Translations under genes and position numbers: made by a program | Shown: positions 1 to 64,000 of the stretch, piece after piece | Numbering within the stretch: the first letter of the stretch is position 1 | Layout of the letters: each line of letters opens with the position of its first letter | Assembly (NCBI GenBank): GCA_963826115.1 | Contig: CAWGVS010000006.1 | Coordinates: 96,001-160,000 of the forward strand | DNA length: 64,000 nucleotides | Direction: 5' to 3' | Source of the DNA: an uncultured Candidatus Rokubacteria bacterium | GTDB lineage: Bacteria; Methylomirabilota; Methylomirabilia; Rokubacteriales; DASRDR01 | Notes under the pieces: generated by a model | What the model saw: only the letters and a program-made list of their open reading frames with translations | What the model was told of the DNA's origin: nothing | Database searches by the model: none

Positions 1-330
1 GCCGGTCGCGGCGCCGGCGCCGCCCGCGCCCGCCCCGCCGGCACCCGCGCCGCCGGCACCCGCCCCGCCGCCGGCGCCCGAGCCGGCACCACCCGCGCCC
101 GCCCCGGCCGCGCCAGGGCCGCTGCCCATCGCGCCGCCCGAGCCGGCGCCGCCCGCGCCCGCTCCGCCGGCTCCGGAGCCGGCCCCGCCACCCGACACGG
201 TCGGGCCAGCGCCGCCGCCCGGGCCGGTGCCGGCCTGCGGCGCCGGTTTCTTCGGACACCCCGTCAGAACTACGGACGCGGCGAACAGCGCTAGCACGGT
301 GAACGTCGTCTGCCAGGGTCTCCGGGTCAT
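1..330 (-). CDS. pal: Peptidoglycan-associated lipoprotein Pal, N-terminal part (runs off the window edge), with long Gly/Ala-rich linker
   Basis: Manual translation from ATG 330: MTRRPWQTTFTVLALFAASVVLTGCPKKPAPQAGTGPGGGAG...; lipobox LTGC; GGAG RBS; directly downstream of tolB. The OmpA-like domain is outside the window, so the pal call rests on synteny. Confidence 0.75.
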   Translation of the reverse strand, partial: MTRRPWQTTFTVLALFAASVVLTGCPKKPAPQAGTGPGGGAGPTVSGGGAGSGAGGAGAGGAGSGGAMGSGPGAAGAGAGGAGSGAGGGAGAGGAGAGGAGAGGAGAATG

Positions 331-367
331 ACCACGCTCCTTTCGCTGGTGGGGCTCCATCGAGGCC

Positions 368-1714
368 TCATTGTGGGCGCGGCGACCAGGTGGGGCTGGA
401 CGCCTCACCCCGGTCTCGGGTAAGTGGCTGCTGCTCGGTGCCATCGGCCAACATCGTGAAGAGCTGCGTCCGGCCTCCCCGGCTCGACGAGAACACCACG
501 TGGCGGCCGTTGGGCGCCCAGGAGGCCGCCTCGTTGCTGCCGGTGCCCTGGGTCAGGGGCCGGGCGTTCGACCCATCGGGATTGATCGCCCAGAGATCGA
601 AGCCGCCGGCCGTCCGGCGGGTGAAGATGATCGTATCGCCCCGGGGCGACCAGCGGGGCTGGGTGTCGAACGAGCCCCCGAACGAGATCCGCCGCGCGTT
701 GGTGCCCTCGGCGTCCATCACCCAGATCTGGGGCGATCCGGTGCGGTCCGAGGTGAAGGCGATCTCGCGCCCGGTGGGCGACCAGGTCGGGTCCGTCTCG
801 ATGCCCCGATTGCTGGTGAGCTGCCGGAAGTCCGAGGTGCCCACGCGCAGCGAGAAGATGTCCGGGTTCCCGCCCTTGGACAGGGTCAGCGCGATCATCC
901 GCCCGTCCGGAGCCCAGGCCGGCGCCGTGTTGATCCCCGGCCACGCGGACATGAGCTCGGGCTCCTGCCCGCGGCGGCGCGGGTTGAACGGGAAGATCCG
1001 GAACAGGTACGGGTACCCCTTGAAGAACGAGGTGAAGGCCACCGACGAGTCGACGGGGCTCCAGGCCGGGGACAGGGACGTGCTGCGGAGGTTCGTGAGC
1101 GGGACGTGGTTGAACCCGTCGTAGTCGATCATGACGAGCTCTTTGTTCGGGGCGGCCTGCGAGACGTACGCGATCTTCGTCTCGGAGACGCCGCGCTCCC
1201 CGGTGAACTGGTACACGACCTCGTCGGCGATGCGGTGCGCGAGCCGCCGGTGGTCGGCGAGGGGCTCGACCCAGAACATCTTGGAGGCGATCATCCGGAA
1301 TTCCGGGTTCGTGAGGTCGTAGAGCCGGAACTCGATCGTGAGGCGCTGGCCGTCGATGCGCATGAGCCCGTGCATCGCGGCATGGGCGCCCGCCTGCTGG
1401 AACTTCGTGAATTCCTGGCGGATACCGTCCTGCGCGGCGGGGAGGGCCGGCGTGTTGGCGACCGCGAAGAGCGCGGAGAACCGGAGGTCGTTGCCGATGA
1501 TCTCCGGCACGCCGCGCGCGAAGTTGCCGTCGTCGGGCGCCGCGGTGAGCCGCGTGAACTCGGGGATGGCGATGCCGAGCTTCGTCGAGCCACCCTTCGT
1601 GACGTTGAGGAAGACCTCGACGCCCTGTGAGTGAAGCTGCGGCGGGGACGCGAGGAGGCCGATCGCGAGGGCCACCCCCAGCGCGACCAGGAGACCCGCG
1701 GGACGCATGCGCAT
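368..1714 (-). CDS. tolB: Tol-Pal beta-propeller protein TolB
   Basis: Signal peptide, TolB N-domain (AHRIADEVVYQFTGERG), repeated PD40 motifs (SPAWSP, PTWSPTG, PRWSPRG). Confidence 0.95.
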   Translation of the reverse strand: MRMRPAGLLVALGVALAIGLLASPPQLHSQGVEVFLNVTKGGSTKLGIAIPEFTRLTAAPDDGNFARGVPEIIGNDLRFSALFAVANTPALPAAQDGIRQEFTKFQQAGAHAAMHGLMRIDGQRLTIEFRLYDLTNPEFRMIASKMFWVEPLADHRRLAHRIADEVVYQFTGERGVSETKIAYVSQAAPNKELVMIDYDGFNHVPLTNLRSTSLSPAWSPVDSSVAFTSFFKGYPYLFRIFPFNPRRRGQEPELMSAWPGINTAPAWAPDGRMIALTLSKGGNPDIFSLRVGTSDFRQLTSNRGIETDPTWSPTGREIAFTSDRTGSPQIWVMDAEGTNARRISFGGSFDTQPRWSPRGDTIIFTRRTAGGFDLWAINPDGSNARPLTQGTGSNEAASWAPNGRHVVFSSSRGGRTQLFTMLADGTEQQPLTRDRGEASSPTWSPRPQ

Positions 1715-1716
1715 GC

Positions 1717-2742
1717 CTAGCCCTTGTCCAGCCCCGGGTTGAACCCGAAGTTCACCTTCAGGTACTGCCCGGGGAAGTCACGCGGGAGGGGCGGGAAGGG
1801 AATTGAGTCCATCACTGCCCGCAGCGCGGACTGGTCGTAGACCTCGTTCCCCGAGCTCTGCTTGATCTTCGGCTGGCCGCGCATCTGGCCCTCGCGGTCG
1901 ATCTCGAAGTAGATCATCACGGTGGTCTGCTCGGTCGCCACCAGCGGCGGCCGGCGCCAGCGCTCCGACACCTTGGCGTGGAGCTGCCGGATGTAATAGG
2001 TGAACGGGAAGTCGCTGGCGTCCACCGACAGGTTGCTGCCCGACACCGTCGCCGCCGTTGGGCTTCCGACGCGGGCCGTCTCGGTGGCGGGCCGCCCGGG
2101 CACGGGGCTCGCGGGCGGCGTCGCCGGCGCTGACGGCGGGGTGGCGATCCGCGGCGGCTCCGGCAGCTTTGGCGGGTCCGGCAGCCGCGTCGGCGCGGCG
2201 GGGGCCGAGGCAGGCGGCGTCACGGGCGGCGGCGGCGGAAGGCTCCGCTCGATCGGGCGCGCGGTCGGCGGAGCCAGCGCCGGGCTCTCCTTCTCCGCGC
2301 GCCGGGGCAGGGCCAGCTCCGAGGGCTCGAGCGCCTTCGGCCGCGGGGCCGCGAGCTCGGGCGCGCGGGGCGGGGGCGGCTCGACGACGCGCTCCGGCGG
2401 CCGTGCGGCCGCCGGCGGCGGCGGCTCGGGGCGGGGCGCGGCCTTCGGGGGCGCCTTCTCCTCGGCCTTGGGCGCGGGGGGCGTGGGTCTCGACTCCGGT
2501 GTCCGGACAGCCGGCGGCGCCTCGGGCGCCGGACTCCCGAGCGTCGGCGTGGCCGGCACCAGGTTCACGATGTAGACCTTCGACTGGTCGACCCGCGAGC
2601 CGAGGAACGCGGAGAGGCCAAGGGCCGCCCCGAAGCACGCCATGTGCGCGACGAAGGACACCGCGAGGAGCCCGTAAGGCGGCGGATCGTCGGGGAAGCT
2701 GATGAAGCGGCGCGGGACGCGGTACACGACCGGCGCGGCCAT
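1717..2742 (-). CDS. tolA: TolA/TonB family energy transducer
   Basis: N-terminal TM with SxxxH motif (VSFVAHM), Pro-rich linker, TonB_C-like C-terminus (SSGNEVYDQSALRAV...PFPPLP); located between tolR and tolB. Confidence 0.85.
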   Translation of the reverse strand: MAAPVVYRVPRRFISFPDDPPPYGLLAVSFVAHMACFGAALGLSAFLGSRVDQSKVYIVNLVPATPTLGSPAPEAPPAVRTPESRPTPPAPKAEEKAPPKAAPRPEPPPPAAARPPERVVEPPPPRAPELAAPRPKALEPSELALPRRAEKESPALAPPTARPIERSLPPPPPVTPPASAPAAPTRLPDPPKLPEPPRIATPPSAPATPPASPVPGRPATETARVGSPTAATVSGSNLSVDASDFPFTYYIRQLHAKVSERWRRPPLVATEQTTVMIYFEIDREGQMRGQPKIKQSSGNEVYDQSALRAVMDSIPFPPLPRDFPGQYLKVNFGFNPGLDKG

Positions 2743-2744
2743 CG

Positions 2745-3176
2745 CTACTCCCGCCTCGGGAGCGGCTCGGTCACCATGCCGACCCGCTCGACGCCGGCGC
2801 GCCGCACCCGGTCCATGGTCTCGACGACCTGCCCGTAGGGGAGCTCCTTGTCGGCCTTGATGAAGATCGTCCGGTCGGCGCGGTCCCGGAGGAGGTCGCG
2901 AAGCCGCGTCTCGAGGTTCGCCAGCGGGAGCGGGCGCTCGTTGAGGTAGAGCACGCGGTCCTTCGTGATCGTCAGGACCAGCCGCTCCTCGACCGCCGTG
3001 GGCTTGCCCCCGCTCCGCGGCAGGTTCACGTCGATGCCCCGGTACATCATGGGCGCCGTCAGCATGAAGATGAGCAGCAGGACGAGGACGACGTCGACGA
3101 GAGGAATGACGTTGATCTCGGCCAGAGTGCTGCGGGTGCCAGCACCCTCCGTGCCGGCATCGGCCTTGATCGCCAT
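2745..3176 (-). CDS. tolR: TolR/ExbD biopolymer transport protein
   Basis: EINVIPLVDVVLVLLLIFMLTAP and IKADKELPYGQVV motifs. Confidence 0.92.
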   Translation of the reverse strand: MAIKADAGTEGAGTRSTLAEINVIPLVDVVLVLLLIFMLTAPMMYRGIDVNLPRSGGKPTAVEERLVLTITKDRVLYLNERPLPLANLETRLRDLLRDRADRTIFIKADKELPYGQVVETMDRVRRAGVERVGMVTEPLPRRE

Positions 3177-3177
3177 C

Positions 3178-3906
3178 CTAGAAGGGCTTCGTGCTCCGTA
3201 CGAGCCGGCGCTCGACCACGTTGGCCAGCTCGAGCGCGAAGTTCTCCATCTCGGTCATCCAGTGGCGCATCCGACCAACGAAGTAGTTGTAGCCGATGAC
3301 CGCGGGGATCGCCGCCGCCAGGCCGGCCGCGGTGGCGACCAGGGCGCCCGAGATGCCGGGGGCGACGACGGCCAAGCTCGCCGACCCCTGCGTGCCGATG
3401 GCCTGGAACGAGTTCATGATGCCGACGACCGTCCCCAGGAGGCCGACGAAGGGCCCCGAGCTCGCCGTGGTGGCGAGGAATGGAAGGTAGCGCTCCATCC
3501 GCTCGACCTCGGTCGACTGCACGCGACGCATCGCGCGCTGGACCGACTCCAGGCGGTCGGGCGAGATGCCCTCCTCGCCCGGCTCGGCGGGACCGTCCAT
3601 CACGTCCGGCGGCGGCGCGCCGCCCGCGGAGAGCTCCTGATACGCCGCGAGGTACACGCGCCCGAGCGGGCTCTGCCGGAGGCGCTTGGCGCCGGAGGCC
3701 ACGAGCGAGAAGCGGCGTGACTCGCGGTAGGTCTTCAGGAAGCGCCCGCTCTCGGCGGCGACCATGCGGAACTGGAGCGCCTTCTGAAGGATGATCGCCC
3801 ACGAGATGACCGACATCGCGAGGAGGACGACCAAGACGACCTTCTCGAGGGGACCGACATCGGAGAGGATCTCGCCGAAACCACCGAGACTGGAAAGCCC
3901 GGGCAC
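3178..3906 (-). CDS. tolQ: TolQ/ExbB (MotA family) proton channel; start approximate
   Basis: C-terminal part of ORF 3178..4986: FLATTASSGPFVGLLGTVVGIM, VAPGISGALVATAAGLAAAIPAV. The upstream extension overlaps lgt and is spurious. Confidence 0.9.
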   Translation of the reverse strand: MPGLSSLGGFGEILSDVGPLEKVVLVVLLAMSVISWAIILQKALQFRMVAAESGRFLKTYRESRRFSLVASGAKRLRQSPLGRVYLAAYQELSAGGAPPPDVMDGPAEPGEEGISPDRLESVQRAMRRVQSTEVERMERYLPFLATTASSGPFVGLLGTVVGIMNSFQAIGTQGSASLAVVAPGISGALVATAAGLAAAIPAVIGYNYFVGRMRHWMTEMENFALELANVVERRLVRSTKPF

Positions 3907-3975
3907 GACGCTCAGACCCTCGAATCCTGCTTGTGTGTTCTGAGCAGCAACCAGACCTCCTGCAACGTTTCGTTC

Positions 3976-4005
3976 ATCATACCTAGCGGCTCGGAAGAGT
4001 GTCAA
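3976..4005 (-). promoter_or_regulatory. sigma70-type promoter of the tol-pal operon
   Basis: Minus strand TTGACA-18 nt-TATGAT in an AT-richer intergenic gap. Confidence 0.7.
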
Positions 4006-4092
4006 ACTTATTTCCAATTTTGCGGGCGCTTCCGACGCGGTCCGGGGGCATTTTCGTTTGACACCCCGAGTGCCGTGGGGTAATAGGGAGCC

Positions 4093-4908
4093 GTGTTCCG
4101 GTCCCCCGGGCCGATCGCCCTCGCGTTTCACCTTCCGGCTGGTCTCCCGCTCGTCGGCGGCCTGTCGGTGTCGATCCGCTGGTACGGCGTCCTCATCGCC
4201 TCGTCGATGGCGCTCGGGCTCTGGCTCGCGGCGCGCGAGGCGACGCGGCGCGGCGAGTCGCCCGACGACCTGCTGAAGGCGGCCGAGATCGCCCTGATCG
4301 GCGGCCTGGTCGGGGCCCGCCTCTACTACGTGCTCTTCAACCTCGACTACTACCAGACCCAGCCGTGGTGGCGGATCTTTGCCGTGTGGGAGGGGGGGCT
4401 CGCGATCCACGGCGGAATCATCGCGGGCCTGCTCACGGGCGGCGCCTACGTCTGGGCCAAGGGGCTGCCGCTCCTGACCTACCTGGACATCGTGGCGCCC
4501 TCCATGGTGCTCGCTCAGGCGATCGGGCGGTGGGGCAACTTCTTCAACGAGGAGGCGTTCGGCCGCCCGACCGAGCTCCCCTGGAAGCTCTACATCGCGG
4601 AGGCCCGCCGGCCGCCGGCCTTCGTGGACCACCAGTTCTTCCATCCCACCTTCCTCTACGAGTCCCTCTGGAACGGGGCGGCCTTCCTGCTCCTCTACTT
4701 CGTCCTCCGGCGGCGGTTCGAGCGCGCGCCGGGCGCCCTGTTCCTCGCGTACCTCGGGCTCTACTCGCTCGGGCGCTTCTGGGTCGAGGGGTTGCGGACC
4801 GACAGCCTCATGTTGGGCTCGTTCCGGATCGCGCAGCTCGTGAGCGTCGCGGCGGTTTTGGTGGCCGCCGTCGGCATCCCGATCCTGCTGCGGCGCCGCT
4901 CGAGCTGA
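4093..4908 (+). CDS. lgt: Prolipoprotein diacylglyceryl transferase
   Basis: IRWYG, GARLYYV, WEGGLAIHGG, QAIGRWGNFFNEEAFG, HPTFLYES motifs. Confidence 0.97.
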   Translation: MFRSPGPIALAFHLPAGLPLVGGLSVSIRWYGVLIASSMALGLWLAAREATRRGESPDDLLKAAEIALIGGLVGARLYYVLFNLDYYQTQPWWRIFAVWEGGLAIHGGIIAGLLTGGAYVWAKGLPLLTYLDIVAPSMVLAQAIGRWGNFFNEEAFGRPTELPWKLYIAEARRPPAFVDHQFFHPTFLYESLWNGAAFLLLYFVLRRRFERAPGALFLAYLGLYSLGRFWVEGLRTDSLMLGSFRIAQLVSVAAVLVAAVGIPILLRRRSS

Positions 4909-4934
4909 GGGCGCCGCCCGAGAGGGCCCGCGGC

Positions 4935-5774
4935 ATGGGACCGAGCCGGTCGGCCCGGGCGTCCCGACAGCAGCGCGCGCCCGCACGCCGCGCCGCCCGG
5001 CCGGCCGGCGAGGACCTCTCCTTCGCGTGCCTCGGCACCTCCGGCGCGGTCCCGTCGGTCGCGCGGGATACCACCGCCTTGGTCGCGCGCGCGGGCCGGA
5101 CCCTCTGCCTGATCGACGTGGGCGGGAGCCCGGTGCAGAAGCTCCGGCGCGTCGGCGTGGACCCGGTCGCGCTCTCGGCGGTCGTGGTGACCCACACCCA
5201 TCCGGACCACGTGTATGGGCTGCCGGCGCTGATCCAGGGCCTCCTCATCCTCGGGCGCAAGGCCCCGCTGCCCGTCTACTGCCGCGTCGAGCACGTCCCG
5301 CTGGTGGAGCGGCTCCTCGGCCTCTTCGGACTCCGCGACGAGGGGCTCGACGTGCCCGTCCGGCCCGTCGAGCCGCAGGAGGCGGTTCGCGTGCTGAAGA
5401 CACCGGACCTCGTGGTGACGGCGTCCCCGAACGTCCACGGGAGCATGCCCAACCTCGCGGTGCGCGTCGACGCGGGCGGGCGGAGCCTCGTGTACTCCTC
5501 CGACACGCGGCCATGCGCCCAGGTGGAGACGCTCGCCCGGGGGGTGACCACGCTCATCCACGAGGCGACGTTCGCCCGGCCGAATCCCGCGGAGTGGCAT
5601 TCCACCGCGCGGGAGGCCGGCGCCGTGGCCCGGGCTGCCGGCGCCGGCCGCCTCTACCTGGCGCACGTGGGCTACACGGTCCATGGCGCGATCCGGGCCC
5701 ACGTGACGGCGGCGCGCGCCGGGTTCGGCGGGCCGGTGGCGATGGCGGAGGAGCTCCGCTGGTATCGGGCCTAG
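4935..5774 (+). CDS. MBL-fold metallo-hydrolase, RNase Z/ElaC-like
   Basis: LGTSGAVP, THTHPDHVYG, YSSDTRP, LIHEATF, HSTAREAG motifs. Confidence 0.8.
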   Translation: MGPSRSARASRQQRAPARRAARPAGEDLSFACLGTSGAVPSVARDTTALVARAGRTLCLIDVGGSPVQKLRRVGVDPVALSAVVVTHTHPDHVYGLPALIQGLLILGRKAPLPVYCRVEHVPLVERLLGLFGLRDEGLDVPVRPVEPQEAVRVLKTPDLVVTASPNVHGSMPNLAVRVDAGGRSLVYSSDTRPCAQVETLARGVTTLIHEATFARPNPAEWHSTAREAGAVARAAGAGRLYLAHVGYTVHGAIRAHVTAARAGFGGPVAMAEELRWYRA

Positions 5775-5848
5775 GGCTCCTCGGCCGGCTTGGCCGGCTC
5801 CGGCGGCGGCGGCCCGCGCCCGAGTCGATCCCGGTCGCCCGCGGGCCC

Positions 5849-6754
5849 GTGGACGCAAGCGCCGCGACCCTCTCGACGCTCGCCGGCCGGATCGGCGTGG
5901 GCCTGCTGGCCGCCCTGGCCTGCCTGATCTTCACGCTGGACCGCCGGGCCGGCGCCGATGTCACCCTGGGCCTGATCCACATGGCGATCGTCGCCCTGGC
6001 CAGCTGGCGCTTCCGATCTGTCGGCCGCTGGGCGACCGTCGGTCTCGCCACCACCGGGTGGAGCGCCGCGCAGCTCGTCGCCGCGGGGACACCCGTCGGC
6101 GACGTCCCCACGGAGGCGCTGACCTGGCACGTGGGCCTCCGCCTGGCCGCGCTGGCGAGCGTGGCCGCCACGGTGGGCGCGGGGCGCGAGGCCGTGCGGC
6201 GACTCCTCCGGACGGAGGACGCGCTGGCGCTCTCGCTTCTCCGCGAGCGCGACTCGGCCCGCCGAGACCGGCTGACGCGGCTCTGGAATTCCCGCTACCT
6301 CCACGAGGCGCTCGAGGGCGAGATCTACCGCTGCCGGCGGTACGGTCGCCCGTTCGGCATCCTGGTGGTCGACCTCGACGGCTTCAAGGCGGTGAACGAC
6401 ACGGGGGGCCACGAGGCTGGGGACAGAGTCCTCCAGATCGTCGGGCGCGTGATCCGCGAGAATTGCCGCACGACCGACATCCCCGCGCGGCTGGGCGGCG
6501 ACGAGTTCGCGGTCATCCTGCCCGAGGCCTCGCGGCTCACGGTGCCGCGGTACGCCCTGAAGCTCGTGGACCTCATCGGGCGCGCGCCGTTTCCGCCGGG
6601 GCTGCCGCGGGTCACGGCCAGCGTCGGCGCAGTCGCGTTCGAGCGAGCCCCGGAGTCGGTGGAAGCGGCGCTCGGCGTCGCCGACGAGGCGATGTACGCC
6701 GCCAAGCGCGAGGGGAAGAATCGGGTGATCGTACGGGACGGGGGGGCCTCGTGA
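5849..6754 (+). CDS. Membrane-anchored diguanylate cyclase (GGDEF); start approximate
   Basis: TM helices, then DRLTRLWN, DLDGFKAVNDTGGHEAGD, ARLGGDEF, ADEAMYAAKREGKN. Confidence 0.9.
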   Translation: MDASAATLSTLAGRIGVGLLAALACLIFTLDRRAGADVTLGLIHMAIVALASWRFRSVGRWATVGLATTGWSAAQLVAAGTPVGDVPTEALTWHVGLRLAALASVAATVGAGREAVRRLLRTEDALALSLLRERDSARRDRLTRLWNSRYLHEALEGEIYRCRRYGRPFGILVVDLDGFKAVNDTGGHEAGDRVLQIVGRVIRENCRTTDIPARLGGDEFAVILPEASRLTVPRYALKLVDLIGRAPFPPGLPRVTASVGAVAFERAPESVEAALGVADEAMYAAKREGKNRVIVRDGGAS

Positions 6755-7446
6755 ACTTCGTCCTGGACATCGAGACGATCCCGCGCGACCTCCGGGCGGA
6801 GCCCCGGAAGATCCAGGAGTACGTCTGGGAGCGGGTGACCCGGCGGGGTGACGCGGAGGACGGGGCGCCGGCCCTCGACCAGTTCCTGGCCGGGATGGAC
6901 GACGAGGCGTTCGCGGGTCTCCGCCGCGACGTCGAGCGCTACATGGCGCTCCGGGCGGAGTTCGGCCACGTGATCTGCATCGGCATGGGCCACGATGGGC
7001 GGGGCGAGCTCGACACGAAGGCGCTGACGGCGCGAACGGTCGCCGACGAGCGGGGGATCCTCGAGGCGTTCTGGGACGTGGTCCGGAGCGCGCGCGACTG
7101 GCGGTTCGTCACGTACAACGGCCTCTCCTTCGACCTGCCCTACCTCATCCGGCGTTCCATCTACGTGGGCGCCGCGCCGACGGCGGGCCTTCCCCTCCGC
7201 CCCTATGCGCCCGACAGGCACTTCGACGTGATGCGCGTGCTCTCCAACTGGGAGCGCACCGACGCGGTGCGGCTCGACGTCGTGGCCGAGCTCCTCGGGC
7301 TCCAGAAGTGGCCCCCCGGGATGGAGGGGTCCCAGGTCCTGGGCCTCTGGCGGGCGGGGCGGACCGACGACATCGAGGCCTACTGCCTCGGCGACGTCCG
7401 GCTCACGTACGACGTCTTCCTGCGCGTCGAGCCCTACTTCCGGTAG
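6751..7446 (+). CDS. PolB-like 3'-5' exonuclease (RNase H-like fold)
   Basis: GTG start overlapping the upstream TGA; VLDIETIP, VTYNGLSFDLPY, YCLGDV (Exo I-III motifs). Confidence 0.82.
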   Translation: MNFVLDIETIPRDLRAEPRKIQEYVWERVTRRGDAEDGAPALDQFLAGMDDEAFAGLRRDVERYMALRAEFGHVICIGMGHDGRGELDTKALTARTVADERGILEAFWDVVRSARDWRFVTYNGLSFDLPYLIRRSIYVGAAPTAGLPLRPYAPDRHFDVMRVLSNWERTDAVRLDVVAELLGLQKWPPGMEGSQVLGLWRAGRTDDIEAYCLGDVRLTYDVFLRVEPYFR

Positions 7447-7461
7447 CGCGCGGGCGCCCTC

Positions 7462-8697
7462 CTAAGGCGCCGCGAGGCGGTCCCGGACCAGCGCGATGAG
7501 GCGGTCGTGCGTCAGGGCCTCGCCGGTGCGCGACTCCACCCGGGCCTCGGTCTTGAGGCCGGTCTCGGTGAGGACGCAGCACACCGTCGCCGCGGGATCG
7601 AGCGCCCCTTCGGACAGGAGCCGTCGCGCGGCCGCGAGCGTCGCGACGCCGGTCGGGCCCGCGTAGACGCCCTCGGTCCGCGCGAGGAGCCGCTGCGCGT
7701 CGAGGATGGCCGCGTCCTCCACGTCGGTCGCGAGACCGCCGTGCTGCCGGAGGAGGCGCAGCACCCACGCGCCCTTCGCGCCGGGGTCACCGACCGCGAG
7801 CCCCTCGGCCACGGTGTAGGTGAGAGGCACGGGCCGGATCTCGCCGCCTTCCCGCCACGCGCGGACGACGGGGTTGGCGCGGGCGGCCTGGGCCGCCACC
7901 AGGCGCGGCGCCGCGTCGATCCAGCCGAGCGCGCGCATCTCCTCGAAGGCGCGCCAGCCGGAGATGAACGCCTCCCCCACGGCCACCGGGTAGACCACGA
8001 CGTCCGGCAGCCGGTACCCGCAGTCCTCGGCGATCTCCCAGGCGAGCGTCTTCTTCCCTTCCTGCTTGAAGACGTTCCGCGAGGCGCCGCCGTCGAACAC
8101 CGGCTCCTCGTCGATCATCCGGTCCCAGAGCCGGATGAGGTCGTCGTAGAAGCCGCGGTAGAGGACGAGGTCGGAGGCCACCAGGCCCATGTGGGCGAGC
8201 TTCGGAGCCGACGCCTGCTCGTAGCAGAAGATGAGGGCCCGCAGGCCGGCCCGCGTGGCGTACGCGGCGAGGGACGACCCGGCGTTCCCGGTCGAGACCA
8301 CGGAGACCGCGCGGTAGCCGAACTGGCGCGCGGCGGCGACGGCCGTGGCCGACGACCGGTCCTTGATCGTGCCCGTCGGGTTGGTGCCCTCGAACTTGAG
8401 GAGGAGACGCCGGACGCCGAGGACGCGGGCCAGGGCCGGCGCCTCGATGAGCGGCGTCGCGCCCTCGCCGAGCGACACGAAGTCCGCCGGATCGCGGATG
8501 GGCAGGACCGGATGGTAGCGCCATACCCCCCGGCCGGCGAACGCCCGGCCGGGCCCCGCGCGCCGCAGCGGCTCGAGGTCGTAGACCGGCTCGAGGAGGC
8601 CGCCGCATGCCGCGCACCCCAGCCGGTACGCGGGCAGCGTCTCGGCGCCGCAGTCGATGCACCGGAGCGCCGAGAGGCACGACGTCGGGCCGCTCAC
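7462..8697 (-). CDS. Threonine synthase-like PLP enzyme
   Basis: CxxC...CxxC N-terminus, SLGEGATPL, KFEGTNPTGTIKDR, STGNAGSS. Start set at GTG 8697 because the TTG at 8733 is part of a TTGACA -35 box. Confidence 0.85.
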   Translation of the reverse strand: MSGPTSCLSALRCIDCGAETLPAYRLGCAACGGLLEPVYDLEPLRRAGPGRAFAGRGVWRYHPVLPIRDPADFVSLGEGATPLIEAPALARVLGVRRLLLKFEGTNPTGTIKDRSSATAVAAARQFGYRAVSVVSTGNAGSSLAAYATRAGLRALIFCYEQASAPKLAHMGLVASDLVLYRGFYDDLIRLWDRMIDEEPVFDGGASRNVFKQEGKKTLAWEIAEDCGYRLPDVVVYPVAVGEAFISGWRAFEEMRALGWIDAAPRLVAAQAARANPVVRAWREGGEIRPVPLTYTVAEGLAVGDPGAKGAWVLRLLRQHGGLATDVEDAAILDAQRLLARTEGVYAGPTGVATLAAARRLLSEGALDPAATVCCVLTETGLKTEARVESRTGEALTHDRLIALVRDRLAAP

Positions 8698-8767
8698 GCG
8701 GGCCAACCTAGGGCGGCGCGGCGAGGCTGTCAACGTCCCGGCGCGCGCTCGCGCGCGGCTCGCCCGG

Positions 8768-9667
8768 TCAGCCCCGGTGGGCGAGCGCCACGCCGGCCAG
8801 AACGGCCAGCGCGCCCGCGACGAGCGCGAGGGTGAGCGTCTCCTGGCCCGCCAGCACGGCGATCGTCGTGGCGATCAGCGGGATGAGGAACGAGAACCCC
8901 ACCACGCGGGCGGTCGCCGTGCGCGCGAGCGCCACGTACCAGAGGAGGTTCGCCAGGGCGATCGTGCCGGCGGAGAGATAGGCCAGGAGGAGCCACTCCC
9001 GGAAGGACAGCGCGCTCCAGCCCACCTCGGCGAGGCCGGGCGCGCCGAGCGGGAGCAGAGGCACGACGCCGATCGCGGTCGCCCAGGTCGTCACGGCGAG
9101 CGGCGTCGCCCGCGCGAGCAGGGGCTTCCCCACCACGGTGTAGAGCGCCCAGGCGAGGCTCGCGCCGAGGCACAGGAGGTCGCCCACGAGGGAGGTGGAG
9201 CCCTCGTTGCCGCGGGCCACGATCACGGCGACACCCGCGAAGCCGAGCGCGATGCCCGCCAGGCGGCGCGGGCCGACCGTCTCGCCGTAGAGGAGCCAGG
9301 CGAGGAGCACCGCGAGGACCGGGCTCAGCGCCACCAGGATGGCGGCGTGGCCCGGCGACGTGCGATGGATGCCCGAGACCAGGAGGCCGTGGAAGAGGGT
9401 GTTCCCGAGGAGCCCCAGCAGGACGACCACGCCCCAGTCGCGCGCCCGGAGGCCCGGCCGGAGGGCGCCGCTCAGGAGGCCCACCAGGACCAGGATGGCG
9501 GCGGCGACCGCGCAGCGAAACGTGGCGAAGGCGAGCGGGGGGAAGAACGGCTGCGTCGCCTTGATCGCGGGATAGCTGCCGCCCCAGAGCAGGACGACGA
9601 AGAACAGGATCGGGACGACGGCGGCGCCGGCCGCGCGCCGTCCCGAAGGCCGGCCGGGGTCCGTCAG
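8768..9667 (-). CDS. DMT/EamA family transporter (probable CTG start overlapping upstream TGA)
   Basis: Ten-TM pattern; the frame stays open upstream of 9484 through LFFVVLLWGGSYPAIK to CTG 9667. Confidence 0.8.
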   Translation of the reverse strand: MTDPGRPSGRRAAGAAVVPILFFVVLLWGGSYPAIKATQPFFPPLAFATFRCAVAAAILVLVGLLSGALRPGLRARDWGVVVLLGLLGNTLFHGLLVSGIHRTSPGHAAILVALSPVLAVLLAWLLYGETVGPRRLAGIALGFAGVAVIVARGNEGSTSLVGDLLCLGASLAWALYTVVGKPLLARATPLAVTTWATAIGVVPLLPLGAPGLAEVGWSALSFREWLLLAYLSAGTIALANLLWYVALARTATARVVGFSFLIPLIATTIAVLAGQETLTLALVAGALAVLAGVALAHRG

Positions 9668-10005
9668 CGGGTCTTCATGTCTTCGGGGAAGTTCGAGGAG
9701 AAGGAGTAGGACTTGACCACGCCCTGGGCGTTGAAGGTGACCTCGAGCTGCTTGGAGAGGTCACCGTCCTTCCCCGATCCCTTCTGGAAGTAGTACCAGG
9801 TCCAGGTCTGGTCCCCGTCCTTCATGCCGACCTGCGTCGGATCGCCGTACATCTTGAGGAGGTCGGCCTTCGTCGTCGCGCCGTTCTTGATCTCCGCTCC
9901 CGGCTTGGGCGACGGGAAGTCGCGGCCCGTCGACAGCGCGCTGCACGCAGCGAGCGAAGCGGCGAACGCGAGGACGGACATGAGCGCGGTCAGACGGTTT
10001 CGCAT
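9664..10005 (-). CDS. SmpA/BamE-like outer-membrane lipoprotein
   Basis: MRNRLTALMSVLAFAASLAAC lipobox; IKNGATTKADLLKMYGDP...WTWYY...LEVTFNAQGVVKSY; GGAGG RBS; TTGACA-18-TACAGT promoter at 10041-10070. Confidence 0.75.
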   Translation of the reverse strand: MRNRLTALMSVLAFAASLAACSALSTGRDFPSPKPGAEIKNGATTKADLLKMYGDPTQVGMKDGDQTWTWYYFQKGSGKDGDLSKQLEVTFNAQGVVKSYSFSSNFPEDMKTR

Positions 10006-10321
10006 CGCGGGCCTCCTGGGTGGGGTGTTGAACGGCGCCCACTGTAGCCGACCACCGTCCGGGGTGTCAACGCGCGGCGCGCGGCGCCGCCGGCCGCCTT
10101 GACACCCCTCGGGGGGTCCGCCTAGCGTGAACCACGCTCCCATGGTCGGCCGCGCCTCACCACGGCCCGCGATCGTCGGACGCCGTCGGGTCGGGCCGCG
10201 GCGGACCGGGGATGAGGGTTCGCGTCGGCGAGCCCGGCGTATCCATCGTGCAAGGCCCGGTGCCGGAGCTGGCCGTAGTCCCGTCCGCCCCGCGCACTGA
10301 CCGGATCGGGAGGAGACGACG

Positions 10322-11443
10322 ATGCAAAGTGGCTGGCTCGAACAGTTCCACCGTCGTGTTGCCACGCCCAAGACGGAGCCCGAGGCCGCCCCGCCGCCGG
10401 AGGCGCCGGCCGAGGTGTCGCGGCGGGCGTTCATCCAGAGCGGTCTCGCGACGGGCGTCACGGCCGGCATGGCCGCGGGCGGCATGCTCGCCCAGACGCA
10501 GGTGGCGCAGGCCCAGGCGACGGGCGACACACCGCTCGGCGCGAAGTGGTGGCCGTCGAAGTGGGGCCCCCAGGATCAGGCCGGCGCCTCGAACCTGATC
10601 ACGCCGGCGAAGGTGCTGGAGGCGGCCAAGCTCATCAAGACCGGGAAGATCTACGAGCTCGGCCGCATGTACGAGGCGGGCATGCCGCTCTTCGGCTCCC
10701 GGGTCTTCGCCCTCCGCATCCCCGGCACGCCGACCGGCGGACCGTTCGGGAAGAACAAGCTCGTCTTCCACGACGAGTTCGTCGCCACGGAGATCGGCCA
10801 GGTCGGGACCCAGTTCGACGGGCTCGGCCACATCGGCTGCATCGTGGGCAAGGACGGCGACATGAACGAGATGCGGTACTACAACGGCTTCACGGAGGCG
10901 GAGATGGCGAACGCCTACGGCCTCCAGAAGCTGGGAATCGAGCACTGCAAGCCGTTCTTCACCCGCGGGGTCCTGGTCGACGTGGCGGGCCTCAAGGGCC
11001 GCATGCTGAACCTGGGCGAGGAGATCTCGGTCGCCGACGTCCAGGCGGCCCTCCAGCGTCAGAACATCGCCGAGTCCAGCATTCAGCCCGGCGACGGCGT
11101 GTTCTTTCACACCGGATGGAGCAGCCTCTGGATGAAGGACAACGCGAAGTTCAACGAGGGCGAGCCCGGCATCGGGCTGGACGTCGCGCGCTGGTGCGTG
11201 GCCAAGCAGGTGGCGCTCGTGGGAGCGGACACGTGGGCCACCGAGGTCGTGCCGAATCCGAACCCGGACCTGGTGTTCGCCGTCCACAACGAGCTGATCA
11301 CCAAGAACGGGATCTACAACCACGAGAACCTGGACTTCACGGGGCTGCTCGCGGACAAGGTCTCCGAGTTCGTCTACGTCTTCTCGCCGCTCCGCATCAA
11401 GGGCGGAACCGGCTCCCCCGGCCGCCCGATCGCGATCGTGTAG
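10322..11443 (+). CDS. Cyclase family (kynurenine formamidase-like) metallohydrolase with Tat signal
   Basis: SRRAFIQSG twin-arginine motif; QVGTQFDGLGH, GDGVFFHTGW, HENLD, GGTGSPGRPIA. Confidence 0.85.
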   Translation: MQSGWLEQFHRRVATPKTEPEAAPPPEAPAEVSRRAFIQSGLATGVTAGMAAGGMLAQTQVAQAQATGDTPLGAKWWPSKWGPQDQAGASNLITPAKVLEAAKLIKTGKIYELGRMYEAGMPLFGSRVFALRIPGTPTGGPFGKNKLVFHDEFVATEIGQVGTQFDGLGHIGCIVGKDGDMNEMRYYNGFTEAEMANAYGLQKLGIEHCKPFFTRGVLVDVAGLKGRMLNLGEEISVADVQAALQRQNIAESSIQPGDGVFFHTGWSSLWMKDNAKFNEGEPGIGLDVARWCVAKQVALVGADTWATEVVPNPNPDLVFAVHNELITKNGIYNHENLDFTGLLADKVSEFVYVFSPLRIKGGTGSPGRPIAIV

Positions 11444-11604
11444 CGGCCGATTCCCCGCTCCGGGGCCGATCGGCGGCCCCGGAGCGTTTCTCCTCTCGTT
11501 TGCCACGGGATCGCGGTGGCGTTGCGGAGCGGCCCCGCACCCGGGCTATCATCCGGTGTGCGCGCCGCGCCCGCCGTCCGACCCCGACCGATGACGCGCG
11601 TCCC

Positions 11605-12354
11605 GTGAGCTCCGGAGCCGCGGTGGGGCGCGGTCCGAGCCCATCCCGCGCGGAGGTCTGGGCCGGTGTCCGGGACGCGCTGACGACGGTCGTCCCGAGC
11701 ATCGTCGCGTACGGCATCGTCTGGGGCGGCCTCGCCCGGCAGGCCGGGCTCTCGCTGGGTGAGCTCGTCGCGATGTGCCTCCTCGTCACCGCCGGGACCG
11801 CGCAGTTCGTCGCGCTGCCGATGCTCCAGGCGGGCGCGCCCGCGTGGCTCCTCGTCGTGACCACCTACATCGTGAACCTCCGCCACTACCTGATGGCCGC
11901 CAGCCTGGCGCCCCACCTCGCCCACCTCTCGCGCGGACGCCTCGCGCTCATCGCCCACGGGGTCACGGACGAGTCGTACGCGCTCACGATGGCGCGGTTC
12001 GCGACGCACCGCCCGCACCCCGCCTACTTCGCCGGCTCGGCCGCCACGACGTACCTGGCCTGGTACGTCGGCGCCACGCTGGGCGGGCTCCTGGGCGGGC
12101 GCATTCCCGACCCGCATCGCTACGGCCTCGACTTCGTGTTCCCCGCCGTGTTCATCGCGATCCTGGCGCGAACGATCCAGTCGCCCTGGCAGTGGGCGGT
12201 GGCCGGGGTCGCCGCGGCCGTGGCGCTCCTCGTCAAGGGCACGATCGGGGGGACGTGGCACATCGCGCTGGCCGGGCTCGGCGCCTCGGCGCTCGGCATC
12301 TGGCTCGCGCCCCGCGCCGAGGCCGGCGGCGCGCGGACGGAGTCGTCGCGATGA
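11605..12354 (+). CDS. azlC: AzlC family branched-chain amino acid exporter
   Basis: AGTAQFVA, VNLRHYLM, TDESYA, YGLDFVFPAVFI. Confidence 0.88.
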   Translation: MSSGAAVGRGPSPSRAEVWAGVRDALTTVVPSIVAYGIVWGGLARQAGLSLGELVAMCLLVTAGTAQFVALPMLQAGAPAWLLVVTTYIVNLRHYLMAASLAPHLAHLSRGRLALIAHGVTDESYALTMARFATHRPHPAYFAGSAATTYLAWYVGATLGGLLGGRIPDPHRYGLDFVFPAVFIAILARTIQSPWQWAVAGVAAAVALLVKGTIGGTWHIALAGLGASALGIWLAPRAEAGGARTESSR

Positions 12355-12671
12355 GGCTGGGCCTCGTGCTCACCTTCGCCGCGATGGGGGTGGCGACGTA
12401 CCTGACGCGCGCGCCGCTGCTCCTGGTGCTCGCCCGGCGGCGCCTGCCGGGCTGGCTCGAGCGGTACTTCGCCGCCCTCCCGATCGCGCTCATCACCGCG
12501 CTCGCGCTGCCGCTGGTCCTGCTGACCCCGGGCGGCGCCATGCCCGGCTGGGTGACCGACCTGCCCGCCGCGGTGGCGGTCGCGGTCCTCGCGCGCCGCA
12601 CGGGACACCTCCTGGTGGCCGTGGCGGGAGGCGTCGTGCTGGTCGCCGCTCTTCGCGCCCTGCTAGGATAG
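12351..12671 (+). CDS. azlD: AzlD family membrane protein
   Basis: ATGA overlap with azlC; MGVATYLTRAPLL. Confidence 0.82.
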   Translation: MRLGLVLTFAAMGVATYLTRAPLLLVLARRRLPGWLERYFAALPIALITALALPLVLLTPGGAMPGWVTDLPAAVAVAVLARRTGHLLVAVAGGVVLVAALRALLG

Positions 12672-12675
12672 GCAG

Positions 12676-14307
12676 GTGAGCGTCGGCGCGGTCGAGTCGT
12701 TCACCGCCGAGGAGCGAGCCCGGCTGGCGCCCCACTTCACGAGCGTCGACGGCCCTGTCTTCGCCCTCGTCAACCTGCCCGAGGTCGTGAAGGGCGCGCT
12801 CTTCGCCCGCTACTCGCGCTCCCCGAAGTCGCTTCGCCGGCTGTTCCTGGACGAGTTCGTCGGCGCCGAGGCGCTGGCGGACGCTGCGCCGGCCGGCGGC
12901 CCGATCGGCACCGAGCGCGCGGAGCGGCTGTTCGAGCGCGTCTTCGTCGAGTACGGCGACGACTCCGTCGCCCAGCTGGGGGGCGTCCACCTCGCGTGCG
13001 AGGGCGTCTCCAACGTGCTCACGAAGCTCCTCGAGTGGGGCCGGCTGATGGCCTACCTCGAGCAGTCGACCCGCTACGTCCCGTACGCGGACCGGCCCGG
13101 CGGGCGCTGGCGCTACCACGTGCCGGCGGAGGTGCGCGACGCGCCCCTCGTGCGCCAGTACGAGGCGACCCTCGACCTCATGTTCGAGACGTACGCCGAA
13201 TGGCTCGAGCGGGTGCAGGAGCACTTCCGGGCGGCCCATCCGCGACAGGCGTCGGACTCCGAGGCCGTGTACCGGAACACGATCCGCGCGAAGGCGCTCG
13301 ACACGCTACGCGGCCTCCTGCCGGCGGCGACACGGTCGAACGTCGGGCTCTACGGCACGGGGCAGGCGTACGAGGCGCTCCTCCTGCGGCTCCGGGCGTC
13401 CCCGCTCGCCGAGGCGCGGGCGTGCGCCGACCTCATGCTGACCGAGCTGCGCAAGGTGATCCCGGCGTTCCTCCGACGCGTGGACGCGCCCGACCGGGGT
13501 GGCGCGTGGTCGGCCTACCTCGCCGCCACGCGGGAGGCCACGGAGAGGGTGACGGCGCAGACCGTGGGGGAGACCGCCGCCCTCTCCCGCCCGGAGGTGG
13601 TCCTCACGGACTTCGATCCCGAGGGCGAGGTCAAGGTCGTCGCCGCCGCGCTCTACGCGGCCTCGGGGCTGCCCGACGACCAGCTCCTCGCGCGCGTGCG
13701 GCGGATGAGCGCCGGGGAGCGAGCGGCGATCCTCGCCGCGTACGTGGGCGAGCGCGGGAACCGCCGCCACAAGCCGGGGCGCGCCCTCGAGCGAACGAGC
13801 TACCGGTTCGACGTCCTGACGGACTACGGCGCCTTCCGCGACCTCCAGCGGCACCGGCTCCTGTCTCTCGAGTGGCAGCCCCTCGGCCCCCGACATGGCT
13901 ACGCGATGCCGGACGCGGTCGAGGCGGCGGGCGCCGGCGCCGACTGGCGGCGGGTGATGGACGCGTCCGCGGAGCTCCACGACGCGCTCTCGGCCGGGGG
14001 CCTCGCCGCCGTCGCGCCGTACGCGGTGTGCATGGCCTACCGGATCCGCTTCTACATGGAGATGAACGCCCGCGAGGCGATGCACGTGCTCGAGTTGCGG
14101 ACGGCGCCCCAGGGCCATCCCGCGTACCGGCGCGTCTGCCAGGCGATGCATCGCCTCATCGCCGAGGACGCCGGGCACCGCGGGCTCGCCGCGGCCATGC
14201 GCTTCGTCGACCACTCGGCCGTGGAGCTGGAGCGCCTCGAGGCTGAGCGGCGGACCGACGCCCGCCGGCGCACCCTGTCGGAGGCCGGCCCCGCCGAGCG
14301 CCCCTGA
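12676..14307 (+). CDS. thyX: FAD-dependent thymidylate synthase, tandem two-domain form
   Basis: ALFARYSRS, YGDDSVAQL, LEQSTRY in domain 1; FRDLQRHR and HVLELRTAPQGHPAYR in domain 2. Confidence 0.88.
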   Translation: MSVGAVESFTAEERARLAPHFTSVDGPVFALVNLPEVVKGALFARYSRSPKSLRRLFLDEFVGAEALADAAPAGGPIGTERAERLFERVFVEYGDDSVAQLGGVHLACEGVSNVLTKLLEWGRLMAYLEQSTRYVPYADRPGGRWRYHVPAEVRDAPLVRQYEATLDLMFETYAEWLERVQEHFRAAHPRQASDSEAVYRNTIRAKALDTLRGLLPAATRSNVGLYGTGQAYEALLLRLRASPLAEARACADLMLTELRKVIPAFLRRVDAPDRGGAWSAYLAATREATERVTAQTVGETAALSRPEVVLTDFDPEGEVKVVAAALYAASGLPDDQLLARVRRMSAGERAAILAAYVGERGNRRHKPGRALERTSYRFDVLTDYGAFRDLQRHRLLSLEWQPLGPRHGYAMPDAVEAAGAGADWRRVMDASAELHDALSAGGLAAVAPYAVCMAYRIRFYMEMNAREAMHVLELRTAPQGHPAYRRVCQAMHRLIAEDAGHRGLAAAMRFVDHSAVELERLEAERRTDARRRTLSEAGPAERP

Positions 14308-14322
14308 CGCGCGGCGCGCCGG

Positions 14323-15225
14323 TCAGCCGCGGGCGCCGCGCGGCGCCGGGTCCGCGTCGGCCTCGACGAGCGCGGCGAGCGCGGCGAGCCCCCCGAGATC
14401 CCGCGGCCGCCTCAGCCGGCGCACGGGCACCGTGGCCGCGAGCCGGGCGCAGCGCGCGAGGAAGCTCGACGTGCCGAGCTGCTCGAGCGCCGGCGCGATG
14501 TAGGCGTGCTGGAGCAGCTCGAAGACCGCGGTGTGCCCGCCGAGGGGCTCGAGGCCCAGCGGCTCGCCGTTGGCAAGGACGTAGAGGCGTCGGAGAGCCT
14601 GCGGGGCCATCGCCCGGATGCTGGGGACCTTCGCTCGCTTCTCCTCGTTCGCGTAGAGGCGGGGCAGCGCCTCGGGGTTCTCGCCGAGGGCGGACACCGC
14701 ATCGGGCCAGAGCTTGAGCTGGGGGAATCCCGGCACGACGGTCGGCCCGGCCGGCGCGTCGAGGTCCACGGCGAGCACGTCGTCCGCCACGACGGCGCCG
14801 CCGCGCGCGTGGAGCGCCGCCGTCGTGGTCGACTTCCCGTCGCCGGAATGGCCGAGGAACGCGACCGCGCCGCCGGCGACGGTCGCCGCGCTCGCGTGAA
14901 GAACGACGAGGCCGCGCTGGTGAAGGAGCACGCCAAGCGCCGGTCCGAGCAGGTAGAGGCGCAGGAGCTCCGGGGGCACCCCCGGCCGCGGGTCGACCGT
15001 GATCTCCTCGCCGCGGCGCAGGAGGATCGTGCCGACCTCGGGCCACGCGAGGCGGGCCTCGCCGTCCGTCACGCTGAGCAAGTGCCCGCCGGCCGGCGGC
15101 GGGCTCGGGACGTCCGGGACCCTGCCCAGGCGCACCACGACGTCCGGCGGGGCCGGGCCCGGGACGAGCTCCGGCAGTTCGAGCGCCGAGTGGATACCCA
15201 GGCCGTACGCGACGTACGTGAACAC
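14323..15225 (-). CDS. HPr-kinase-like RiPP kinase (PadeK-type lasso peptide kinase)
   Basis: YVAYGLGIHSALELPEL N-terminus; LHASA, Walker A GHSGDGKST, VADDV; last gene of the lasso-type operon. Confidence 0.85.
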   Translation of the reverse strand: MFTYVAYGLGIHSALELPELVPGPAPPDVVVRLGRVPDVPSPPPAGGHLLSVTDGEARLAWPEVGTILLRRGEEITVDPRPGVPPELLRLYLLGPALGVLLHQRGLVVLHASAATVAGGAVAFLGHSGDGKSTTTAALHARGGAVVADDVLAVDLDAPAGPTVVPGFPQLKLWPDAVSALGENPEALPRLYANEEKRAKVPSIRAMAPQALRRLYVLANGEPLGLEPLGGHTAVFELLQHAYIAPALEQLGTSSFLARCARLAATVPVRRLRRPRDLGGLAALAALVEADADPAPRGARG

Positions 15226-15269
15226 GGGCGGCGCGCCTGGCGCCGGGGGGTCCTTCCTGGAGCCAGCCG

Positions 15270-15800
15270 TCAGGCGGCGGGCTCGGTCTCGCGCAGCGCC
15301 AGCTCGACCCGGAGGGCGGCGACGTCGCCGCGCAGCGCCCTGAGCTCGCGCTCGAGGGCTTCGAGCCGCGTCGCCTGGGCCTGCACGAGGCCGTGGAGGC
15401 CCTGGATGGCCGCGAGGGCGACCCCGGCCGCGTCGAGGGGGAAGATGTGGCGGTCGTCGACCCCCAGGCCGAAGGCCGCGGCGAAGTCCTGGGCCATCGG
15501 TCCCAGGTGACGGACCGGCTCACCCTTGTAGGACCAGCGCTCGATCGGCAGCGCAACGACCGCCGCCAGGACCGAGTGCCGATCGACGGCTTCGAATTCT
15601 TCTTTGGCGTTCCGGTCGCTTTGTACTGTGCCCGATTGGCCAAGGGTGAGAGCGGAGAGGCGCCCGTGCTCGGTGAGCCGAGGGCTTCGGTACGGCTTCC
15701 GGGCGCTGGTGGACGCCGGCGTCGCGGGCTCGGCGTCCGTCTGACCATTCGTGACGATCACGTCGCTCGTCGGTGCCTGGGTCGCGATGCGCTGGTCCAT
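15270..15800 (-). CDS. RiPP precursor A1: lasso-type leader + core GQSGTVQ + peptidase S74 (ICA) domain + coiled coil
   Basis: RKPYRSPRLTEHGRLSALTL|GQSGTVQ|SDRNAKEEF...LPIERWSYK...HLGPMAQDF...LAAIQGLHGLVQAQATRLEALERELRAL; GGAGG RBS. Confidence 0.85.
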   Translation of the reverse strand: MDQRIATQAPTSDVIVTNGQTDAEPATPASTSARKPYRSPRLTEHGRLSALTLGQSGTVQSDRNAKEEFEAVDRHSVLAAVVALPIERWSYKGEPVRHLGPMAQDFAAAFGLGVDDRHIFPLDAAGVALAAIQGLHGLVQAQATRLEALERELRALRGDVAALRVELALRETEPAA

Positions 15801-15931
15801 GGCGTCCCTCCCGAAGTCCGAAGGATCAGGCCGGCCACGCCACCCTGCGCCGGCATGGAGCGCTCACAAGCGGGTGCCGTGCCCCTCTCCATCTTGCGCC
15901 GAGTGGAACGTCCGCTTCAAGGGTCGGAGCG

Positions 15932-16459
15932 TCAGGGGACGGGCTCGCTCTCACGCAGGGCGAGTTCGACCCGGAGGGCGGCGGCGTCTCCGCGTAACTC
16001 CGCCAACTGGCGCTCGAGGGCTTCGAGCCGCGTCGCCTGGGCCCGCACGAGGCCGTGGAGGCCCTGGATGGCCGCGAGGGCGACCCCGGCCGCGTCGAGG
16101 GGGAAGATGTGGCGGTCGTCGACCCCCAGGCCGAAGGCCGCGGCGAAGTCCTGGGCCATCGGTCCCAGGTGACGGACCGGCTCACCCTTGTAGGACCAGC
16201 GCTCGATCGGCAATGCGGCGACCGCCGCCAGGACTGAATGACGATCGACGGCTTCGAATTCTTCTTTGGCGTTCCGGTCGCTCGGTGGGCTGGATTGGCC
16301 AAGGGTGAGACCGGACAGGCGCCCGTGCTCGGTGAGCCGGGGGCGCGTGTACGGCTTCCGGGCGCTGGTGGACGTCTCCGTCGCGGGCCCGGCCTCCGTC
16401 TGACCCTGGGCGACACTCGGGTCGCTCGTCGGTGTCTGGCTCGGGATGCTCGAGTCCAT
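15932..16459 (-). CDS. RiPP precursor A2: lasso-type leader + core GQSSPP + peptidase S74 (ICA) domain
   Basis: ATG 16459 with GGAGG RBS; RKPYTRPRLTEHGRLSGLTL|GQSSPP|SDRNAK...GPMAQD. Confidence 0.85.
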   Translation of the reverse strand: MDSSIPSQTPTSDPSVAQGQTEAGPATETSTSARKPYTRPRLTEHGRLSGLTLGQSSPPSDRNAKEEFEAVDRHSVLAAVAALPIERWSYKGEPVRHLGPMAQDFAAAFGLGVDDRHIFPLDAAGVALAAIQGLHGLVRAQATRLEALERQLAELRGDAAALRVELALRESEPVP

Positions 16460-16586
16460 GGCGTCCCTCCTGAAGACCGAAGGATCGGGCCGACCATGCC
16501 GGTCGCAGGCATGGAGTGTTGAAGCGGACGTCGTGCCGAGTCCATCTTGCGCCGAGTCGAACGTCCGCTTCAAGGGATTCGGGCCG

Positions 16587-17081
16587 TCAGGCGACGGGCT
16601 CCCTCTCACGCAGGGCGAGCTCGACCCGGAGGGTGGCCGCGTCTCGGCGTAGCGCTGCCAGCTCGCGCTCGAGGGCTTCGAGCCGCGTCGCCTGGGCTTG
16701 CACGAGGCCGTGGAGGCCCTGGATGGCCGCGAGCGCGACTCCGGCCGCGTCGACCGGGAAGATGTGACGGTCGTCCGCGCCGAGGCCGAAGGCCGCGGCG
16801 AAGTCCTGCGCCATCGGCCCGAGATGGCGAGCCGCCTCGCCGCGATAGGACCACCGCTCGATCGGCAGGTGGAGAAGTCCGGCCAGCACCTCGCGGGGGT
16901 CGACCGGCACGAAGCCCTCCTTCAGGGCTCGATCGCTGGTGATGGTCGACGGGCCCGCGGTGGCCGTCGCGATCGTCCCGTGCTCGACCAGGCGGGGCGT
17001 TGCGTAGGGTTTGCGAGCTCCCGCCGGTTGCGGCGGCGGGGGCGTCGCGGGCTGGGGCGTCTCGGCCGGCTTCCGCTCCAT
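16587..17081 (-). CDS. RiPP precursor A3: lasso-type leader + core GPSTIT + peptidase S74 (ICA) domain
   Basis: ATG 17081 with AAGGAG RBS (C-terminal part of track ORF 16587..18680); RKPYATPRLVEHGTIATATA|GPSTIT|SDRALK...GPMAQD. Confidence 0.85.
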   Translation of the reverse strand: MERKPAETPQPATPPPPQPAGARKPYATPRLVEHGTIATATAGPSTITSDRALKEGFVPVDPREVLAGLLHLPIERWSYRGEAARHLGPMAQDFAAAFGLGADDRHIFPVDAAGVALAAIQGLHGLVQAQATRLEALERELAALRRDAATLRVELALREREPVA

Positions 17082-17137
17082 GGGGTCAGCTCCTTTTCGG
17101 ACGGCGGGTGAACGACGAGCGGGGATGCGCGCGGACC

Positions 17138-19021
17138 TCACGGCGTCGCGCGGCGAAGCCACAGGGTCAGGACGGCGAGCCGCCACACGGCGCGCACCTC
17201 CCGCATCCCGTCCCGTGTCGCGTACGCGCGATAAGTGCGCCGGACGGTCTCCGACGGCACGTACGGGTCGAGCGTGCGCGCGGCCTCGCGCATGAGGACG
17301 TCGAGCCGTTCGCGGCCGTACACGGTGAGCGCCGAGCGGAGCATCAGGTCGATCGGGGCCTTCCCGCGCCGGTCCCGGATCTCGGCAGGCAAGAGCGTGG
17401 CGAGGGCGTGCCGCGCGACGATGCGCGTCAGGCCGCGCCGGATCTTCTGGGACGCCGGGAGCGCGAGGCAGAACTCCATGACCCGGCGGTCGAGGAAGGG
17501 GTCCCGCGAGTCGAGCCCCACCGCGTCGCCGGCGGCGGCCAGCGTTTCCAGGGTGGCCGCCATCCGGGGCGCGGTCAGCTGGCGCCAGTGATCGTAGCGC
17601 GCCCACTCGACGCCGGTCGGCGGCGGCCCGGGCTCCGCCGCCCTGAGCCGCTCGTCGAGCCGGATCCGCCGCGCGAAGTCGGTCCGGATCAGCGGCGGCC
17701 CCAGGACGCCCTGGCGGCGCAGGCGTCGCCAGGCGCGGCGGGCCGGCCGGGGCGCCACCGAGGCCGCGACCATCCGCAGGACGCGCCAGGCCGATCGCTC
17801 GAACGACCGCGAGAACCGGCGCGCCTCTCGGGCGAGCGCCAGCCACCGGCCCTGGCGGGCGAGGTCGCCCAGGTAACCCGTTCCGTGGGAAACGACGACG
17901 TCGCCCCCGGTTCCCTCCAGGAACGTGCGCATCCCGTCGGCGCTCGCCGCGCGGTAGAGCGCCCAGTGCATGTAGTACCCGGGCGCCCTGAACACCTCGT
18001 CCCCCGGCCCGGCCTCGCGCTCGAAATCCCCGAGCGGGTCGAGCACGTCCCCGCGGACGTGGCGCGGCGCGAGCCCGCCGCCCGCCTCGACGGCCGCGAC
18101 GTAGGCGCCCTCGTCGCAGGAGGGGATCGTCGGGAAGCGCGCCGTGTAGGTCGTGAGCGGACCCGTGCCCATCGCCGCTTGGACCGCGCGAGCGACGCAC
18201 ACCACCGCCGAGGAGTCGAGCCCGCCGCTCAGCGCGGCGGCGACGGGGCCCGCGCTGCGGAGGCGGCAGCGCACGGCGTCGGTGAACAGCTCGCGGAACC
18301 GCTCGGCGTACTCGGCGTCCGACCCGAGCCGCAACTCTCGCATCGGGTCGAGCTGCCAGTAGGGTCGCGGCGCGGCGGCGCCGGCCGGGGTCACGATCAG
18401 GGAATGCCCCGCCGGCAACCGGGCGATGTCCTCGTGGAGCGTGGCGGTCCGATTGTCGAGCCCCGGGACGAGGTAGGCGGCGATTCGGAGCTCGTCGATC
18501 CGCCGCGGGACGTCGGGGATCGCGAACAGGGCGGCCGTCCCCGAGGCGGCGGCGAACACGCGCGGGCCGGCATGATAGTAGAGGGGCTTCACGCCCGCCG
18601 GATCGCGCGCGCAGAAGAGCACCCGGCGCCGGGCGTCCCACACGACGAACGCGAAATCGCCCAGGAGCCGCGCCGCGCACGCCTCGCCCCAGCGCTCCCA
18701 GGCGCGGAGGATGAGCGCCCCGTCGCCGAGGTCGTCGGCGCGCCGCGGGTCGAGGTCGAGGGCCGCGGCGAGCTCGGCGCGGTTGTCGAGCCGCGCGTCG
18801 GCGGTGACGACCACCTCGCCGGTGTCGCTCGCCCGGGGCAGCTTCTCCTCGAGGCCCGTGGCGCCGGCCCGGAGCGCCCGGTGGCCGAGGCCGACCGGGC
18901 CGTCCAGCCAGACGCCGACGGCGTCGGCGGCGCGGGGCGCGAGACGCTCGGTGACCCGGTCGAGCGCCAGTCGGTCGAGCGGCGCGCCGTCGAGCCGCCG
19001 GATCGCGGCGATGCCGCTCAT
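17138..19021 (-). CDS. Lasso cyclase-like asparagine synthetase homolog (C protein)
   Basis: Starts MSGIAA (no catalytic Cys of AsnB); DARLDNRAEL, GDFAFVVWD, ARDPAGVKPLYY, ALSGGLDSS PP-loop, RDPFLDRRVMEFCLALP. Confidence 0.9.
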   Translation of the reverse strand: MSGIAAIRRLDGAPLDRLALDRVTERLAPRAADAVGVWLDGPVGLGHRALRAGATGLEEKLPRASDTGEVVVTADARLDNRAELAAALDLDPRRADDLGDGALILRAWERWGEACAARLLGDFAFVVWDARRRVLFCARDPAGVKPLYYHAGPRVFAAASGTAALFAIPDVPRRIDELRIAAYLVPGLDNRTATLHEDIARLPAGHSLIVTPAGAAAPRPYWQLDPMRELRLGSDAEYAERFRELFTDAVRCRLRSAGPVAAALSGGLDSSAVVCVARAVQAAMGTGPLTTYTARFPTIPSCDEGAYVAAVEAGGGLAPRHVRGDVLDPLGDFEREAGPGDEVFRAPGYYMHWALYRAASADGMRTFLEGTGGDVVVSHGTGYLGDLARQGRWLALAREARRFSRSFERSAWRVLRMVAASVAPRPARRAWRRLRRQGVLGPPLIRTDFARRIRLDERLRAAEPGPPPTGVEWARYDHWRQLTAPRMAATLETLAAAGDAVGLDSRDPFLDRRVMEFCLALPASQKIRRGLTRIVARHALATLLPAEIRDRRGKAPIDLMLRSALTVYGRERLDVLMREAARTLDPYVPSETVRRTYRAYATRDGMREVRAVWRLAVLTLWLRRATP

Positions 19022-19452
19022 CGCGGCGTGCCCAGCGCCGACAGGCTCACGTAGCGGGTCTCGACCGGGCCGCCGATCACGACGCGCCCGTCGTGCTCGA
19101 GCCAGGCGTGCGCCTCGAAGCCGCGACCTCCGCCACCGGCCACCCCCAGCTTGAGCTCGCTCGGGTGCCCGTGACGGCCGAGCAGGGCGTGCGCCGCCAG
19201 CGCCCGGACGAGGCACGTCGTCCGCGGCACAAGGCAGTCGGCGGCGCCCACGGCCCAGACGATCCGTTCGACCGACGGTGTCCGGCCCGTCCGTATGCCG
19301 GGGTCATTCGCGAGCGCGCCCACCGCGCCGTGGACGCGCCGGAACGGGAGCACCCACAGTCCGACGCGGACGCCCGCCAGGAGCCCCGCGGCGGCAAGGA
19401 CCAGGCGTTGCTCGGCGGACGGCAGCGCGAGGAATCTAGCGACGCGCCTCAC
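19018..19452 (-). CDS. Lasso peptide B2 leader peptidase (transglutaminase-like)
   Basis: TTCLVRALA (catalytic Cys), LKLGV, FEAHAWLEHDG. Confidence 0.92.
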   Translation of the reverse strand: MRRVARFLALPSAEQRLVLAAAGLLAGVRVGLWVLPFRRVHGAVGALANDPGIRTGRTPSVERIVWAVGAADCLVPRTTCLVRALAAHALLGRHGHPSELKLGVAGGGGRGFEAHAWLEHDGRVVIGGPVETRYVSLSALGTPR

Positions 19453-19735
19453 CGGAGACCTCGAGAAGCCCGGCCTCGGCCATGGTCCGGAGGAGGGCGA
19501 GGAGGTCCGCCTCGCAGCGCGCGGAGTCGACCTCGTACTCCCGGAGCAGCGCGTCCCGGACGTCCCGCACGCGCCGCGGCGTCGCGATGAGCTCCCAGAT
19601 GCGGGCTCCGATCGGGTCCAGCCCGTAGTAGACGCCGGCCTTCAGCTGGACGATCGCGACCTCGTCCTCGAGGCGGCAGGAGGCCTGCTCCTTCGAGGCC
19701 ACGACGACCGTGTCGAGCGAGATGGCGCCGTCCAC
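19436..19735 (-). CDS. PqqD-family RiPP recognition element (lasso B1/E protein)
   Basis: LEDEVAIVQLKAGVYYGLDPIGARIWELI...LLREYEVDSARCEADLLALLRTMAEAGLL. Confidence 0.92.
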   Translation of the reverse strand: MDGAISLDTVVVASKEQASCRLEDEVAIVQLKAGVYYGLDPIGARIWELIATPRRVRDVRDALLREYEVDSARCEADLLALLRTMAEAGLLEVSGEARR

Positions 19736-19778
19736 GGTGTCAGGCGCTCCCCGGCGCGCCGTCGCTCGGCACGGCCCG

Positions 19779-19807
19779 ATCGTATCCCGGTCCCCCGCGC
19801 GCGACAA
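19779..19807 (-). promoter_or_regulatory. Putative sigma70 promoter of the RiPP operon
   Basis: Minus strand TTGTCG-17 nt-TACGAT just upstream of the RRE gene. Confidence 0.5.
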
Positions 19808-19819
19808 TCGCGCGCGGCG

Positions 19820-21022
19820 CTAGGCCGGGCCGCGGAAGTCGTCCTTCGCGGCCCGGAGCGCGGCCGGGTCGGCCAGGAGGTCGAGGGCGGTCAGCGCGAG
19901 AGCCTTGGCGCCGGCCACCATGCCGGCTCGCGCGAGCGGCGTCGCGTTGTGCTCCGCGAACTCGCGCGAATGGCCCGGTACCCCGTCGGGCGCCGTACGG
20001 ATGTAGGGATGGATCGTGGGGAGGGCCTGGCTCACGTTTCCGGCGTCCGTCGAGCCGTACCCCGCCTGGCCGTCGTCGGGGTCCACGGGAAAGTCGATGC
20101 GCGCGAGGTTTCGCTCGAAGAGATCCGCCATCGGCGCGTTCGGCTTGAGCGGGTCGTGGATCCGCGGATCCACCGTCACCTGGACGCGGCAGCCCGTCGC
20201 CAGGGCCGCGCCCTCCGCGGCCGCCTCGAACCGTCGCCGGATCTCCTGGAGGTACGTCCTGTCGAGCGAGCGGAGGTAGAAGTCCGCGGCGGTGTACTCC
20301 GGGATGATGTTGGGCTGCTGCCCGCCCACCGTGATCACCCCGTGGATGCGCGCGTCGGGGCGGAGCTGCTGCCGCATCGCGTCCAGCGCGTTGAAGAGCC
20401 CGATGACGGCGTTGAGCGCGTTGACCCCGCGCCACGGCCACGACGCCGCGTGCGCCGCGGTGCCGAAGTACTCCACCTTCGCCTTCATGAGCCCGAGGGT
20501 CGGGCGCCAGACCTGGGTGCCGCAGCGCGGGTGGATCATCATGGCCGCGTCGACGTCCTGGAACACGCCCGCGTCCATGAGCTTGACCTTGCCCGCGCCG
20601 CCCTCCTCCGCGGGCGTGCCGACCACCGTGATCCGGCCCGGGTAGGGGAAGTGCCCCCCGGCGAGGCTCGCGGCGGCGACGGCGAGCGCGGCGCCCGCGC
20701 CGGCGCCGGCGGTCGCGATGACGTTATGGCCGCAGGCGTGGCCGATGCCGGGAAGCGCGTCGTACTCGGCCATCACGGCGATCGTCGGGCCGTCGGCCGT
20801 GCCGGGCACCTCGGCGCGGAAGGCGGTCGGCAGGCCGCCCACCCCGCGCTCGACGCGGCAACCCCGGCGCTCGAGGAACTCCGTCAGCCAGCGCGCCGCC
20901 TGCTCCTCCTTGAACGCGAGCTCGGGGTGCGCGTGGATCTGGAGCGCGAGTCGCCAGAGATCCTCGGCCATTCCGTCGACGGCGTCGGTCACGCGGCTCT
21001 TGAGACGGTCCAGGTCGCTCAT
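19820..21022 (-). CDS. M20 family amidohydrolase (PM20D2/AbgB-like)
   Basis: IHAHPELAFKE, AEYDALPGIGHACGHN, GTPAEEGGAGK, GSTDAGNVS. Confidence 0.9.
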   Translation of the reverse strand: MSDLDRLKSRVTDAVDGMAEDLWRLALQIHAHPELAFKEEQAARWLTEFLERRGCRVERGVGGLPTAFRAEVPGTADGPTIAVMAEYDALPGIGHACGHNVIATAGAGAGAALAVAAASLAGGHFPYPGRITVVGTPAEEGGAGKVKLMDAGVFQDVDAAMMIHPRCGTQVWRPTLGLMKAKVEYFGTAAHAASWPWRGVNALNAVIGLFNALDAMRQQLRPDARIHGVITVGGQQPNIIPEYTAADFYLRSLDRTYLQEIRRRFEAAAEGAALATGCRVQVTVDPRIHDPLKPNAPMADLFERNLARIDFPVDPDDGQAGYGSTDAGNVSQALPTIHPYIRTAPDGVPGHSREFAEHNATPLARAGMVAGAKALALTALDLLADPAALRAAKDDFRGPA

Positions 21023-21118
21023 GGCGGGCCTCCACGGAGGGATCGGGCGAGTGGGGCGCGACTCGGCGCGGGCCGCAGGCTCCCACGCCCGTCCCGCGAC
21101 TGTCAAGGCGACGTCCCG

Positions 21119-22249
21119 TCACCGGCCGGCGGCGCGCCGCGCCTCGGCCCGGCGGCCCGCGGCGATCCGGTCGTCCAGCGATGGGTGCGTGGCGAAGAGG
21201 AGCTCCCGGAGTCGCCCGGGCCGGCGCTCGGCGAGGTTGAGGCGGCCGAGCCGCTCCATGGCGGCGACGAAGGCCGCGGGCGCCCCGCTCACGTCGAGCG
21301 CGATCCGGTCGGCCTCGCGCTCGAGGCGCCGCGACCACGCGGCGATCGGCGGCGTGGCGAGGAGCCCCAGCACGCTGACCACCAGGGCCAGGAACGGCAG
21401 GCCCGCGGGGTCCGCGGGGCCGGCGAGGCCGAGCGACGCGACGCCCATGCGGAGAGCCCGGTCGGCGACCCAGAGGGTCGCGACCAGGAGGGCGCCGTGG
21501 AGCAGGAGACCCTGCGTCATGTGGCTCCGCGCGTGGTGTCCGAGCTCGTGGGCGAGGACGACCTCCACCTCCTCGACGGGGAACTCGCGGAGGAGCGTGT
21601 CGCTCACGAGGATGCGCCGCGTGCGTCCGAGTCCCACCACCGCCGCATTCGCGACGCGGCCCTTGCGCGAGAAGTCGGCAACCAAGACCTCCGCGGCCCG
21701 GACGCCCATCCGCGCGGCGAGCGCGAGGATCCGGGCGCGGAGCTCCCGATCCTCGAGCGGCGTCAGCCGGTAGAAGAGGGGCACGAGCCACACGGGCACC
21801 ACCAAGGTCAGGAGCACGAGGCCCGCCGCCAGCACGCCGCTCGCCCAGAGCCACCACCGCTCCGGGCTCCACTGGAGGAGGCCGTACACCACCTGGGCGG
21901 CGAGGAGCCCGAGCGCGCCGCCGATCGCGAGCGCCTTCGCGCGGTCGCCCAGCCAGCCGGCGAAACGCTGCGTCAGGAGTCCCGCCCGGCGCGGGAGGAC
22001 GAAGCCGCCGACGACGTCGAGCGGAAAGGTCAGGAGCGCCTGCGTGACGCCGAGCGCCAGCGTCATCGTCGCGACGACCGCCGCGGCGGGGAGCCACCCG
22101 TCGAGCCCCGCGGCCAGGCGCGTGGCGGCGCCGCTCCACGCCCACCACACGAGGAGCACGGCGCCGAGCCCGAGGTCGACCAGCGAGAGCGCGAACTGAC
22201 GCCGGTGATACTCGCGGGCCCGGGTGGCCTCCGCGTCGCGCGCGTCCAT
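21119..22249 (-). CDS. M48 family (Ste24-like) membrane zinc protease
   Basis: TM helices; ANAAVVGLGRTRRI, LAHELGH, EREAD, THPSLDDRI. Confidence 0.9.
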   Translation of the reverse strand: MDARDAEATRAREYHRRQFALSLVDLGLGAVLLVWWAWSGAATRLAAGLDGWLPAAAVVATMTLALGVTQALLTFPLDVVGGFVLPRRAGLLTQRFAGWLGDRAKALAIGGALGLLAAQVVYGLLQWSPERWWLWASGVLAAGLVLLTLVVPVWLVPLFYRLTPLEDRELRARILALAARMGVRAAEVLVADFSRKGRVANAAVVGLGRTRRILVSDTLLREFPVEEVEVVLAHELGHHARSHMTQGLLLHGALLVATLWVADRALRMGVASLGLAGPADPAGLPFLALVVSVLGLLATPPIAAWSRRLEREADRIALDVSGAPAAFVAAMERLGRLNLAERRPGRLRELLFATHPSLDDRIAAGRRAEARRAAGR

Positions 22250-22319
22250 CGCTTCACAAGCGTAGCGCGGACGCCCGCGCGCGGCCACCCGCGCGCGCCG
22301 CGGTGGTACGATGACTCGC

Positions 22320-23552
22320 GTGACGAAGCCGCCTCCGGCCGAGCGCCGCGCGCCCGACGTGACCGACGCGCTGGCGCCGGGGGCCGTCGGCGCGGTCCGG
22401 GTGCGCCCGAACACCCGCGTGCTCGGTCTCCTGGCGCTCGGCCACCTCGTGGTCGACATGAACCAGGGGTCGATCGCGCCGCTCTTGCCCTTCTTCAAGT
22501 CGGCCTTCGGGCTGTCCTACGCGGCGTCCGGGGTCATCCTGCTCGTGGGGAACATGACCTCGTCGATCGTCCAGCCGGTGTTCGGCTACCTCGCGGACCG
22601 GGCGCCGCGGCGTTGGCTCCTGCCCTGGGCCGTGCTCCTGTCGGCGGTCGGGGTCGCCGTGGCCGGGGTGGCGCCGTCGTACTGGGGCCTGCTGGCGGTG
22701 GTCGTCGTGTCGGGGCTCGGCGTCGCCGCCTATCACCCCGAGGGCTACCGCACGGCGAACCAGGTCGCGGGCGACCGGAAGGCCACGGGACTGTCGCTCT
22801 TCTCGATCGGCGGGAACATCGGCATCGCCCTCGGGCCGCCGGCGATCGCCTTCCTCGTCCCGCGGTTCGGCCTGCCCGGGACCCTCGGCCTCCTCGGGCC
22901 CGGCCTCGTGGTCGCGGCGCTGATCGCCGCGATCCTGCCGGCGCTCATCGCGGCGCCCGCCAAGAGCGCGCCGGCGCGCACGGCGGGGGAGCGCGGCCGC
23001 GACATGCCGGGGGCCATGGCGCTCCTCATCGGGGTCGTGACCGTGCGGTCGTGGACGCAGCTCGGCCTGATCGCCTACGTGCCCTTCCTCTACGTCGACC
23101 TCCTCGGCAAGGACCCGCGCGTCGCCGGGCCGCTCCTCTTCCTCTTCCTCGGCGCCGGCGCCGTGGGCACGCTCACCGGCGGCCCGATCGCCGACCGCTG
23201 GGGCCCGCGGCGCTATCTCGTCGGGAGCTTCCTCCTGTCGACGCCGCTGATCGCGCTCTTCCTCTGGTGGCCGGGCGGCTGGGTGGCCGCGATCACGCTC
23301 GCGGCGGCCGGCTTCGTCCTGGTGTCGTCGTTCTCGGTGACCGTCGCGCTCGGTCAGGCCTATCTCCCGCGGCGTCTCGGCATGGCGGCCGGCCTGATCG
23401 TGGGGCTGGCCATCGGCACGGGCGGGCTCGGCGTCGCGCTGCTCGGCTGGGTCGCGGACCACTGGGGCCTCTACGCCGCGCTCCACCTGATCGCCGCGCT
23501 CCCGCTCGCCGGCCTCGCCGTCGCGCTCTGTCTGCCCGAGCCCCGGGCCTAA
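22320..23552 (+). CDS. MFS transporter (Fsr-like); start 22311 or 22320
   Basis: GHLVVDMNQG, QPVFGYLADR, YHPEG, FSIGGNIGIALGP. Confidence 0.88.
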   Translation: MTKPPPAERRAPDVTDALAPGAVGAVRVRPNTRVLGLLALGHLVVDMNQGSIAPLLPFFKSAFGLSYAASGVILLVGNMTSSIVQPVFGYLADRAPRRWLLPWAVLLSAVGVAVAGVAPSYWGLLAVVVVSGLGVAAYHPEGYRTANQVAGDRKATGLSLFSIGGNIGIALGPPAIAFLVPRFGLPGTLGLLGPGLVVAALIAAILPALIAAPAKSAPARTAGERGRDMPGAMALLIGVVTVRSWTQLGLIAYVPFLYVDLLGKDPRVAGPLLFLFLGAGAVGTLTGGPIADRWGPRRYLVGSFLLSTPLIALFLWWPGGWVAAITLAAAGFVLVSSFSVTVALGQAYLPRRLGMAAGLIVGLAIGTGGLGVALLGWVADHWGLYAALHLIAALPLAGLAVALCLPEPRA

Positions 23553-23663
23553 TCCTGGTATCATGAGCCTTCGTGCCGGAGGGCCGCGGGGCGCGGTAGT
23601 GCGCTCCCGTCGGGGACGCCGCCGGCGAGGCGGGCCCCGCGCCCACTAGCTGAGGAGAAGGGC

Positions 23664-24575
23664 ATGTTCGCGTCCGTCGAGGAAGTCCAGGAGCGGTTCC
23701 AGGCGAGCCGGTACATCGCGAGCCGACGCATCGCCACCGTCGTGTACCTGGCGAGCCGGATGAACCGTCCGGTGCTCGTCGAGGGCCCGGCCGGCGTCGG
23801 GAAGACCGAGCTCGCCAAGGTGCTGGCCGAGACCACGAAGCGGCCCCTGGTGCGCCTCCAGTGCTACGAGGGCCTGGACGAGGCGAAGGCGCTCTACGAG
23901 TGGAAGTACGCCAAGCAGCTCCTCTACACGCAGATGCTGCGGGAGCGGATCGGCGAGCTGATCTCGGACGCGCCCACCTTGCCGGAGGCCGTCGACCGCA
24001 TCGCGCGCCAGGAGGACGCCTTCTTCTCTCGGCGCTTCCTCTCGCCGCGCCCGCTCCTCGGCGCGATCCTGGCCGAGGAGCCGGTCGTGCTCCTCATCGA
24101 CGAGATCGACAAGGCGGAGGTGGAGTTCGAGGCCTTCCTGCTGGAGGTGCTCTCCGACTGGCAGGTGTCGGTGCCGGAGCTCGGCACGATCAAGGCGCGC
24201 CACGTGCCCCTGGTCGTCCTGACCTCCAACAACGCGCGGGAGCTGACCGACGGGCTGAAGCGCCGGTGCCTGCATCTGTTCATCGACTTCCCGAGCGTCG
24301 GCGAGGAGCTGGCGATCATCCGGCTCAAGGTGCCGGAGGCGTCCGAGCAGCTCGCCCGGCAGGTGGTGAGCGCCGTCCAGAAGATCCGGGCGCTCGAGCT
24401 CCGGAAGGCGCCGTCGATCTCGGAGAGCCTCGACTGGGCGCGCGCGCTGGTGATCCTGAATGCCGACCGCCTGGACGCGGCGCTCGTCGAGTCGACGCTC
24501 ACCCTCGTGGTCAAGCACGAGCGCGACCTCGAGCGCGTCAAGGCGAGCCTCGACAAGGTCCTCGCCGACTCGTAG
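23664..24575 (+). CDS. MoxR/CoxD-like AAA+ ATPase
   Basis: EGPAGVGKTELAK, LQCYEGLDEAKALYEW, LLIDEIDKA, LKRRC. Confidence 0.92.
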   Translation: MFASVEEVQERFQASRYIASRRIATVVYLASRMNRPVLVEGPAGVGKTELAKVLAETTKRPLVRLQCYEGLDEAKALYEWKYAKQLLYTQMLRERIGELISDAPTLPEAVDRIARQEDAFFSRRFLSPRPLLGAILAEEPVVLLIDEIDKAEVEFEAFLLEVLSDWQVSVPELGTIKARHVPLVVLTSNNARELTDGLKRRCLHLFIDFPSVGEELAIIRLKVPEASEQLARQVVSAVQKIRALELRKAPSISESLDWARALVILNADRLDAALVESTLTLVVKHERDLERVKASLDKVLADS

Positions 24576-24613
24576 GCGCGGGCCAGCGGGCGGCCCCTGG
24601 TAGGCTAGTTCCC

Positions 24614-26038
24614 GTGGACGACCGGATCCTCGAGTTCATCGGCGACCTGCGGCGGGCGGAGGTCCGCGTCTCGACCACCGAGGCGCTCGACGCCCTCCGG
24701 GCCGCCGAGGTGCTGGGCCTGGACGACCGGGACGACTTCCGTCACGCGCTGGCCACCACCCTCATCAAGGAGACGCGCGACCTCCCGACGTTCGAGCGGA
24801 TCTTCGACCTCTACTTCTTCGACCTGAAGGGGCTCGGGGCGGAGGCGGCCAAGGCGCTCGGGCGGGAGGATCCCTGGGCGCGCGAGATGCTCCAGCGCCT
24901 CCTCGAGCAGGCGGGCGACGATCTCGACGTCGACCCGCTGGCGGAGATGCTGCTCCTGTCCGACGCGGCGTCGCTCGAGCTCGCGGTGCGGCAGGGCGGG
25001 CGCGGCCAGGGGCTCGAGCGGCTCTTCTACTTCCTCCAGGTCGGGTACTTCACCCGCAAGATCTGGGACCAGTTCCCCTGGCAGGACATCGAGGCGGACC
25101 TCGAAGCCCTCCTCCGCGCCGCGGAAGAGCAGGGCATGGATCCCGGCGCGCTCGCCCGGCTCCGGACGTACATGGAGCTCCGGATGGAGGCCTTCCGCCG
25201 CCTCGTCCGGCAGCACGTCGAGCGGGAGCTGGCGCGCCGCGGGCACGGCCAGGCGGACCGCCTCCGGCGGGACCTCCTCGCCGAGAAGCCGCTCTTCACG
25301 CTGTCGGCCGACGAGGTCGCCCAGATGCAGGCGGTCGTGGCGCGGCTGGCCCGCCGGATCAAGGACGCCCTCGCGCTCCGGCAGCGGCGGGAGGAGAAGG
25401 GGAAGCTCGACATGCACCGCACGCTCCGCGCGAGCCTGCCGTACGGCGGCGTGCCGATCGAGCTCCGGTGGCGCCGGCGGCGCCGCGAGAAGCCGCGCCT
25501 GGTCACGCTGTGCGACGTCTCCGACTCCGTGCGGAACGCCTCGCGGTTCATGCTCCAGCTCGTCTGGAACCTCCAGGAGTGCTTCTCCAAGGTCCAGAGC
25601 TTCGCGTTCGTCTCGGAGATCGCCGAGGTGTCCGAGGCGTTCCGAACGCTGCCGGTGGAGAAGGCCGTCGAGTACGCGCTCGGCCACGCGCCGGTCGACT
25701 ACCACAGCCGCTCGGACTTCGGCTACGCGTTCGCGCGGTTCTGCCGGGAGTCGCTCGACCGGCTCGACCGCAAGACGACCCTCCTGGTCCTGGGCGACGC
25801 GCGCAACAACTACAACGACCCGCAGGCGTGGGCGCTCCGGCAGATGCGCGAGCGCGTGAAGGGCATCATCTGGCTGAACCCCGAGGGCCAGTGGGGCTGG
25901 GGGGTCGGCGACTCGGTGATGCCGCTCTACGCGCCCCACTGCGATCTGGTGCGGGAGTGCCGGACGCTCACGCAGCTGGCGGAGGTCGTGGACGGCCTGG
26001 TCCAGGGCTGGTGGCGCCGTCGCGGCGCCGTGCGGTAG
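24614..26038 (+). CDS. CoxE-like VWA domain protein
   Basis: FIGDLRRAEVRVS, LCDVSDSV (MIDAS), LGDARNNY, IIWLNPE. Confidence 0.9.
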   Translation: MDDRILEFIGDLRRAEVRVSTTEALDALRAAEVLGLDDRDDFRHALATTLIKETRDLPTFERIFDLYFFDLKGLGAEAAKALGREDPWAREMLQRLLEQAGDDLDVDPLAEMLLLSDAASLELAVRQGGRGQGLERLFYFLQVGYFTRKIWDQFPWQDIEADLEALLRAAEEQGMDPGALARLRTYMELRMEAFRRLVRQHVERELARRGHGQADRLRRDLLAEKPLFTLSADEVAQMQAVVARLARRIKDALALRQRREEKGKLDMHRTLRASLPYGGVPIELRWRRRRREKPRLVTLCDVSDSVRNASRFMLQLVWNLQECFSKVQSFAFVSEIAEVSEAFRTLPVEKAVEYALGHAPVDYHSRSDFGYAFARFCRESLDRLDRKTTLLVLGDARNNYNDPQAWALRQMRERVKGIIWLNPEGQWGWGVGDSVMPLYAPHCDLVRECRTLTQLAEVVDGLVQGWWRRRGAVR

Positions 26039-26070
26039 CGGCCCCGCCGCGCGCGGCCGCCGTCGCCCCC

Positions 26071-27180
26071 TCAGCGCAGGACGGCCAGCTTCCGGCGCCC
26101 GATCAGGTCGAAGTCGATCGCCGCGCCGAGCCCGGGGCCCTCCGGGGCGTGGACCCACCCCTGGGCGTCCACCTCGATGTCCGCGCTCAGCCCGTACTTC
26201 TGGGCGCCGGCCGGCAGGAGCACCTCGAAGAACTCGCAGTTCCGGATCGCCATGATCACGTGGAGGTTCGCCACGTTGTTGAGCGAGTTGCCGCCGTGGT
26301 GAACCTCGTAGTTCATGTGGAAGGCCTCGGCGAGATGGGCGGCCTTCACGCACGCGGTGATCCCGCCCTTGACCGCCACGTCACCCCGGAGGAAGTCCGT
26401 CGCGCGCGCCACGAGCCACGGCGCGTAGGCGGTGAAGCCGCCCGGCGAGTACTCGGTGGCCAGGATGGGGATGCGCAGGTGCTGCTTCAGGCGCACGTAG
26501 CCGTAGAGGTCGTCGTCGGCCAGCGGGTCCTCGTACCAGTGATACCCGAGCCCCTCGATGACCTGGCCGACCCGGAGCGCGGTGGGATAGTCGTACGCCC
26601 AGCTGCCGTCGAGCATGACCGTGAAGCCGTCGCCAACGGCGCCACGGACGGCCCGGCAGACGGCGATGTCCGTCTCGGGGTCCGTGGGCGGGTGGATCTT
26701 GTAGGCCGTCCAGCCCCCGGCCTTGAAGCGCGCCGCCTCCTCGCCGTACGCCGCCGGCGAGGGGTGCACGGCCGAGCTCGCGTACGCGCGGACGCGCTCG
26801 CGATAAGAGCCGAGCAGCCGGTGGATCGGCAGGCCCGCAACCTTGCCGCCGAGGTCCCAGAGCGCCACGTCGACGGCGCCGATGGCCCGCGCGGTGGTGG
26901 CGCGGCTCCGCTGCCAGAGGGCGTGGTAGAGCCGCTCGCGGTCGAGCGGATTCTGCCCGAGCACGACGGGCTTCAGGACCTCGATCAGCGAGACGCCGTC
27001 GAGGTGGGCGCCCCGCATCGCCGAGCCCAGGAACGCGTGCCCCTCGAGTCCCTGGTCGGTCGCGAGCGTCAGGAGCCCGAGCTGGCTCTCGCCGCCGAAC
27101 CGGCCGGTGTGGCGGCCGTACGTCGTGGGCGGGATGTCCGGCCACGCGAAGAGGGTCAGGGTCGCGTCGGTGATCTTCAT
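26071..27180 (-). CDS. Mandelate racemase/muconate lactonizing enzyme family protein
   Basis: AVDVALWDLGGK, AYKIHP, MLDGSW, WYEDP, ATE, PEGPGLG. Confidence 0.88.
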   Translation of the reverse strand: MKITDATLTLFAWPDIPPTTYGRHTGRFGGESQLGLLTLATDQGLEGHAFLGSAMRGAHLDGVSLIEVLKPVVLGQNPLDRERLYHALWQRSRATTARAIGAVDVALWDLGGKVAGLPIHRLLGSYRERVRAYASSAVHPSPAAYGEEAARFKAGGWTAYKIHPPTDPETDIAVCRAVRGAVGDGFTVMLDGSWAYDYPTALRVGQVIEGLGYHWYEDPLADDDLYGYVRLKQHLRIPILATEYSPGGFTAYAPWLVARATDFLRGDVAVKGGITACVKAAHLAEAFHMNYEVHHGGNSLNNVANLHVIMAIRNCEFFEVLLPAGAQKYGLSADIEVDAQGWVHAPEGPGLGAAIDFDLIGRRKLAVLR

Positions 27181-27359
27181 CGTGCGCCTCGCGCTCCTTG
27201 CCGCCGGCGGGCGGGCTCGCGGTCGGGCGTCCGACCGGCCCCGGAGGGGACCGGCCGCGCGGGCCGATCCTACCGCGGGTGACCCGATCGCGCGACGCCG
27301 TCCGCTACAATGGAGCCCGCCCGCGTGTGCGGGCGGCGCGGGGGAGGAGTGATGGAGGG

Positions 27360-30017
27360 TTGACGGCGAACGCGTCCGAGTCTCGCCGCCGTCTCCGGCG
27401 GACGCGGATCCTCGCCCTGGCCGCGGGCGGAGTGTTCCTCATCCTCGCGGTGGTGGCCCAGGACGCCTGGCAGCTGTCGCCGCCCGTCCGGCGGCTCGCT
27501 ACGCGCGCGTCGAGCCGTGACCCGCTGGACGACGGCCGGGCGCGTGGCCGCGGGCTCGCCCGCGCGGTGGCGCCGGCGACCACCCCCGTCCTCATCACCG
27601 AGGTCTCGGCGAGCAACCGGGACGTGGTGCTGGACGACGACCTGGCGCCGTCGGACTGGATTGAGCTCTACAACCGCTCGGATCATCCCGTGGCGCTCGA
27701 CGGCTGGCGCCTTGTCGAGAGCGGGCGCCCGCGCCGCGGGTGGGTCTTTCCCGGGATCACGGTCGCGCCCCGCTCCTATCTCGTCGTCTGGGCCTCGGGG
27801 AAGGACCGCGTCGGCGGCGCCGCGAGCCGGCGCGTGAACACGCAGCTCACGCGGCAGGCGCGGCGCTATCACGTCGTGGACGACTTCCACACGCCCCTGC
27901 CGGGCGGGTTCTGGGAGTTGCGCCGGGCGCGCCGCGTCCTCGTGGACGTCACCTTGCCCGACCCCGGCGCGTACACGCTCTGGCTGAAGGCGAGCGCCGA
28001 GGGCGTTGCGGGCACGCTGCGGATCCGGGTCCAGGGAAACCGGGCACAGCGCGTGACGGTGCCGGGCGGCGGCCGTCCCCGCAGCCTGATGGTAGGCGTG
28101 GAGGGGGGCGTGCAGATCGAGGGCGGGGGTGCCCGCACGGTGACGGTGGCCGCGGAGACGGGCATGGTCAACCTGATCTACCTGGCCCTCGCCCGGGCCG
28201 CGCCGCCCGGGGCCGCGCCGGGCGACGACCGTTTCGTTCGCCACGTCCACGCGAGCTTTCGCCTCGGGCACGGCCGTGAAGGGGTGATGCTGGTCGATCC
28301 CACCGGGATCGTCCGGGACGAGGTCCCGGCGCTGGATCACCCGCCCATGCTGACCGTCCAGCGGGAGCCGGACACGCTCGCGTGGCGCGTCGCGCAGGCG
28401 ACGCCGGCCGGGCGGGCCTTCCACCCGGCGCCGGACCTCGCGCGGTACCCGAGCGTCGCGCCGACCTCCCTCGCGGTGTCCGTCACGCCGCCGCCCGGGG
28501 TGGAGGAGCTCCGCTACACCCTGGACGGATCGGTCCCGACGACCGACTCGCCGCGCTTCGAGGGCACGCACCGGATGACGCGGCCCACGGCACTCCGGCT
28601 TCGCGGGTACGCGGGTGGCGTTCCCGTCACGCCGGTGGCGACCCGACAGTTCTGGGTCGGCCCGCCACCGTCCGGGCCCGCCCTCATGCTGGCGCTCGAC
28701 CCACATCTCATCCGCGATCCCGAGGTCGGGATCGAGCCGAACGACCGGTGGCGCCGCCAGCAGGAGCTGCCCGACGATCCGGCCCTGGGACCGCTCCGGC
28801 TCACACGGCGCGGCATCTGGGCCCGGGAGCGGCGGGCGTACATCAAGCCGGCACATCTCCTCGCCTTCGACCCCGAGGGGCTGGTCTTCGACGGCCGGGC
28901 CCGCGTCCGGCGGTTCACGATGGCCGTCGGTCCCGGCCTCGGCCTGCACATCCGCACGCGGGACCCCTTCCGGCCCACGCGCGATGTCTTTGGCCGCGCC
29001 CTCGCGGCGCCCGGTCGGTCGATCCTCGTCGACGAGGACGACCTCAACATCCCCGCCTACGACGTGGTGCGCGCGGCCGGCGGCGTCGCGCCGCTGATCG
29101 CCTGGGGCCAGGTCGCGGTGAACGGCGCGACGCCCGAGCGCCGGGTCCTGATCGAGCCCGTCGACGACGACTTCCTCCAGGCCCGGTGGGGGCACACGCG
29201 GTTCGACCTGATCAAGGGGAAGACCTTCGCCGTGAAGCGGGGTACCCTCGCGACCTACGACGCGCTGGACCACCGCATGGAGCGGGGCCCGGTCACCGCG
29301 GCCGACGTTGCGCCGCTGGTCGATCTCCCGCACCTCACCGCGCTGCACTTCGCGGCGCTGTTCCTCGCCACCGGCCAGCATGACGAGTTCTGGCAGACCA
29401 ACTTCGTGGTTGACCACGACCAGACGCCGCCGCGCATGCACGCGGTCGGCTGGGACCTGGACCACGCCATCGAGGAGGGGCCGCTGCACGACACCTTCGC
29501 CGAGCAGCGTGGGAATGCCCGCACCTTCCAGACCCGGAACTCGTTCCTGGCGGCCCAGCTGATCGTGGCGCTGCTGGACGACGACCCAGACTTCCGGGTC
29601 GGCTACCTGCGCTACGCCGAGCGGATGATGAACCACGTGCTGACCCCGGCGTGGTGGGAGCACGAGCGCCGCGCGGCGAGACCCGCCGATCCCCGCCGCG
29701 CCGAGGAGATCGCGAGATTCTTCCGCGAGCGCCCCGCCGCCCTGTCGGGGTTCCTCGCGGCCGGGCTCGAGCTGCCTCCGCCGCACACGGTCAAGGTGCG
29801 CCTCGAGGGGGCGGGCCAGGTGACGATCGACGGGTACGCCCAGGCCGGGCCGTACGTCGGCCACTACTTTGCGGACGGGACCGTCGAGCTCGCCATCCCG
29901 GCCGAGCAGCGCGCCCGGTTCCGGGGCTTCGTGGTGAACGGGCGGCCGGAAGCGGGGCCGGCGCTGCGGTTGCCGGTCGGCGCGGACCTCGACGTGGTCG
30001 CCCGGTTCGGCGGCTGA
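27360..30017 (+). CDS. Membrane-anchored lamin-tail + chitobiase/FN3-associated + divergent CotH kinase-like protein
   Basis: TTG 27360 with GGAGG; N-terminal TM; LITEVSASN...SDWIELYN (LTD); LRYTLDGSVPT; GWDLDHA (CotH-like); FFRERP. Confidence 0.72.
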   Translation: MTANASESRRRLRRTRILALAAGGVFLILAVVAQDAWQLSPPVRRLATRASSRDPLDDGRARGRGLARAVAPATTPVLITEVSASNRDVVLDDDLAPSDWIELYNRSDHPVALDGWRLVESGRPRRGWVFPGITVAPRSYLVVWASGKDRVGGAASRRVNTQLTRQARRYHVVDDFHTPLPGGFWELRRARRVLVDVTLPDPGAYTLWLKASAEGVAGTLRIRVQGNRAQRVTVPGGGRPRSLMVGVEGGVQIEGGGARTVTVAAETGMVNLIYLALARAAPPGAAPGDDRFVRHVHASFRLGHGREGVMLVDPTGIVRDEVPALDHPPMLTVQREPDTLAWRVAQATPAGRAFHPAPDLARYPSVAPTSLAVSVTPPPGVEELRYTLDGSVPTTDSPRFEGTHRMTRPTALRLRGYAGGVPVTPVATRQFWVGPPPSGPALMLALDPHLIRDPEVGIEPNDRWRRQQELPDDPALGPLRLTRRGIWARERRAYIKPAHLLAFDPEGLVFDGRARVRRFTMAVGPGLGLHIRTRDPFRPTRDVFGRALAAPGRSILVDEDDLNIPAYDVVRAAGGVAPLIAWGQVAVNGATPERRVLIEPVDDDFLQARWGHTRFDLIKGKTFAVKRGTLATYDALDHRMERGPVTAADVAPLVDLPHLTALHFAALFLATGQHDEFWQTNFVVDHDQTPPRMHAVGWDLDHAIEEGPLHDTFAEQRGNARTFQTRNSFLAAQLIVALLDDDPDFRVGYLRYAERMMNHVLTPAWWEHERRAARPADPRRAEEIARFFRERPAALSGFLAAGLELPPPHTVKVRLEGAGQVTIDGYAQAGPYVGHYFADGTVELAIPAEQRARFRGFVVNGRPEAGPALRLPVGADLDVVARFGG

Positions 30018-30060
30018 CCGCGGTCCCGGCGCCCGGACCCCGCCGGGGTCGGACGCTTCG

Positions 30061-30762
30061 CTACACGCCGCCCTGGGGCGTCCGGAGGACCGAGAGCGCG
30101 CTGAGCGGCGTCAGCGCCTCCAGCTCGCTGCGGATCGCGCTCCAGTCGGTCCCCTCGCGGGCGCGGAACGTGTAGTTCAGCGTGGTCAGACCGTCTCGCC
30201 CGTTCAGGTGCTCGAACCGGATCCGCTTCAACCGCCCCGCGAGGATCCCCTCGATCGCGCGCGCGTGCTGCTTGTACGCCGCGTCGGCCATTGTGAGCAT
30301 CAGGAGCCCGCCGCTCCGCCTGAGGCCCGGGATCCGCCGACCCAGCGCGTGCTGGAGGAGCAGCGCGGCCACGACGAGCAGGAGCATCATGGTGAGCACG
30401 AGGTAGCTGTAGGTCGCGCACGCGATGGCCGACGCGATCACCACCATGAGGAAGCCCACTTCCTCCGGCTCCCGGATGGGGACGCGGAAGCGGACGATCG
30501 ACAGGGCGCCCAGGAGACCGAGCGAGAGCGGCAGCGAGAACTGGATCGTGATGAACAGCGTCGTGATCGCCGGGCTGATGAGGAGGAACGATCGGTCGAT
30601 CTGGGACCCGGTCGCGCTCTCCTCGTAGAAGAGGCGATAGAGGACGCGGACCAGCATGGCCACCACCGTGGAGACGACCAGCGCCAGGAGGATGCCCACG
30701 AACGGATCCTCGCCGGCGCTCGGGCGGGCCTGGCTGAGGAAGCGCTCCAGCGCCTGCGGCAT
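30061..30762 (-). CDS. DUF4956 family membrane protein
   Basis: SLPLSLGLLGALSIVRFRVPIREPEE. Confidence 0.85.
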   Translation of the reverse strand: MPQALERFLSQARPSAGEDPFVGILLALVVSTVVAMLVRVLYRLFYEESATGSQIDRSFLLISPAITTLFITIQFSLPLSLGLLGALSIVRFRVPIREPEEVGFLMVVIASAIACATYSYLVLTMMLLLVVAALLLQHALGRRIPGLRRSGGLLMLTMADAAYKQHARAIEGILAGRLKRIRFEHLNGRDGLTTLNYTFRAREGTDWSAIRSELEALTPLSALSVLRTPQGGV

Positions 30763-31490
30763 CAGCGTGCGCCTCCCCGCGCGTGATCGAGACAGAGGGC
30801 GTACTTCGACACCGTGCGCTTCCGCGCGTGCCGGACGATGAACGTCGCGAGCGCGGGATGGACCGTCGGCGTGGGGCCCTTCACCTCGACCACGAAGATC
30901 GGCGGCCCGGCGCCGGCCGGCCGTGTCGGGATCCAGCTGGCCACCCACTCCACGCGGAGATCGCGGTCGACCGAGACCCGGGTCTCGTCGTCCGGCCCCC
31001 GGAGGCGCGTGCGCGTGTAGGACAGCCAGCAGGTGGGCCGCCATGCGCTGCCGACGTGCTCTCGGACGACCGGCGCGAGCGCGTCGGGGTCGAGCCCCCC
31101 GAGGGGCGACGGGCCCGCGAGCTCGAGCGCGAGCCGGCGCTTCGTGCCGCGAGACCCTTCTCGCGCCTTGACCTCGAGCCACGCGGTCCAGGGCGCCCCG
31201 CCGGCCGGCACCCCGCCGGGTCTCGCGTACCAGCGCAGCCTGAGCTTGGTCTTCAGGTAGTCTCCGTTCGCCTTCTCGGCGTAGGAGGCGAGGTCCGGGC
31301 TGTCGAAGTACACGGTGTGCACGACGTTCGTCGGGAACGCGTCATCCGGCGCGCACAGCGCCTCGAGCGACGCCGCGGCGAACTGCGCCTCGCGGGCGGG
31401 CCCCATGAACTTCACCTCGTGGCGCGCGAGGGAGACCTGCCACGCCTCGGCCGGGCCGAGCAGCGGCTCGATCAGCGCCAGTCGCGACAT
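30762..31490 (-). CDS. VTC (polyphosphate polymerase-like, CYTH fold) domain protein
   Basis: RHEVKF, VHTVYFDSPDL, KLRLRWY, LEVKAR, RVSVDRDL, VVEVKG, VSKYA. Confidence 0.85.
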   Translation of the reverse strand: MSRLALIEPLLGPAEAWQVSLARHEVKFMGPAREAQFAAASLEALCAPDDAFPTNVVHTVYFDSPDLASYAEKANGDYLKTKLRLRWYARPGGVPAGGAPWTAWLEVKAREGSRGTKRRLALELAGPSPLGGLDPDALAPVVREHVGSAWRPTCWLSYTRTRLRGPDDETRVSVDRDLRVEWVASWIPTRPAGAGPPIFVVEVKGPTPTVHPALATFIVRHARKRTVSKYALCLDHARGGAR

Positions 31491-31605
31491 CGCATCTCTC
31501 GCACGGCGTCAGGCGGTCGTTTTGCCACCGAGACTTTAGAGTATCGGCACAGGGCTGTCAAACCGTAGAGCGCCCCGACACGTCGGCCCGACCGGGCCGG
31601 CGGCG

Positions 31606-32301
31606 TCAGACGGCGAGCAAGGTGCCGGTGACGTCGGCTGCCGCGTCGCTCGCGAGGAACAGGATCGCGCGGGCCACCGACTCCGGCGGCACCCAGCCGC
31701 GGCGGTCGGCCGTCGGCATCGCCCGGCGGTTCGCCTCGGTGTCCATCGTGCTCGGCAGGACGGCGTTCACCGTGACCCCGCGGCCGCGGACCTCCTGGGC
31801 GACGGCCAAGGTCAGCGCGATGACGCCGGCCTTCGCCACGGTGTAGGCGACGAAGCCGCCCGCCGGGGGAACGACGGACCGCGACGCGACGTTGACGATG
31901 CGCCCCTGTCCCGCGTCCAGCATCACCGGAAGCACGGCGCGGCAGCCGAGATAGGCGGTGCGGAGGTTCAGGTTCAGCATGGCGTCCCACGCGCGCTCGT
32001 CAGTGGCGAGGAGATCGCCCCCGGCGAAGCCGCCCACGGTGTTGACCAGGGCGTCGAGGCGTCCGTGGCGCGCCGCCACCTCGGCGACCAGCCGCCGGAC
32101 GCCGTCGGCGTCGGTCACGTCCGCCGCCACGCCGTCGAGCCGCTCGCGCGTCGCGTCCGGGGCGAGGCGGGCGAGCGCGTCCCGATCGCGCGCGTCACGG
32201 TAGGTCACGACGACCGTCGCGCCGGCCTCGAGGGCGCCGAGAGCGACCGCGGAGCCGAGCGCCCCGGTCCCGCCCGTGACCAGCACGACGTGGCCGCGCA
32301 T
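31606..32301 (-). CDS. SDR family oxidoreductase
   Basis: VTGGTGALG, YTVAK, VNAVLPSTMDTEANR. Confidence 0.9.
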   Translation of the reverse strand: MRGHVVLVTGGTGALGSAVALGALEAGATVVVTYRDARDRDALARLAPDATRERLDGVAADVTDADGVRRLVAEVAARHGRLDALVNTVGGFAGGDLLATDERAWDAMLNLNLRTAYLGCRAVLPVMLDAGQGRIVNVASRSVVPPAGGFVAYTVAKAGVIALTLAVAQEVRGRGVTVNAVLPSTMDTEANRRAMPTADRRGWVPPESVARAILFLASDAAADVTGTLLAV

Positions 32302-32306
32302 CCCGC

Positions 32307-32813
32307 TCACGTCGGGAGCCGCCAGAGCGGCCCGGCCGGCGCCTCGGCGGCGAGACGGAACTGAGGGAGGACCGCGTCGGGACCGACCCGCTGGAAGCAC
32401 GCCTCGACGCGCGCCCCGATCGCGACCCGCTCCTCGCGCTCCGGCTCGAAGCTCGGGGTCACGAGGTTCGCGACCAGCCGGACGCCGTCGTCGGGCGTCG
32501 GCTCGCCGCGCTGCTCGTCGAGCTCCACCACCACGACGGGGTAGGGAGCCCAATCCCGGAAGCCAGGCTGGATCGCCTGGACCACGATCACGTACGTGTG
32601 GATCGTGCCGCGGCCGCTCACCGGCACCCAGGTCCAGGCGAGCGAGGCGCACCACGGGCAGCCGGCGCCGGGCGGATACCGGAGTCGCCGGCAGTCCGCG
32701 CAGCGGCGGACGACGAGCTGGCCCGCCCGCGCGGCCTCGAAGTAGCCGTGCCACTCGGAGTCGGTTTCCGGCACGATGAGGGCCATGCCGCGGTAGACCA
32801 CCGGCTCAGGCAC
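32307..32813 (-). CDS. DUF35 Zn-ribbon/OB-fold thiolase partner
   Basis: RCADC...YPPGAGCPWCAS, VSGRGTIHTY, VVVELDE. Confidence 0.88.
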   Translation of the reverse strand: MPEPVVYRGMALIVPETDSEWHGYFEAARAGQLVVRRCADCRRLRYPPGAGCPWCASLAWTWVPVSGRGTIHTYVIVVQAIQPGFRDWAPYPVVVVELDEQRGEPTPDDGVRLVANLVTPSFEPEREERVAIGARVEACFQRVGPDAVLPQFRLAAEAPAGPLWRLPT

Positions 32814-34026
32814 GGGCCGACCCCAGGATGAGAGCGCTCCCCGTCGCGGGCGACGCCCAGCCCATGTTCATCGCGATCCGCGGGTCCTTCACCTGGCGGC
32901 AGCCGCCGGGCCGGTACTCGTAGGTGTGCACGCCCTGCGCCGCCCGCGGGCAGTAGTCGTCGACCGTTCCGCGGAGCTGGCGGACGTTCTCGATGACCAT
33001 GCTCATACCGTGCGTGTAGCCCTCGCAGAGGTGCCCGCCGCTCGTGTTGTTCGGTCGCCGCCCGCCGAGCTCGATGGCGCCGCTCGACACGTACGCGCCG
33101 CCCGCCCCACGCTCGCAGAAGCCGAATGCCTCGAGCTGGAGCATCGCGGTGAAGGTGAACGCGTCGTACGCACCGGTCACGTCGACGTCCTCGGGGCCGA
33201 TGCCCGCGGCCGGGAACACCAGCTCGCGCGCGTGCACGCCGGCGACCGTCGTGTAGCGCCCCTGGTAGAAGTAGTCCGGCCGGTCGCGGTTCACGCGCCC
33301 GGCGGCGGCCAGGATGCGCACCGGCGGCGGGCGGCCGTCCCGGGCGCGCTCGGCGGAGGTGACGACGAGCGCCGTCGCGTTGTCCGTCTCCAGGCAGCAG
33401 TCGAGGAGGTGCAGGGGCTTCACGATCCACCGGGAGGCGAGAACCTCCTCCACCGTCACCGGCGTCCGCTGGAGGGCCTTGGGATTCGCCGCCGCGTGGC
33501 GCGAGTGCGCGGCCTTCACGTGGGCCACCTGCGCCGAGGTCGTCCCGTACTCGAACATGTGGCGCATGAACACGGGCGCGAAGCGCTGGCCGGCGCTGAG
33601 CATCCCGTAGGGGCGGTCGGCCAGCTCGAGACCCCGGACCGGCGTGGCGGCCCGCGCCCCGGTGCCGCCGATCCTGAACTCGCTGTAGCCGTTCATGGCC
33701 CGGAAGATGACGACGGCGCGGCAGAGCCCGACCTCGAGGAGGCCCATGGCGTACGCCACCAGCCCCTCGGTGCTGCTGCCCCCGCCGATCACGTCCGCGT
33801 AGGTGTTGAGGCGGATCCCCAGGTCGGCCGCAATGGCGATCGACGGCGTGGAGTCGTTCGAGTGGTAGGACAGCATGCCGTCGACGTCGCGCGGCGAGAG
33901 CCCGGCGTCGGCGATCGCGAGCCGCACCGCCTCGACGCCGAGCGCGCGGGTCGACCGCCCGGAGGCGCGGCTGTACTCGGTCTCGCCGATCCCCGCGATG
34001 GCGTAGCGGCCCGCGAGGTCGCGCAC
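32806..34026 (-). CDS. Thiolase-like (SCP-x/lipid-transfer type) protein
   Basis: AIAGIGETEYSR, PLHLLDCCLETD, YDAFT, NTSGGHLCEGY; paired with DUF35. Confidence 0.88.
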   Translation of the reverse strand: MRDLAGRYAIAGIGETEYSRASGRSTRALGVEAVRLAIADAGLSPRDVDGMLSYHSNDSTPSIAIAADLGIRLNTYADVIGGGSSTEGLVAYAMGLLEVGLCRAVVIFRAMNGYSEFRIGGTGARAATPVRGLELADRPYGMLSAGQRFAPVFMRHMFEYGTTSAQVAHVKAAHSRHAAANPKALQRTPVTVEEVLASRWIVKPLHLLDCCLETDNATALVVTSAERARDGRPPPVRILAAAGRVNRDRPDYFYQGRYTTVAGVHARELVFPAAGIGPEDVDVTGAYDAFTFTAMLQLEAFGFCERGAGGAYVSSGAIELGGRRPNNTSGGHLCEGYTHGMSMVIENVRQLRGTVDDYCPRAAQGVHTYEYRPGGCRQVKDPRIAMNMGWASPATGSALILGSARA

Positions 34027-34058
34027 TCAGCCCCCCGCCCCGGCCGCCGCCCGCACGG

Positions 34059-35778
34059 TCAGCGCCGGAATAGGTCGAACGCCTGGACGCGCCGCGCGCG
34101 GGCGAGGGCGTTCGGCGAGCGGTCGGCCAGGATCGTCGCGAGGTGCTCGGCCGTGAGCGCCGAGGGCACCATGACGTAGTCGGCGCCCGCCGTGTAGAGC
34201 TCCTGCGCGCCCTCGGCGCTGTCGGCGGTCACGATGATCCGGGCCGCCGGCGCCAGCGAGCGCACCGTGCGCAGGAGTCTGCAGGTTGCTCGTGCCCTTG
34301 AGGAACCAGTCGGAGATGCCGGAGATCACGATGGCCGCCCGGTCGATGCCCGCGTGCTCCATCGTCGCCATGTTGGCGATGTCCCCGTAGTGGGACTCGA
34401 CCCCCTCGTTCCCGAGCCGCTCCAGCATCTCGGGGTTGAAGTCGATGGCGACCAGCCGGTTCTTGAGCGCCGGGGCGGTGCGGCCGAGATGCTGCACGAA
34501 GGCGAGGCCCTCGCGCGACACCCCCAGCAGAAAGACGTCGCTTCCCTCGCCGCCGTGCTTGCCCCTGCCGCCGCCCTCGGCCGTCGCGGGTTCGGCTCCG
34601 AACCAGCGCCGCAGCCCGACCGCGTTCAGGACCCCGGCCAGCCACGTCGCGATCCCGTGGTTGTACATGATCCCGTACGTCGAGATCACCGCGGTGAAGA
34701 GCACGGTGTAGAGGATGAGGGAGTTCGCCGCCGGGCTGATGTGCTTGTAGACCATGCCCAGCGAGAAGATGACGAGCGCGAACTCGCTGATCTGGCCCAG
34801 GTTGATGGCCACCACGCCCGCGGTGCGGGTGTCGAGGCGCAGGAACGCGAAGAGGGGGTACATGGCCAGGAAGCGGCTCAGGACCACGAACACGACGCCG
34901 CCGAGCGCCGCGAGCACCGCGGGCAGCGAGGGCTCCGGGATCTTGAGTCCCAGGGCCACGAAGAAGAGCGTGAGGAAGAAGTCGCGGACTCCGCCGACCC
35001 GCGAGATCACCTCGGCGCCGTAGGGGTAGGAGGCGATGACGACGCCGGCCATGAGGGCCCCCATCTCCTTCGAGAGGCCCGCCCACCCGGCGACGCCGGC
35101 GACCAGGAAGCACCAGGCCATCGCGCTCACCACGACGAGCTCCGAGGACTTCGCGATGACCCGGAAGTACGCGGGCAGGACGAAGCGCGCCATCACCCAG
35201 GCGCCCCCCACCAGGGCGACGCCGGCCACCAGCGAGCGGAGCAGGAGCATGGCCTGCAGGTTCTGGAGGTTGGGCTGGATGGCGAGGAACGCGATCGCGT
35301 AGAGGTCCTGGAAGATGAGTACGCCCAGCGTGACGCGCCCGCCGAAGGTGCCCAGCTCGAACTTGTCGGACAGGAGCTTGACCACGATGAGGGTCGACGA
35401 CAGCGCGCTCGCGAAGGCGAGGTAGAGCCGGTCGAACTGGCCGCCGGTGGACGTGACGACCGGCCCGAGGACCAGCCAGGCGAGGCCGGCGCAGATCGGG
35501 ACCTGGAGGAGCCCGGTGGCCGTGATCGCCCGCCCGGCCTGGAGGAGCCGCGGCAGGCTGATCTCGAGGCCGATGAGGAAGAGGAGCAGGATCAAGCCGA
35601 TCTCGGCGATCAGCTCGATGCTCTCCTCGTCCGTGACCACGTGGAACCCGATGTGCGGGCCCAGGACCGCGCCCGCGAGGATGTACCCGAGGATGAGCGG
35701 CTGGTTCAGGCGGCGCGCGACGAAGGCGAGGACGGCGGCGACGATGATGCTGAAGCCGATGGAGGTCAGCAGGTCCAT
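34059..35778 (-). CDS. CPA2 cation:proton antiporter (KefC-like, TrkA-N domain), with apparent +1 frameshift near 34280
   Basis: QPLILGYILAG, EIGLILLLFLIGLE, LIFQD, RDFFLTLFFVALG; the natural C-terminus (RSLAPAARIIVTAD...GADYVMVP) is in a different frame. Confidence 0.82.
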
Positions 35779-35834
35779 GAGGCGCCGCCAGTATACATCG
35801 TGATCTGGTCAGGCCGGCCCGGGCCGACGTTCCA

Positions 35835-36104
35835 TCACACGGTCGCGCAGCCCCCTACGCATCCATCCCCAAGACGCGGTCCACGTCGATGACGAAGCCG
35901 ATCCCGGTCTTCGGGGAGAGCGGCTCCCGGATCACCGACCGCGTCGCCTGGACGAGGGCGTCGACCAGATGGTCGTCCACGACCGACAGCAGCATCTGCG
36001 TGGTGTCGTAGATAGGTCGCCGCCAGCCCCGGCGCGAGCCAGTAGAGGAGGAGCGCGGCGGCGGCCCAGGCGGCGACGAGCCCGAGCAGGAACGACCGGG
36101 TCAC
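35835..36104 (-). CDS. Small hypothetical membrane-anchored protein
   Basis: GGAGG RBS before GTG; N-terminal hydrophobic helix; no recognisable family. Confidence 0.35.
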   Translation of the reverse strand: MTRSFLLGLVAAWAAAALLLYWLAPGLAATYLRHHADAAVGRGRPSGRRPRPGDAVGDPGAALPEDRDRLRHRRGPRLGDGCVGGCATV

Positions 36105-36173
36105 GGGACCCTCCGGGGGCCGATGCGCGGCGCGCGGGCAGGATCGGGGTCGGGCCTCATGGGCGTGCCTCCT

Positions 36174-38159
36174 TCAGTCGGCGTTGGCAGTCGGCGTTGG
36201 GAGGATGGCGGGTCCGGCGCCGCGGGCGGCCGCGACCAGGAGGTCGATCTGCGCCGGCAGCCCGAAGACGCGGAGACGGTCGCCGGCCCGCAGCACGGCG
36301 TCGGCCGACGGGTTGACGGCCACGGAGCCGTCGGGGCGCGTGACCGCGACGACGGTCACGCCGAAGCGCTCCCGGATGTGAGTGTCGCGCAGCGTGAGAC
36401 CGTCGAGCGGCCCGACCGAGACCTCGACGTCCCGCACCTCGGGGAGCCCGGGCTCCGCGCCGGACGTCGGGGGCGTGCGCCGGGCGTCGGTCATGGCATC
36501 GCGGAACCGCTCGAGGTAGACGGTGAGCCGGTCGTCCGGCAGTGCGAGGTGGTGGAGGGCGTGCCGGATGAACGTGGCGGCCGCCTCGAGCTCGGGCTCG
36601 ACCACCGTGGTGGCGCCGGCCGCGCGCAGCGCGTCTCCGGCCTCGCGGCGGTGGGCGCGGGCCAGGACCGGCACGCGCGGGTTGATCGCCCGCACGCGCG
36701 TCACGACCAGCCGCGCATGCTCCGCGTCCGGCAGCGTCATGACCACGAGGGCGGCGCGGGGGACGCCCGCCGCCTCGAGGAGCTGGGCGTGCGCGGCGTC
36801 CCCGTAGAGGGACGGGATCCCGCGGGCCCGGAGCGCTCGCACGGCGTCGGGGTCCGTCTCCACCGCCACGTAGCGCACGCCGAAGGTCTCGAGGGCCTCC
36901 CCGACCGCGCTGCCGACCCGCCCGAATCCGCAGAGGACCACGCGCGCGTCGTCGTGGCTCCGCGGCCCCTCGTTCACGCGGAGGCTGCGGTCCACGCCCG
37001 CGCGGCCGAGCCACTGCGGCACGAGGCGGACGAGCGCGGCGTTGGCCAGGATCGTCACCAGCGCCGTCGCCAGCGTGGCGTTGTAGACGTCCGGCCCGAC
37101 GAGGCCCGCGTCCAGGGCCGCCTGCACCAGGAGGAACGAGAACTCGCCGATCTGGGTGAGGCCGACGCCGACGAGGAGCGCCGTCCAGAGGGGGTAGCCG
37201 AAGAGCGCGACCACGCCCGTCCACAGCACGAGCTTCCCCACCAGGACGAGCCCGATCATGACGCCGAGCAGGGGGAGGTTCGACAGGGCGACCCGCGGGT
37301 CGATGAGCGCGCCCAGTGTCACGAAGAACAGCGCCACGAACGCGTCGCGGAGCGGCAGGACCTGGGCGAGCGTCTCGTGCGCGTAGTCCGATTCGCTCAA
37401 GAGCAGGCCGGCCAGGAACGCGCCCAGCGCCAGCGACAGCCCCGCCGCCTGGGTCAGCGCGGCGGTCCCGATCACGATCGCCAGGACCACCAGGAGAAAC
37501 AGCTCCGGACTCCGCGTGCGCGCCACCCAGGTGAGCACGCGCGGCATCACGCGGGAGGCGAGGAGCCAGAAGGGGATGAGGATGGCGGCGGCCCGGAGGA
37601 GCCCGAGCCCCACGCCCACGAGGCCCTCCGTCCCGCGTGTCCTCAGGATGGGCATCAGCACGACGAGGACCACCACCGCCAGGTCCTCGACGAGCGTGAT
37701 GCCGATCATCACGCGCCCGTGGCGCGTGTGGAGCTCCCCTCGGTCCACAAGGAGGCGCGCCATGACCATGGTGCTGGCCACGGAGATGACGATGCCGACC
37801 ACGAGGCCCTGGACGGGCGGCCAGCCGAGGACGAGACCCACGCTCAGTCCCAGCCCGATGGAGAGGAGGATGCCGAGCGGGGCGCCGAGGAGGGCAACCC
37901 GGCGCACCTGCGCGAGGTCGCGGAGCGAGAACTCGACGCCGATCGAGAACATCAGGAGGACGACGCCGATCTCCGCGAAGAGCTCGAACGAGTGGACGTC
38001 CGACACCGAGGGGCCGGGGGTGAGCGGGCTGACGAGGATGCCGCCCATGACGTAGCCGAGGACGAGCGGCTGCCGCGTGAGCCACGCGAGCCCGCCCCCG
38101 AGCACGGCGGCGGCGAACACGTAGGCCAGATCGCGGAACACCAGCGGCTCGGTCACCAC
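36174..38159 (-). CDS. CPA2 antiporter with TrkA-N and TrkA-C domains (YbaL/RosB-like)
   Basis: AEIGVVLLMFSIGVEFS, LVEDL, PLRDAFVALFF, LCGFGRVG, RERFGVTVVAV...NPSADAVLRAGD. Confidence 0.9.
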   Translation of the reverse strand: MVTEPLVFRDLAYVFAAAVLGGGLAWLTRQPLVLGYVMGGILVSPLTPGPSVSDVHSFELFAEIGVVLLMFSIGVEFSLRDLAQVRRVALLGAPLGILLSIGLGLSVGLVLGWPPVQGLVVGIVISVASTMVMARLLVDRGELHTRHGRVMIGITLVEDLAVVVLVVLMPILRTRGTEGLVGVGLGLLRAAAILIPFWLLASRVMPRVLTWVARTRSPELFLLVVLAIVIGTAALTQAAGLSLALGAFLAGLLLSESDYAHETLAQVLPLRDAFVALFFVTLGALIDPRVALSNLPLLGVMIGLVLVGKLVLWTGVVALFGYPLWTALLVGVGLTQIGEFSFLLVQAALDAGLVGPDVYNATLATALVTILANAALVRLVPQWLGRAGVDRSLRVNEGPRSHDDARVVLCGFGRVGSAVGEALETFGVRYVAVETDPDAVRALRARGIPSLYGDAAHAQLLEAAGVPRAALVVMTLPDAEHARLVVTRVRAINPRVPVLARAHRREAGDALRAAGATTVVEPELEAAATFIRHALHHLALPDDRLTVYLERFRDAMTDARRTPPTSGAEPGLPEVRDVEVSVGPLDGLTLRDTHIRERFGVTVVAVTRPDGSVAVNPSADAVLRAGDRLRVFGLPAQIDLLVAAARGAGPAILPTPTANAD

Positions 38160-38270
38160 CCCGGAGCTCCCCTCGTCGAGGCGCCAGTCGACGACGGAGA
38201 CTTCCGTCGTGGGTGGCGCGTGATCGGACGGACGGCGCGCGACCCGGAGGTCGCGCCGAGGGCTGGGGGG

Positions 38271-38615
38271 CTAGTGGTCCTCGGGCGCGGTCGGCGCGCT
38301 CCGGACGGTCTCGAGCGAGGCGCGAGGGCGTCCGGGCGACGGCTCGGAAGCGGGGCGCTCGAGGCGTGCGCCGGCGGGGCGCGCTCCCGCCGCGCGGACG
38401 TCGGCGACCTGGACCGGTTCGGGCGGGCTCGGCAGGGTGCGGGAGGGCCGCTCGTCGGTGCGGGTCCGCTCGGTCCTCAGCGCGTGGAAGGAGTCCGCCT
38501 CACCGAAGCGGACGACCCCGGGCAGGAGCGGGTTCGAGAAGTCGATCCCGAGGCACGTCAGGAGCACCAGGGTGAACGTCCACACGCCCAGTACTGTATC
38601 CCGGGTCGGGATCAC
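38271..38615 (-). CDS. Small hypothetical protein
   Basis: Hydrophobic N-terminus (WTFTLVLLTCLGIDFSNPLLPGVVRF) then Pro/Arg-rich tail; fills the gap between uvrA and the antiporter. Confidence 0.45.
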   Translation of the reverse strand: MIPTRDTVLGVWTFTLVLLTCLGIDFSNPLLPGVVRFGEADSFHALRTERTRTDERPSRTLPSPPEPVQVADVRAAGARPAGARLERPASEPSPGRPRASLETVRSAPTAPEDH

Positions 38616-38658
38616 CGGGAAGCGGTCCCCGCGGATTGTTTGCGGCGGCCGCCGCCCG

Positions 38659-41494
38659 CTAGGCCCGGGCCCGCCGCGGTGCGCGGCGCTCGAGCGGCCG
38701 CGCGTCCTTCAGGAACTCCCCGAGGTACTTGCCGGTGTACGACGCGGCGACCTGCGCGACGGCCTCGGGCGGCCCCTCGGCCACCAGCTCGCCGCCGGCG
38801 TCCCCGCCCTCGGGCCCGAGATCCAGGATCCAGTCGGCGCACTTGATCACGTCGAGATGGTGCTCGACGACCAGCACCGTGTTGCCGGCGTCGACGAGGC
38901 GCTGGAGCACGCCCAGGAGCCGGCGCACGTCGTCGAGGTGGAGCCCGGTGGTCGGCTCGTCGAGGATGTAGAGCACGTCCCGGCCGAGCCGCGCGCCCAG
39001 CTCGGCGGCGATCTTCAGGCGCTGCGCCTCCCCGCCGGAGAGCGTGGTCGCGGGCTGACCGAGCCGGAGGTAGCCGAGCCCCACGTCCTGGAGGACCTGG
39101 AGCCGCCGCGTCAGCCCGGGGGTCGCGGCGAAGAACGGGATCGCCTCGTCGACCGTCATCTGAAGCACCTGGCTGATGTCGCGGCCCTGATAGACGACCT
39201 GGCGGACGTCCGGGCGGTAGCGGCGACCCTCGCACTCGCGGCAGGTGACGTAGACGTCCTCGAAGAAGTACATCTCCAGCTTCTCGAAGCCGTCGCCCTC
39301 GCAGGTCTCGCAGCGGCCGCCGGGGACGTTGAACGAGAAGTGCCCCGGACCGAGCCCGAGCGTCTTCGCCCGCGGCAGGCCGGCGTACAGGCGCCGGACG
39401 TCGTCGAACGCCTTGATGTACGTCACCGGGTTCGACCGCGGGGTCCGGCCGATGGGCTCCTGGTCGATGAGCCGCACCCCGCGCAGGTGCTCGAGCCCGA
39501 GGAGCGCGTCGTGGGCGCCCGGCGCCTCGAAGGACGTCTTGAACGCGCGCGCCACCGCGCGGTAGAGCGTGTCGTGGACCAGCGTCGACTTGCCGGAGCC
39601 GGAGACGCCGGTGACGCACGTGAGCGTTCCCAGGGGGATCCGCGCCCGCACGTGCCGGAGGTTGTGTGCGCGCGCGCCCACCACGGTGAGCCATCGCCCG
39701 TCGCCTTCGCGCCGGCCGATGGGCAGGGGAATGCTGTCGCGCCCGGAGAGGTACCGCGCCGTCAGCGTCCGCATGTCCCGCAGGAACTCGTCCCGCGGCG
39801 CCGCCAGCACGATCTCGCCGCCGCGCTCGCCCGAGCCGGGGCCGAGCTCCACGCAGTGGTCGGCCGACTCGATGAACGTGCGGTCGTGCTCGACGACCAC
39901 CACGGTGTTGCCGGCGTGGGCGAGCTCCCCGCACAGCTCGGCCAGCCGGGTGACGTCGCGCGCGTGGAGCCCGATGGACGGCTCGTCCAGGACGTAGAGC
40001 GTGCCGACCAGCTGAGCGCCGAGCTGGGTGGCGAGCGCGATGCGCTGGGCCTCCCCGCCGGAGAGCGTGCGCATCTGGCGCTCGAGGGTCAGGTAGCCGA
40101 GGCCGACGCGGCGGAGGAAGGAGACCTTGGCGGCCAGGCGGTCCAGCGCCTCCCGCCCGACCTCGGCCTCCCACGCGGTCAACGGGAGCGCCTCGAGCCA
40201 CGACGCGAGCCCGTCGATGGCGAGGGCCGAGACCTCCGCGATGGTGCGCTCGGCGATCGTGACGGCGAGGGCCTCGGGCTTCAGACGCGCGCCCCGACAG
40301 GTCGGGCAGGGCACCTGGCTCCGGTAGCGCGAGAGGAACACCCGCACGTGGAGCTTGTAGCGGTAGCCCTCGACCTCCTCGAAGAAGCCCCGGATGCCGC
40401 AGAAGTCCTTGTCGCCCTCGTAGACCCAGCGCCGCACCGCCTCGGGGAGCTCCGCGTAGGGCCGGCTGCACGTCGATCTTCCGGCGCCGCGCGATCTTGA
40501 GGAGCTCCTTCTGGTACCACTCGCCCGACGGGTGCCGCCAGGGCTCGACCGCGCCGCCGGCGAGCGAGGCGGTCGGGTCGGGCACCACGCGCCCCTCGTC
40601 GTAGCGCAGGAGGTTGCCGAACCCCTTGCACTCCGGACAGGCGCCCAGGGGATGGTTGAAGGAGAAAAGGAGAGGCTGGGGCCGCTCCAGCGGCGTCCCG
40701 CAGGCCTGGCACCCGAACTGCTCGCCGTACCGCCGCACCTCCGGCGGCTGGCCGTCGCGCAGGATCTCCACGACCGCCCGGCCGCCGCCTTCGCGGAAGG
40801 CCTGCTCGAAGGACCCGGCCAGGCGCGTCTGGGCGTCGGGGCGGAGGACGAGCCGGTCGAGCACCACGTCGATGCTCTCGCGGCCCGCGAGGGCGAGGTC
40901 CGGGAGCGGTGACAGCGGAACCACGTCGTCGCCCACCTTGATGCGCGCGAAGCCGCGGGCCACCAGGCGCGCGAGCAGGTCGTCCACGCGATCGGCGGCG
41001 GGCACCGGCAACGGGAACCCCACGAGGACGCGCGCGCCGGCCGCCTCGGCGAGCAGCGCCTCCGCCATGCGGTCCGGGGCGGCCGAGCCGGCGGGGCGGC
41101 CGCAGCGCGGGCAGTGGACGTGGCCGATCTTCGCGTAGAGGAGCCGCAGGTAGTCGGCGAGCTCGGTGGCGGTGCCGACGGTGGAGCGGGCCGTCCGGAC
41201 GGGGTTCTTCTGCTCGAGCGCGATGGCCGGTCTGATGTGCTCGACCAGGTCGACGTCGGGCCGGTCGATCCGCTCGAGGAACATCCGCGCGTAGCTCGAG
41301 AGCGACTCGATGAAGCGCCACTGGCCCTCGGCGAAGATCGTGTCGAAGGCGAGCGAGGACTTCCCGGACCCGGAGACGCCCGTGACGACGGTGACCCGGT
41401 CGTGCGGGATGGCGACCGAGACGTTCTTGAGGTTGTTCTGCCGGGCTCCATGGATGCGGAGCCAGTCAGGGCGTGGCGCGGGGGCGGGCTTCAC
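38659..41494 (-). CDS. uvrA: Excinuclease ABC subunit UvrA, with apparent +1 frameshift near 40468
   Basis: N-half ([36 protein letters not shown]) in one frame; C-half ([19 protein letters not shown], second [17 protein letters not shown]) in another. Confidence 0.9.
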
Positions 41495-41584
41495 AATCGA
41501 CCATTCTACCGTGTCCGGCCAGGGGGCGCCCCGCGCTTGACAGCGCGCCGGCCCTCGGGAACGATGGCCACGTCGTCGAACGCC

Positions 41585-41902
41585 ATGCGCCCACGATCCG
41601 CGCTCGCCGCGCTCGCCGTTGCCCTCGCGGGCTGCTCCGGTCAGGGCGGCGCGCTCAGCCCGGAGGCCGAGCGGGGCCGGCAGGTGTTCGCCAGCCAGTG
41701 CACGTCGTGTCACTCGAGTGATCCCGCCAAGGCCGGGCCGATTGGCCCCGCCGTGAAAGGCGCCTCCCGGGAGCTTCTCGAGGCCCGCCTGCTCCGGGGC
41801 GCCTACCCGCCGGGGTACACGCCCAAGCGCCCGAGCGCGGTCATGCAGCCGATGCCGCAGCTGGCGGGGAGCTTGGACGACCTCACCGCCTACCTCCGGT
41901 AG
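41585..41902 (+). CDS. Monoheme cytochrome c lipoprotein
   Basis: Lipobox LAGC, CTSCH heme motif, distal Met (VMQPMP). Confidence 0.85.
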   Translation: MRPRSALAALAVALAGCSGQGGALSPEAERGRQVFASQCTSCHSSDPAKAGPIGPAVKGASRELLEARLLRGAYPPGYTPKRPSAVMQPMPQLAGSLDDLTAYLR

Positions 41903-42005
41903 CCGCGCGCCGCCGCGGCGCGGCCGGGATCGCCGGACGCACGTCGGGCCCGGACAACCGCCGGGCCCGACGTGGTGGTGGAGCGTCTGAGCGCGCCTGC
42001 AGCGT

Positions 42006-42704
42006 CTAGCGCATCGCCTCGAACCACGCGTAGTACACGAGGGCGAGGACGAAGCCCGCCCAGAGCGTACCCTTCACGGTGGCCAGCGGCTTTGCCATGC
42101 CCTGCCCGGGCGTGCCCTTGAGCGCGTTGATCTCGACGACGAGCATGACCAACAGCGCCACGACCCAGAACGCCATGCCGTTGCGCGGCACGGGCAGCGT
42201 GAGGTGGCTCGCCGCGCCCATGAAGAACAGCATCGGGACCGAGAGCAGCGTGTTGGTCCGGGACGCGAGTCCGGCGCGCGCGCCGGCGCCGGCCGCGGCG
42301 GGATTCGCCGGGCGTCCGGCGGCCGTGTCGACCGCGTTCTGGATGACGACCTTCTGGCTGGGCCAGATCACGAACCAGACGTTGGCCCACATGACCGTCC
42401 CCAGCAGGCCGCCAAGGAGGATCGCCCACCCGTACGAGCCCGCGAAGAAGCCGCCCTGGTGCGCCCGGTGGATGATGATCAGCCCGCCGGAGAGGAGGGT
42501 GAACATGGCGCCCCACCGGAACCACCACAGCGCCCGCGGCACGAGCTTCTGGATGGCGCCGCTTCGCACCGGGGCCTCGGTCTCGGCGAAGAAGGGCGTC
42601 TGGACGAAGTTGAAATAGTAGAGGAGGCCGATCCAGGTGATCCCGGCCAGGAAGTGGATCCACCTCAAGAGGAACAGCCAGCCTTCGCTACTCGCCAGCG
42701 CCAT
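42006..42704 (-). CDS. Urate hydroxylase PuuD-like (Urate_ox_N) membrane protein
   Basis: LRWIHFLAGITWIGLLYYFNFVQ, ALWWFRWGA, MWANVWFVIWPSQK, ASRTNTLLSVPMLFFM. Confidence 0.8.
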   Translation of the reverse strand: MALASSEGWLFLLRWIHFLAGITWIGLLYYFNFVQTPFFAETEAPVRSGAIQKLVPRALWWFRWGAMFTLLSGGLIIIHRAHQGGFFAGSYGWAILLGGLLGTVMWANVWFVIWPSQKVVIQNAVDTAAGRPANPAAAGAGARAGLASRTNTLLSVPMLFFMGAASHLTLPVPRNGMAFWVVALLVMLVVEINALKGTPGQGMAKPLATVKGTLWAGFVLALVYYAWFEAMR

Positions 42705-42771
42705 ACCGAGCCTCCCTGTGCGTGGGGTTTGAGCGGCCTCGATTACATGCCGGGCCCTCCAGGGTGTCAAC

Positions 42772-42810
42772 CCCGGGTGGAGCGCCCGGGTGGAGCGCCC
42801 GGGTGGAGCG
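42772..42810. repeat. Perfect 13-bp direct repeat x3 (CCCGGGTGGAGCG)
   Basis: Copies at 42772-42784, 42785-42797, 42798-42810. Confidence 0.9.
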
Positions 42811-42874
42811 TGGGCCAGGAGCGGGCGCGCGGGATGTTGGCTCCGGGACGTCGAGAGGTTCGCGCGGGAGAAGT

Positions 42875-42950
42875 TGGTGGCGGTGGGAGGACTCGAACCT
42901 CCGGCACGGGGCTTATGAGACCCCTGCTCTACCACCTGAGCTACACCGCC
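42875..42950 (-). tRNA. tRNA-Met (CAT), elongator type
   Basis: GGCGGTGTAGCTCAGGTGGTAGAGCAGGGGTCTCATAAGCCCCGTGCCGGAGGTTCGAGTCCTCCCACCGCCACCA: cloverleaf, TTCGA loop, encoded CCA, G1-C72 pair (not initiator); Ile2 cannot be fully excluded. Confidence 0.95.
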
Positions 42951-42963
42951 AAAAGCACCCGAC

Positions 42964-42992
42964 ATGGTAGGGCCTGCCTCCGCGAGCGTCAA
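42964..42992 (-). promoter_or_regulatory. sigma70 promoter of tRNA-Met
   Basis: TTGACG-17 nt-TACCAT. Confidence 0.7.
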
Positions 42993-43119
42993 GCAACGCG
43001 CCCCTCGGCGCCCGCCGACGGACGACGCAGTCGGCATCGCGACCTTGCGCGTCGGACCCCTCTGCTATAATCGCCCCGAATCGCCCCGGAGTACGAGCAC
43101 CGTCCGTCAGGGAGGTCGT

Positions 43120-43341
43120 ATGGACCTGCGTTCGAGGATTGAGGACGAAGACAATCCCGGCTACGGCAACGACGAGGAAGAGAAAGAGAAAGAGGTCGAG
43201 GACGACGAGACTGACGACGTCGACGAGATCGACGACGCCGACTTCGAGAACGACGACGTCGACGACGCGGATGACGACGACGACGTCGACGAGGCCGACC
43301 TGGAAGAGGACGATCTCGACGAGGACGAGGACGAGGACTGA
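43120..43341 (+). CDS. Extremely acidic 73-aa protein
   Basis: GGAGG RBS, extended -10 TGCTATAAT at 43063-43071; 46 of 73 residues are D/E. Confidence 0.7.
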   Translation: MDLRSRIEDEDNPGYGNDEEEKEKEVEDDETDDVDEIDDADFENDDVDDADDDDDVDEADLEEDDLDEDEDED

Positions 43342-43446
43342 ACCCGAGCGCGGCGATGAGCCGCGAAGCGGGCAATCGGGCGGGTGCGAGGCCAGGGTCC
43401 GCGCGCGCGGGCCGGCCGGCCCGCCCGGCTGCCGACGGATGACCCG

Positions 43447-44232
43447 GTGAGCGACGAGATCCTGGTCGAGCGGCAAGGCCACATCGCGACGGTCGTGTTC
43501 AACCGCCCGCACGTGCGGAACGCGTTCAACCTCGCGATGTGGAGCGCGCTGCCCGGTGTCGTGGACGGGCTGGCCCGCGACCCGGGCGTCCGCGCGATCG
43601 TGTTCCGCGGCGCGGGTGAAGAGGCCTTCGCCTCGGGCGCCGACATCTCCGAGTTCCGCGAGAACCGGAAGGACCGCGCGTCGGCCGAGGCGTACAACGC
43701 GCGGACGGCGGCCGCCGCCCACGCGATGGAGACCTGCCCCAAGCCCACGGTCGCCATGATCCACGGCTACTGCATGGGCGGCGCGGTCGCCGTCGCGCTG
43801 GCGTGCGACCTCCGCTTCTCGTCGGACGCCGGGAAGTTCGGGATCCCCGCGGGACGCCTCGGCATCATCTACGGCCTTCACGCGGTCAAGCGCCTGGTGA
43901 GCCTGGTCGGCCCGGCGGTGGCCAAGGACATCCTCTTCTCCGCGCGGGTGCTGGACGCCCAGGAGGCGCTCCGCGCCGGGTTCGTCCAGCGCGTGGTGCC
44001 GGCCGCCGACCTCGCCGCGCACACGTACGACTATCTCGCCCGGGTGTCCGAGAACGCGCCCCTCACCATCCAGGGAGCGAAGCTGATCGTCGAGGCCATC
44101 GTGGAGGACGGGGGCGTCGCGAAGCAGGACGACATCGCGCAGCTCCAGCTCCGGGCCTTCGAGAGCGAGGACTACAAGGAAGGCACGGCGGCGTTTCTCG
44201 AGAAGCGCCGACCCCGCTTCGTCGGCCGGTAG
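43447..44232 (+). CDS. Enoyl-CoA hydratase/isomerase family
   Basis: FNRPHVRNAF, AFASGADISEF, GYCMGGA, FLEKRRPRF. Confidence 0.92.
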   Translation: MSDEILVERQGHIATVVFNRPHVRNAFNLAMWSALPGVVDGLARDPGVRAIVFRGAGEEAFASGADISEFRENRKDRASAEAYNARTAAAAHAMETCPKPTVAMIHGYCMGGAVAVALACDLRFSSDAGKFGIPAGRLGIIYGLHAVKRLVSLVGPAVAKDILFSARVLDAQEALRAGFVQRVVPAADLAAHTYDYLARVSENAPLTIQGAKLIVEAIVEDGGVAKQDDIAQLQLRAFESEDYKEGTAAFLEKRRPRFVGR

Positions 44233-44240
44233 TCCCGCGC

Positions 44241-45380
44241 GTGGTCGCGGGGCTCGCCCTCCCCGCCGCCCTCTTCCTCGGCCCCGCGGTGTGGCGGATC
44301 GTACGCGTCGCGACGACTCTCCACGGGCGCGCGCGCCTGCCGCGCGCGAGTGACGCCGCGCCGTCCCGCGGGGGCGCGCTCGTCAGCGTGCTCGTGCCCG
44401 CGCGTGACGAGGAGCGCGGCGTCGGCGCCTGCCTCGCCTCGCTCTCGGCGCAGACCTACCCCGACCTCGAGATCATCGCCGTCGACGACGGCTCGACCGA
44501 CCGGACGCCGGCGCTCCTGGCCGAGGCCGCGCGGCGGGACCTCCGGGTGCGGGTCGTGCGCGTGGCGGGCCCACCGCCCGGCTGGATCGGGAAGAGCTTC
44601 GCGCTCGACGCCGGCGTCGTGGGCGCACGCGGGCGCTGGCTCTGCTTCACCGACGCCGACACCGTCCACGCGCCGGAGTCCATCGCCCGGGCGGTGGGAT
44701 TCGCCGAGGCCCGCGGGCTCGCGCTCCTCTCGCTGACGAGCCGGCAGCTCACGCGCTCGTTCTGGGAGCGGGTGATCCAGCCCGTCGTGTTCGGGCTCCT
44801 CGACCAGTGGTTCCCGCTCGAGCGCGTGAACGATCCGGCGTCGCCGCTGGCGGCCGCCAACGGGATCTTCATCCTCGTCGACCGCGAGACCTACCACGCC
44901 GCGGGCGGCCATCGCGCGGTGGCCGGCGAGGTGCTCGAGGACGTCGCGCTGGCGCGCCGCGTGAAGGCGGGCGGGGGCCGGATTGCGTTCGTCGACGGCG
45001 CCGACCTCGTCGCGGCGTGGATGTACCCCGACCTCGCGGCGATCCGGCGCGGGTGGACGAAGAACCTCTACCGGCTGCGGGGTCGGCGACCCCTCGCCGC
45101 GCTCGCCTCGCTCGTCGAGCTCGGAGTGACCCTCGTGTGGCCGGCGGTCGGGTGCCTCGCCGCCCTGGCCGGCCCGCCCGGGTCCGGCTGGCTCGCCGCC
45201 GCCGGCCTCGGGCTCGTCCTGGGGGCGGAGGTTCCGTTCCGGGCGCGCCGCGGGGAGGACCCGCGCTGGAGCCCGACCGCGCCCCTCGGGGCCGCCCTGG
45301 TGGCGGTTTTCCTTTTGGAATCGGCGGTTCGCGACTGGCTCGGCCTCGGGGTCCGCTGGAAGGACCGCCGGTATACTTGA
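44241..45380 (+). CDS. GT2 glycosyltransferase (HpnB/CrtQ-like)
   Basis: VPARDEE, VDDGSTDRT, GWIGKSFA, FTDADT, LEDVALAR, GWTKN, WKDRRY. Confidence 0.88.
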   Translation: MVAGLALPAALFLGPAVWRIVRVATTLHGRARLPRASDAAPSRGGALVSVLVPARDEERGVGACLASLSAQTYPDLEIIAVDDGSTDRTPALLAEAARRDLRVRVVRVAGPPPGWIGKSFALDAGVVGARGRWLCFTDADTVHAPESIARAVGFAEARGLALLSLTSRQLTRSFWERVIQPVVFGLLDQWFPLERVNDPASPLAAANGIFILVDRETYHAAGGHRAVAGEVLEDVALARRVKAGGGRIAFVDGADLVAAWMYPDLAAIRRGWTKNLYRLRGRRPLAALASLVELGVTLVWPAVGCLAALAGPPGSGWLAAAGLGLVLGAEVPFRARRGEDPRWSPTAPLGAALVAVFLLESAVRDWLGLGVRWKDRRYT

Positions 45381-45420
45381 GCCTGCGACCCTGCCGGGCC
45401 GCGACCCCTCTAAAGATGAG

Positions 45421-45858
45421 ATGTCCAGGCCGGTGACGATCCCCGGGGCCCATTCGGTCGCGGTCACGCGACGGTTCACCTTCTCGGCCGCGCACCGCTA
45501 CGCGCGGCCCGAGTGGACCGACGCCGAGAACCGCGCGCACTTCGGCCCGCTCGCGACCATCCACGGGCACACGTACACGCTCGAGGTCACGGTGCGCGGA
45601 CCCGTGGATCCCCGGACCGGGATGGTCGTGGACCTCGACGAGCTCAAGCAGGTCGTCGCCGAGACCGTCCTCGCGCGGTTCGACCACGCCTTCATCAACG
45701 ACGATCCCGCGTTTCCGCCCGGGGTCCAGCCGACGCTCGAGAACCTCGTCCGCGTCGCCTGGGATCTCTTGGCCGCGAAGCTCGGCCCCGATCGCCTCGC
45801 GAGTCTCCGGCTGTGGGAGGATCCCACGCTCTACGTGGACTACCGGGGCGAGGCCTGA
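45421..45858 (+). CDS. 6-pyruvoyl/6-carboxy-tetrahydropterin synthase family, copy 1 (no catalytic Cys)
   Basis: FSAAHR, FGPLATIHGHTY, TGMVVDL, FDHAFIN, PTLENL. Confidence 0.85.
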   Translation: MSRPVTIPGAHSVAVTRRFTFSAAHRYARPEWTDAENRAHFGPLATIHGHTYTLEVTVRGPVDPRTGMVVDLDELKQVVAETVLARFDHAFINDDPAFPPGVQPTLENLVRVAWDLLAAKLGPDRLASLRLWEDPTLYVDYRGEA

Positions 45859-45868
45859 GCCCCCGGCC

Positions 45869-46282
45869 ATGGCCACGATGGAGCTGACCAAGGTCCTGCG
45901 CTTCGCGGCCGCGCATCGTCTGACGAATCCCGCGCTTTCGCCGGCGGACAACGCCCAGCTCTACGGCGCGTGTGCGCGCGATCACGGACACAACTACGGG
46001 CTGGAAGCGACCGTGCGCGGGCCCGTGAACGCGGATGGGATGGTGATCGATCTGGCCGTTCTCGAACGGGCCATGCGGACGGTGATCGATCTCGTGGACC
46101 ACCGGGACCTGACGCGCGACGTGTCCCCGCTCGCCGGGGTGATCACGACGGGCGAGAACCTCGCCGCGACGTTCTACCGGATGATCGACCGGGCGCTGCC
46201 GCCGGGGCGTTTGGTCCGGGTCGCGGTCGTCGAGACCGAGAACAACCGCTTCGAGTGCGAGGGGACAGGGGAGGCGTCATGA
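45869..46282 (+). CDS. 6-pyruvoyl/6-carboxy-tetrahydropterin synthase family, copy 2
   Basis: [31 protein letters not shown]. Confidence 0.87.
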
Positions 46283-46839
46283 AGGAGCTGATCGAGGGCA
46301 TCCTGCGGGATCTTGGCGAGGACCCGAAGCGCGCGGGGCTCGAGAAGACCCCGGCCCGGGTCGAGGCGATGCTCCGCTTCCTCACCTCGGGCTACCAGCA
46401 GGACGTCGACGAGGTCCTGAACGGGGCGGTCTTCGCCGAGGACCACTACGACCAGATGGTGGTGGTGAAGGACATCGACTTCTACTCGCTCTGCGAGCAC
46501 CACCTGCTCCCGTTCTTCGGCAAGGCGCACGTCGCGTACGTGCCCGACCGAAAGATCCTCGGGCTGTCGAAGCTCGCGCGCCTGGTCGAGATGTTCAGCC
46601 GCCGGCTGCAGGTCCAGGAGCGCTTGACGACCCAGGTCGCGCAGGCGCTCCACGACGTGCTCCTGCCGAAGGGCGTCGGCGTGGTGATCGAGGCCTCGCA
46701 CCTCTGCATGATGATGCGCGGGGTGCAGAAGCAGAACTCGAAGGCGGTGACCTCGGCGGTGCTCGGCACGTTCCGGGACTGCCCGATGACTCGCAGCGAG
46801 TTCGTCGAGCTCCTGAAAGGACGGAGCGCCACACCGTGA
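46279..46839 (+). CDS. folE: GTP cyclohydrolase I
   Basis: [46 protein letters not shown]. Confidence 0.97.
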
Positions 46840-47552
46840 GGCTCGCCGGCCAGGTCGCGCTGGTCGGCGGCGCGAGCCGCGGCATCGGGCGAGCCGTCGC
46901 GCTCGCCTTCGCGCGCGAGGGCGCCCGGGTGGTGCTCCTCGCCCGCGGCCGCGCCGATCTCGACCGCCTGGCCGCCGTGATCGAGGCCGGCGGCGGCGCG
47001 GCGCTGGTCGTGTCGGGCGACGCGGCGGACGAGCAGACCGCCGCGCGGGCCGTCGAGGCGGCCCTCGGGCGATTCGGACGGCTCGACTGCCTCGTGACCG
47101 CGCAGGGGACCGGTGCCTTCGGCCCGCTCGAGACGTCGAGCGTCGCCGACTGGGACGCGATGCTGCGGGGGAACCTGACCGCGACCTACCTCCTGTGCCG
47201 GTCCGCCCTCCCGCCGATGCTGACGGCCGGGCGGGGGACCATCATCGCCGTCGCCTCGCTGGCCGCGGTGCGCGCCATCCCGGGGTGTGCGGCTTACACC
47301 GCGTCCAAGGCGGGAGTCCTGGGGCTCGTGCGGGCGCTGGCGGCCGAGGTGCGGGGCCGGGGCGTGCGGGTGGCGGCGCTCAGCCCCGGAGCGGTGGACA
47401 CCCCGTTCTGGGACGGGATCCCCCACCCGCCGGATCGGACCCGAATGCTCCGGCCCGAGGCGGTCGCGGAGGCGGCCCTGCTGGTCGCCGCCCAGCCGCC
47501 GGAGGCCTTCGTCGAGGAGATCGTCCTCGCGCCGACGCCGGGCGTGCTATAG
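46836..47552 (+). CDS. SDR family oxidoreductase (candidate pterin reductase)
   Basis: GASRGIG, YTASK; GTGA overlap with folE. Confidence 0.85.
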
Positions 47553-47657
47553 CCCCCGGGGGCGACCGGTCCGGATCACGACCTTTTGCTATAATGCAGT
47601 CGATCCCGGCGATTCCCGCGTGGCGCGGGCTCGCGGGACTGACAGAGGAGGCCACGA

Positions 47658-47981
47658 ATGGTCACGTTGACAGAAACTGCCGCCAAGAAGGTGGAAACGC
47701 TCCGACTCGAGGAAGGCAAGCCCGAGTGGGGGTTGAGGCTGCGCGTGGTGGGGGGCGGCTGCTCGGGCTTCTCGTACGAGCTCGGGTGGGAGGATGTCGC
47801 GCAGGAAGGCGACCAGGTCGTCGAGGCCAGCGGCGTCAAGGTCTACGTCGACCCCAACAGCGTGCAGTACGTCGGTGGGGCCCAGATCGACTACGTCGAC
47901 AGCCTGTACGGCTCCGGCTTCTCGATCAACAACCCCAACTCGAAGGGCTCCTGCGGCTGCGGCCACTCGTTCCAGGCCTGA
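47658..47981 (+). CDS. A-type Fe-S carrier (IscA/ErpA/HesB)
   Basis: GGGCSGFSY, NPNSKGSCGCGHSF; TGCTATAAT at 47587-47595. Confidence 0.95.
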   Translation: MVTLTETAAKKVETLRLEEGKPEWGLRLRVVGGGCSGFSYELGWEDVAQEGDQVVEASGVKVYVDPNSVQYVGGAQIDYVDSLYGSGFSINNPNSKGSCGCGHSFQA

Positions 47982-48023
47982 TCACCCGCGGCCCGGGGCT
48001 GATCGGGATTGACCGGGGGCGGC

Positions 48024-48275
48024 GTGCGGATCCCGGTCGCGCTCTTCGCGCGCTATCGTGAGGCGGTCGGCCGCGGCCGGGTCGAGGTCGAGGTAGGCGA
48101 GGGCGCGACCGTCGAGGACGTTTGGACGGCCTTGGCCGCCGCGCACCCCGTCCTGACCCGCTACCGGCCCCACACCCTGTTTGCGGTCGGGACCGACTAC
48201 GTCGAGGCCAGCCGCCCTGTGCACGCCGGCGAAGAGGTCGCCTGCTTTCCTCCCGTGAGCGGCGGGAGCGCCTGA
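48024..48275 (+). CDS. moaD: Molybdopterin synthase sulfur carrier (C-terminus GGSA); start 48009 or 48024
   Basis: LFARYREAVG...EEVACFPPVSGG; adjacent to moaE. Confidence 0.88.
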   Translation: MRIPVALFARYREAVGRGRVEVEVGEGATVEDVWTALAAAHPVLTRYRPHTLFAVGTDYVEASRPVHAGEEVACFPPVSGGSA

Positions 48276-48727
48276 TGTACCGCGTCGTCGAGGAGCCGCT
48301 CTCCGCGGACGCGGTCGCGCGCGCCGTCACTGTCCCCGAGGCGGGCGGCGTCGCCGTGTTCCTGGGGGTCGTGCGGGACAACACGGCGGGCCGCCGTGTC
48401 GTCGCGCTCGAGTACGAGGCGCACCTGCCCATGGCCGAAGCGAAGCTGAAGGAGATCGGCGAATCTGTCTACGCGCGCTGGCCCGGGGTTCGGCAGGTGG
48501 TCATCCTCCACCGGATCGGCCGGCTCGGTGTCGGCGAGGCGAGCGTCGCGATCGGCGTGTCGGCCGCCCATCGCCAGGAGGCCTTCGAGGCCTGCCAGTA
48601 CGCGATCGACACCGTGAAGCGCCTCGTGCCGATCTGGAAGCGCGAGCTGTTCGAGGATGGATCCGCCTGGGTGGGGCTCCAGGGCGAGTCGCCGCCGCCC
48701 GGCTGGAACGCCGGCGATGGCCGATGA
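48275..48727 (+). CDS. moaE: Molybdopterin synthase catalytic subunit
   Basis: GGVAVFLGVVRD, LEYEAH, HRIGRL, SAAHRQEAF, VPIWKRE. Confidence 0.95.
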   Translation: MYRVVEEPLSADAVARAVTVPEAGGVAVFLGVVRDNTAGRRVVALEYEAHLPMAEAKLKEIGESVYARWPGVRQVVILHRIGRLGVGEASVAIGVSAAHRQEAFEACQYAIDTVKRLVPIWKRELFEDGSAWVGLQGESPPPGWNAGDGR

Positions 48728-50168
48728 TAGGCCCGCCACGCTCGCCGTGCCGTCGCGCCTCGCCGCCGCAGTCCGGGCCGCGGTGGGCCGGCGCGAGCTC
48801 CTCGATCCGGGAGACCACGTCCTCGTAGGCGTCTCGGGCGGCCCCGACTCGGTCGCCCTCCTGCACGCATTGGTCCTCCTGCGGTCCGAGTACGCGCTCC
48901 GGGTCGAGGTGTGCCACGTGCACCACGGCCTCCGTCCGGAGGCTGACCGAGACGCCGCCTTCGTCGAGTCCCTGGGCCGGCGCCTCGGCTGTCCCGTCCA
49001 CGTCGTCCGGGTCGAGGTGCCGCGCCGCGCCGGGCGGGCGTCCGAGGCGGCGGCCCGCGCCATCCGGCACGTGGCGCTGGGCCGGGTCGCGCGGCGCACC
49101 GGCGCTCGCCGCATCGCGCTCGGCCACACGGCCGACGATCAGGCGGAGACCGTGCTCATGCGGATCCTCGAGGGCGCGGGGCCTCGCGGGCTGGCGGGGA
49201 TCCCGGCGCAGCGCGGGCGCATCGTCCGGCCGCTCCTCGACGTCGATCGGGCGGCGGTCGACGCCCACCTCGCGGCGCACGACCTCGCGTCCGTGGACGA
49301 CGCGACGAACCGCGACCCGGCGTTCTTCCGGAACCGGATTCGCCACGGGCTCTTGCCACTCCTGGCCGCCGAGGCCGGCCCCCACGTCCGGGACGCGCTC
49401 CGCCGCGTCGCCCGCGCGTCGCGCGAGACCGTGACAGCGCTGGACGCGCTCGTCCGGCCCCGACTCACCGGCCGCCTGACGCCGACGCCCGTGGGCTGGC
49501 GCCTCGCCCTCGCGGCCCTCGCGGGGTTGCCGGCGGGTGCCGTAAAGGCGCTGCTCCGGCTCACGCTTGTCGAGATCGCGGCGGCGGATTGCCTCGCCAG
49601 CGGGCTCCGGCGACCCCACCTCGACGCGCTGGCCGCGCTGCCCTCCGCGCGGACCGGAGCGCGCGTGCGCCTGCCGCACGGCGTCGTCGTCGAGCGCGGC
49701 CGCGATGCCCTCTGGGTGGTCCGCCCGGCGCGGCTCGTCGGGCCCGAGCCGCTCGCGGTTCCGGGACGCGTCCGGGCGGGGGACCTGATGGACCTGTCCG
49801 CCACGATCGAGCCCGTGCGCGGAAATCGGCCGGACGATCCTGCCTGGGAGGCCTGGTTCGACGCCGCGGGGCCCGGCATGGATCCGGCCGCGGGCGCGCT
49901 GCTCGTCCGGCCCTGGCGACCGGGCGAGGGCATGGTCCCCTTCGGCGGGGCGGGCCCGGTGCGGCTCACCACGCTCCTCGCCGCCGCCGGCGTGCCCCGG
50001 CTCGCGCGCGCGCGATGGCCGATCGTGGCCGACCGGGAAGGCGGGGTCCTGTGGCTGCCGGGCGTGCGGCGAGGCGCCCGCGCGCCGCTGACCGCCGAGA
50101 CGCGCGCGGTGCTATGCCTGCGCGCGGTGCCCGGTCCCCCTGGCGCGCCGGCCGGCGACGCCGTATGA
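48717..50168 (+). CDS. tilS: tRNA(Ile)-lysidine synthetase
   Basis: VSGGPDSVALL, HHGLR, LGHTADDQAET, VRPLL, RNRIRH. Confidence 0.93.
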   Translation: MADDRPATLAVPSRLAAAVRAAVGRRELLDPGDHVLVGVSGGPDSVALLHALVLLRSEYALRVEVCHVHHGLRPEADRDAAFVESLGRRLGCPVHVVRVEVPRRAGRASEAAARAIRHVALGRVARRTGARRIALGHTADDQAETVLMRILEGAGPRGLAGIPAQRGRIVRPLLDVDRAAVDAHLAAHDLASVDDATNRDPAFFRNRIRHGLLPLLAAEAGPHVRDALRRVARASRETVTALDALVRPRLTGRLTPTPVGWRLALAALAGLPAGAVKALLRLTLVEIAAADCLASGLRRPHLDALAALPSARTGARVRLPHGVVVERGRDALWVVRPARLVGPEPLAVPGRVRAGDLMDLSATIEPVRGNRPDDPAWEAWFDAAGPGMDPAAGALLVRPWRPGEGMVPFGGAGPVRLTTLLAAAGVPRLARARWPIVADREGGVLWLPGVRRGARAPLTAETRAVLCLRAVPGPPGAPAGDAV

Positions 50169-50289
50169 TGCGGTCCCGCTCCCTCCTGGAGCGTCTGGCC
50201 CTCGAATCCGCCCTTTCGGCGCAGGAGGGGTCCCGCGTGCCCGCTCCGGTCGTGCCTCCGGTCCGCTAGCGCGCGAGCCGTCCGACCCC

Positions 50290-51671
<1,382 letters not shown>

Positions 51672-51693
<22 letters not shown>

Positions 51694-52793
51694 CAGACCG
51701 TCCAGAGGCGCGCGAGGTCCGACAGCCGGCGCCAGCCCGGCGCCTGGCCTTCCACGTGGCCGATGAGTCCCACGATGACGGGCCGGCCCCGGGGGCCCGC
51801 CGCCGCCGCCAACCGCAGGCTTTCCGTGAAGGGGATTGCCGGGTCGTCGCGCCCGTGCACCAGGAGCAGGCGAACGTGGGTGCCCGTGAGATGCCCGGCC
51901 GGTGACAGCGCGGCGAGGAGCGCCCGCGTCTCGGGTGGCAGCGCCTCGAGGAGGACATCGACGCGCTCCGGCTCCCGGTTCTGGAGGAGCGCCAGCACCG
52001 CCCGGACCCCCGGCCCGGCCGCGCCGCCCACGGGTCGGCCCTCGATCGCGTCGAGGAGCGCGGCGCGCTCGCGCGGGTCGGACAGGAGGTCGAGATTCCG
52101 GGCGAGGAACGGCCCCGCGAGCGCGGGATCGACGGCCGCCCGGCCCGCCGTTCCGCCGAACGCGTATGCGCCGGTCGTGAAGTATCGGACCAGCTCCCTC
52201 GCGTCACCGTAGCCGCCGAGAGCCAGGACCAGGGCGACCCGTTTCGCTGGCGCCGGATCCTCGAGGGCCAGGGCGGCCGGGCCGAGCCCCACGCTGACCG
52301 CGATCATCGACAGCGGCCCCCGCCGGACGGCCGGATGCGCGGCGGTGCGCTCGATCGTCTCCCTGATGATCCGGGCGTCGTCCGGCCGGAGCCGCTGCGC
52401 GCGCAGGGCCGGCAGGTCCGGAACCGCCACCGCGAATCCGGCGCGGGCCAGCCGACCCGCCGTCCAGACGACGCGGGGGTCGCGCTTGCCCTCGGGCGTG
52501 AGCCCGTGGACGAGGAGGAGCCCCGGCCAGGGCCCGAGCCTTCGGTCGGCTGGCTGCCAGAGATCCGGCGCGGCGACGTCCGGGGCCGTCCAGCCCTCGA
52601 GCGGGCCGACGACGGGGGGCGAGGTCCGGCGCGTCAGCCAGGGCCACTCACCCTCGGTCAGGAACTCCACGAGAAATTCGAGCCCGGTCACGCCCGCCGA
52701 GATGCGGATCGTCACGGGGGCCGCAAGGAGGATCCCGAGCGTCGCCAGAGTCCAGGTGGCGGCCAGCCGGCGGATCGGCGGCGGGAGCGTCAT
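51672..52793 (-). CDS. Alpha/beta-hydrolase-like hypothetical protein
   Basis: LLVHGLTPEG, AVSVG (nucleophile-elbow-like), LVHGRDDPAIP, GHV. Confidence 0.65.
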
Positions 52794-52878
52794 CGCGCCA
52801 CTCGGTGGACGCGACGCGGGCCCGCGCCCGGCGTCAGAACGGGGGGCCGGTGTTGGGAGGGGTCGGCGTCCGGCGCGG

Positions 52879-53511
52879 TTACCGCACCGGGTTGATGCAC
52901 TTGACGAGGCACCACCCGCGCAGCAGGTTCACGCGCCGCACCACCTCGGGTGTGAGCCCGACGGTCTTCAGCAGGGGGTCGAGGACCAGGTTGGTCTTCC
53001 AGCCGAGATGGGCGCACACGGGCGCGAGGGCGTCCTCGATCCGGCGCATCACGGGGTTCCGGCTCCGGAAGTGGTTCAGGATGACGATCGTCCCGCCCGG
53101 CTTCGTGACCCGCTGCATCTCCCGGAGCACCGTCACGGGGTCCGGGACCGCGCTGATCGTGTAGGTCGCCAGCGTGGCGTCGAACTCCCCATCCCCGAAG
53201 TCCAGCGACGAGGCGTCCATCACCTTGAGGGTGACGCCGCTCATCCGGAGCTCCTGCACTCGCTCCTGCGCCTTCTTGAGCATACCCTCGGACAGATCGA
53301 TCCCGACGAGGTTCACGTCCCGCGGGTAGAGCGGCAGATTCAGGCCCGTGCCGATGCCGACCTCGAGGACCCGGCCCTTGAGCTCGGGCCCGACCATCCG
53401 CATCGCGGAGATGCGGCCAGGCTCGAAGATCTTCTTGAAGAGGAAGTCGTAGACCGGCGAGTAAAAGTCGTACGCTCGCCGGACTTGTCCTTCCTCAAGC
53501 GAAACGTCCAC
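52879..53511 (-). CDS. Class I SAM methyltransferase (PmtA-like phospholipid N-methyltransferase)
   Basis: YDFYSPVYD, VLEVGIGTGLNL, GIDLSEGML, ILNHF. Confidence 0.82.
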   Translation of the reverse strand: MDVSLEEGQVRRAYDFYSPVYDFLFKKIFEPGRISAMRMVGPELKGRVLEVGIGTGLNLPLYPRDVNLVGIDLSEGMLKKAQERVQELRMSGVTLKVMDASSLDFGDGEFDATLATYTISAVPDPVTVLREMQRVTKPGGTIVILNHFRSRNPVMRRIEDALAPVCAHLGWKTNLVLDPLLKTVGLTPEVVRRVNLLRGWCLVKCINPVR

Positions 53512-53641
53512 TCGGTCCCCCTTCGCGTCCCGATTCGGACGCAAGACACGTCGGTTCTATCACGCTCATCTCCGCCTTGCCAAGGGCGAATTTTCCTCGT
53601 AGATGCAAGCATATCCAGGGGGCTGTCGCGCTGCCGCCCGG

Positions 53642-55000
53642 CTAGGCCGGGCGCAGGAAGCGCATCAGCAGCGTGGCCAGGCCCAGGAAGGAGAGGAAGC
53701 CCGAGCAGTCCGTGAAGGTCGTGACCACCACGCCGGTAGCCACGGCCGGGTCGACCCGGAGGCCCTTCAAGGCGACCGGCACCAGGGTGCCCGCCAGGGC
53801 GGCGACCAGCATGTTGGTGATCATCGCGACACCCAGGATCAACCCGAGAAGGGGGTCGCCCTTCCAGAAGTAGGCGATCAGCCCCGCGACCGTCCCGGCG
53901 CCGATGCCGTTGGCGAGGCCGATCATGGCCTCGCGGAGGAGCACCTTCCGGGTGTTGGCCAGAGTGAGGTCGCCCAGCGCCATCGCCCGGACGATGACGG
54001 TGAAGGTCTGGATGCCGGCGTTGCCTCCCATGCCCGCCACGATGGGCATGAAGACGGCCAGGGCCGCGAGGGTCTGGATCGACGGCTCGAAGAGGCCGAC
54101 GACGGTGGCGGCCAGGATCGCCGTCGGCAGGTTCACGAGGAGCCAGAAGAGTCGGCGCCGGACGACCTTGCCGGCGGGATCGAAGATCGTCTCGTCGGCG
54201 GAGACGCCGCCGAGACGGTGGATGTCCTCGGTGGCCTCCTCGTGGATGACGTCGATCACGTCGTCGATGGTGACCGTGCCCAGCAGGCGGTGGTTCCGGT
54301 CCACCACCGGCACCGCGAGGAGGTGGTGCCTGGTGACGAGGCGCGCGACCTCCTCCTGGTCGGTGTCGGCGGTGACACTCACGACCTCCGTCCGGCGGAT
54401 CGCGTGCACGGTCGTCGACGGGTCGGCGGTGATGAGACGCCGGAGCGGGACCAGGCCGACCAGGTGGTCGTGGTCGTCCACGACGTAGACGTAGAAGACG
54501 CCCTCGCGCGTCACGGACTTCCGCACGTGGTCGAGCGCCTGCCCGACCGTCATGTCCTCGTGAACGGCGATGAACTCGGGCGTCATGATGCCGCCCGCGG
54601 TGGACTCGCCGTACTGGAGGAGCTCCTGGATCTCCTCCGCCTCCGCCGGCGGCATCTCGTGGAGAATGCGCGACGCCTGCTCCTCGGGGAGGGTCTCGAC
54701 CACGTCGGCCGCCTCGTCGGGCGGCATCTGATCGAGGATGCGCGAGACCTCGCCCTGGTCCAGCGTCTCCATCAGCGCGAGCCGGCTCCCGTCGTCCATC
54801 TCGTAGAGGACCGTGCCGGCCGCTTCGCGTGGCAGCTGCCGGAGCACGATCACCTGGTCGGGGAGCTCCAGCTCCCGGAGCGCCCCGGCGAGATCGGCGG
54901 GGTGCGCTCCGGTGACCAGGCCGGCGAGGGAGTCCCGGTCGTCATCCCGGAGCCGCCGGCGGATCTCCTCGAGGAGATGGCCGGTGTCCTGGACCTCCAT
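53642..55000 (-). CDS. mgtE: Magnesium transporter MgtE
   Basis: HPADLA, TAGGIMTPEF, CBS pair, MGGNAGIQ, VDPAVATG. Confidence 0.95.
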   Translation of the reverse strand: MEVQDTGHLLEEIRRRLRDDDRDSLAGLVTGAHPADLAGALRELELPDQVIVLRQLPREAAGTVLYEMDDGSRLALMETLDQGEVSRILDQMPPDEAADVVETLPEEQASRILHEMPPAEAEEIQELLQYGESTAGGIMTPEFIAVHEDMTVGQALDHVRKSVTREGVFYVYVVDDHDHLVGLVPLRRLITADPSTTVHAIRRTEVVSVTADTDQEEVARLVTRHHLLAVPVVDRNHRLLGTVTIDDVIDVIHEEATEDIHRLGGVSADETIFDPAGKVVRRRLFWLLVNLPTAILAATVVGLFEPSIQTLAALAVFMPIVAGMGGNAGIQTFTVIVRAMALGDLTLANTRKVLLREAMIGLANGIGAGTVAGLIAYFWKGDPLLGLILGVAMITNMLVAALAGTLVPVALKGLRVDPAVATGVVVTTFTDCSGFLSFLGLATLLMRFLRPA

Positions 55001-55009
55001 CGGCCGCGT

Positions 55010-55291
55010 CTACGGCTGGAACTGGGGGGGGGCGCTCGGGGGCGGGGAGGCGGGTGCGCTGGTCCGCGCGGGCGGTCCCGGCCGGCGGGTCCACCGCACG
55101 AACCGGGCCGCGAGGCTGGCCAGCGCCGCGGCGAGGGCCCCGGTCGCCGCCGCCGCGATGGTCACGACGGCGACCGACGCCGAGAGCTGCCAGTGGAGGA
55201 AGCGGACCGTGACCGCGTCGGGGTTCTGGAACGCGAAGACGGCGACCGCGAGCAGGAGGATCGCGACAACCGCCAGCAGGGCCTGCATCAA
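55010..55291 (-). CDS. LapA/DUF1049 family membrane protein
   Basis: AVFAFQNPDAVTVRFLHW. Confidence 0.75.
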   Translation of the reverse strand: MMQALLAVVAILLLAVAVFAFQNPDAVTVRFLHWQLSASVAVVTIAAAATGALAAALASLAARFVRWTRRPGPPARTSAPASPPPSAPPQFQP

Positions 55292-55921
55292 CTAGGAGCG
55301 GAAAAGATCCTGCGCGCCCGTCGTGCCGCGCTTGACCAGCTCGAGCTGGCCGTCCGGGAAGGCGCCCTTGACCACGCCAATCCCCGGCACCTGATCGGAC
55401 ACCCACACCGTGCCGTTCCGGTGCGGCGCCTTCACGGCGGTGAAGCGCCCCGCCGGCACGGTGACCTCTTCGGGAGTGCCCTGGAGGCCCGCCTGACGGA
55501 GCGGCCGGAGGCCGCCCTCCGTGGTGGAGATCACGCCCTTCTTGTCCTTGATGACGCTCTTGAGCGTCTTGCCGGAGGCGCGGTCCACGGTGACCTGGGT
55601 GACCGAGAGCGGCGCGCCGTCCACCGTGGGGCGGGTCACGATCTGGAGGACGTAGCTCTTCGCGTCGCCCCGGACGATCGAGAAGGTGACGAAGATCGGA
55701 CGGGGCCCCGTCGCCTCGCGATCGACCGACCAGGTCGCGGCCGCCCCCCCGGCCCCGGGCTGCTGCACGAGCACGGGGACGTCGACCTTGGCTGCGGATC
55801 GCCACTCGTAGGTGGCCCAGCCGCCGACTGCCGGGCCCTGCGCGGCCGCCTCGACGGCCACGCCGAGCACGAGGAGCGCGAGGAGGATTCCGCCGAGCGG
55901 ACCGAGCCCTGTGCGTCGCAT
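55292..55921 (-). CDS. Exported hypothetical protein
   Basis: Signal peptide MRRTGLGPLGGILLALLVLGVAVEAAA; EEVTVPAGRFTA...WVSDQVPGIGVVK motif; TGATG-coupled to upstream gene. Confidence 0.7.
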   Translation of the reverse strand: MRRTGLGPLGGILLALLVLGVAVEAAAQGPAVGGWATYEWRSAAKVDVPVLVQQPGAGGAAATWSVDREATGPRPIFVTFSIVRGDAKSYVLQIVTRPTVDGAPLSVTQVTVDRASGKTLKSVIKDKKGVISTTEGGLRPLRQAGLQGTPEEVTVPAGRFTAVKAPHRNGTVWVSDQVPGIGVVKGAFPDGQLELVKRGTTGAQDLFRS

Positions 55922-57633
55922 CAGCGTCCCCTCACGAGGAAGTGCGCGCGCCGGTTGATGGCCCAGGCCAGCTCGTCGTGGCCGCCATCGACCGGCTGCT
56001 GCTCGCCGTAGGAAAGGGTGTCCACGCGGCTCGCGTCGATGCCAAGCGCGACGAGGTATGCCTTCGCCGCCTGAGCCCGCTGCTCGCCGAGCGCCATGTT
56101 GTACTCGACGGTCCCGCGCTCGTCCGCGTGCCCCTCGACCGTCACCGCGTACTGCGGGTTCGCCTTGAGCGCCTGGGCGAGCTCGTCGAGCGCGACCTTC
56201 GCGTCGTCGGTCAGCGTGTACTGGTCGAACTGGAAGTTGAGGTCCCGCAGCGCCGACCGGAGAGACGGCGGCAGCGCGGCCGGCGGGATGGCGGCCATCG
56301 CCCCGCCCGCACCGGGTCCGCCGGCGCCCGGCGCGCCCGCCCCACCCGCACCCGGCCCACCGGCCCCACCGGCTCCTGGACCACCCGCACCCGGCGCGCC
56401 TGCCCCGCCCGCACCGGGTCCACCGGCACCGGGCGCGCCTGCGCCGCCCGCACCGGGTCCACCGGCACCGGGTGCGCCTGCCCCGCCCGCGCCGGGTCCA
56501 CCCGCGCCTGGCGCGCCTGCCCCGCCCGCACCGGGTCCACCCGCGCCTGGCGCGCCTGCCCCGCCCGCACCGGGTCCACCGGCACCGGGTGTGCCCGCCC
56601 CACCCGCGCCGGGTCCACCCGCGCCTGGCGCGCCTGCGCCACCGGCGCCCGGAGCACCGGCGCCACCCGCGCCCGGCCCGGCCGTCGCCTTCGAGACGAA
56701 CGGCGAGCCCACGTTCATCTGGTAGCTGACGAGGGCGAACGCGCCCCAGTCCGGCGCGTCGTTCGTAAAGCCCTTCCGGCCGGCCAGGCTGATGATGAAG
56801 TTGCCGAACCGGAGGCGCACGCCGGCGTTCATGCCGGCGATCCAGTCGGAGTGCCGGTCCTGCTCCGTCCGCCAGTTGGTGTTCGCGGTGGCCTCGGTGA
56901 GGAGCGAGACGTGCGGCGTGATGACGTACTCGAGCCCGAGGCCCGACACGAACTGGTCCTGGACCTGCGCCGCGCCGCGGCCGTTGTACTGGTAGCCCGC
57001 GCTCGCGAACGCGCTGAGCGGCCCGACGATGGTCTTGCTGGCGGCGAGGGCCAGGCCCGCGCTCCACTCGTTGGTGCCCAGCCCTTCCTTGCGCTGGGCC
57101 GTCGGCGCCACCGCGTACCCGATGACGGACAGCGCCGGCCGCCACCCGCTCTCGTCGAGGAAGCGATAGCCGGCCCCGAAGCTCAGGTCGTCGGGACCGC
57201 TCCCGTCGAAGTCGGCCTTGTCCGAGTGGTACCAGGTGTACGGGGCCTGGAGCGAGAGCTGGAGCCGATCGGTCAGCGCGTAGCCCAGTGAGAGGAAGAG
57301 CGTGTTCTGGTCGAAGATGCCGTCTTCCTGCTGACACGTCGCGCGCTGGCCGAGGTAGCCAAGCCCGATCGACAGGTCGCCGCCGGGCAGCTGGTTCGCT
57401 CCGGGCACGACGAACCCGGCGGTGCCGTTGATCGGGATGTGCGGGATCGGATCGGCGAGAGGCTGCCCGCCGGGGAGCAGCGCCAGACCGCCGCGCGGGG
57501 CGGTGCCGCACGCGGAGAACGCCTGGACTGGTGCCGGCAGAAGGAGCAGCGCAAGGGCTGCGACCCCGAGAAGAGCCACCCACCCGCGGTGCGTTGTCAC
57601 GCTCGTCGTCCTCCGGTCGTGGACACGGACCAT
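55921..57633 (-). CDS. Outer-membrane beta-barrel + Gly/Ala/Pro repeat linker + OmpA/Pal C-terminal domain
   Basis: Signal peptide; amphipathic beta strands; FQFDQY, VEGHADERGTVEYNMALGEQRA, SYGEQQP, AWAINRRAHF. Confidence 0.88.
   Translation of the reverse strand: MVRVHDRRTTSVTTHRGWVALLGVAALALLLLPAPVQAFSACGTAPRGGLALLPGGQPLADPIPHIPINGTAGFVVPGANQLPGGDLSIGLGYLGQRATCQQEDGIFDQNTLFLSLGYALTDRLQLSLQAPYTWYHSDKADFDGSGPDDLSFGAGYRFLDESGWRPALSVIGYAVAPTAQRKEGLGTNEWSAGLALAASKTIVGPLSAFASAGYQYNGRGAAQVQDQFVSGLGLEYVITPHVSLLTEATANTNWRTEQDRHSDWIAGMNAGVRLRFGNFIISLAGRKGFTNDAPDWGAFALVSYQMNVGSPFVSKATAGPGAGGAGAPGAGGAGAPGAGGPGAGGAGTPGAGGPGAGGAGAPGAGGPGAGGAGAPGAGGPGAGGAGAPGAGGPGAGGAGAPGAGGPGAGGAGAPGAGGPGAGGAGGPGAGGAGAPGAGGPGAGGAMAAIPPAALPPSLRSALRDLNFQFDQYTLTDDAKVALDELAQALKANPQYAVTVEGHADERGTVEYNMALGEQRAQAAKAYLVALGIDASRVDTLSYGEQQPVDGGHDELAWAINRRAHFLVRGR
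56300..56680 (-). repeat. Coding tandem repeat, ~39-bp unit (GAGGAGAPGAGGP) x ~8
   Basis: Visible in both the translation and the DNA, with synonymous variation between units. Confidence 0.92.
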
Positions 57634-57733
57634 CTACGGTTCACGCCGACCCGAGGCCCCGAGGCCACCGGAGGCCCCGCTCAGACGCCTCGAGTCAGCA
57701 TAGCACCGGAGGCGCGGCGGACGGTAGCCTCGG

Positions 57734-59140
57734 TCAGGAGGCCGAGGCGCCGCCGTCGAGGGCGTGGACGAAGCGGCTGACGATGGCGCGGCGCATGGCC
57801 GGAGCGTCCAGCGGCCCGACCCGCTCGGCCCAGGCGCTCGCGGGGATCACGGCCTTCGCGGCCGTGCGGTGGCCGCCCGCGGAGCCGAGCTCGCCGAAGG
57901 CGGCCTGGACGACATCGCCGGCGGCCCGCACGTACCCCACGTTGCGGACGGAGACGTGGACCTCGTCGCCCGTCAGCCCGGAGACGACCGACCACTCGAT
58001 GCCCTTCACCTGGAGGCAGAGGTCGGCGAACTGCGGGATCAGGTCGGGGCGGCTCACGCGACCGAGGTGCGCGAAGAGCGCGTTCTCGATGATGGTGCGG
58101 TGCACCAGGGCGTCGCCCAGCGCGTCCAGCGCGTCCAGCGGGAGCTCGGGTCGCTCGATGCGGCGCAGGATGTTGTGATTGGCGAGCCCGTAGAGGTGCG
58201 CGAAGGCCTCCATGTCCGCCCGCGTGCCGCCGCGCTCGAGGTGGAGCGTGTCGGTCTTGATGCCGTAGAAGAGCGCGGTCGCCACGCGCTCCGTGATCTT
58301 CACCTCGGCGGCGCGGAGGTACTCGGTCATGATCGTCGACGTGGCGCCGTACGTCGGGCGCACGTCCCGGAAGGGCGCGCGCCAGCCCTTCGCCTCCGGG
58401 TGGTGGTCGATGACGACCGCGACCTGGGGGAGCGCCTCCTCGCAGAATGCCGGCTGGAGGTCGACCATCGCGAGCGCGTCGTAGGCGCGCAGGCCCTGCG
58501 GGGTAACCTGGTCGACCTCGATCTCGAGCGCCTCCACCATCGCCAGGTTCTCGGGCCGCGTGATCCGGCCGAAGGACAGGAGCGGCGCCGTGGCCCGCGT
58601 GCGTCCGATCAGCGCGCGGAGTGCCAGACCGGACGCCATCGCGTCTGGATCCGGGTCGTCCTGGAGCATGATGCCAACGCGGTCCTTGCCGGCCAGGAGC
58701 CGCCGGATGTGCTCGATGCGGACCCGGAGGAGCGCGCGGTCCATCTCCGGGCGCAGGACGTCCCGCACCAGGCGCCCCAGCATCACCGTGCTCACGTTCG
58801 GGTGGTGCGGCAGGGACGGCGAGCGCGCGCCCTGGTGGACGACGAGCACCGGCACCTCGGGCGCCACCTCGAGCACCGTCTCGAGGATGCGAGCGAGGCT
58901 CGGGCCCCGTCGGGGGCGCTCCGGCGCCATCAGCATGACCAGGTCGCCGGACGAAAGATGGGCGCGCCGGTAGAGGGCCGGGTCGTCGAGCGGGCCGGCG
59001 AGCGCGCTGACGTCCTGGCGGCTCAGCCCGGTGCGCGTCTTGCCGTCGCTCACCAGGAACAGCCAGGAGTCCGAGTTACAGGGGGTTCCCTGGAAGAGAC
59101 GGAAGAGAAAATCGGTCGGACACACGACGACACGCCGCAT
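57734..59140 (-). CDS. DHH family phosphoesterase with N-terminal RCK/TrkA-like domain
   Basis: DPDPDAMAS, IDHHP, GATST, GIKTDT, VSVRN, GSAGGH. Confidence 0.88.
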   Translation of the reverse strand: MRRVVVCPTDFLFRLFQGTPCNSDSWLFLVSDGKTRTGLSRQDVSALAGPLDDPALYRRAHLSSGDLVMLMAPERPRRGPSLARILETVLEVAPEVPVLVVHQGARSPSLPHHPNVSTVMLGRLVRDVLRPEMDRALLRVRIEHIRRLLAGKDRVGIMLQDDPDPDAMASGLALRALIGRTRATAPLLSFGRITRPENLAMVEALEIEVDQVTPQGLRAYDALAMVDLQPAFCEEALPQVAVVIDHHPEAKGWRAPFRDVRPTYGATSTIMTEYLRAAEVKITERVATALFYGIKTDTLHLERGGTRADMEAFAHLYGLANHNILRRIERPELPLDALDALGDALVHRTIIENALFAHLGRVSRPDLIPQFADLCLQVKGIEWSVVSGLTGDEVHVSVRNVGYVRAAGDVVQAAFGELGSAGGHRTAAKAVIPASAWAERVGPLDAPAMRRAIVSRFVHALDGGASAS

Positions 59141-59180
59141 GGGCGGACCTTAGTCTACACCCCTCGCCCGGGCTGACCGA

Positions 59181-60383
59181 TCAGGCGCCGTACTTGGTCA
59201 GGCGCAGGGCGTGGGCCAGGATGAGCGGCATGAGGTCGTGGGCCGGCAGGGTCCCGAGGCTTCCCGCCCCGCAGGCCCGTTCGGAGAAGCGCTCCACGGC
59301 GTCGGGAAATGCGTACTGACCGGCCAGGGTCACGGGCACCGGGTGCCAGGAGTGGCCGCGGAGGACCGCCGGGCTCGCGTGGTCTCCGCTGACGACCAGG
59401 ACGTCCGGGCGGAGCGCCTCGATCGCCGGGATCGCGGCGTCGAGTCGCTCCAGCGCCGCCACCTTGCCGGCGAAGTCCCCGTCCTCGCCGGCCTTGTCCG
59501 TGTCCTTGTAGTGGAGGAACACGAAGTCGTACGCGTCCCAGTGGTCCCGGAGGGTCTGCACCTCGTCCGCGAAGGCGGCGCCCGTCTTGAGGACGTCCAT
59601 GCCGACCAGGCGCGCGAGGCCGCGGTACATCGGGTACGCGGCGATGGCGGCCGCCCGGAGGCCGTACACCTCCGGGAAGCGCGGCAGGGCCGGCCGTTGA
59701 TCGAAGCCGCGGAGGAGCAGCATGTTCGCCGGAGCCGCGTCGGCGAGCAGCGGGCGCGCCTCCTGGACGAAGCGGTTGACGGCGTCGGCAGTGGCCTGGG
59801 CTTCCGGGGCCAGCGCGTGGACGGGCAGGGGCGGCTGGCCGGTGGTCTGGGGGTCCGTCTCGGAGAGTCGGCCGGACAGCCTGGGCCCGCGGAGCACCAG
59901 GACGAACCGGTGCTCCTTGACCGGCTCGACGAGGAGCTCGACCCCCGGCACGCGGATCCGGCGGAGCCGGTCGACCAGGGCCGCGCACCGCTCGGTCGAG
60001 ATCCGGCCGGCTCGGCGGTCGGTGATGCGGCCGGCGGCATCGACGGTGCAGAAGTTCCCCCGCGCGGCCACGTCGCCGGCCCGGAGATCGAAATCGATCC
60101 CGAGGGCCTCCAGGACACCGCGCCCCACCGGATAGCGGAGCGGCTCGTAGCCGAACAGGCCGAGATGCCCGGGGCCGCTGCCCGGGGTGATGCCGGGCGC
60201 GACGTGGCGGAGGAGGCCGCACGCACCCCGTCGCGCCAGCGCGTCCAGGTGCGGGATCCGGGCGGTCTCCAGCTCGGACAGCTCCGTGGCCGGGTCGGGA
60301 AAGCCGCCCAGCCCGTCCGCCGAGAGGAGCACGATCTTGGTCGTGCCCGGCACGACCAAGCTGTGAATCAGATCCAGGTCCAT
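59181..60383 (-). CDS. apgM: Cofactor-independent phosphoglycerate mutase, archaeal type
   Basis: [52 protein letters not shown]. Confidence 0.92.
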
Positions 60384-60552
60384 CGAACGGGGCCTCCTGC
60401 GGCTGCAGAGTCTAGCACGTCGGCGGGGGGCCGGCCGAACACTCGGCGCCCCACCCCCACCCCGGCGGGTCGGGGATCGGGTAGAATCCCCCCCGGGCGG
60501 GCGGCCCGCCCAGGCGGCCCGGACCCTACCTCTCGACGACGCGAGGAGCGCG

Positions 60553-62505
60553 ATGCGGAAAGCCACGCCAGGCAGCGAGCCCATCCAGGCCCTCCTGAAG
60601 GAGGGACGGAAGTTCCCGCCGCCGAAGTCCTTCACGAAGGCGGCGCGCGTGAAGAGCGCGCGGATCTACGCCGAGGCGCGCCGGAACCCCCTGCGGTTCT
60701 GGGAGCAGCAGGCGCGGCAGCTGCGGTGGCTCAAGCCCTGGCGGAAGACCCTCGAGTGGAAGCTGCCCTACGCCAAGTGGTTCATCGGCGGGAAGCTCAA
60801 CGTCTCGGACAACTGCCTGGACCGCCACGTCGAGGGCCCGCGGCGCAACAAGGCCGCGATCATCTGGGAAGGGGAGCCGGGCGACAGCCGCGTCCTGACC
60901 TACCGGGACCTCTGGCGCGAGGTCAACCGCTTCGCCGCCGCCCTCCGACGCCACGGCGTCAAGAAGGGCGACACCGTCACGATCTACATGCCGATGATCC
61001 CGGAGCTGCCGATCGCGATGCTGGCGTGCGCGCGCATCGGGGCGCCGCACAGCGTCGTGTTCGGCGGGTTCGCGCCCGAGTCGCTCCGCGACCGGATCAA
61101 CGACTGCAAGGCGAAGGTCGTGATCACCGCCGACGGCGGCTATCGCCGGGGCGGCATGGTCCCGCTCAAGAAGAACACCGACGACGCGCTGAAGGAGTGC
61201 CCCCAGGTCCACACGGTCATCGTGTACAAGCGGACCGGCCAGGAGATCGGCTGGCAAGCCGACCGCGACATCTGGTGGGACGACTTCGTGAAGGGCGCCG
61301 ACGCCTACACGAAGCCCGAGCCGATGGACTCCGAGGACATGCTCTACCTCCTCTACACCTCCGGGTCCACCGGCAAGCCCAAGGGGATCATCCACACCAC
61401 CGGCGGCTACCTCACCGGCGTGTCGGCGACGCACCGCATGATCTTCGACCTCCGCGAGGAGGACGTGTACTGGTGCACCGCCGACATCGGGTGGGTCACG
61501 GGCCACTCGTACATCGTCTACGGGCCGCTGGCCAACGGGGCCACCTCGGTCATGTACGAGGGCACGCCGGACTGGCCGGACAAGGACCGGTTCTGGCGCA
61601 TCATCGAGAAGTACGGCGTGACCATCCTCTACACGGCGCCGACGGCCATCCGCACGTTCGTCCGCTGGGGCGACGAGTACCCGAAGCGCTGCGACCTGTC
61701 GTCGCTCCGGCTCCTCGGCACCGTGGGCGAGCCGATCAACCCCGAGGCGTGGGTCTGGTACTGGAAGGTCATCGGCGGCGGGCGCTGCCCGATCGTGGAC
61801 ACCTGGTGGCAGACCGAGACCGGGCACATCCTCATCTCGCCCTTGCCGGGGGTGACGGTCTGCAAGCCGGGGTCGGCGACGATCCCGTTCCCGGGCATCG
61901 ACGCCGAGGTCGTGAACGACAAGGGCGAGACGGCCCAGGCCGGCTACCTCGTGATCCGGCGCCCGTGGCCCGGGATGCTCCGCGGCATCTACGGCGACCC
62001 CGAGCGCTACCAGCGCCAGTACTGGAGCCAGATCCCCGGCGTGTACTTCACCGGCGACGGCTGCAAGCGGGACAAGGACGGCTACCTCTGGCTCCTCGGC
62101 CGGATCGACGACGTCATGAACGTCTCCGGGCACCGCGTTTCGACGATGGAGGTCGAGTCGGCGCTGGTCGATCACCCGGCGGTCGCCGAGGCGGCGGTCA
62201 TCGGGCGGCCCCACGAGATCAAGGGCCAGGCGATCGCGGCGTTCGTGACGATCAAGCACGGTGTCCTGATGGCGGACACCCTCAAGGACGAGATCAAGCA
62301 GCACGTCGCCAAGAAGATCGGCGCCCTGGCGCGCCCCGACGACATCATCTACGCGGCGGAGCTGCCCAAGACCCGGAGCGGCAAGATCATGCGCCGGCTC
62401 CTCCGGGACGTGGCCGAGGGCCGCGCGCTCGGCGACACCACGACGCTCGCCGACCCCGCGGTGGTCGCCACGCTCAAGCACCAGTACGAGGACCGCGAGG
62501 GCTAG
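60553..62505 (+). CDS. acs: Acetyl-CoA synthetase
   Basis: [46 protein letters not shown]. Confidence 0.97.
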
Positions 62506-62508
62506 ACC

Positions 62509-63702
62509 CTAGCGGCGGCCGCCGGCGAGCTTCGCGCTCTCGGGCAGCCGGCGGAGCCGTGCCATCGCGAGCGTGCCCAGGAAGGGGCCGGGGGCCAGGA
62601 ACGCGAAGGCCCACGGCCACCCCCATGCGTCCGCCGCGTGTGGCACGAGCCAGGTCGAGACCAGGGTGAGCAGGAACCCGAGGCTCGTCTGGAGGGACAG
62701 CGCGGTCCCCACGTAGGCCGCCGGCGCGAGCTCGGTGATCGACGCCGAGAACTGGGCCGAGTCGGCGACGACGGTGAAGCCCCAGAGGAGCGCCACCCCG
62801 ACCAGCCACGCGGGGCGGTCGAACGCGAACCCGATCACGGCTGCGCACGTCCCGCTCCCCACCATCGCCAGCATCGTCACGGCGGTGCGGCCGACGCGGT
62901 CGGCGAGGCGGCCCGCCAGCGCGCAGCTCGCCGCGCCCGCGCCGATCACGACGGCGGTGGCGAGGGCGCCGAGTCGCGGCGCGGCCGGCAGCCCGGCCCG
63001 CGTGAACGCCGTCAGGAGGTAGAGGCCGATCCAGGTCCACATGGCGTAGAGCTCCCACATGTGGCCGAAATACCCGAGGCTCGCCAGCACGACGCCGCGG
63101 GAGCGCATGAGCTCCCGCACGCAGCCGGGGTTGAAGGGCGCCCGGGCCTGGACGTGGGGGCCGTCCTTCACGAGCGCCGCCATGACGACGGCCGCGCCGA
63201 GCGCGCCGAGCGACGTCCCGAGAATGACCGGTTGCCAGGCGAGCCCGCCCGCGACGTTGATCAGGTGCGGGACGGCGCCGCCGAGGGTGAGCGCGCCCAC
63301 GAGGCTGCCGACGGCGAAGCCGCGGTCCGCCACGAACCAGCTCGCGGCGAGCTTCATCGCCGGCGGGTACGTGCCCGCCATCGCGAGCCCCGTGAGGAAC
63401 CGGCAGGTCAGGACGAGGGGCAGGGAGTCGATCACGCCCAGCAGCGCCGCGTTGGCCAGCGCGCCGCCGATCGCTGACAGCACGAAGAGCCGCCGGGCGC
63501 CGACGAAGTCGGAGAGGGTGAGGACGGCGCTGAGGATGGTGCCCGCGACGAACCCGAGCGTCACCGCCATCGAGAGCCAGGCCTGCGCGCCGGTCGACAT
63601 CCAGGCGGTACGGAGGGTGGGGACGACGGCAGTGGCGGAGAACCACAGGGAGAGCGCGCCGAGCTCCGCGAGGCAGATCCAGGCGAGCATCCGCCACCGC
63701 AT
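62509..63702 (-). CDS. MFS transporter
   Basis: LSLWFSATAV, YPPAMK, GYFGHMWELYAMW, VADSAQFS. Confidence 0.88.
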   Translation of the reverse strand: MRWRMLAWICLAELGALSLWFSATAVVPTLRTAWMSTGAQAWLSMAVTLGFVAGTILSAVLTLSDFVGARRLFVLSAIGGALANAALLGVIDSLPLVLTCRFLTGLAMAGTYPPAMKLAASWFVADRGFAVGSLVGALTLGGAVPHLINVAGGLAWQPVILGTSLGALGAAVVMAALVKDGPHVQARAPFNPGCVRELMRSRGVVLASLGYFGHMWELYAMWTWIGLYLLTAFTRAGLPAAPRLGALATAVVIGAGAASCALAGRLADRVGRTAVTMLAMVGSGTCAAVIGFAFDRPAWLVGVALLWGFTVVADSAQFSASITELAPAAYVGTALSLQTSLGFLLTLVSTWLVPHAADAWGWPWAFAFLAPGPFLGTLAMARLRRLPESAKLAGGRR

Positions 63703-63824
63703 GGGCGGACTCTAGGGAGGTGGTCGACCGCCTGTCAAGGCGCCGCACGGGCGCGGCTCGGGCGGAACGGATAGAATCGGAGGGCGGCAGGCCGCCCCGA
63801 GAACCGCGGACCGGAGAGGTGACG

Positions 63825-64000
63825 ATGGGCACGATCCCCTCGAGCTTCCTTCCCCCTCGCGCGCTCTGGCCCGAGCGGGTCTACACGCTGCCCGAGCACG
63901 CGACCTACCCGGCCCGCCTGAACTCGACGGAGGAGCTGATCGACCGCCACGTCGAGGCCGGCCACGGCGACCGCGTGGCGGTCCTCTACGAGGACCAGCG
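63825..64000 (+). CDS. Aromatic acid-CoA ligase (benzoate/2-aminobenzoate-CoA ligase-like), 5' fragment
   Basis: MGTIPSSFLPPRALWPERVYTLPEHATYPARLNSTEELIDRHVEAGHGDRVAVLYEDQ; GAGG RBS; truncated by the window edge. Confidence 0.65.
   Translation, partial: MGTIPSSFLPPRALWPERVYTLPEHATYPARLNSTEELIDRHVEAGHGDRVAVLYEDQ

What the first reader, a model, noticed from the sequence alone, without database searches (positions are those of the whole stretch)
14323..19807. Lasso-type RiPP operon whose precursors are fused to a self-cleaving peptidase S74 (phage tail-fibre chaperone) domain
Seen: one operon with a candidate promoter of its own, in the order RRE(B1) - B2 peptidase - AsnB-like cyclase lacking the N-terminal Cys - three paralogous 164-176 aa genes - HPrK-like kinase. 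Each paralog has the lasso leader signature (KPYxxPRLxEHG, Thr at -2), a Gly-started 6-7 aa core, then SDRxxK...LPIERWSY...HLGPMAQD...AAIQ and a coiled coil. Established: YxxPxL...G...Tx is the RRE-binding/B2-cleavage leader of lasso peptides. S-D-x-x-x-K with a G-x-x-A-Q-D/E motif and trimeric coiled coil marks the intramolecular chaperone auto-processing domain (endosialidase, T5 pb1, MYRF), which self-cleaves at the Ser through a Ser/Lys dyad. Lasso precursors are normally short stand-alone peptides. Inference: the precursor carries its own C-terminal follower protease and trimerisation module, so B2 cuts the N-side and the S74 domain cuts the C-side. I know of no described RiPP class with this architecture.
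Basis: partly seen in the sequence, partly recalled or inferred. Interest (0 to 1): 0.95.

Follow-up and report, generated by a model that had tools for sequence, protein, structure and literature searches.

The report
Lasso-type peptide precursors with self-cleaving tail
A soil bacterium's lasso-peptide gene cluster encodes three unusually large precursors in which a short, highly variable peptide sits between a lasso leader and a self-cutting domain otherwise known from phage tail fibres, an arrangement found in no paper searched here.

Summary
On the minus strand lie PqqD/RRE, B2 peptidase, a lasso cyclase (608 bits, cut-off 525), three paralogs of 164-176 aa and an HPrK-like kinase.

Each paralog hits Pfam Peptidase_S74 above its cut-off, starting at the Ser of SDRxxK. 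Each also carries the KPYxxPRLxEHG…T-x leader.

- In 120 of 120 close homologs the leader and S74 part are conserved (0.96 and 0.59 bits per column). The 5-11-aa stretch between them is hypervariable (2.6-3.1 bits; 110 different cores).
- The same gene neighbourhood recurs in related Rokubacteria genomes.
- It also recurs in a distant metagenome contig whose S74-fused precursor has a canonical 17-aa lasso core (Gly1, Asp8).
- This genome has no other credible lasso precursor.

Best reading: a RiPP precursor with a self-removing S74 follower. The product's chemistry is open. The excised cores here have no ring-forming acid, so a true lasso is doubtful.

Six full-text searches found no description. 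I rate it a new variant of a known kind, of high interest.

The parts
19436..19807 (-). B1 / RiPP recognition element (PqqD family). The true start may lie inside this ORF.
   Evidence: Pfam PqqD 63.9 bits at residues 49-115. NCBIfam lasso_PqqD_Bac 59.8 bits, below its cut-off of 80.
19018..19452 (-). B2 leader peptidase (transglutaminase-like Cys protease).
   Evidence: Transglut_core3 80.7 bits. NF033537 at 88.4 bits against a cut-off of 33.
17138..19021 (-). Asn-synthetase-like lasso cyclase, 627 aa. Its start overlaps the B2 stop (ATGA).
   Evidence: NF033535 at 608.4 bits against a cut-off of 525. It is the only match over that cut-off in the whole genome.
16587..17081 (-). Precursor A3, 164 aa. 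Leader Y26…T41-A42. Core GPSTIT at 16938-16955. S74 domain from Ser49, then a coiled coil.
   Evidence: Peptidase_S74 35.4 bits, from residue 49. Sequence read.
15932..16459 (-). Precursor A2, 175 aa. Leader Y37…T52-L53. Core GQSSPP at 16283-16300. S74 domain from Ser60.
   Evidence: Peptidase_S74 40.0 bits. 84% identical to A1.
15270..15800 (-). Precursor A1, 176 aa. Leader Y37…T52-L53. Core GQSGTVQ at 15621-15641. S74 domain from Ser61 (15618-15620). Helix 124-172.
   Evidence: Peptidase_S74 37.2 bits. NF033521 leader 22.7 bits, over its cut-off of 19. AF2 helix 124-172 with pLDDT 85-97.
14323..15225 (-). HPrK-like kinase, 300 aa, with a Walker A motif (GHSGDGKST).
   Evidence: Hpr_kinase_C 20.2 bits, below its cut-off. 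TIGR04352 at 23.4 bits, below its cut-off. A homologous gene lies directly after the S74 precursor in L010, L011, L012, L013, L014, L100 and L101.

Best explanation
The operon makes ribosomal peptides from three protein-sized precursors built as: N-terminal spacer, lasso-type leader, 6-7-aa hypervariable core, then a Peptidase_S74 autoprocessing domain with a coiled coil.

Inferred course:
1. The C-terminal coiled coil brings three precursors together. The S74 Ser/Lys pair (Ser61 and Lys66 in A1) then cuts the bond just before the Ser. This frees leader-core with a defined C-terminus and discards the follower.
2. The PqqD protein binds the KPYxxPRL leader and presents it to B2.
3. B2 cuts after Thr52-Leu53 and frees Gly54.
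4. The cyclase then closes a small lactam ring from the Gly amine. In relatives with long cores (L100) the partner is the usual Asp8, which gives a normal lasso. In this genome the cores have no acid. I think the most likely partner is the new C-terminal carboxylate, which would give a head-to-tail ring of 6-7 residues. This sub-step is the least certain, about 0.3.
5. The kinase phosphorylates a core Ser (Ser is present in 117 of 120 cores).

Shown here: the domains, motifs, conservation pattern and synteny. Inferred: every chemical step and their order.
For: 1. Domain calls are all over the curated cut-offs, except the kinase and the A2 and A3 leaders.

2. S74 hallmarks hold in the close homologs.
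- The SDxxxK motif is present in 120 of 120.
- An [ET][RT]W[SN]Y motif is present in 114 of 119.
- S61, D62, R63, K66, W89 and Y91 are invariant in the 44 aligned sequences.

3. Matches in 23 phage records (the 12 best listed) cover only the S74 part; in the listed rows they start at residue 60, 61 or 65, at or just after the Ser (37-46% identity), in tail-fibre or 'chaperone of endosialidase' genes. MyRF, a solved member of the family, is cut between P586 and S587, and only as a trimer. S587A or K592A abolishes cleavage (passages of PMC8326128). Pro is also the commonest last core residue here (37 of 120).

4. RiPP signature. Thr at -2 in 118 of 120 homologs. 110 different cores among the 120. 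Column entropy is 0.96 bits for the leader, 2.6-3.1 for the core and 0.59 for the S74 part.

5. Synteny among 79 genome loci that hold a related S74 domain.
- L010, L012 and L013 carry the full lasso gene set.
- L011 sits on a 5.3-kb contig and shows only the kinase.
- L014 shows RRE, B2 and the kinase.
- All of these have leader-bearing precursors.
- The other 74 loci have no lasso gene, and in most of them the S74 domain ends a long, fibre-like open frame.

6. L100, a metagenome contig, carries in order a cyclase (NF033535 669.5 bits), an S74-fused precursor with core GLGNPGLDVDMGNLSAP, a kinase and NTP_transf_5.

7. The own genome has only these 3 S74 domains and this 1 lasso cyclase. A permissive leader pattern gives 9 hits in 6.24 Mb, of which only these 3 look like precursors.

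8. RRE residues 25-123 with A1 residues 25-75 scored 0.52 in complex prediction, against 0.00 for the best of 3 controls. The verdict was 'weak support'.
- The pass mark was reached by 51 of 78 solved complexes and 2 of 108 mismatched pairs.
- At 0.60 or under, only 5 of those 78 solved complexes reached it, and all 4 mismatches that passed (of 180) fell there.
- The runs agree in at least 95% of contacts, and the partner's pLDDT is at least 53.
- From recall, lasso RRE-leader complexes have been solved. The pass may therefore only reflect that likeness.
Against: - There is no experiment. Autocleavage, RRE binding and B2 cutting are all inferred.
- The AF2 monomer model is poor (mean pLDDT 56.4). 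Only the C-terminal helix is confident.
- A PDB profile search gave no significant S74 structure. MyRF 7dc3 scored E 0.72, and the top hits are designed coiled coils.
- In endoNF a residue of the upstream triple beta-helix (Arg897) takes part in cleavage (PMC8326128 passage). No beta-helix exists here. The same passages say MyRF does not need its stalk.
- After both cuts the three cores have no Asp or Glu. 73 of 120 homolog cores have none. The cyclase would then have to use a substrate type never shown for this family.
- Core lengths of 5-11 residues do not fit the 7-9-residue ring rule on any single model. The D of SDR falls at position 7-9 in 79 of 120. Core length is 7-9 in 72 of 120.
- The kinase hits are below their cut-offs. 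The known lasso kinases act on a C-terminal Ser (PMC9266682 passages), and the last core residue here is Ser in only 10 of 120.
- The A2 and A3 leader scores are below the NF033521 cut-off.
Confidence: 0.7

Rival explanations
1. Lasso-headed protein. The cyclase joins Gly1 to the Asp of the SDR motif before any self-cleavage. The S74 part then stays attached as a trimeric scaffold or as a threaded tail.
For: All three window cores put the SDR Asp at position 8 or 9 after a Gly1, which is the lasso ring rule. The same holds for 79 of 120 homologs. The S74 part is very strongly conserved (0.59 bits per column).
Against: In 33 of 120 homologs no acid lies at position 7-9. The SDR Asp can sit as far out as position 13. 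In L100 the canonical Asp8 is internal and the SDR Asp is at position 19. The SD motif is generic to S74 domains of fibre proteins, so it is not a lasso adaptation. The Ser and Lys are invariant, which argues that catalysis is retained. A cut before the Ser would also open such a ring.
Confidence: 0.1
2. S74 trims the C-terminus and B1/B2 remove the leader, but the short cores stay linear, perhaps phosphorylated. The cyclase acts only on cores that have an internal acid, or is idle here.
For: Three Phycisphaerae genomes have leader-core-S74 proteins plus PqqD, B2 and a kinase. None has an Asn-synthase match over the lasso cyclase cut-off (best 230.7 bits against 525). 73 of 120 cores lack Asp or Glu.
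Against: The cyclase is intact, is translationally coupled to B2 (ATGA overlap) and is conserved next to short-core precursors in L010, L012 and L013. Those Phycisphaerae genomes are metagenome-assembled and may be incomplete.
Confidence: 0.13
3. The S74 genes are phage-derived or fibre remnants that lie beside a lasso cluster by chance. A conventional short precursor elsewhere is the real substrate.
For: S74 domains are common: 16,913 proteins at E up to 0.001 in the representatives library. Most of them end long fibre-like proteins.
Against: The leader motif sits directly upstream of the S74 Ser in every close homolog (120 of 120). The synteny repeats in several loci and clades. No other credible leader exists in the genome. 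No phage record matches residues 1-59.
Confidence: 0.03

Closest known systems
Paeninodin / pseudomycoidin-type lasso clusters (split B1 and B2, C, HPrK-like kinase, sometimes a nucleotidyltransferase)
   Same: Same gene set and the same YxxPxL…T-x leader logic. NTP_transf_5 is also present in L014 and L100. Roles of the kinase and nucleotidyltransferase are taken from passages of PMC9266682.
   Different: The known precursors are short and end in the Ser that gets phosphorylated. Here the precursor continues into a 116-aa S74 domain, the core is 6-7 aa, and it holds no ring-forming acid.
Intramolecular chaperone autoprocessing domain (Peptidase_S74) of endosialidase and tail fibres, and of MyRF
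   Same: SDxxxK Ser/Lys motif, the aromatic W-x-Y stretch and a C-terminal coiled coil. Homology starts at the cleavage Ser (PMC8326128 passages).
   Different: The released cargo is a peptide of about 55 aa (leader plus core). In the known cases it is a trimeric beta-helix fibre or a DNA-binding domain.
Triculamin lasso precursor with a follower peptide
   Same: A lasso-type precursor with a required C-terminal follower (abstract of bioRxiv 10.64898/2026.07.03.736388).
   Different: By its abstract, that follower is a peptide proposed to dock on the cyclase. It is not a protease domain. The pathway is described there as non-canonical.
Borosin precursors fused to their own methyltransferase
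   Same: A RiPP precursor that carries an enzyme domain acting on itself.
   Different: That enzyme modifies the core. Here the enzyme would only cut itself off.

Membership tests
Lasso peptide biosynthetic cluster | PqqD-type RRE (B1) and transglutaminase-like B2 peptidase | tested here: met
   PqqD 63.9 bits. Transglut_core3 80.7 bits. NF033537 88.4 bits against a cut-off of 33.
Lasso peptide biosynthetic cluster | Asn-synthetase-like lactam cyclase | tested here: met
   NF033535 608.4 bits against a cut-off of 525.
Lasso peptide biosynthetic cluster | Leader with YxxPxL and Thr at -2 | tested here: met
   The motif is in all three paralogs. NF033521 is over its cut-off for A1 only. Thr at -2 in 118 of 120 homologs.
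Lasso peptide (the product) | Core with Asp or Glu at position 7-9 and a tail long enough to thread the ring | tested here: not met
   The excised cores GQSGTVQ, GQSSPP and GPSTIT have no acid and no tail. The only Asp at position 8 or 9 belongs to the S74 motif.
Peptidase_S74 / intramolecular chaperone autoprocessing domain | Profile match over the Pfam cut-off, starting at the cleavage Ser | tested here: met
   35.4-40.0 bits against a cut-off of 22, with profile position 1 on the Ser.
Peptidase_S74 / intramolecular chaperone autoprocessing domain | Ser and Lys catalytic pair (S-x4-K) | tested here: met
   Present in 120 of 120 homologs. Invariant in alignment A2.
Peptidase_S74 / intramolecular chaperone autoprocessing domain | Trimer formation and actual self-cleavage | not testable with these tools
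   Only a confident C-terminal helix 124-172 was obtained.
HPrK-related lasso-tailoring kinase | Profile match and P-loop | tested here: inconclusive
   Hpr_kinase_C 20.2 bits against a cut-off of 33.3. TIGR04352 23.4 bits against 200. A Walker A motif is visible in the translation. The position after the precursor is conserved.

The most novel reading that the evidence does not exclude
The S74 follower is a general, self-removing C-terminal module of RiPP precursors. In this clade it creates the carboxylate, or an ester at the Ser, that is joined to the B2-freed N-terminus. Lasso enzymes would then make head-to-tail cyclic, Pro/Ser/Gly-rich peptides of 5-11 residues that are also phosphorylated. 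That would be a new RiPP class.

Three observations point to generality:
- A precursor with five leader-core-SDxxxK cassettes before a single S74 domain (P0121).
- A double-glycine-leader S74 protein beside a YcaO gene (L084).
- Clusters with S74 precursors but no cyclase in Phycisphaerae.
Probability: 0.25. Interest if true: 0.9.

Novelty: new variant of a known kind. Interest (0 to 1): 0.8.

Why it matters
RiPP precursors are normally short peptides whose ends are cut by separate proteases. A precursor that carries its own phage-type self-cutting domain would be a new way to define a peptide's C-terminus.

It would also explain why standard genome miners, which look for short ORFs, would overlook these clusters. 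The family is not rare. One search gave 4,543 proteins of 96-308 aa at E up to 0.001, and all of the best 120 carry the leader.

The short, acid-free cores next to an intact lasso cyclase pose a concrete, testable question: what else can this enzyme family cyclise?

The S74 module could also serve as a tool for traceless release of peptides.

Tried and rejected
- **PDB searches.** Sequence and profile searches returned only designed coiled coils and a non-significant MyRF hit (E 0.72). They give no structural confirmation of the S74 fold.
- **AF2 monomer of A1 with alignment A2.** Mean pLDDT 56.4. The model is too poor for a fold search, so none was run. An obligate intertwined trimer probably cannot be modelled as a monomer.
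- **Region-limited homolog search (residues 30-75).** Only 7 candidates and 5 hits. It is useless for counting leader-bearing members.
- **Promoter scan.** 0 sites. The one terminator-like site is on the plus strand, inside the A3 start region.
- **Folding of the conserved 127-131-nt spacers upstream of A1 and A2.** z = 0.64 and -1.66, not distinguishable from shuffles.
- **RNA evidence.** One soil RNA-library run held 5% of the sampled words. Once laid, one 181-nt contig covers 15401-15581 with 5 differing letters. The other pieces are 35-40-nt fragments. This comes from a relative's conserved S74 part and may be DNA carry-over, so it is no evidence of expression.
- **Class-level scan around the Phycisphaerae genome G001.** 5 of 151 genomes matched, but only G001 has small leader-type proteins. 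The clade is too sparse to test the 'no cyclase' pattern further.
- **Chance adjacency and a hidden short precursor.** Both rejected; see the rival explanations.
- **Supplements.** Supplementary files of papers were not opened. Lists of lasso precursors in supplements of genome-mining papers could mention such proteins without my seeing it.
Full report
**What is there.** The window is GC-rich (0.69-0.79). Its closest relatives are Rokubacteria / Methylomirabilota metagenome-assembled genomes.

Seven genes lie head to tail on the minus strand between 14323 and 19807:
- A PqqD-family RRE at 19436-19807.
- A B2 peptidase at 19018-19452.
- An Asn-synthetase-like cyclase at 17138-19021. Its ATG overlaps the B2 stop as ATGA.
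- Three paralogs: A3 at 16587-17081, A2 at 15932-16459 and A1 at 15270-15800.
- A 300-aa protein with a Walker A motif at 14323-15225.

Pfam and NCBIfam name the first three genes with scores over the curated cut-offs. The cyclase reaches 608.4 bits on the lasso cyclase model NF033535, whose cut-off is 525. The last gene is only weakly HPr-kinase-like (20.2 bits against 33.3).

Each paralog matches Peptidase_S74 over the cut-off (35.4-40.0 bits against 22). Profile position 1 falls on the Ser of SDRxxK. A1 also passes the NCBIfam lasso leader model NF033521 (22.7 bits against 19). A2 and A3 carry the same motif but score below the cut-off.

One claim failed. No sigma-70-like promoter was found (0 sites). 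The RRE ORF also begins 12 nt after an M20 peptidase gene on the same strand.

**Is it a real family?** A protein search restricted to 96-308 aa gave 4,543 hits at E up to 0.001 among 6,071 candidates. All of the best 120 have the same layout:
- Thr at -2 in 118 of 120. Phe or Leu at -1 in 100 of 120.
- A stretch of 5-11 residues follows: 8, 34, 37, 26, 9, 5 and 1 sequences at lengths 5 to 11.
- SDxxxK follows that stretch in 120 of 120.

The cores are nearly all different (110 distinct). They are rich in Pro, Ser, Gly, Ala and Thr, lack Cys, Trp and Tyr, and contain Ser in 117 of 120.

Column entropy is 0.96 bits in the leader, 2.6-3.1 bits in the core and 0.59 bits in the first 100 S74 columns. 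That count used 119 sequences; the 307-aa P0001 was left out.

Among the three paralogs the core is the most divergent part, while the S74 part is 79-93% identical at the DNA level. Conserved leader, hypervariable core and conserved follower together are the classic mark of a RiPP precursor.

**Is the S74 part a competent protease?**
- Ser61, Asp62, Arg63, Lys66, Trp89 and Tyr91 are invariant in 44 aligned members.
- Twenty-three phage records match A1. In the 12 listed rows the match runs from residue 60, 61 or 65 to about 135-141, at 37-46% identity. These lie in genes annotated as tail fibre, virion structural protein or chaperone of endosialidase. Homology thus begins at or right after the residue where this family cuts itself.
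- Passages of PMC8326128 say that MyRF is cleaved between P586 and S587. S587 and K592 correspond to S911 and K916 of endoNF. Either alanine mutant blocks cleavage, and cleavage needs the trimer, which is driven by the C-terminal coiled coil. Pro before the Ser is also the commonest case here (37 of 120).
- The AF2 monomer model was poor apart from a long C-terminal helix. PDB sequence searches gave nothing significant. The fold itself was therefore not confirmed structurally.

**Is it tied to the lasso enzymes?** In this genome the three paralogs are the only S74 domains, and the cyclase is the only one over the lasso cut-off. A permissive leader pattern gives 9 hits in the 6.24-Mb assembly. 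Only the three paralogs look like precursors.

Among 79 loci from species-representative genomes that hold a related S74 domain:
- L010, L012 and L013 (Rokubacteria relatives) have RRE, B2, cyclase, two precursors and the kinase in the same order.
- L011 is a 5.3-kb contig with two precursors and the kinase.
- L014 (Phycisphaerales) has RRE, B2, a precursor, the kinase and NTP_transf_5, but no cyclase.
- The other 74 loci have no lasso gene, and in most of them the S74 domain ends a long, fibre-like open frame.

In a scan of 251 genomes of the phylum, 10 have a match at E up to 1e-10, G000 included; 6 of the 14 other genomes of the same genus have one. The cluster sits between syntenic M20 and ThyX genes, so it behaves as an accessory island.

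A scan of metagenome contigs added L100: a cyclase (669.5 bits on NF033535), an S74-fused precursor, a kinase and NTP_transf_5. Its core is GLGNPGLDVDMGNLSAP. That is 17 residues with Gly1 and Asp8, a textbook lasso core, directly followed by the S74 Ser.

Other distant members also have lasso-like cores with an acid at position 7 or 8 ahead of the S74 Ser: P0156, P0158, P0171, P0208, P0233 and P0267. Their gene context could not be seen.

The RRE-leader complex prediction scored 0.52 against 0.00 for the best of 3 controls, a 'weak support' verdict. From recall, lasso RRE-leader complexes have been solved, so the pass may rest on that likeness.

**How it most likely works.** B1 and B2 remove the leader, and the S74 domain removes itself and so defines the C-terminus. 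I put 0.7 on this architecture.

The product in this genome is another matter. After both cuts the cores GQSGTVQ, GQSSPP and GPSTIT have no Asp or Glu and no tail, so they cannot be threaded lassos. Three options remain:
1. The cyclase uses the new C-terminal carboxylate and makes head-to-tail rings. This fits the Pro/Gly/Ser-rich, 5-11-residue cores and the lack of any conserved acid (73 of 120 cores have none). It has never been shown for this enzyme family.
2. The cyclase uses the Asp of SDR before cleavage. That Asp lies at position 8 or 9 in all three window cores and at 7-9 in 79 of 120 homologs. It lies at 10-13 in 41 of 120. It is a generic S74 residue, and later cleavage would reopen the ring.
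3. The short cores stay linear. Three Phycisphaerae genomes fit this: they have leader-S74 proteins, PqqD, B2 and a kinase, but no Asn-synthase match over the lasso cut-off (best 230.7 bits).

I favour option 1 only weakly.

The kinase target is unknown. Characterised lasso kinases phosphorylate a C-terminal Ser of the precursor (PMC9266682 passages). Here the last core residue is Ser in only 10 of 120, although nearly every core contains a Ser.

**Comparison and novelty.** The cluster is a member of the split-B, kinase-bearing lasso cluster type by its enzymes. The precursor fails the product-level lasso criteria. The follower is a member of Peptidase_S74 by profile and motifs.

The closest precedent for a lasso follower is triculamin (abstract only). 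By that abstract, its follower is a peptide proposed to dock on the cyclase, not a protease.

The full-text searches found nothing relevant:

| Terms | Result |
|---|---|
| 'lasso peptide' + S74 | 2 papers, unrelated by title |
| 'lasso peptide' + 'intramolecular chaperone' | 0 papers |
| 'lasso peptide' + endosialidase | 0 papers |
| 'lasso peptide' + Rokubacteria | 2 papers, listing only |
| Peptidase_S74 / PF13884 with RiPP or 'precursor peptide' | listing only; the one paper holding all four terms is about polinton-like viruses |
| 'chaperone of endosialidase', 'tail fiber domain-containing' or 'leader peptide-containing protein' with lasso | 1 unrelated paper |

Subscription papers and supplements were not searchable. 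I therefore rate the finding a new variant of a known kind. If the ring chemistry proves unusual it could be a new class.

Noticed in passing
P0121 (382 aa): A precursor with five tandem cassettes. Each cassette has a lasso-type leader, a 7-10-aa core and SDxxxK plus about 20 residues. Only one complete S74 domain follows, at residues 276-328. NF033521 scores 61 bits on it. It looks like a multi-core precursor and suggests that the S74 domain may cut cassettes in trans.
   Followed up: partly
L084 7752-8315 (+) and 9572-11812 (+); also P0212 and P0258: In an Aulosira (cyanobacterium) genome, a 187-aa protein has a double-glycine-type leader (…LSDEQLAACVGG), about 60 residues, then an S74 domain (40.7 bits). 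It lies 1.3 kb from a YcaO cyclodehydratase with a winged-helix domain. An S74 follower may therefore also serve another RiPP class.
   Followed up: partly
L014 6839-10563; L098 9013-9702; L099 2673-4544: Phycisphaerae clusters have PqqD, B2 and an HPrK-like kinase (plus NTP_transf_5 in L014). No lasso cyclase over the cut-off was found anywhere in the three genomes. Two of the clusters carry short precursors with the same leader and no S74 domain. This may be a leader-removal and phosphorylation pathway without ring closure.
   Followed up: partly
P0140, P0148: Small S74 proteins whose leader reads KPWSTPxL (Trp in place of Tyr). Only 3-4 residues (TYGG, TYT) lie before the S74 Ser. The outline of a 2026 paper (PMC13381572) lists a section on WxxP versus YxxP leader motifs setting RRE specificity.
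   Followed up: no
L018, L025, L035, L036, L038, L046, L055, L059, L060, L075, L079; P0144: Myxococcales / Nannocystis proteins with low-complexity Ser/Thr-rich and Cys-rich regions that end …C-P-[RIM] or …L-C-V directly before an S74 domain. P0144 has a twin-arginine-like signal. This looks like another non-fibre use of the self-cleaving module.
   Followed up: no
window 15801-15931 and 16460-16586 (minus strand): The spacers upstream of A1 and A2 share a conserved stretch (…CCCTTGAAGCGGACGTTC.ACTCGGCGCAAGATGGA…) and the same GGGAGGGACGCC ribosome-binding region. Their predicted folds are no better than shuffles.
   Followed up: yes
window 15702-15800 against 16361-16459 (first 33 codons of A1 and A2): These 33 codons differ at 13 nonsynonymous and 0 synonymous positions. 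The S74 part has 12 synonymous and 9 nonsynonymous differences in 116 codons. The region ahead of the leader evolves fast.
   Followed up: no
window 12676-14307 (+), 19820-21106 (-), 21119-22498 (-): The cluster is flanked by ThyX (Thy1, 124 bits) and an M20 peptidase gene. These are syntenic in related genomes (82-90% identity), while only 6 of the 14 other genomes of the same genus have the precursors. It looks like an accessory island at a fixed site.
   Followed up: partly

Follow-up and report, generated by a model that had tools for sequence, protein, structure and literature searches.

Lasso-type precursors with a C-terminal S74 domain, a candidate self-excising follower, in a Rokubacteria gene cluster

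Three tandem precursors in a lasso cluster

The window, a 64,000-nucleotide stretch of a contig from an uncultured Candidatus Rokubacteria bacterium, carries three tandem genes (A1, A2 and A3) on the minus strand, each of which fuses a lasso leader and a very short, variable core to an S74 domain of the self-cleaving phage type. A1 (15270..15800, 176 aa) consists of an N-terminal extension, the leader, the core, the S74 domain and a C-terminal coiled coil. Its leader motif (Y37-L53, 15642-15692) is followed by the core GQSGTVQ (G54-Q60, 15621-15641; Gly54 codon 15639-15641), and the S74 domain starts at Ser61 (15618-15620), continues with Asp62 (15615-15617) and includes Lys66. In A2 (15932..16459, 175 aa), the core GQSSPP (16283-16300) precedes an S74 domain that opens with Ser60-Asp61 (16277-16282; Asp codon 16277-16279). 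Its start was placed at the ATG at 16459, replacing a longer GTG reading frame, in agreement with the 175-aa protein P0003. A3 (16587..17081, 164 aa, protein P0095) has the core GPSTIT (16938-16955; Gly43 at 16953-16955), again followed by an S74 domain, with Ser49-Asp50 at 16932-16937 (Asp50 at 16932-16934). An earlier note on this DNA had counted the Asp of the S74 motif as lasso ring position 9 in A1 (GQSGTVQSD) and 8 in both A2 (GQSSPPSD) and A3 (GPSTITSD), with no other acidic residue in the cores. The positions are confirmed codon by codon, the DNA encodes no other Asp or Glu between Gly and Ser in any of the three, and the interval 15615-16955 runs exactly from the A1 Asp codon to the A3 Gly codon.

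The leader pattern YxxPxLx3Gx5Tx, followed by a small residue (Gly) at core position 1, is present in all three precursors. Against the NCBIfam model lasso_leader_L3 (NF033521, cut-off 19), A1 scores above the cut-off (22.7 bits), A3 falls below it (16.9 bits) and A2 is unmatched. The leader Thr at position -2 is conserved in at least 90% of aligned family members. S74-fused cores are hypervariable, with 108 unique sequences among 118. Ser and Thr together make up 26% of core residues, while Phe (0.6%) and Arg (0.1%) are rare and Trp and Tyr are absent. The short lasso tail with bulky plug residues is absent from A1-A3, in which a 114-residue folded domain follows the Asp.

The premise that these genes sit beside a lasso enzyme set also held. 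Cyclase C (asparagine-synthetase-like; 17138..19021, minus strand) matches NF033535 at 607.7 bits (cut-off 525) and Pfam Asn_synthase at 4e-46. Translation probably starts at Met66 of the listed reading frame (MSGI...), where the NF033535 match begins and where the B2 stop is overlapped by 4 bases. It is the sole match above the NF033535 cut-off in the genome. The leader peptidase B2 (transglutaminase-like; 19018..19452, minus strand) matches Pfam Transglut_core3 (1e-22) and NF033537 (88.4 bits, cut-off 33). B1, a leader-binding protein of the PqqD type (19436..19807, minus strand), passes the Pfam PqqD cut-off (63.9 bits, cut-off 23.4) and is below the cut-offs of the lasso PqqD NCBIfam models (59.8 vs 80). 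Together, B1, B2 and the cyclase are predicted to form a canonical lasso set with an intact cyclase. Directly downstream of A1 lies an HPr-kinase-like protein (14323..15225, minus strand), which matches its families only weakly (Pfam Hpr_kinase_C at 20.2 bits, cut-off 33.3; TIGR04352 at 23.4 bits, cut-off 200). A homologue of this protein adjoins the precursors in six related loci (L001-L004, L006 and L026). The lasso cluster of the window has no identified ABC exporter gene. Their sequences mark A1-A3 as precursors in a RiPP pathway of the lasso type, with 6-7-residue cores rich in Pro, Ser and Gly and with a catalytically intact S74 domain.

The S74 domain and its Ser-Asp motif

All three precursors match PF13884 (Peptidase_S74) above its cut-off of 22 bits (A1 37.2, A2 39.9, A3 35.4), and profile position 1 falls on the Ser of the Ser-Asp motif in each. 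In A1, the match spans residues 61-110 on profile positions 1-53. S74 is the most conserved segment of the family alignment, with a mean column identity of 62% and many invariant columns. Ser61, Asp62, Arg63, Lys66, Trp89 and Tyr91 (A1 numbering) are invariant in 110 aligned members. In a profile search, the family motif SDRNxKE aligned weakly with ADLRAKE of MyRF (7dc3, E 0.016), and Ser61, Lys66, Trp89 and Tyr91 fell on MyRF S587(A), K592, Y615 and Y617. A single-sequence search of the PDB returned coiled-coil matches only.

Cleavage on the N-terminal side of Ser, as the earlier note had it for characterised S74 domains, is documented in excerpts on two proteins: MyRF, cut at P586|S587 according to mass spectrometry (PMC8326128), and T5 pb1, cut at Thr1263|Ser1264 (PMC4690869). 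For MyRF, the excerpted text further describes Ser and Lys as a catalytic dyad, two aromatic residues that line the cutting hole, and a 'cable through donut' structure in which the Ser-Asp region lies within the neighbouring subunit; cleavage requires the trimer and may not require the upstream part (PMC8326128). The invariant Ser and Lys of the present family imply that cleavage is under selection, and we infer from this conservation that A1-A3 undergo autoproteolysis before the Ser.

A trimer model of residues 54-176 (three copies) scored 0.90 (best of three controls 0.01), a mark that 20 of 30 solved pairs and 1 of 23 single chains also attained. Contact agreement between runs was at least 91% and pLDDT at least 87. 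In the model, residues 57-63, including Ser61 and Asp62, contact the neighbouring chain, and the Ser-Asp pair is buried between chains. The pass may stem from resemblance to solved S74 trimers. The AlphaFold2 monomer was poor overall (mean pLDDT 63.3), with a helix at 121-172 modelled at pLDDT 88-98.

The aspartate also occurs widely outside lasso precursors. Among the 150 best representatives at 50% identity, 6 had no motif match and 8 carried a leader; in the 136 counted S74 domains without a lasso leader, Asp follows the motif-matched Ser in 123. The Asp therefore appears to be S74's own conserved residue within Ser-Asp-x3-Lys and no dedicated ring acceptor.

Asp spacing and S74-less paralogs

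Lasso cyclases join the N-terminal amine to an Asp or Glu side chain at position 7-9. Two of the outcomes proposed by the earlier note, (a) and (b), start from such a ring: ahead of S74 folding, the cyclase would link Gly1 with the Asp side chain of the S74 motif, giving an 8-9-residue lactam that spans the autoproteolytic bond. This lactam would either cap the whole domain, blocking or gating self-cleavage, or be opened by cleavage before the Ser, leaving the core attached by an isopeptide bond to residue 2 of the S74 fragment as a branched product. The Asp at 9, 8 and 8 in cores without another acid speaks for this ring, as do the canonical, intact cyclase, the Gly at position 1 and the Thr at -2.

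The spacing across relatives bears directly on these outcomes. In 108 unique cores from close homologues, the Asp lies at position 7 in 7, 8 in 30, 9 in 32, 10 in 25, 11 in 9, 12 in 4 and 13 in 1. It thus falls at 7-9 in 69, which agrees with a Gly1-Asp ring, and outside this range in 39. Positions 8 and 9 form the mode (62 of the 108). Rings of 8-9 residues are the commonest lasso ring sizes, and this coincidence counts against the follower reading set out below; our guess is that the mode reflects a steric minimum. Among more distant leader-bearing members, Ser-Asp occurs at 5, 6, 12, 14-18, 21 and 22, and two of them carry full lasso-like cores ahead of S74 (GGGGTLPD and SLGGAGDD, followed by 11 and 12 residues, respectively). 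Spacings are also mixed within single clusters, with 9, 8 and 8 in the window and 11 together with 8 on one metagenomic contig. The 9/8/8 pattern of the window goes beyond chance only weakly, since about two-thirds of family members would look alike in this respect, and the window genes, as paralogs, are not three independent cases.

For the close family, the counts reject compensation in long cores by an internal acid at 7-9: such an acid is found in 7 of 39 long cores, compared with 5.7 +/- 1.8 after shuffling, and 7 or more turn up in 32% of shuffles. The internal acids keep their place relative to the Ser instead, one or two residues ahead of it (in 13 and 19 of the 108 unique cores). Where a cyclase was detected, some acid lies at 7-9 in 11 of 12 S74-fused precursors (the S74 Asp in 6, an internal acid in 5), as opposed to 0 of 5 leader-bearing precursors at loci without a detected cyclase, a comparison that draws on few loci, mostly from one genus. 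This difference favours the Gly1-Asp ring, and the cyclase-linked acids likewise tell against the follower reading.

Paralogs without S74 offer a further view of the core. Two related clusters each have such a paralog at the first position. One carries the core GGSLTDA, ending in a stop codon, beside S74-fused siblings such as GGSPIDS|SD; in the other, the S74-less core is GGSGADATDS, again with a stop behind it. In these paralogs, the stop codon lies at about the expected S74 cut point. An acid at 7-9 is present in only one of five S74-less short precursors (GGSGADATDS), so no single rule covers all five. No candidate emerged when short proteins (30-95 aa) were searched for a shared leader and core (residues 18-62); the five S74-less precursors are known from their loci. 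A kinase requirement for a C-terminal Ser, left by cleavage behind that residue, was considered and discarded: S74 is documented to cut in front of the Ser, and only one of the five S74-less precursors ends in Ser.

Taken together, the Gly1-Asp ring fares poorly. Spacing varies from 7 to 13 in close and from 5 to 22 in distant relatives without a compensating acid, and, judged by the criterion that the earlier note itself set, this lack of conservation weakens both (a) and (b). The Asp is generic to S74 and missing from the S74-less paralogs, and a ring across the selected cleavage site would be destroyed by cleavage. Such a ring should also clash with folding, since the Ser-Asp pair sits inside the neighbouring subunit both in the trimer model and in the MyRF structure as excerpted (PMC8326128). 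We regard a Gly1-Asp ring as unlikely.

Fate of the core and comparison with known systems

In our preferred reading, to which we give an even chance, S74 acts as a self-excising follower and fixes the C-terminus of the core, and the Asp departs with the S74 fragment. Support comes from the way the domains are arranged, from invariant catalytic residues, from a spacing that is not fixed, from the generic Asp, from paralogs that lack S74 and from the confident trimer model. Two observations described below also speak for it: S74 behind other small-peptide leaders, and a Phycisphaerales locus in which no cyclase was found. The S74 part would trimerise via its coiled coil and cut the bond before its own Ser. 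Each chain would then release a leader and core with a free C-terminal carboxylate, and the Asp would stay on the S74 fragment. B1 and B2 would act on the leader, binding it and cutting it off behind Thr-x, so that the role of S74 at the C-terminus would parallel that of B2 at the N-terminus. The cyclase would close a 6-7-residue head-to-tail lactam on the new alpha-carboxylate, possibly after the kinase has phosphorylated Ser or Thr. We infer both the cleavage itself and the stage at which it falls with respect to B2 and C.

This last closure, which corresponds to outcome (c) of the earlier note, is favoured because in acid-free cores the new alpha-carboxylate would be the only carboxylate left for the cyclase; it is also the least certain step. 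We know of no precedent for head-to-tail closure by a lasso cyclase, and rings of 6-7 residues on the alpha-carboxylate would, to our knowledge, be smaller than any known lasso ring. A separate observation that counts against the follower reading is that the cyclase of the window is intact and has no counterpart elsewhere in the genome, and that the S74 Asp is the only side-chain acceptor in its three neighbouring substrates.

It is also possible, if rather unlikely, that none of the three cores undergoes cyclisation. S74 and B2 would trim them to linear 6-7-mers for the kinase to modify, and the cyclase would serve other substrates or be idle. The acid-free cores with their Ser and Thr content are compatible with this, as is an acid-free orphan precursor elsewhere in the source genome, and known HPrK homologues act on linear lasso precursors, according to the excerpted part of PMC8498205. 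Supporting this further, a Phycisphaerales locus has the order B1-B2-precursor-kinase-nucleotidyltransferase, where a linear route would have to apply. No cyclase was found within 10 kb on either side of it, and none of three scanned Asn-synthase genes in that genome reaches the lasso-cyclase cut-off. In a class-level search around this genome, S74 matches occurred in 15 of 301 genomes and were leader-bearing only in the Phycisphaerales genome itself, so the cyclase-less cluster type rests on one genome. Against linear products, however, the cyclase is kept beside leader-S74 precursors in the window and in L001, L003, L004, L026 and L090, and in the window it exceeds its curated cut-off; a genome search found no other substrate candidate for it except the acid-free orphan.

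That the S74 trimer with its new N-terminal Ser is the functional product, and the leader and core a handle for processing or regulation, is very improbable: S74 is the most conserved part and its trimer model is confident, but a conserved leader, a hypervariable core and a conserved follower in several paralogs per cluster are the usual signature of a peptide library, which points to the core as the product, and S74-less paralogs exist.

If S74 is indeed a self-excising follower, it would represent a new way to define the C-terminus of a RiPP product without a second protease. S74 is also found behind double-glycine leaders in Nostocales loci and behind Cys-rich peptides in several phyla. The arrangement seems to be the same there, which would make S74 a general pro-domain of small peptides and more than a phage fibre chaperone. 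A metagenome scan with S74 patterns returned mostly generic S74 proteins, with a lasso leader in 2 of 80 loci (L089 and L090). A canonical lasso cyclase facing acid-free 6-7-mers would leave closure on the alpha-carboxylate, closure on the S74 Asp or a redundant enzyme as options. RiPP engineering could also profit from a tag that trimerises and cleaves itself to set free a leader-bearing peptide. The leader-S74 fusion is absent from the literature searched, although supplementary tables of lasso genome-mining papers could list such precursors, and no report of a self-removing follower was found there for any RiPP class.

Among known lasso clusters, the window most resembles the kinase-bearing paeninodin/pseudomycoidin type. 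As described in excerpts of PMC8498205, these share split B1 and B2, an Asn-synthetase-like cyclase, an HPr-kinase homologue beside the precursor (in the window a weakly matching, HPr-kinase-like protein), a leader with Thr at -2 and a core that begins with Gly. A nucleotidyltransferase (PF14907), another shared feature, occurs in the relatives L006 and L026. However, the window precursors are 164-176 aa long, compared with about 40-60 in the known type, and their 6-7-residue cores are acid-free, consist of Pro, Ser, Gly, Ala and Thr, and lack a tail with plug residues. Their C-terminal 115 residues form a predicted self-cleaving S74 domain. In addition, the target of known kinases is a Ser at the C-terminus, and X|Ser cleavage would not create one.

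The S74 part itself resembles that of phage proteins (K1F endosialidase, T5 pb1) and MyRF in the Ser-Asp-x3-Lys motif at the domain start, the aromatic pair, the C-terminal coiled coil and the predicted trimer. In contrast to the beta-helical fibre or DNA-binding domain of those proteins, the cargo here is a RiPP leader and core of 53-60 residues, and the setting is a lasso biosynthetic operon, not a phage. Finally, a conserved C-terminal segment behind a hypervariable core, in several paralogs per cluster, is a feature shared with RiPP follower and recognition sequences. Whereas RiPP followers are removed after modification, the S74 follower would excise itself by autoproteolysis.

Lasso genes and precursor architecture

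The window carries an operon-like row of lasso genes on its minus strand: B1 of the PqqD type (19436-19807), the transglutaminase-like B2 (19018-19452), the cyclase C (17138-19021; 607.7 bits on NF033535, cut-off 525, the match beginning on the Met of MSGI), the three tandem precursors A3 (16587-17081), A2 (15932-16459) and A1 (15270-15800), and an HPr-kinase-like gene (14323-15225) that fits its family profiles only weakly (20.2 bits in Pfam, cut-off 33.3). The ATG at 16459 is taken as the start of A2 (175 aa) from alignment to relatives and the window protein P0003, in place of the GTG at 16609 listed for the 225-aa ORF 15932-16609. Directly upstream of B1, on the same strand, lie genes for an M20-family amidohydrolase (19820-21106) and an M48/HtpX-like membrane peptidase (21119-22498). 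Homologs of both hold the same place in the related loci L001, L003 and L004, as does an M20 homolog in L090; they could be cluster members or reflect mere synteny inside one genus.

The precursors share a four-part layout in which a variable N-terminal stretch is followed by a lasso leader, a core of 6-7 residues and a Peptidase_S74 domain. The leaders match the lasso motif YxxPxLx3Gx5Tx; on the NCBIfam model lasso_leader_L3 (cut-off 19), A1 passes with 22.7 bits, A3 scores 16.9 and A2 gives no hit. Position 1 of the S74 Pfam profile (35-40 bits, cut-off 22) is the Ser in all three. Translating the codons from the Gly that follows Thr-x up to and including the Asp gives GQSGTVQSD (A1), GQSSPPSD (A2) and GPSTITSD (A3), which puts the Asp at residue 9, 8 and 8. 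The earlier note had placed this Asp at the ring position of a lasso peptide, with no other acidic residue in the cores; the codons bear out both positions and composition, and its endpoints coincide exactly with A1's Asp codon and A3's Gly codon. The coincidence itself is less strong than it first appeared, while the system behind it is unusual and testable.

The Asp in the S74 signature and among homologs

On sequence comparison, the Asp has no special status, Ser-Asp-x3-Lys being the S74 signature. An Asp follows the Ser in 123 of 136 S74 domains without a lasso leader, the set that remained from the 150 best 50%-identity representatives after 6 without a motif match and 8 with a lasso leader were left out. 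Ser61, Asp62, Arg63, Lys66, Trp89 and Tyr91 (A1 numbering) are invariant in 110 aligned family members. Aligned with the MyRF domain structure 7dc3 (E 0.016), the family profile pairs Ser61 with S587 (Ala in the crystal), Asp62 with an Asp, Lys66 with K592 and Trp89/Tyr91 with Y615/Y617. According to the accessible text on MyRF, mass spectrometry places cleavage at P586/S587, S587A and K592A each abolish it, and both Tyr residues line the hole where the cut is made (PMC8326128). T5 pb1 is cleaved at Thr1263/Ser1264, and in the phi29 structure the Ser was modelled on the mature side, in weak density (PMC4690869). Nothing on the role of the Asp was found in the accessible parts of these two papers.

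With E <= 0.001 as threshold, a word-indexed search returned 4543 proteins between 96 and 308 aa long, the best 120 of which were examined; 118 were anchored on the leader, with P0001 and P0119 dropped because the anchor motif is absent. Among these 118 of the best 120, the S74 Asp lies at 7-9 in 77, an internal acid does so in 8 more, and 33 have no acid there. Counted over 108 unique cores, the Asp positions are 7 (n=7), 8 (n=30), 9 (n=32), 10 (n=25), 11 (n=9), 12 (n=4) and 13 (n=1). The 7-9 spacing on which the ring of the earlier note depends is thus kept in 69 of 108 and exceeded, at 10-13, in 39, and single contigs mix spacings (11 and 8; 9 and 7). The long cores show no compensating acid: 7 of 39 have one at 7-9, within the range of shuffles (5.7 +/- 1.8; 32% reach 7). 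Internal acids gather one (13/108) and two (19/108) residues before the Ser and at core positions 1-2, with no fixed distance from the N-terminus. In the 118 homologs, core residue 1 is Gly (61), Ala (33), Asp (8), Thr (6), Val (5), Ser (2) or another residue (3); core composition includes Pro (20%), Ser (18%), Gly (13%), Ala (12%) and Thr (8%), and Trp and Tyr are absent.

More distantly, a lasso leader precedes S74 in 10 of 80 loci from genome contigs. In the Planctomycetota loci (L005, L006, L007, L011 and L022) the Asp lies farther out, at 14-16, and positions 7-9 are free of acids; the Chloroflexota locus L026 has the S74 Asp at 14 and another Asp at 7. Leaders occur in 10 of the 150 best representatives, with the Asp at 5, 6, 9-12, 14, 17, 18, 21 and 22; two representatives resemble complete lasso cores before S74 (GGGGTLPD plus 11 residues; SLGGAGDD plus 12). 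The homolog P0122 (382 aa) has five tandem leader-core-SDxxxK units, each with ~25 residues of S74 start, followed by one complete S74. Another, P0184 (173 aa), has a second leader and core C-terminal to its S74 domain. In the window's phylum, the family is found at E <= 1e-20 in 8 of 251 genomes, 7 from the window's genus, the window's own among them.

Fate of the core

We give an even chance to the S74 domain of A1-A3 being a self-excising follower. The S74 part would trimerise and cut before its own Ser, so the Asp would leave with the S74 fragment; B2 would trim the leader, and the product would derive from the hypervariable 6-7-mer core. For the cyclase step on such acid-free cores, closure on the new alpha-carboxylate, one outcome proposed in the earlier note, is tentatively favoured.

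Paralogs lacking S74 end after the core, their stop codon thus falling about at the presumed S74 cut site, and they lack the S74 Asp. In L189, from the window's genus, the first of four tandem precursors (L189:1664-1825, minus) has the core GGSLTDA and then a stop; in its siblings, Ser-Asp is preceded by GGSNSDESTAP, ADLGSAP and GGSPIDS. In L090, the precursor that comes first behind the cyclase (L090:2945-3154, plus) has the core GGSGADATDS and a stop, with S74 coiled-coil remnants downstream in frame. L003 and L004 have more short leader-bearing ORFs upstream of B1. Outside the window, its genome has an orphan 60-aa ORF (G000:C6:220008-220190; L172:1453-1635, L179:9008-9190) whose leader, PWTTPRLVVHGQIPAVTF, belongs to the same family and whose acid-free 11-residue core, AAPSTVTKTTP, runs into a stop with no S74 domain. 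Its surroundings are fatty-acid and CoA genes: a KAS-III-like gene on one side and, on the other, an ORF without a Pfam match, beyond which are enoyl-CoA hydratase and AMP-binding genes.

A ring joining Gly1 to the S74 Asp, whether kept or opened, ranks after alpha-carboxylate closure and is rather unlikely. The Asp is most often at 8 or 9, which are common sizes for lasso rings; PMC8498205 gives a range of 7-9 residues. The cyclase adjoins the precursors in L001, L003, L004, L026 and L090 (tblastn with window proteins). Among the 12 cyclase-linked, S74-fused precursors (window 3, L001 2, L003 2, L004 2, L026 1, L090 2), the S74 Asp is at 7-9 in 6, an internal acid is at 7-8 in 5 and 1 has neither; of the five precursors in loci where no cyclase was detected, none has an acid at 7-9. 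This tracking of the cyclase is a real pattern, though in few, related genomes. A cyclase that limits core length so as to close on the terminal carboxylate would produce it just as readily.

Cores that stay uncyclised are similarly improbable, and also rank after alpha-carboxylate closure. The Phycisphaerales locus L006 (L006:8839-12563) has the order B1-B2-S74 precursor-HPrK-like gene-nucleotidyltransferase (NTP_transf_5), and a cyclase is absent from the 10 kb flanking it on each side. Its genome's eight Asn_synthase matches are all on other contigs or >0.5 Mb distant; of three full-length genes scanned with the lasso-cyclase model (cut-off 525), beside which there is one further split gene, two score 259.6 and 203.1 bits and the third gives no match, and all three resemble common asparagine synthases. 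B2 and the kinase of L006 are seemingly frameshift-split in this assembly. A kinase homolog immediately follows the precursors in L001-L004, L006 and L026, the last ordered B1-B2-nucleotidyltransferase-C-A-K.

A possible pro-domain role of S74 and its likeness to MyRF

In Nostocales and other cyanobacterial loci (L034, L043, L053-L055, L058, L069, L080, L025, L061 and L071; ~10001-10900 in most), S74 follows a double-glycine type leader (LSDEELxxCVGG) and a ~50-residue peptide, often as two tandem genes. S74 also directly follows Cys-rich modules in Myxococcota, Chloroflexota and Acidobacteriota loci (L008, L030, L046, L068, L075 and L079; also L010, L013, L019, L021, L023, L033 and L048), which are knottin-like (CxxGxxCCxGLxCC) in the first two phyla and CTCNKICTCIPVP repeats in the third. 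These arrangements fit a general pro-domain role for small peptides. Full-text literature searches, supplementary tables aside, found no paper tying S74 to lasso peptides or RiPP precursors.

The A1 monomer model is poor (mean pLDDT 63.3; only helix 121-172 confident). Three copies of residues 54-176 score 0.90, and the best of three controls 0.01. In a calibration made with two copies, not three, 20 solved pairs out of 30 attained this mark, as did 1 single chain out of 23; the pass may come from resemblance to solved S74 trimers. Contacts agree by at least 91% between runs, with pLDDT at least 87, and residues 57-63 (including Ser61 and Asp62) and 65-72 contact the neighbouring chain. After folding, the Asp would be hard for the cyclase to reach, and an Asp-Gly54 lactam would be located at the mouth of the hole in the neighbouring chain. 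In MyRF, the accessible text reports, the site-bearing strand passes through a ring formed by strands of the adjacent subunit, and cleavage needs the trimer and may be independent of the upstream region (PMC8326128). The A1 trimer model resembles this cable-through-donut arrangement, its Ser-Asp stretch contacting the neighbouring chain.
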